Assembly (NCBI GenBank): GCA_052390515.1
Contig: JBQTGV010000077.1
Coordinates: 1-15,650, forward strand
DNA length: 15,650 nucleotides
Origin: Candidatus Eiseniibacteriota bacterium
Lineage (GTDB): Bacteria; ARS69
Direction of reading: 5' to 3'
Shown here: positions 1-15,650 of the stretch, in pieces
Numbering within the stretch: position 1 is the stretch's first letter
How the letters are laid out: each line of letters starts with the position of its first letter
The notes under the pieces: generated by a model
Databases searched by the model: none
Told to the model about the DNA's origin: nothing
Seen by the model: only the letters and a program-made list of their open reading frames with translations
Made by a program: the position numbers and the translations under genes

Positions 1-758
1 CCGACGAGACGGGGCCTGCCGCCCACCCGGTCGATGGCCGAGGGAACGATCGCCGCCGAGCGCACCGACCCCGTGGCGGTGCGGTAGCAGATCCGCACGC
101 GGTCCCCGGTCACCAGCGCCTCCTCGAGCAGGCGCTGGCCGGACGGAGGCAGCGCCGGCTCCGCGCGCCCGCGCGGACCGTCCCGCCGCGCGCAACCTGC
201 CGCGGCGAGCAGGGCCTCGCGCGTGACGATGCCGCGCTCCTCCGCCAGTTCCAGGAGAACGGCGAGCAGGCTCGCGGTCGCCCGCGCGTCGGACAGCGCA
301 CGATGCGGCTCCTCGTGACGGATCCCGTGGCGAATGCACGCGCTCGCCAGATCGTGGCCTTCGCGGTGCGTCCCGAGCGCCCGCGAGAGCCGCACCGTGT
401 CGAGGACGGGATTCGCCAGGACGGGACGACCCTCTCGAGCCAACGCAGCATCGAGGAACGACCGGTCGAACCCGGCCTGATGGGCGACGACCACGCGTTC
501 GCCGAGAAACTCGAGCAGGCGAGGCAGCACTTCCGAGAACCGCGGTGCGTCCGCCACCGCCGCGTCCTCGATGCCGTGCACGCGCCCGGCGGACGCGGAG
601 ATCGGGCGAAGCGGACGCGACCAGGCGTGGAAGCAGGCGCCGAGCCGGCCGCCTTCCCAGTGAACCGCTCCGGTCTCGACGACCTCGCCGCTGCCGGACG
701 CGAAGCCCCCTGTCGTCTCGAAATCGAGCACCGCGTAGCGGTCGTCGCGCAGCCCCAC
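1..758 (-). CDS. DnaQ/PolIII-epsilon-like DEDDh 3'-5' exonuclease with C-terminal probable WYL domain (3' end outside window)
   Basis: Not in the ORF track because it has no stop in the window; translated by hand. GTG at 758 with GGGAGG SD about 8 nt upstream and a 1-nt gap after the MFS stop. Sequence MGLRDDRYAVLDFETTG (ExoI) ... VVVAHQAGFD (ExoII) ... HRALSDARAT (ExoIII), then LLEEALVTGDRVRICYRTATGSVRSAAIVPSAIDRVGGRPRLV (WYL-like). Confidence 0.88.
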   Translation of the reverse strand, partial: MGLRDDRYAVLDFETTGGFASGSGEVVETGAVHWEGGRLGACFHAWSRPLRPISASAGRVHGIEDAAVADAPRFSEVLPRLLEFLGERVVVAHQAGFDRSFLDAALAREGRPVLANPVLDTVRLSRALGTHREGHDLASACIRHGIRHEEPHRALSDARATASLLAVLLELAEERGIVTREALLAAAGCARRDGPRGRAEPALPPSGQRLLEEALVTGDRVRICYRTATGSVRSAAIVPSAIDRVGGRPRLV

Positions 759-759
759 G

Positions 760-1881
760 TCAACGCCTCCCGGTGAGGAGCAGGCGCTGCACGCTGAGGC
801 CGAGACCGCCGGCCAGCAGCACGCCCGCGACCACGAACGGCGCCGCGAGGTCCTGGTGGGCGGCGGCCACGAGCCCGCCGAGCAGGGGCAGGGACGAGCT
901 GCCCGCGCCGAGAATCGTCTCGTGCCAGCCTGCGGCGCGTCCACGGCCGGAAGGGCGATCCAGGCTGGCCTGGATCGAGGCCTGGTAGGCGAGCCCGAAC
1001 GCCGCGCCGAGCGGAAGCGCCGCCACGAGGCGGAACGGCGAGCCGACCGCCGCCACGAACAGCGCGAGACCGGCCAGCGCGAACGCGTACGCGGTGAAGA
1101 GCGAGGGCGGCGAGGGACGCCGTCGAGCGAGCAGAGCGAACGTCGCCGTCTGGACGACGAAAACCGAGCCGAGCATGACGCCGAACGCGGTCGGCCCGGC
1201 GCCACGGTCCAGCAGCAGCCGCGGGGCGTGCATGTTGAGCGTGCTGGCCGTGCCGAAGGCGAGCGCGTTGGTGATCCACGCCAGCGGAAGGAACGCGGGC
1301 GAGTGGGCGTGTGCGCCAGGCGGCGGCGCGTGCGCAGGGACCGTGGCGGGCTCCGAGCGCGGCAGCACCGCGAAGGTGAGCAGCGGCGGCAGCGCTGCGA
1401 CGAGCAACGCGACTTCCGGGCGAAGGGCCTCGGTCAGCAGGCCCCCGAGGACGAGACCCGTCCCTTTCCCGAGGCTCCAGGATATGTTGAACGCGGCGAC
1501 GGCTCGCGGGAGAGACTCCACCGGGCATCGATCGGAGACGGCCGCCTGGAGCGGCGACCAGAAGAACCCGAGCGCGGCACCGAGCAGCGGCAGCGACGCG
1601 TAGAGGGCGGCCGACCCCGGCGCGAGAGCGAGAGCGAGGCACCCCGCGGAAAAGAGCAGGAGCGCGCGGCGCGCCAGCACCAGCCTCGGAACGCGGTCCG
1701 ACAGACGTCCACCGAAGCTCGCCGAGAACATGTAGGCGCCGGCGTAGAGCGTCGGTAGGATGCCCAGCTGCGCGGGTCCGGCCCCGAGGTCGATCGCCCG
1801 GAACGGAAGCGCGGCGAAAGCGAGATACAGGGAGGCGTCGGTGAGGAACGCGGCGGCGAGCAGGCGGGGGACGCCGGGCAT
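760..1881 (-). CDS. MFS transporter (~373 aa)
   Basis: C-terminal part of ORF 760..2514, starting MPGVPRLLAAAFLTD. Many hydrophobic helices, MFS motif A (GGRLSDRVPR) and a Pro/Ala central loop between the two halves. The start is supported by a -10 box 6 nt upstream. Confidence 0.9.
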   Translation of the reverse strand: MPGVPRLLAAAFLTDASLYLAFAALPFRAIDLGAGPAQLGILPTLYAGAYMFSASFGGRLSDRVPRLVLARRALLLFSAGCLALALAPGSAALYASLPLLGAALGFFWSPLQAAVSDRCPVESLPRAVAAFNISWSLGKGTGLVLGGLLTEALRPEVALLVAALPPLLTFAVLPRSEPATVPAHAPPPGAHAHSPAFLPLAWITNALAFGTASTLNMHAPRLLLDRGAGPTAFGVMLGSVFVVQTATFALLARRRPSPPSLFTAYAFALAGLALFVAAVGSPFRLVAALPLGAAFGLAYQASIQASLDRPSGRGRAAGWHETILGAGSSSLPLLGGLVAAAHQDLAAPFVVAGVLLAGGLGLSVQRLLLTGRR

Positions 1882-3442
1882 GATCGCATCGTATCGGTGG
1901 GCGGCTGCAGGAGCAATCGCGGTCGTGCTGGCGGCCGCGGCGGCCCCGGCAGCCGGATCCGACGAGACGCTCGCCCGGGTGCGAAAGGCCGTCTCCTCGG
2001 GGCGCGATCCGGCTCTGCTGGCCGCGCACGCCTCCGCCGCGACGGTGCACATGGCCGGCCAGGAAGTCGGGCGCGTGGAGACGCTCGCGCAGCGGAGCCC
2101 GCGCGCGCTCCGCGAGCTCTCCGAGATCGCCGGGGTCCGCCAGGTGGTCACCCTGCTCGGCGACGACGGCTGGCTCGAGGACACGAACGGCACCATCCGC
2201 GAGCTGACCGGCGACGAGCTCTCCGGCGCGCGGATGGCGCACTCCCTTCTCTTCCACTCGTACCTGGACGGCTCCGACGCCGAGTTGCTCGTGGAGGTCG
2301 AGGGCGGCGTCGTCACCCTCCGGCCACGCGACGGCACCGGCGAGGCCCACCTCACGATCGGCGAGGGCTCTCTTCCGGTCGCGTTCGAGCGCACGATGTC
2401 GGGCACGCTCGCGCGAACGACGTTCTCCGACTGGCGGCCGTCCGCGGGAGTGTTGTGGCCGTTCGCCTCCACGCAGACCACCGGCGATCCGCGCTTCGAC
2501 CTGACCCTCCTCACCGTCGAGGTCGACTATCCCCAGGCGCTGCCGGCGGGCGCCATCCCGACGCCAACCGCCGGTCCGGCCCGCGACTTCGTGGTGTCGG
2601 ACCCGGACTCTGCCGCCGCCATCGTCTTCGAGCTCGAGGGCTCGCTGATCGTCCTGCCGGCGCGGGTCGGTGATCGGCCGGGGCGGTTCCTGCTCGACAC
2701 CGGGGCCGGCGCGACCGTCCTCGATGCGGCGTTCTGCGAGGTCCTCGGTCTCGAGCCGCGCGGGGCGATGGAGGCGCGCGGGGCCGGCGGCAGCCAGACG
2801 GCCCGCTTCGTCGACGTGGAAAGCTTCCATCTCCCGGGAATCGAGATGTCCGGGCAGACGGTCGTGACGGTTCCGCTCGACGAAGTGGGTCGCGCGCTCG
2901 GCACGCAGGTGGACGGGATCCTCGGGTACGACTTCCTCAGCCGTTTCGCCGTCGAGATCGACTACCCGGCGAAGCGCCTGGCGCTGTTCCGCTCCGGAAG
3001 CTACTCGCCCCGCGACGGCGCAATCCGGGTTCCGCTGCGCATCGAGACGAATGTGCCCCGGCTCGACGGCGTGCTGGAGGGCGAGCATGCGGGGAGCTTC
3101 GTGCTGGACACCGGGAACGCGTATCCCCTGCTGCTGCACGCTCCGTTCGTCCGCCGCAACGGGCTGGCCGAGGCCGGCGGCGAAGACCTCTCGATCACCG
3201 GAGTGGGAGGCGCCGAGGCCATGACGCGGACCCAGGTGGATTCGCTCGCTCTCGGCGATGCGGTGTTCCGGAGCGTCCCCGCCCTGCTGGCCACTTCCGA
3301 GTCCGGGGCCATCGCGCTGGAGGAGTCGATCGGCAACGTCGGCGGGGCGTTGTTCCTCGACTCCGTGCTGGCCTTCGATTACGGCGCCGGTTCGCTCTGG
3401 CTGGCGCGCGCGGCGAGAGCCGACTCCGCCTCCGCCCGGTAG
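1880..3442 (+). CDS. Secreted aspartyl protease with two retropepsin-like domains and an N-terminal LolA-like/beta-rich domain (~520 aa)
   Basis: Signal-peptide-like N-terminus MIASYRWAAAGAIAVVLAAAAAPA with GGGGGA upstream. Two catalytic motifs, FLLDTGA (D at 2696) and FVLDTGN (D at 3107), each followed by a psi-loop motif (DGILGYDFL; GNVGGALF). TTFSDWRPSAGVLWPF resembles LolA-like sorting-protein folds. Confidence 0.88.
   Translation: MIASYRWAAAGAIAVVLAAAAAPAAGSDETLARVRKAVSSGRDPALLAAHASAATVHMAGQEVGRVETLAQRSPRALRELSEIAGVRQVVTLLGDDGWLEDTNGTIRELTGDELSGARMAHSLLFHSYLDGSDAELLVEVEGGVVTLRPRDGTGEAHLTIGEGSLPVAFERTMSGTLARTTFSDWRPSAGVLWPFASTQTTGDPRFDLTLLTVEVDYPQALPAGAIPTPTAGPARDFVVSDPDSAAAIVFELEGSLIVLPARVGDRPGRFLLDTGAGATVLDAAFCEVLGLEPRGAMEARGAGGSQTARFVDVESFHLPGIEMSGQTVVTVPLDEVGRALGTQVDGILGYDFLSRFAVEIDYPAKRLALFRSGSYSPRDGAIRVPLRIETNVPRLDGVLEGEHAGSFVLDTGNAYPLLLHAPFVRRNGLAEAGGEDLSITGVGGAEAMTRTQVDSLALGDAVFRSVPALLATSESGAIALEESIGNVGGALFLDSVLAFDYGAGSLWLARAARADSASAR
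1888..1916 (-). promoter_or_regulatory. Putative sigma70-type leaderless promoter for the MFS gene
   Basis: Minus strand reads TTGCTC(1916-1911)-N17-TACGAT(1893-1888)-N6-ATG(1881), with no SD before the ATG. Confidence 0.6.
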
Positions 3443-4716
3443 CGGTCTTCCGGGGCGTCGCGGGTGGCGCGCTCCAACTCTCTCTGCGCCTCGTCGTGCC
3501 GGCCCAGAGCGCTCAACGCGATCGCCAGGAGATAGCGATCCGTCGCCGCACCCTCGTCGTCCCGGTGCGCGGCCAGCGCGGCCTGCAGGTGCTCCGCCGC
3601 CCCGGCCGGGTCCCCGGCGCGCAGCCTCGCGGTGCCGTAAGTGCCGCGGACAAAAGGGTCTTCCGGCGCCAGCTCCAGTGCTTCTCGAGCCACGCGCTCG
3701 GCCTCCGCACGGTCCCGGTAGGTCTCGGGCGCCTCCTCCAGCAGGATCCAGGCGAGGTTGTTGCGCGACTCGAAGTCGCGCGGATCGAGCTCCGCGAGCC
3801 GCCGGAAGTCGGCGATCGCCCCGGGCCAATCCTCGGCTTCCACGCGGATCCGCCCGCGGACGTGCAGGAGGTCCCGCTGGTCGGGCGCTTCGGCGAGCCG
3901 CTCCTCCACGAGCTCGAGCGCGGCGTCCCGCTCCATCGCGGCGATGGCGTCGTAGTGCCAGGCGTCGAGGCGCGGACCGTCCGGACCCCGCGTCCGGAAG
4001 ATGCTCTCGAAGGCGCCCGCGAAGGAAACGACCAGCAGCGCGGTGCACACGGCCGGGAGGATCCTCGTGACCGCCGCGTCGCCGACCCCCAGGATCGGCA
4101 GCAGGGAACGCGGGGCCAGGAACAGGGCGACGACCGCGCCGCCGGCGAGCCCGCCGAGGTGCGCGTTCATGTCGATCCGCGGCGCGAGCAGCCCGAGCGC
4201 GAGGTTGACTCCCAGCCAGGGAAGCAGCGCGGGGCCCATGATCTTCGCCACGCGTGCCGGCAGGACTCCGCGGAAGCGGAAGGCGAAGACGATGGAACCG
4301 CCGAGCAGACCGAAGATCGCGCCTGAGGCGCCGACCGAGATCCGCTCGGCGAGCGCGTCGCTCGCCAGGGACCCGGCGATCCCGGACACGAGGTAGAGGA
4401 AAAGGAGTCGCCACGGCCCGTAAAACGCCTCGAGGTTCCCGCCCAGGAGGTAGAGCGCGTACGCGTTGACGAGCAGGTGCAGCTCGTTCGCGTGCAGGAA
4501 CGTGGAGGCGAGGAGCCGCCAGATCTCCCCGGCCTCGACGAAGGCACGGGCGTTCGCGCCGAAGGCCACGAGCACGTCGGTGCGCTCCGGACCTCCGGCG
4601 ATGCGGCTCATCACGAAATACACGAAGATGGCGACGAGCAGGAAGAGGGTCGCACGGGGTGGGAACAGCGCGATCGTACGGACGGGCGGAGGTGCTGCGA
4701 GCTCGGTCCGGTTCAG
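3379..4716 (-). CDS. Rhomboid intramembrane serine protease with C-terminal TPR repeats (~445 aa; probable CTG start)
   Basis: GEIWRLLASTFLH (WR motif), HLLVN, catalytic GASG and AHLGG. The C-terminus has TPR-like helices (RGRIRVEAEDWPGAIADFRRLAELDP; NNLAWIL). The start position is inferred (see findings). Confidence 0.9.
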   Translation of the reverse strand: MNRTELAAPPPVRTIALFPPRATLFLLVAIFVYFVMSRIAGGPERTDVLVAFGANARAFVEAGEIWRLLASTFLHANELHLLVNAYALYLLGGNLEAFYGPWRLLFLYLVSGIAGSLASDALAERISVGASGAIFGLLGGSIVFAFRFRGVLPARVAKIMGPALLPWLGVNLALGLLAPRIDMNAHLGGLAGGAVVALFLAPRSLLPILGVGDAAVTRILPAVCTALLVVSFAGAFESIFRTRGPDGPRLDAWHYDAIAAMERDAALELVEERLAEAPDQRDLLHVRGRIRVEAEDWPGAIADFRRLAELDPRDFESRNNLAWILLEEAPETYRDRAEAERVAREALELAPEDPFVRGTYGTARLRAGDPAGAAEHLQAALAAHRDDEGAATDRYLLAIALSALGRHDEAQRELERATRDAPEDRYRAEAESALAARASQSEPAP

Positions 4717-5225
4717 GCTTCTTCCTCGAGACGGGATCCCGCAGCGGAGACCGCCGGCGGCTCTTCGTGCGGGGTCAGCGCCGTCACGTGCCGCTTGCCG
4801 ACCAGAACGGGACCCGCCTTCGTCTCCACCGCGAAGAAGTCCTCCGGGAAGTTCAGGAAGTCCGAGACGCGCGAGAACTCGTCGGGGAGATCCATGGCGA
4901 TTCGCCCGTCGAGCTCGATCCCCTGCCCGGTGCGCAGCGACACCCGCTCCCGCCGGAACACCGGCGTGCTCTCCTTGCGGATGAGCGCGGGCGAGACACC
5001 ATCGGCCGGCTCGACCAGCACCACCCGGGTGCGGTTCACCACCTGGACTCCGCCGTCGGTCTCGATCGGGAACCAGGGGCTGTCGTTGTTGAACAAGTCG
5101 AGGATGGCCTGCTCGCCGCGGTGGATGGGATCGATGTAGTCGAGGAACACCCGCCCCTCGAGCCGCTCGCCCCCGGACAGCCGCAGCCGGACCGGGACTT
5201 TTCGCTTGGGAATGACGTGGCTCAC
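4713..5225 (-). CDS. Small protein of two tandem Sm/Hfq-like repeats (DUF6812-like, tentative; 170 aa)
   Basis: C-terminal end of ORF 4713..7052 from GTG 5225, preceded by a G-rich tract. Internal duplication: KVPVRLRLSGGERLEGRVFL...ILDLFNNDSPWFPIETDGGVQVVNRTRVVLVEP versus RERVSLRTGQGIELDGRIAM...VSDFLNFPEDFFAVETKAGPVLVGKRHVTALTP. Confidence 0.8.
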   Translation of the reverse strand: MSHVIPKRKVPVRLRLSGGERLEGRVFLDYIDPIHRGEQAILDLFNNDSPWFPIETDGGVQVVNRTRVVLVEPADGVSPALIRKESTPVFRRERVSLRTGQGIELDGRIAMDLPDEFSRVSDFLNFPEDFFAVETKAGPVLVGKRHVTALTPHEEPPAVSAAGSRLEEEA

Positions 5226-5366
5226 GCCGGCCCCCCCGAGTTTCGCTCTCCAAAGATCGTCAATCCGGGGCGAAAGTCGAGGGGAAACTTGGAAATCCTG
5301 ACCGCGGGACTTCACCGCCCGCCCCGACGTGCCGATCCCCGACCAGAACTCCTTACGGGCGGCGAC

Positions 5367-6542
5367 ATGGCGCGAATCGACGCGATCTTCGAGGCGGTCC
5401 AGGCTCAGGGCGCCTCGGACCTGCACATCTCCACGGGCGCTCCGCCGATGATCCGCCGCCACGGGGAAATGCATCCCGTTCCCTACCAGGAGCTGACCCC
5501 CGAGCTCACCGAGATGCTGCTCTACGAGATGATGGGCGAGCGGGAGCGCGCCATCTTCGAGCAGCGCAAGGACGTCGACTTCAGCTACGAGGTCTCCGGC
5601 CGGTTCCGGGTGCGCTGCAACGTGTACGAGGAGCGCCGGGGGCTGGCCGGGGCGTTCCGCCTGCTGCCCACGTCGATTCTCACGCTGGAGCAGCTCGGAC
5701 TGCCGCCGCATCTCTCCGAGCTGAGCCGTGCCGAGAAGGGGATCGTCCTCGTCACCGGACCGCCGGGTTCCGGGAAGTCGACGACGCTCGCGGCGCTGAT
5801 CGATCACGTGAACAACCGCGTGCGCCGTCACATCATCACCATCGAGGATCCCATCGAGTACGTGCACCAGAACCGCAAGTGCCTGGTGAACCAGCGCGAG
5901 GTCGGCAGCCACACGCCCAGCTTCGCCGCCGCACTGCGCGCCGCCCTGCGCGAGGACCCCGACATCATCCTGGTGGGCGAGATCCGCGACTACGAGTCCA
6001 TGAGCCTGGCGCTCACCGCGTCGCAGACCGGGCAGCTCGTGCTCGGCACGCTGCACACCACCAGCGCCGCGGAGACGGTGGAGCGCATGATCGACACGTT
6101 CCCCGCGGACGAGCAGTCGCAGGCGCGGGGGATGCTGGCCACGTCGCTGCGCGCGGTCATCGCCCAGCGGCTGATGCGTCGGGCGGACGACAAGGGACGC
6201 GTCGCGGCAGTGGAGATCCTGCTGGGCTCGCCGGCCGTCGCCGCACTGATCCGCGAGAAGAAGCACTACCAGATCCCCTCGGTGATGCAGACCAGCCGTC
6301 GCGACGGGATGCAGCTCCTCGAGGACTCCATCCGGGACCTGCTCGCGCGCGGCATCGTGAGCGCGGAGGAGGCCCAGCGGTACTCGACGGCACCGCCTTC
6401 GATCCGGGCGGCGGCCGCGGCCGCACCTCCACCGGCATCGCCGCCGTCGGCGCCCGGCGTGCCCGAGCGCGCGCCCGCCGCGGGGCAGCCTTCCGCTGCG
6501 AGACCCGCGTCCCGGGCCAACATCAACCGACCGGTGCGCTAG
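5367..6542 (+). CDS. pilT: Type IV pilus retraction ATPase, PilT/PilU family (391 aa)
   Basis: ASDLHISTGAPP N-domain, Walker A GPPGSGKSTT, Asp box ITIEDPIE, Walker B ALREDPDIILVGEIRD, His box LGTLHT, AIRNLIRE-like AVAALIRE and GMQ, plus a Pro/Ala-rich C-terminal tail. Confidence 0.93.
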   Translation: MARIDAIFEAVQAQGASDLHISTGAPPMIRRHGEMHPVPYQELTPELTEMLLYEMMGERERAIFEQRKDVDFSYEVSGRFRVRCNVYEERRGLAGAFRLLPTSILTLEQLGLPPHLSELSRAEKGIVLVTGPPGSGKSTTLAALIDHVNNRVRRHIITIEDPIEYVHQNRKCLVNQREVGSHTPSFAAALRAALREDPDIILVGEIRDYESMSLALTASQTGQLVLGTLHTTSAAETVERMIDTFPADEQSQARGMLATSLRAVIAQRLMRRADDKGRVAAVEILLGSPAVAALIREKKHYQIPSVMQTSRRDGMQLLEDSIRDLLARGIVSAEEAQRYSTAPPSIRAAAAAAPPPASPPSAPGVPERAPAAGQPSAARPASRANINRPVR

Positions 6543-6551
6543 GAAGCCCCC

Positions 6552-7886
6552 GTGCAGATCTCCGGCAACACCGCAGTCCTCCCCCTCTTCGATCTCGTGC
6601 AGATGCTGTCGGTCAACGAGGCGACCGGCATGCTCAAGGTCGAGAACCACACCGAGCGCGGGTATCTCTACCTGCAGCAAGGCCGCGTCATCAACGCGCT
6701 GGACGGCGACCATCGCGACGGCGAGGACGCCGCGAAGCGGGTCTTCGCGCTGCGCGATGCGCAGTACTCGTTCTCGCTCGAGCTGCCCAGCGTCGCCGAA
6801 CGTATCCAGTGCTCGACGCAGAACCTCATGATGGAGGTCGCCCGGCAGCTGGACGAGGAGGGTATCGGTGTCGACGGCGGTACGTCGCCGACCGACCGCG
6901 TGCGCGAGGTGCAGCAAGCCACCGACGCCCTGCACCGCATCTTCCGGGAGCTGGATACCGACTCGCGGATCCTCTCCCTGCGCGCGAACCTCGGAGTGAC
7001 CATCGCAGACCTGCTCGCGCCGCTGCGCGCCACCGCCGGTGCGGTGCTGCACCTGCGGGAGGGAGCGCTGCCCGAGACCCGGGACGGCGTGCGCATGTCA
7101 CCGGTGGGCTCGACGCCGCTCGACCGGCGAGGCTACCAGGAGGTACGCGATCTCCTGCTGCGCGGGGCAACGGCGCTGGGCCCGGTCGGCGGTGAGGTGG
7201 ACGCGTACCGTCTCTCTCTCGGCCCGAACGAGCGCTATCGGGTGGAGCGGATCCGCTGGACGGCGGGCGAGATGATCACGGTGCGGTTCGCGCCGGACGA
7301 GGCGGAGCTCGTCGCCGCGCTCCCCTGGCCGGCGGCGACGCTGACCGAGCTGCTGCGCGCTCCGGGGGCCGTCGTGCTGGTGACCGCGCCGGAGTACCCG
7401 GATGCGGCGGGCGGATTCGCCGCCGCCTGCGCCCACTTCCTGAGCTCCGAGACCGGACCGGTGATCGCATTCGCGCGACGCTGGACGCCGTCCACGCGCC
7501 GCGCCGGAGCGATCCTGCTGTCGACGTTGCTCCAGCACGACCGCGCGGAGGGGATGCGCCTCGTCGACAGGCTCGCCCCCTCGCTCGTCGCCGTGGAGGA
7601 CGCCGACTGCCGCCCGGCGCTCGCCGCCGCGCTGCGCGCCCTTCGCGCGGGATCGAGAGCGCTCATCGGGGTGTGCGCGCCGGCCCCCGCTCACGTGCTG
7701 GAGCGGATCCTGGACGGCGTCTCGCCCGCGGAACGGGCCTCCTGGCTCGCGCTCCTGGGCGGCGGACTGGGTGCAGTGCTCACCGCCGGCGGCGACATCT
7801 TGCCGGTGGACGGGAGCGCCCGGTCCGCGGTTCTCGCCGGTGACGCCGGCCCCCTCATGGCCGCGCTGGTGCACGGAGCCGGCTGA
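6552..7886 (+). CDS. DUF4388/PATAN-like domain fused to a degenerate (P-loop-less) PilT-like domain (444 aa)
   Basis: N-terminal ISGNTAVLPLFDLVQMLSVNEATGMLKV...GYLYLQQGRVINA...STQNLMMEVARQLDE matches the DUF4388 pattern. Residues ~150-444 align colinearly by eye with the upstream PilT but lack the Walker A/B, Asp and His boxes. GTG start 9 nt after the pilT stop, with AGGAAG upstream. Confidence 0.85.
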   Translation: MQISGNTAVLPLFDLVQMLSVNEATGMLKVENHTERGYLYLQQGRVINALDGDHRDGEDAAKRVFALRDAQYSFSLELPSVAERIQCSTQNLMMEVARQLDEEGIGVDGGTSPTDRVREVQQATDALHRIFRELDTDSRILSLRANLGVTIADLLAPLRATAGAVLHLREGALPETRDGVRMSPVGSTPLDRRGYQEVRDLLLRGATALGPVGGEVDAYRLSLGPNERYRVERIRWTAGEMITVRFAPDEAELVAALPWPAATLTELLRAPGAVVLVTAPEYPDAAGGFAAACAHFLSSETGPVIAFARRWTPSTRRAGAILLSTLLQHDRAEGMRLVDRLAPSLVAVEDADCRPALAAALRALRAGSRALIGVCAPAPAHVLERILDGVSPAERASWLALLGGGLGAVLTAGGDILPVDGSARSAVLAGDAGPLMAALVHGAG

Positions 7887-7911
7887 CCGGAACGCGCCGT
7901 TCGCGTACGAT
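7883..7911 (+). promoter_or_regulatory. Putative sigma70-type leaderless promoter for the HD gene
   Basis: CTGACC(7883-7888)-N17-TACGAT(7906-7911)-N6-ATG(7918), with no SD. Confidence 0.6.
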
Positions 7912-7917
7912 CCGCGC

Positions 7918-8490
7918 ATGTCCGTCCCGACGCGCGCCGAGGCCTGGGCCATCCTCACCGAATTCACGCAAAGCAATGCGCTGCGCAAGCACGCGCTCGC
8001 GGTCGAGGCCGGGATGCGCGCCTACGCCGCGAAGCTCGGCGGCGATCCGGAGGTCTGGGGGGTCGTCGGTCTGCTGCACGACTTCGATTACGAGCGCCAC
8101 CCGTCGCTGGAGGAGCATCCGTTCCGTGGTGCCGAGATCCTCGCGCAGCGCGGCGTGGACGAGAGCGTCCGCACCGCCATCCTCTCGCACGGGGACCACA
8201 CCGGCGTGCCGCGGGACGATCCCATGAAGAAGGCACTCTTCGCCGTCGACGAGCTCAGCGGGTTCCTGACCGCGTGCGCGCTCGTCCGTCCCTCGAAGAA
8301 GATCGCCGAGGTCCCGGTCGACTCGGTGAAGAAGAAGCTGAAGGACAAGGCGTTCGCACGAACCGTGAACCGCGACGACGTGCGCCGCGGAGCCGAGGAG
8401 CTGGGCGTCGCGCTCGACGAGCACATCGCGTTCGTCCGCGACGCGATGGCGGGCGTCGCCCGCGAGTTGGGGCTCGACGGCGGAGGCTGA
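7918..8490 (+). CDS. HD-superfamily (HDIG/COG2316-like) metal-dependent hydrolase (190 aa)
   Basis: MSVPTRAEAW..., LRKHALAVEA, GLLHDFDYE (HD motif), AILSH, LFAVDELSG and KKKLKDKAFA, all typical of this conserved family. Confidence 0.92.
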   Translation: MSVPTRAEAWAILTEFTQSNALRKHALAVEAGMRAYAAKLGGDPEVWGVVGLLHDFDYERHPSLEEHPFRGAEILAQRGVDESVRTAILSHGDHTGVPRDDPMKKALFAVDELSGFLTACALVRPSKKIAEVPVDSVKKKLKDKAFARTVNRDDVRRGAEELGVALDEHIAFVRDAMAGVARELGLDGGG

Positions 8491-8505
8491 GCGGGAGGAC
8501 TCGTG

Positions 8506-8665
8506 AGCGCTCCGTCCGGGAAGAAGTTTCTCTGACGGCCTCGCTCAAGCCCGCTCGCCGCCTGGCTCGCTCGCATCGTTGCCGCCGGCCTCCGCCGTCC
8601 GTGGCTCCGGCTGCGGCGGCTACGACGCGAGACCGTCAGAGAAACTCATTCCCAGACGGAACACT
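8506..8665. repeat. MITE/REP-like non-autonomous element with 39-bp imperfect terminal inverted repeats
   Basis: 8506-8544 matches the reverse complement of 8627-8665 at 33/39 positions. A second internal IR (8571-8587 / 8614-8630) matches at 15/17. The element lies between convergent genes and encodes no transposase. Confidence 0.75.
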
Positions 8666-10556
8666 ACTCCGCTCCGCCCCGCGCACGCCGGAGCAGCCGC
8701 TGCGCGCGCTCGTCCGCCGGAGCGATCTCCAGCGCCCGGAGCGCGCTGCGCTCGGCGGACGCAGAGTCACCGAGGGATAGGGCGAGCCGCCCGAGGTGGA
8801 CGATGGGGCTCGCGTAGCCGGGATCCCTCGCGGCCGAGGCGACGAAGAGCGATTCCGCGGCCGCCGCCTCGCCGAGGTTCATCGCGCAGAGCCCGGCGTT
8901 GTTCAACGCCTCCGCTGCCAGGACCTCGTCCTCCGCGGCCATGGCCACGAAGATCTCCTTCGCCGCCGCGAAGTCGCCGGCCTGGAACAGCCGGTTCGCC
9001 TCGGCCAGTCCCTGCGCGCGTGCTCCCGCCGGCCCCGCCCCGAGCGCGGCGGCGCGCGCCGCCTCCTCGGCCGCCTCGCGCACGCGGCCCATCCGGCCGA
9101 GCACTTCGGCGAGCTTGCTGCGGCTCGGCGGCCAGGCCGGATCGATGGCGATCGAGCGGCGCAGGAGCTCCTCCGCCTCGGCCAGCTCGCCCGCGTCCGC
9201 GGCCAGCGTGCCGAAGTTGTAGTGGTCGACGCGCATGGAGTGCAGCCGGCGCAGGAACTCGTCGCGCCAGTTCACGCCCACGAACGCGCCGGCCAGGACC
9301 GCCCCCGCCAGCACCTGGCGTGACAGCGGACCGGCGCGGAGGATCCGCGTGGCACGCCCCGCCCCGACCGCGGCGAACAGCAGCAGGCTCGGCACGACCG
9401 GGTGGCGGTACTCCGACGACACGTAGAACGCGACGCAGGTCACGAGCGACACCGCCACGGGGATGGCCGGAACGAGCAGGCGCCGAAGATCCAGCAGCCC
9501 GAACACGGCGAACGGCAGCACCCACCCGAGGTGGACACGGAGAACCGCGAGCACCGGCGAATGCTCCATCGCGAAGTAGTACGAGAGGTTCGTCTGCGAC
9601 TCGGTCGCGCTGGCGAAGAAGCGCAGCTTGCGCAGCGCGAGCCGCAGGGCCCCGGCCGGTTCCTCCCGCCAGCGCCGCCACGTCTCGCCCGTCCAGAACG
9701 AGCTGGCCTGCGCCAGCGTGAGCTCTCTCCCGGCCCGCCGCGACGCCTCCGCGCGGTAGTCCTCGGCCTCGGACTCCGGTACCGGATTCGAGAGGAACGC
9801 GGGCTCGGAGTAGATCCCGGTCGCGCGCTCGTGGTTCCCGGCCCACAGCGCCATGCCTCCGTTCGCGCTGACCGGGACGAGCTCGCCGGACTCGCGCCAG
9901 TTGCGCACGGTCACGGGCAGGACGACGAGCGCGGCCGACAGGAAGCAGAGCGCGACCGGCGCCGCCGCGCCCTTGCCCCGGCGGAGCAACACCGCGGCGT
10001 AGGCAGGCAAGAGCAGCGCGTTGTTCGCCCGCCCGAGCACGAGAAGCCCGATCACGACGCCGAGCCCGGCGGCGGCACGCAGCCTTCCCGGCCCCGCGTC
10101 CAGCGCGAGGAGAACGGTCACCAGCGTCAGCGCCAGCAGAAGGCTCGGAGTGAGCAGCGCCCCGTCGTAGAAGATGGCCGGGCCGTACACCAGGAGCCCC
10201 ACCGCGGCGATGAGCCCCTCGCGCGGGCGACCGAGCCGATCGCCGAGCCTGGCGAGCAGCACGACGCTCGCCGCTCCCGCCAGCGACTGCAGCACGAGCG
10301 CAGCCAGCCGCCCGCCATCGCCGGCGCCGAAAGCCGAGTACACGGCGCCGAGGAACGCCCCGTAGAGCACGTTCATGAAGAACGGGCCGTCGGGGAAGCC
10401 GGCGCCCTCGGCGAGGCGCCGCCCGACGCCGTCGTAGAAGGCGGAGTCGATCAGCAGGTAACGGAAGAGCGGACCGTCGCGCAGCGCGGCGACGTGCAGC
10501 AGGCGGACCGCGAGCGCGCCGGCGAGGAGGAGGAGGTCGCGGCGCGTGCGGGTCAT
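8664..10556 (-). CDS. GT-C fold glycosyltransferase (ArnT/PMT_2/GT39-like) with C-terminal TPR repeats (630 aa)
   Basis: ATG at 10556 overlaps the upstream stop (ATGA) with a GAGGA SD. LIDSAFYD acidic loop after TM1, many TM helices, VTVRNW, NGGMALWAGN, SEYRHP, then TPRs (HYNFGTLA...LRRSIAIDP; ALNNAGLCAM). Confidence 0.85.
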   Translation of the reverse strand: MTRTRRDLLLLAGALAVRLLHVAALRDGPLFRYLLIDSAFYDGVGRRLAEGAGFPDGPFFMNVLYGAFLGAVYSAFGAGDGGRLAALVLQSLAGAASVVLLARLGDRLGRPREGLIAAVGLLVYGPAIFYDGALLTPSLLLALTLVTVLLALDAGPGRLRAAAGLGVVIGLLVLGRANNALLLPAYAAVLLRRGKGAAAPVALCFLSAALVVLPVTVRNWRESGELVPVSANGGMALWAGNHERATGIYSEPAFLSNPVPESEAEDYRAEASRRAGRELTLAQASSFWTGETWRRWREEPAGALRLALRKLRFFASATESQTNLSYYFAMEHSPVLAVLRVHLGWVLPFAVFGLLDLRRLLVPAIPVAVSLVTCVAFYVSSEYRHPVVPSLLLFAAVGAGRATRILRAGPLSRQVLAGAVLAGAFVGVNWRDEFLRRLHSMRVDHYNFGTLAADAGELAEAEELLRRSIAIDPAWPPSRSKLAEVLGRMGRVREAAEEAARAAALGAGPAGARAQGLAEANRLFQAGDFAAAKEIFVAMAAEDEVLAAEALNNAGLCAMNLGEAAAAESLFVASAARDPGYASPIVHLGRLALSLGDSASAERSALRALEIAPADERAQRLLRRARGGAE

Positions 10557-12619
10557 TCCTCGGCCCCGGCCAGCGCGAACACGTGCGTCAGCACGAGCGG
10601 TGCGCTGCCCGCTGCCTCCTCGACGAGCCGGATCCGGACGCGCGCCGCGCCGCGTCCCGGCGGGATCGCCGCCACCTGCTGCTCGTGGAAGAAGCCGCCG
10701 CCTGGCCCGTAGATCTCGACGGGCTGCTCGGCACCTCCGTCCACGGAGACGAGCGTTCGCTGGCGGATGCCTCCGGGCGTACGCGCCACCACGTTCACCG
10801 GCGACATCGGGTCCCGCGCGAGATCGAACTGGACCTCGCCGAAGACGGACCGCCCCGCGTCGATGATCTCGTCTCCGACGACTCCCGCGAAGGTCGCGCG
10901 GCGCACGAAGCTGCCGGCGTCCGCGCCGCGCTCGCCGTTCCGCCAAGTGAAGCGGTGCGCGCGCTCCGACGCCGGGTCCGCCACGTCCACCCGGTCCACG
11001 AGGCGCGCCGCCGGGCCACCCAGGCGGGGCCGGTCGCCCGACCCGGCGAGCGTCCAGTCGAACGTGGCCAGCACCTTCTCGGCGTCCACGATCGACGGCG
11101 CGAGCAGCCGCACGCTGCCGATGCGCCGGATCACGCCCAGGTCGTCGAACTCGAACCAGTTCGGGAAGAAGCAGAACCATCCGGGTCGATCCCGCGGCGG
11201 CCGCGCCTCGAGGCTCTCCCACAGGACGCCCGACCCCTGCGGCCACAAGCCGGCCATGCCCGGCGTCGTCAGGCCGATCAGGTCCAGCGTGCGACGCCCC
11301 GAGAAGTAGGCGATCGCGCCGGCGTCGTTGATGGCCACCACGGCATCCGGCGGGAGCGTCTCCGCGATCGTCTCGCCGAAACAGATCTGCATTCGGTCGA
11401 TGTCCTGGCAGTTGTCGCCGAAGGCGGCGGCGAAGAACACCACGGACACGGAGGCCGTCGCGACGAGCCAGCCGCGAGCGCCCGCGGCGATCGGTTCGCC
11501 GATGCGGCGCACTCCGACCGCCGTCCAGATCAGGAACACGGGGAGGATCGGCATCTGGTAGCGACTGAAGTGCGCATCGGGCTCCTCCAGTGCCGCCGTG
11601 GACACGAGGAGCGCGGCGACCCACGTCAACGCGACGAGTGCTGTCGCGGGCTTCCGCTCGCGCCACTCCCGCGCCGCCTCGGGCAGCACACCGATCAGGA
11701 AGAGGATCCCCGCGCCGGGCGGCACCCAGAGCGCCGCGCCCTCCGACTCGTAGGCGTAGAGCCCGCGTCCGTCCGCGAAGGGCGCGAGGCCGCCGAAGAG
11801 CGCGGCCGCCAGGCTGGCGGCGCGCAGCAGCGCGACGCGCAGCACGTCGAGGAGCGTCGCGCCGGGAACCGAGAAGAGCGTCTTCGCCAGGAGACCGCTG
11901 GAGCGCGCGTCCCCCGTCAGGGCCAGGTTCACGAGCGGCTGCACGAGCGAGGCGGCGAAGGGGAGCGCCGCCCAGGCGAGCCCGGCGCGCGCTTCGCGGT
12001 CGAGCAGCGCGCGCGCGACCCACAGCGCTGCGAGGGCGACGGCGAGCAGCGCACCCTCGGGCCGCGCGGTGGCCATCGTCGCCGCGGCGAGCGCCGCGCG
12101 TGCCGCCGGCCGTCCGCCCGACCGCACGAGCTCCGCGAACGCCCACGCGACCGTCGCCGAGAAGTACGCGATCTCCATGCCGCTCCACGCGCCCCAGTGC
12201 AGCGGGCCGGAGAGCAGGACGAGGATCGCGGCGAGCGGCATCACGCGCGGACCGGGGGGCGCGCCTTCGCCCGCCGTCCCGGCGAGCCCGGCCCCCGCCG
12301 CCCCGGCGAAGCGCACGCACGCCGCCAGGGCCACGCCCCCGAGGATCATCGCGAAGAAGATCATCGCCTTGCCGTCGAAGCCGAGCAGGGACCCGAGGCC
12401 GAGCAGGATCATCCACGGGAGGCTCGTCGTTCCCGTGGTGGGGGCCTCGCCGGGCTGGTATACGAACGGCTGGCCGGCGGCCGCCTGCCGCGCGTACTGG
12501 AAGTAGATGAACGAGTCGTCGAGCGGAAGGGACGGTCTGCCCCCGGTCGCGCGGAGCATGCACGCCAGGTAGACGACGCCGACGGCGAAGACGAGGAGGA
12601 GCGATCGCCGGAACGTCAC
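10553..12619 (-). CDS. Polytopic membrane protein, GT-C-type glycosyltransferase-like, with soluble C-terminal domain (688 aa)
   Basis: GTG overlaps the NUDIX stop (GTGA). LDDSFIYFQYA di-acidic motif after TM1, GTTSLPW, SGME, ARPEG, RYQMP and DAGAIAYFS..LDLIGL are motifs seen in uncharacterised GT-C-like membrane proteins. Confidence 0.78.
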   Translation of the reverse strand: MTFRRSLLLVFAVGVVYLACMLRATGGRPSLPLDDSFIYFQYARQAAAGQPFVYQPGEAPTTGTTSLPWMILLGLGSLLGFDGKAMIFFAMILGGVALAACVRFAGAAGAGLAGTAGEGAPPGPRVMPLAAILVLLSGPLHWGAWSGMEIAYFSATVAWAFAELVRSGGRPAARAALAAATMATARPEGALLAVALAALWVARALLDREARAGLAWAALPFAASLVQPLVNLALTGDARSSGLLAKTLFSVPGATLLDVLRVALLRAASLAAALFGGLAPFADGRGLYAYESEGAALWVPPGAGILFLIGVLPEAAREWRERKPATALVALTWVAALLVSTAALEEPDAHFSRYQMPILPVFLIWTAVGVRRIGEPIAAGARGWLVATASVSVVFFAAAFGDNCQDIDRMQICFGETIAETLPPDAVVAINDAGAIAYFSGRRTLDLIGLTTPGMAGLWPQGSGVLWESLEARPPRDRPGWFCFFPNWFEFDDLGVIRRIGSVRLLAPSIVDAEKVLATFDWTLAGSGDRPRLGGPAARLVDRVDVADPASERAHRFTWRNGERGADAGSFVRRATFAGVVGDEIIDAGRSVFGEVQFDLARDPMSPVNVVARTPGGIRQRTLVSVDGGAEQPVEIYGPGGGFFHEQQVAAIPPGRGAARVRIRLVEEAAGSAPLVLTHVFALAGAEE

Positions 12620-13143
12620 ACCGCGCGCCCCGCTGCGAGGTAGAGCGCCGTCGCCTGCAACGCGGCGACGCTCTTCGCGTCGCGAACCTCCTCCGTGGGA
12701 ATCCGGGCGAGGACCTCGGAAAGAGGAAGCCTATGCACCTCGATGACCTCGTCGTGCTCGAGCTGCCGCGGCGCGCTCGAGAGACCGCGCGCCAGGTACA
12801 GGTGGATGACCTCGTCGCAGAACCCGGGCGTGGTGAGGATCGACCCGAGCTTCACCCAGCGCTCGGCCGCGAGGCCGGCTTCCTCTTGCAGCTCGCGGCG
12901 CGCGCAATCCAGCGGGTCCTCTCCCGGGCGGTCGAGCTTCCCCGCGGGGACCTCCCAGAGCCAGCCGCCGGCCGCGTGGCGCCACTGCCGCAGCATGGCC
13001 ACCTCGCCGTTCTCGAAGAGCGGGACGCACGCCGCGGCGCCCGGATGGTGCATCACCTCCAGGCGCGTCACCACGCCGTTGGGCAGATGGGCGTCTTCGA
13101 TGGCCAGGTTGACCACGCGCCCTTCGTAGATTTTCTCGATCAA
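12616..13143 (-). CDS. nudF: NUDIX hydrolase, ADP-ribose pyrophosphatase-like (175 aa)
   Basis: TTG start at 13143 (MIEKIYEGRVVNL), HPGAA, LRQWR, Nudix box GKLDRPGEDPLDCARRELQEEAG, TPGFCDE and DAKS. Confidence 0.88.
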   Translation of the reverse strand: MIEKIYEGRVVNLAIEDAHLPNGVVTRLEVMHHPGAAACVPLFENGEVAMLRQWRHAAGGWLWEVPAGKLDRPGEDPLDCARRELQEEAGLAAERWVKLGSILTTPGFCDEVIHLYLARGLSSAPRQLEHDEVIEVHRLPLSEVLARIPTEEVRDAKSVAALQATALYLAAGRAV

Positions 13144-13213
13144 GCAGCCCCCGTCTGCGCGTGAAGGCGCCCCGGATCCCGGCGAAGGCGGGACGACGCC
13201 CCCGTTCGCTCGG

Positions 13214-13242
13214 TTGACGCGAGGCAACCGGGTCTCTAAAAT
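13214..13242 (+). promoter_or_regulatory. Near-consensus sigma70 promoter for the lipoprotein operon, with overlapping palindromic operator candidate
   Basis: TTGACG(13214-13219)-N17-TAAAAT(13237-13242). Dyad CGGTTG-N8-CAACCG at 13211-13230. Confidence 0.75.
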
Positions 13243-13306
13243 GGAGGCCGTCACGGACCAGCCCCCGGTCCGAACCGCGCTCGCGCCCCCTTGCTCAAGG
13301 AATTCC

Positions 13307-14770
13307 ATGATTCGGAACAGGTTGCAAGTCTTCCCGAGTCTCGCCGGAATGGTTCTGTCGGTCGGCCTCGCCGCCTGCGGGGGTGACTCCGGCTCCGGAC
13401 CAGGGCCCATCGAGCAGCCGGTCTTCCGCGACGTGCAGGCGGTGATGACTCCGAACTGCAACACCGCGTCCTGCCACAACAGCTCCTTCCGGGCGGCCGG
13501 GCTGGCGCTCGAGACCCACGCCCAGGTCGCGGAAGGCAGCCGTTACGGGGCGACGATCGTCCCGTTCCACCCGGAGCGCAGCCACTTCTGGAGGCACCTG
13601 ACCGGCGAGACGACGCCGCTGATGCCGCTCGGCCGGGATCCCCTGTCCCCTCGAGACATGGACGTGATCCGCAAGTGGATCGAGCAGGGCGCCGTCGACG
13701 ACTCCCGCACGCCGATGTACGCGGGCGCAACCCGCAAGGGATTCGTGGCCTGTCAGGGCGAGAACGTCGTGGCCGTCATCGACCTGGATACGGGGCTGAC
13801 CATCCGCCACATCGACGTGGACGCACCGCACTCCGTGCTGGTGGATACGTCCACGCGACGGCTCTACGTCACGCGCTTCGAGACGGCGTCCGACAACATC
13901 CACGTGTACGACGCCGACACGTACGCGCTCGTGACCACGGGACGCGCCGGCACCTTCCCCGCGCTCATGGCCATCGTGAGGCCGGTCGGCCTCGGACCGC
14001 AGCTCTGGGTCACGAACTTCGACACGAGCGGCGGCGACGACGCGGTGCGGATCCTGGATCCGACGTCTCCCACCCTCGCGGAGATCACTTCGATCGAAGT
14101 GGCCGGCGCGACGCAGCCGCACGGCATCGCCGTCAAGGCCGACCAGTCGAAGGTCTACGTCTCGAACATCGGAACCGGGAACGTGACCATCTTCGGAACG
14201 ATGCCGTCCCCGACGTTCGAGGAAGGACCGATCGCCCTGCCCGCCGCAGGCTCAGCTCACCAGCCGCAGCAGTGCGTGCTCTCCAAGGACGAGAACTTCC
14301 TGTTCGTCTCCGCGCTCGGCACGGACGCCGTCTACGTGATGGACACGACGACGCTGCCGCCGAGCTTCATCCCCTCCGCGACGATCCCGACCGGGGACGC
14401 GCCGTGGCACCTCACGCTCTCTCCGGACGGAGCGAGGCTGTGGGTCGCGAACTGGCTGGGAAGCAGCGTCACCGTGGCGAACTGCGTCACGGCGACGAGC
14501 GCCTTCGTGGAGCGGACGCTCACGCCGACCCACCCCGTGGACATCACCCGACCGGCCCTGCAGCGTCCGATCGGCATCACGTTCTCGCCGGACGGCTCGC
14601 GCGTCTTCGTCGCCAGCGCGAACGACGACAACCAGGGCTCGGGACACCATCCGGCGCCGGGAGGCGAGAAGAACCCGGGCAACGTGACCATCCTGGACGC
14701 CCAGACCTATGACGTGCTCTCGGTCGCCGAGGTCCCCAACTTCGCGCGTTTCGTCAGCCTGTTGCCGTGA
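13307..14770 (+). CDS. Lipoprotein: planctomycete-type cytochrome c domain plus YVTN/YncE-type beta-propeller (487 aa)
   Basis: AAGGA SD, lipobox LAAC (Cys24), heme motif CNTASCH (CX4CH), GLAL...IVPFHPERS...LMPLG...IRKWIEQGA (PSCyt1-like), then propeller blades (LYVTRF, LWVTNF, VYVSNI, LFVSAL, LWVANW, VFVASA). Confidence 0.88.
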   Translation: MIRNRLQVFPSLAGMVLSVGLAACGGDSGSGPGPIEQPVFRDVQAVMTPNCNTASCHNSSFRAAGLALETHAQVAEGSRYGATIVPFHPERSHFWRHLTGETTPLMPLGRDPLSPRDMDVIRKWIEQGAVDDSRTPMYAGATRKGFVACQGENVVAVIDLDTGLTIRHIDVDAPHSVLVDTSTRRLYVTRFETASDNIHVYDADTYALVTTGRAGTFPALMAIVRPVGLGPQLWVTNFDTSGGDDAVRILDPTSPTLAEITSIEVAGATQPHGIAVKADQSKVYVSNIGTGNVTIFGTMPSPTFEEGPIALPAAGSAHQPQQCVLSKDENFLFVSALGTDAVYVMDTTTLPPSFIPSATIPTGDAPWHLTLSPDGARLWVANWLGSSVTVANCVTATSAFVERTLTPTHPVDITRPALQRPIGITFSPDGSRVFVASANDDNQGSGHHPAPGGEKNPGNVTILDAQTYDVLSVAEVPNFARFVSLLP

Positions 14771-15650
14771 GGCCATCGCCGTTCCTCACGCGGCTCTGCA
14801 GCGCCGCCTGCCTCGTCGCCCTCCTGCCGGCCTGCTCGAATGAAGACCCGTCCGGGCCGGGAGCACCGAGCGACGTGGATGTCACGGTGACGCAGTTCGA
14901 CCCCGCGGCTCAGGGCGAAGGCCACTTCGAGCTGTGGTTCTCGTTCGCCATTCCGAGGCTGCGGCACTCCGCGAACGCCTCCGCCGGCAAGTTCCGCGTG
15001 GACGCCACGGGTGCCGTCGTGGGGCTCGACGGTCAGCCGGCGACCTTCGCGGTGGACACGACCGATCCCGACGCGCAGCTGGACGGAGACGGGGAGCCGC
15101 GGTGGTCTCTCGTGTTGGACGCGTTCATCACCATCGAGGCGGCCGGCGACGACGACGATGTTCCCGGATCCGCGCTCGTGGGCGGCGCATTCCTGAACGG
15201 GACCGCCCAGCTCTCGCCGGGCCACGCCGACGCGGTGAACCGGAACTTCGCCGGGATCGGAGGGTCGTTCCTTCTCGAAACCCCGTCGACGTCCACTTCC
15301 GCGGATGCCGCGGAGGGGATCTGGTTCGTCGCCCCCGGAGGCGGCTCGGCCTCCCTCGACTTGCCGGCGCTTCCTGCCGGGTGGGTCTACGAAGCCTGGG
15401 TCTCGAACAACTCCGCCGGGATCACGACGCTGGGTCGCTTCTCCACCGTCGGAGGTCCGGACTCGGACGCGGACGGCCCGCTCTCGGGCGCGCCTCCGAC
15501 GGACGGCGCCGGCTATCCCTTCCCGGGCTCCGACTTCCCGTACGCTACCGGCGGCGTCGACCTGTCCGCGGCCAGCGTGTTCATCACGTTGGAGCCGGCC
15601 GACAACGCCGACGGCCCCGGTCCCTTCTTCTTGGAGCTGCTGGGCGCGCC
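14767..15650 (+). CDS. Lipoprotein with tandem RskA-C (anti-sigma-K-like) beta domains (3' end outside window)
   Basis: Not in the ORF track; translated by hand. GTGA overlap with the upstream stop. MRPSPFLTRLCSAACLVALLPAC (lipobox, Cys23). Two repeats: GHFELWF..SAGKF..AFITIEA and WVYEAWV..TLGRF..VFITLEP. Open to the window end. Confidence 0.8.
   Translation, partial: MRPSPFLTRLCSAACLVALLPACSNEDPSGPGAPSDVDVTVTQFDPAAQGEGHFELWFSFAIPRLRHSANASAGKFRVDATGAVVGLDGQPATFAVDTTDPDAQLDGDGEPRWSLVLDAFITIEAAGDDDDVPGSALVGGAFLNGTAQLSPGHADAVNRNFAGIGGSFLLETPSTSTSADAAEGIWFVAPGGGSASLDLPALPAGWVYEAWVSNNSAGITTLGRFSTVGGPDSDADGPLSGAPPTDGAGYPFPGSDFPYATGGVDLSAASVFITLEPADNADGPGPFFLELLGA

Follow-up and report, generated by a model that had tools for sequence, protein, structure and literature searches.

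So far as is known, only a few proteins regulate the retraction motor PilT directly. In the archaellum, a type-IV-filament machine, the RecA/KaiC-like protein ArlH (FlaH) has an incomplete set of catalytic motifs and binds and modulates the motor ATPase ArlI (FlaI). It belongs to a KaiC-like subfamily, is archaeal, lacks a PATAN domain and still binds ATP, and would offer an earlier example of a secretion-superfamily motor with a degenerate ATPase-fold partner. PilU provides a precedent for a PilT-fold protein that acts through PilT and is, like the protein described here, a PilT paralogue encoded directly after pilT. PilU has been described as dependent on PilT, with PilT bridging PilU to the machine (bioRxiv 10.1101/2025.10.30.685630; PMC6762196; PMC6821130). 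PilU is, however, an active ATPase with intact motifs and no PATAN domain.

The PatA-type PATAN-REC regulators PixE, PixG and LsiR share with our protein an N-terminal PATAN (DUF4388) domain; the original PATAN paper is reportedly that of Makarova et al. from 2006. Whereas these regulators carry a phosphorylatable receiver, the protein considered here carries a dead PilT instead. According to one report, the cyanobacterial PATAN domain alone binds the N-terminal domain of PilB1 and the N-terminus of PilC and is sufficient for output, and the Synechocystis PATAN regulators did not bind PilT1 or PilT2 (bioRxiv 10.1101/2021.06.11.447907).

In the window, by which we mean the whole stretch of 15,650 nt analysed (contig JBQTGV010000077.1 of a Candidatus Eiseniibacteriota bacterium), a gene that we refer to as PATAN-pseudoPilT lies directly behind an intact pilT:

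5367 to 6542, + strand: partner pilT, encoding an intact PilT-type retraction ATPase of 391 aa whose C-terminal tail is rich in Ala and Pro; it ends with TAG at 6540–6542.
6543 to 6551, + strand: intergenic spacer between pilT and PATAN-pseudoPilT, 9 nt, with a Shine–Dalgarno-like GGAAG directly after the pilT stop.
6552 to 7886, + strand: PATAN-pseudoPilT gene, GTG start, TGA stop, 444 aa.

The partner PilT scored 452.2 bits against TIGR01420 (cut-off 319.1), matched PF00437 with E 1.1e-50 and is 55–65% identical to proteins annotated as PilT by their sources. All four catalytic motifs are present, as GPPGSGKST, IEDPIE, LVGEIRD and TLHT. In the frame of the downstream ORF GC3 is 0.90, and orthologues cover 99–100% of the query. 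The window has a GC content of 72%, and spurious long ORFs are common in it. A search of the window for sigma-54-type promoters found none before pilT; the single consensus match, at 9310–9325, is no more than expected by chance. The HDIG phosphohydrolase gene at 7918–8490 was considered as a third member of the module and rejected, being kept only in the window's GTDB family and absent from five distant loci.

The 444-aa protein divides as follows:

6564 to 6860, + strand: PATAN/DUF4388 domain, residues 5–103, the most conserved part of the protein.
6864 to 6998, + strand: linker, residues 105–149, disordered at first, then forming a long helix at 113–142 (to 144 in one model).
6999 to 7325, + strand: PilT N-terminal-domain-like module, residues 150–258, placed on PilT by hhalign and VIA-align.
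7326 to 7883, + strand: PilT C-terminal RecA-like ATPase-domain-like module, residues 259–444, with degenerate catalytic motifs.

Residues 5–103 match Pfam PF14332 with 64.2 bits (E 1.4e-17; gathering cut-off 25) over profile positions 2–121 of 122, and the same domain scored 67.5 bits in a six-frame scan of its own genome. Since this match is continuous, no alpha-clip insertion is apparent. Among 12 orthologues, 49 of the 89 invariant columns fall in residues 1–103. Modelled alone, the domain gave a pLDDT of 80.4; the best match of this model among 48,161 PDB representatives had a Z of 4.3 and none reached Z 5, so the search yielded no informative structural relative. The linker was modelled with low confidence (pLDDT 57–64 in the AF2 models). 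The Pfam search detected no receiver (no Response_reg match) and no known sensory domain in the protein, and a REC domain occurs in only 5 of 103 wider DUF4388 matches of similar length. A receiver or known sensory domain is thus missing, and PATAN is treated as an interaction and output domain in bioRxiv 10.1101/2021.06.11.447907, so the description of the protein as a sensor or signal-input subunit, proposed in an earlier sequence-only reading of this DNA, is not supported.

That reading had also aligned residues ~150–444 block by block with the neighbouring PilT, and the resemblance proved real and better than chance. BLASTP recovered the same blocks between residues 151–410 and the neighbouring PilT, at 24% identity over 280 columns (E 0.018). 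The best PDB match to the single sequence is PilT 5fl3 (E 0.013), and with a 12-orthologue profile this improves to E 2.8e-14, with the eight best matches all PilT or PilU; the profile is nearer to PilT than to PilU (9n32, E 3.7e-6). In an hhalign comparison with six PilT orthologues, residues 151–412 align on PilT 4–267 with a probability of 95.4% (E 1.7e-8, 259 columns). Conversely, an HMM built from the C-terminal module of the family scored all 52 of 52 genuine PilTs, with 55–197 bits. Structure searches agreed. The AF2 model of the whole protein (pLDDT 87.3) retrieved only PilTs as top Foldseek matches, with E about 3e-13 (5fl3, 2.7e-13). VIA-align superposed model residues 142–444 on residues 0–320 of PilT4 (6ok2_A) with a Z of 19.9 and an rmsd of 3.8 over 285 aligned residues, and residues 252–444 match the C-terminal domain of Aquifex aeolicus PilT (2eyu_A) with a Z of 16.4. 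The predicted structure thus comprises a complete two-domain PilT fold at residues about 142–444. The same N-terminal and RecA-like C-terminal domains, in collinear sequence blocks, are found in PilT (TIGR01420; 5fl3, 3jvv and PilT4 6ok2/6okv). The protein falls far below the TIGR01420 cut-off of 319.1, with 13.4 bits (E 0.032) over residues 151–280 only, and gives no match to PF00437 T2SSE (threshold 24.9 bits) at E up to 1. T2SSE is matched by only 11 of 103 members of the wider family at E up to 0.01. In the sources these proteins appear simply as 'DUF4388 domain-containing' or 'hypothetical', so annotation does not at present reveal the PilT-like module.

What sets the protein apart from PilT is the fate of the catalytic motifs:

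7386 to 7412, + strand: former Walker A site, residues 279–287, APEYPDAAG against GPPGSGKST in PilT; no lysine.
7473 to 7484, + strand: former Asp box, residues 308–311, ARRW against EDPI(E) in PilT; invariant in 12 of 12 orthologues.
7587 to 7601, + strand: retained Walker-B-like strand VAVED, residues 346–350 (LVAVED); in the alignment D350 falls on the catalytic Glu of PilT.
7668 to 7685, + strand: former His box, residues 373–378, GVCAPA against GTLHTT in PilT; no histidine.

PilT has a Walker A lysine, an Asp box and a His box, and our protein has none of the three. Their loss, noted originally in the single sequence, was confirmed by the alignments and by the columns of 17 close orthologues. 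The K137 column contains K in 0/17 (and in 10 of the 38 distant members), E160 is replaced by A in 17/17 and D161 by R in 16/17, and the H230 column contains H in 0/17. The statement that Walker B is gone as well was imprecise, because the invariant D350 sits at the position of the catalytic Glu. Both the Gly-Glu signature and the Arg-Asp after it are altered, but the strand remains and an acidic residue is kept: the E205 column is D in 17/17 and the G204 column, where E349 is aligned to the PilT Gly, is E or D in 16/17. The arginines of the N-domain had likewise been described as kept, which holds for the equivalent of R98 (17/17) but only in part for those of R81 (12/17), R83 (11/17) and R30 (9/17); the counterparts of PilT R98, R195 and R240 are conserved as arginines. 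Some distant members (for example P0104, P0130, P0132 and L078) have GGKS or GSGKS P-loops, with acidic residues at the former Asp-box and Walker-B sites. With no P-loop lysine, Asp box or His box in this clade, we predict from sequence that the protein is non-catalytic and capable of neither canonical binding nor canonical hydrolysis of ATP.

The gene is nevertheless maintained, as the same reading had held in preferring a pseudo-ATPase to a decaying pseudogene. The orthologues are 42–47% identical, full length and in open frame, with 89 invariant columns among 12 orthologues, none of the close ones having a lysine in the Walker A column. A comparison of dN/dS across orthologues yielded one informative pair, G007/G010, the sole unsaturated one, in which the whole-gene omega (NG86) is 0.12. 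By domain the values for this pair are 0.015 for PATAN, 0.22 for the linker, 0.09 for the N2D-like and 0.15 for the CTD-like module, and the adjacent PilT gives 0.10. The remaining pairs gave omega values of 0.52–0.77, which are unreliable because dS is saturated under strong GC3 bias. Purifying selection acts on the gene. Its rate of evolution is nevertheless much higher than that of its partner, with 43–45% identity across the family as against 71–74% for PilT, and about 45% against about 72% across the phylum. One orthologue (G005) is frameshifted, as is its adjacent pilT, and this double frameshift might reflect either misassembly or decay of the two genes together.

The position behind pilT, evident in the window from the 9-nt spacer, recurs throughout the family. 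pilT lies immediately upstream in 15 of the 15 loci with upstream DNA, which comprise eight genomes of the window's GTDB family, two metagenome contigs and five genomes of three other families; PATAN-pseudoPilT is conserved across four GTDB families. Synteny with pilT is therefore kept well outside the family of the window. In the five distant loci, pilT and the gene overlap by start and stop codons, as ATGA, GTGA or TGATG, and the flanking genes are otherwise unrelated, while in the loci of the window's family the spacers measure 9–18 nt and contain GGAG-like words. An orthologue was found in 9 of 12 genomes of the phylum. In the carriers the best PilT match is 71–74% identical, in contrast to only 41–49% in the three genomes without the gene, which is the level of paralogues; the clade of the partner PilT was thus not found in the three related genomes that lack PATAN-pseudoPilT. 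The 12 partner PilTs, that of the window included, form one clade with an SH-aLRT of 99, in a quick tree with 22 sampled outside PilTs and with groups defined by the feature under test. PATAN-pseudoPilT is inherited and lost together with one distinct PilT subfamily, to which it is translationally coupled, and its functional linkage to PilT is strongly supported. A recent tandem duplication of the partner PilT was considered as the origin of the gene and rejected, since the scores of the pseudoC HMM show no preference for partner PilTs (median 34.8, against 40.0 for other PilTs). The dead module being no closer to its partner than to other PilTs, there is also no sign of co-evolved similarity.

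As a dead PilT joined to a PATAN domain is always found behind a working pilT, PATAN-pseudoPilT is probably a partner or regulator of the motor encoded upstream, and one not described before; literature searches found no publication describing this architecture, for PATAN with PilT among the matches listed. On balance we lean towards a maintained, non-catalytic PilT-derived protein that works with the upstream PilT paralogue, by a predicted binding and a proposed adaptor mechanism. Through the surfaces by which the PilT fold oligomerises, the dead PilT module would join the ring of the partner PilT, either as a stacked ring, comparable to the dependence of PilU on PilT, or by intercalating as a subunit. 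The PATAN domain may dock on another motor component, for example the N-terminus of PilB or of PilC, by analogy with the cyanobacterial PatA-type regulators. It need not itself touch PilT, since the Synechocystis regulators bound PilB1 and PilC and not PilT1 or PilT2. The protein would then be an adaptor that places or gates the retraction ATPase at the pilus platform, and the invariant ARRW and ED pair in the former active site might lock the domain in one conformation. When PilT residues 1–350 (46-row alignment) and the full protein (12-row alignment) were predicted as a complex, a run without controls scored 0.01, which weighs neither for nor against binding.

Binding to PilT would be unnecessary if the protein were a competitive decoy or brake, in which the dead PilT occupies the dock of PilT (or PilB) on PilC or PilM without ATP turnover and PATAN strengthens the docking. 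The loss of catalytic motifs from a fold that is complete through the 0–320 aligned region of PilT would suit such a role, as would the binding of PATAN to the PilC N-terminus and PilB1 reported for Synechocystis. The strict pairing with one PilT subfamily, together with translational coupling to it and joint loss, is however more than a general decoy would require, and the specificity of a decoy is left unexplained because the genome has seven PilT-type and two PilB/GspE-type ATPases; we regard this explanation as unlikely. The conserved residues of the former active site could instead point to a ligand receptor, whose remodelled pocket (ARRW and ED) would recognise a nucleotide or second messenger, the signal then being passed on to the partner PilT. 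The former Asp-box and Walker-B positions are precisely where invariant basic and acidic residues lie, the P-loops of some distant members come with acidic residues at those sites, and an HDIG phosphohydrolase gene is next in the window's family. That neighbour, however, is not conserved in the five distant loci, the P-loop lysine occurs in none of the 17 close orthologues, and the idea, which derives purely from conserved residues, finds no match to a known second-messenger-binding family, so that we consider a receptor quite improbable.

The PilT/pseudoPilT pair, rather than its mechanism, is at issue in a further explanation, that it serves something other than the retraction of type IV pili, be it another PilT-driven machine or polarity control through a link between PATAN and small GTPases. 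At none of the loci examined is the pair close to other pilus genes, contig C133 of the genome holds a separate pilB-pilT cluster, and PATAN genes are said, in bioRxiv 10.1101/2021.06.11.447907, to neighbour mglA/mglB homologues. No alternative machine is encoded nearby, though, and the partner, at 55–65% identity to annotated PilTs, is well above the PilT/PilU family cut-off; we think a role outside retraction very unlikely. Finally, lost catalytic motifs, one frameshifted orthologue and the frequency of spurious long ORFs in a window of 72% GC might suggest a pseudogene in decay or an ORF that arose by chance from the high GC content. This is already contradicted by the in-frame GC3 of 0.90, the 89 invariant columns despite 42–47% identity, the omega of 0.12, the confident AF2 model (pLDDT 87.3) and conservation across four GTDB families, and is almost certainly wrong.

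The reading as an adaptor that works with the upstream PilT can also be taken further. PATAN-pseudoPilT may represent an unrecognised and widely scattered class of pseudo-ATPases that form obligate stacked or mixed rings with a dedicated PilT, are physically linked by PATAN to PilB or PilC on the extension side and constitute a built-in switch between extension and retraction. We put this forward as a tentative and rather doubtful extension; if true, it would mean that the switch between pilus extension and retraction, mechanical or allosteric, is built into the motor assembly. A dead PilT joined to a motor-docking domain, under selection and coupled to one PilT subfamily in at least four GTDB families, is in itself a testable candidate regulator of PilT, and would also exemplify a pseudo-enzyme partner in the secretion-ATPase superfamily.

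A metagenome scan for closer DNA with the single protein gave no match, one with a 5-sequence alignment gave only two partial loci, and a protein search with a third alignment added only four further family members. A relative about 96% identical has no indels over 6830–7534 and, in what is a thin sample, five of the seven in-gene differences listed are at third codon positions.

By sequence comparison and by structural modelling, the C-terminal part of PATAN-pseudoPilT, the protein encoded directly behind pilT, is PilT at all the levels tested. The two genes are as follows.

5367–6542, + strand: intact pilT gene, 391 aa, ending 9 nt 5′ of the PATAN-pseudoPilT start.
6552–7886, + strand: PATAN-pseudoPilT ORF, GTG start to TGA stop, 444 aa.

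The window has a G+C content of 72%, and the downstream ORF is taken as a coding frame because its third-position G+C is 0.90. Residues 5–103 of its product match Pfam DUF4388/PATAN (64.2 bits, cut-off 25). The partner PilT encoded upstream reaches 452.2 bits on TIGR01420 (cut-off 319.1) and has all four of Walker A, Asp box, Walker B and His box.

A sequence-only reading had claimed that the C-terminal part follows the neighbouring PilT block by block, and the same blocks were recovered by pairwise BLASTP with the adjoining PilT (residues 151–410, 24% identity over 280 columns, E 0.018). A single-sequence search of the PDB placed PilT 5fl3 at the top (E 0.013); with a 12-orthologue profile the E value for 5fl3 was 2.8e-14, and the top eight matches were all PilT or PilU. 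Aligning this profile with six PilT orthologues in hhalign gave a probability of 95.4% and E 1.7e-8 over 259 columns. With an HMM made from the C-terminal module of the family, 52/52 genuine PilTs scored 55–197 bits, and a 51-sequence family profile had matches at E <= 1e-12 in 359 of the 401 genomes sampled; among the matches listed outside the family, profile positions ~140–455 were covered, where canonical PilTs align. AF2, run on 51 family sequences, gave a model with a pLDDT of 87.3; low confidence is confined to residues ~105–150, where disorder gives way to a long helix. Foldseek ranked PilT structures first (E about 3e-13), and VIA-align of model residues 142–444 with PilT4 0–320 gave Z 19.9 and an rmsd of 3.8 Å over 285 residues. 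For the PATAN domain alone, the PDB offered no informative structural neighbour (best Z 4.3). A recent duplication of the partner PilT was considered as the origin of the module and rejected, the HMM scores giving no such sign.

The same reading had described the module as catalytically dead, and for three motifs this is upheld. Walker A (GPPGSGKST) is replaced by APEYPDAAG, with lysine in its column in 0/17 close orthologues; the Asp box (IEDPIE) by FARRWT, with ARRW invariant (12/12); and the His box (TLHT) by GVCA, with histidine in 0/17. To say that Walker B had gone too was imprecise, because the strand survives as LVAVED, with D350 (17/17) aligned to the catalytic Glu of PilT and E349 (E or D in 16/17) to the Gly preceding it. 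The N-domain arginines, said to be kept, are so at the R98 equivalent (17 of 17 close orthologues), but less consistently at R81 (12), R83 (11) and R30 (9). A P-loop is needed for canonical ATP binding in P-loop NTPases and, since it is absent here, such binding is not expected of PATAN-pseudoPilT. Sequence and model together show a PATAN domain joined to a predicted non-catalytic PilT fold.

An exhaustive representative search returned 621 proteins at E <= 1e-3 and 87 at E <= 1e-10, many of them matching via PATAN alone. From a sample of 159 family hits, 56 matched the C-module HMM at E < 1e-3 and 25 a PilT HMM; among 103 hits of 395–520 aa, DUF4388 was present in 103, Pfam T2SSE (E <= 0.01) in 11 and REC in five. 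Judged on their residues, the members of this wider family are graded in motif retention. A few distant proteins keep a P-loop, as GK[ST] in P0104, P0128, P0130 and P0132 and as GKA or GKP in P0117, P0138, P0157 and P0160; in some of them the Asp-box and Walker-B sites have stayed acidic too. The complete PilT motif set was found in none of the 49 full-length members tabulated. Source databases name the proteins 'hypothetical' or 'DUF4388 domain-containing', and the orthologues' named MAG records are labelled Gemmatimonadota or 'bacterium'; the nearest Atlas cluster is mostly Candidatus Eiseniibacteriota. PATAN-pseudoPilT falls within the known PilT superfamily and PATAN proteins. In full-text searches we found no PATAN–PilT-like fusion or catalytically dead PilT partner, though the 2006 PATAN paper may mention architectures, and the protein is of real interest for pilus biologists.

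PATAN-pseudoPilT is co-inherited and translationally coupled with one PilT subfamily. An orthologue is present in nine of the 12 genomes of the assembly's GTDB phylum, which comprises these 12 species genomes only, in one family; the non-carriers are G002 (96% complete), G003 (100%) and G006 (92%). The gene immediately 5′ is pilT in all eight phylum carriers with upstream DNA, G008 being outside the count with a contig of just 2,187 nt, and in 2/2 metagenome contigs. A search of 401 genomes with the family profile added five that carry a full-length member, from three further GTDB families (G070 and G233; G077; G240 and G386). At each of these five distant loci a PilT 55–61% identical to the window's lies immediately 5′, and the PATAN-pseudoPilT start codon and the pilT stop codon share bases (ATGA, GTGA or TGATG). 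The other flanking genes there (HtrA-like protease, ECF sigma factor, P-type ATPase, type I restriction subunit, transglutaminase-like protein) are unrelated to those in the window's family.

The carriers' partner PilTs are 71–74% identical to the window's PilT. The best PilT in the three non-carriers reaches at most 49%, and the window genome's six other paralogues stand at this same level (41–49%); public data hold many PilTs at 58–65%. A quick maximum-likelihood search with 52 PilTs gave a midpoint-rooted tree, its groups defined by the feature under test, in which a branch with SH-aLRT 99 separates the 12 partner PilTs from the rest and each of the six other paralogues groups with non-carrier paralogues. 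The tree samples 22 outside PilTs and leaves out both metagenome contigs, HSPs below 280 aa and the PilT of G005, which is frameshifted. The proposed linkage to PilT is thus borne out, with pilT immediately 5′ in 15/15 loci and the partner PilTs in one tree group. A sigma-54-type promoter was looked for ahead of pilT and none was found. RNA runs containing the locus were sought as well, with none turning up.

The spacer between the genes reads TAG-GAAGCCCCC-GTG, with a Shine-Dalgarno-like word abutting the stop codon. At six of the seven loci of the window's family (the window, 6540–6554, and L011, L013, L014, L015 and L018) the pilT TAG is in frame with the PATAN-pseudoPilT start, 3–6 codons 5′ of it, so that one stop read-through would yield a PilT–PATAN-pseudoPilT fusion. 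The TAG belongs to a TAGGAG-like Shine-Dalgarno word, possibly the simpler reason for its placement. At the five distant loci the pilT stop is TGA and PATAN-pseudoPilT lies in another frame. The partner PilT ends in a low-complexity Ala/Pro-rich tail of ~45 residues (window 6400–6539), which differs in sequence and length among orthologues (total lengths 375–391 aa).

PATAN-pseudoPilT is under purifying selection. Orthologues at 42–47% identity are open in frame over their whole length and share 89 invariant columns, 49 of them within the 103 PATAN residues. dN/dS was usable in one genome pair only, G007/G010; the other pairs are saturated, and their omega of 0.52–0.77 is not to be read as relaxed selection. 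By NG86, omega for G007/G010 is 0.12 (dN 0.052, dS 0.442), compared with 0.10 for the adjoining PilT; by region it is 0.015 for PATAN, 0.22 for the linker, 0.09 for the N-domain-like and 0.15 for the C-domain-like part. The description 'maintained pseudo-ATPase' stands. In G005 (L007/L017; 73% complete, 20 contigs) the frame is broken near residue 66–70 of PATAN-pseudoPilT and near residue 285 of the adjoining pilT; either a mistake in the assembly or decay of both genes with loss of function could account for this.

In PilT hexamers the fold oligomerises via N-domain-to-C-domain contacts. PilU, a paralogue encoded 3′ of pilT, works through PilT, according to a preprint (bioRxiv 10.1101/2025.10.30.685630). 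By analogy, an association of the dead module with the ring of the partner PilT is most likely. A second preprint, on Synechocystis, reports that PATAN alone binds the N-terminal domain of PilB1 and the N-terminus of PilC, which is enough for output, and that it did not bind PilT1 or PilT2 (bioRxiv 10.1101/2021.06.11.447907); for this reason PATAN-pseudoPilT may be an adaptor which ties the partner PilT to the pilus platform, or gates it there, and it could activate, brake or localise the motor. Neither the earlier label 'sensor' nor an exact mode of action holds yet.

The Synechocystis contacts would also suit a decoy at the platform, a reading that makes less of the constant pilT neighbour and that we consider unlikely. 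The invariant ARRW and the conserved acidic pair could form the pocket of a ligand receptor; this is rather improbable. A role outside pili, to which the pair's distance from other pilus genes might point, is slightly less probable still when set against the partner's TIGR01420 score. A pseudogene, for which the G005 breaks might speak, is scarcely credible beside the open frames and low omega. An adaptor associated with the partner PilT ring is the reading we prefer.

The gene order of window 760–13479 is mostly common to the family, with protein identities of 42–75%: MFS transporter, double retropepsin-like protease, rhomboid-TPR, pilT and PATAN-pseudoPilT, then HDIG protein, PMT_2-TPR glycosyltransferase-like protein, unknown 688-aa protein and NUDIX. 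The genome G001 has a ~3 kb insertion 5′ of the HDIG gene. Three further features are listed here.

1760–3442, + strand: double retropepsin-like protease, 560 aa, two Asp_protease_2 stretches; relatives 46–50% identical.
10553–12619, − strand: 688-aa ORF, GC3 0.91, no match in Pfam or NCBIfam; orthologues 53–55% identical.
13214–14770, + strand: protein with planctomycete-type cytochrome c domain and lactonase-type beta-propeller.

The window is the entire contig C77 of a 4.27 Mb assembly (223 contigs, 95% complete). Across contigs that include C30, C133, C42, C213, C149 and C136, this genome encodes seven PilT-type and two PilB/GspE-type ATPases, among them PilTs in tandem on C30 and a PilB–PilT pair on C133, together with four DUF4388 proteins.
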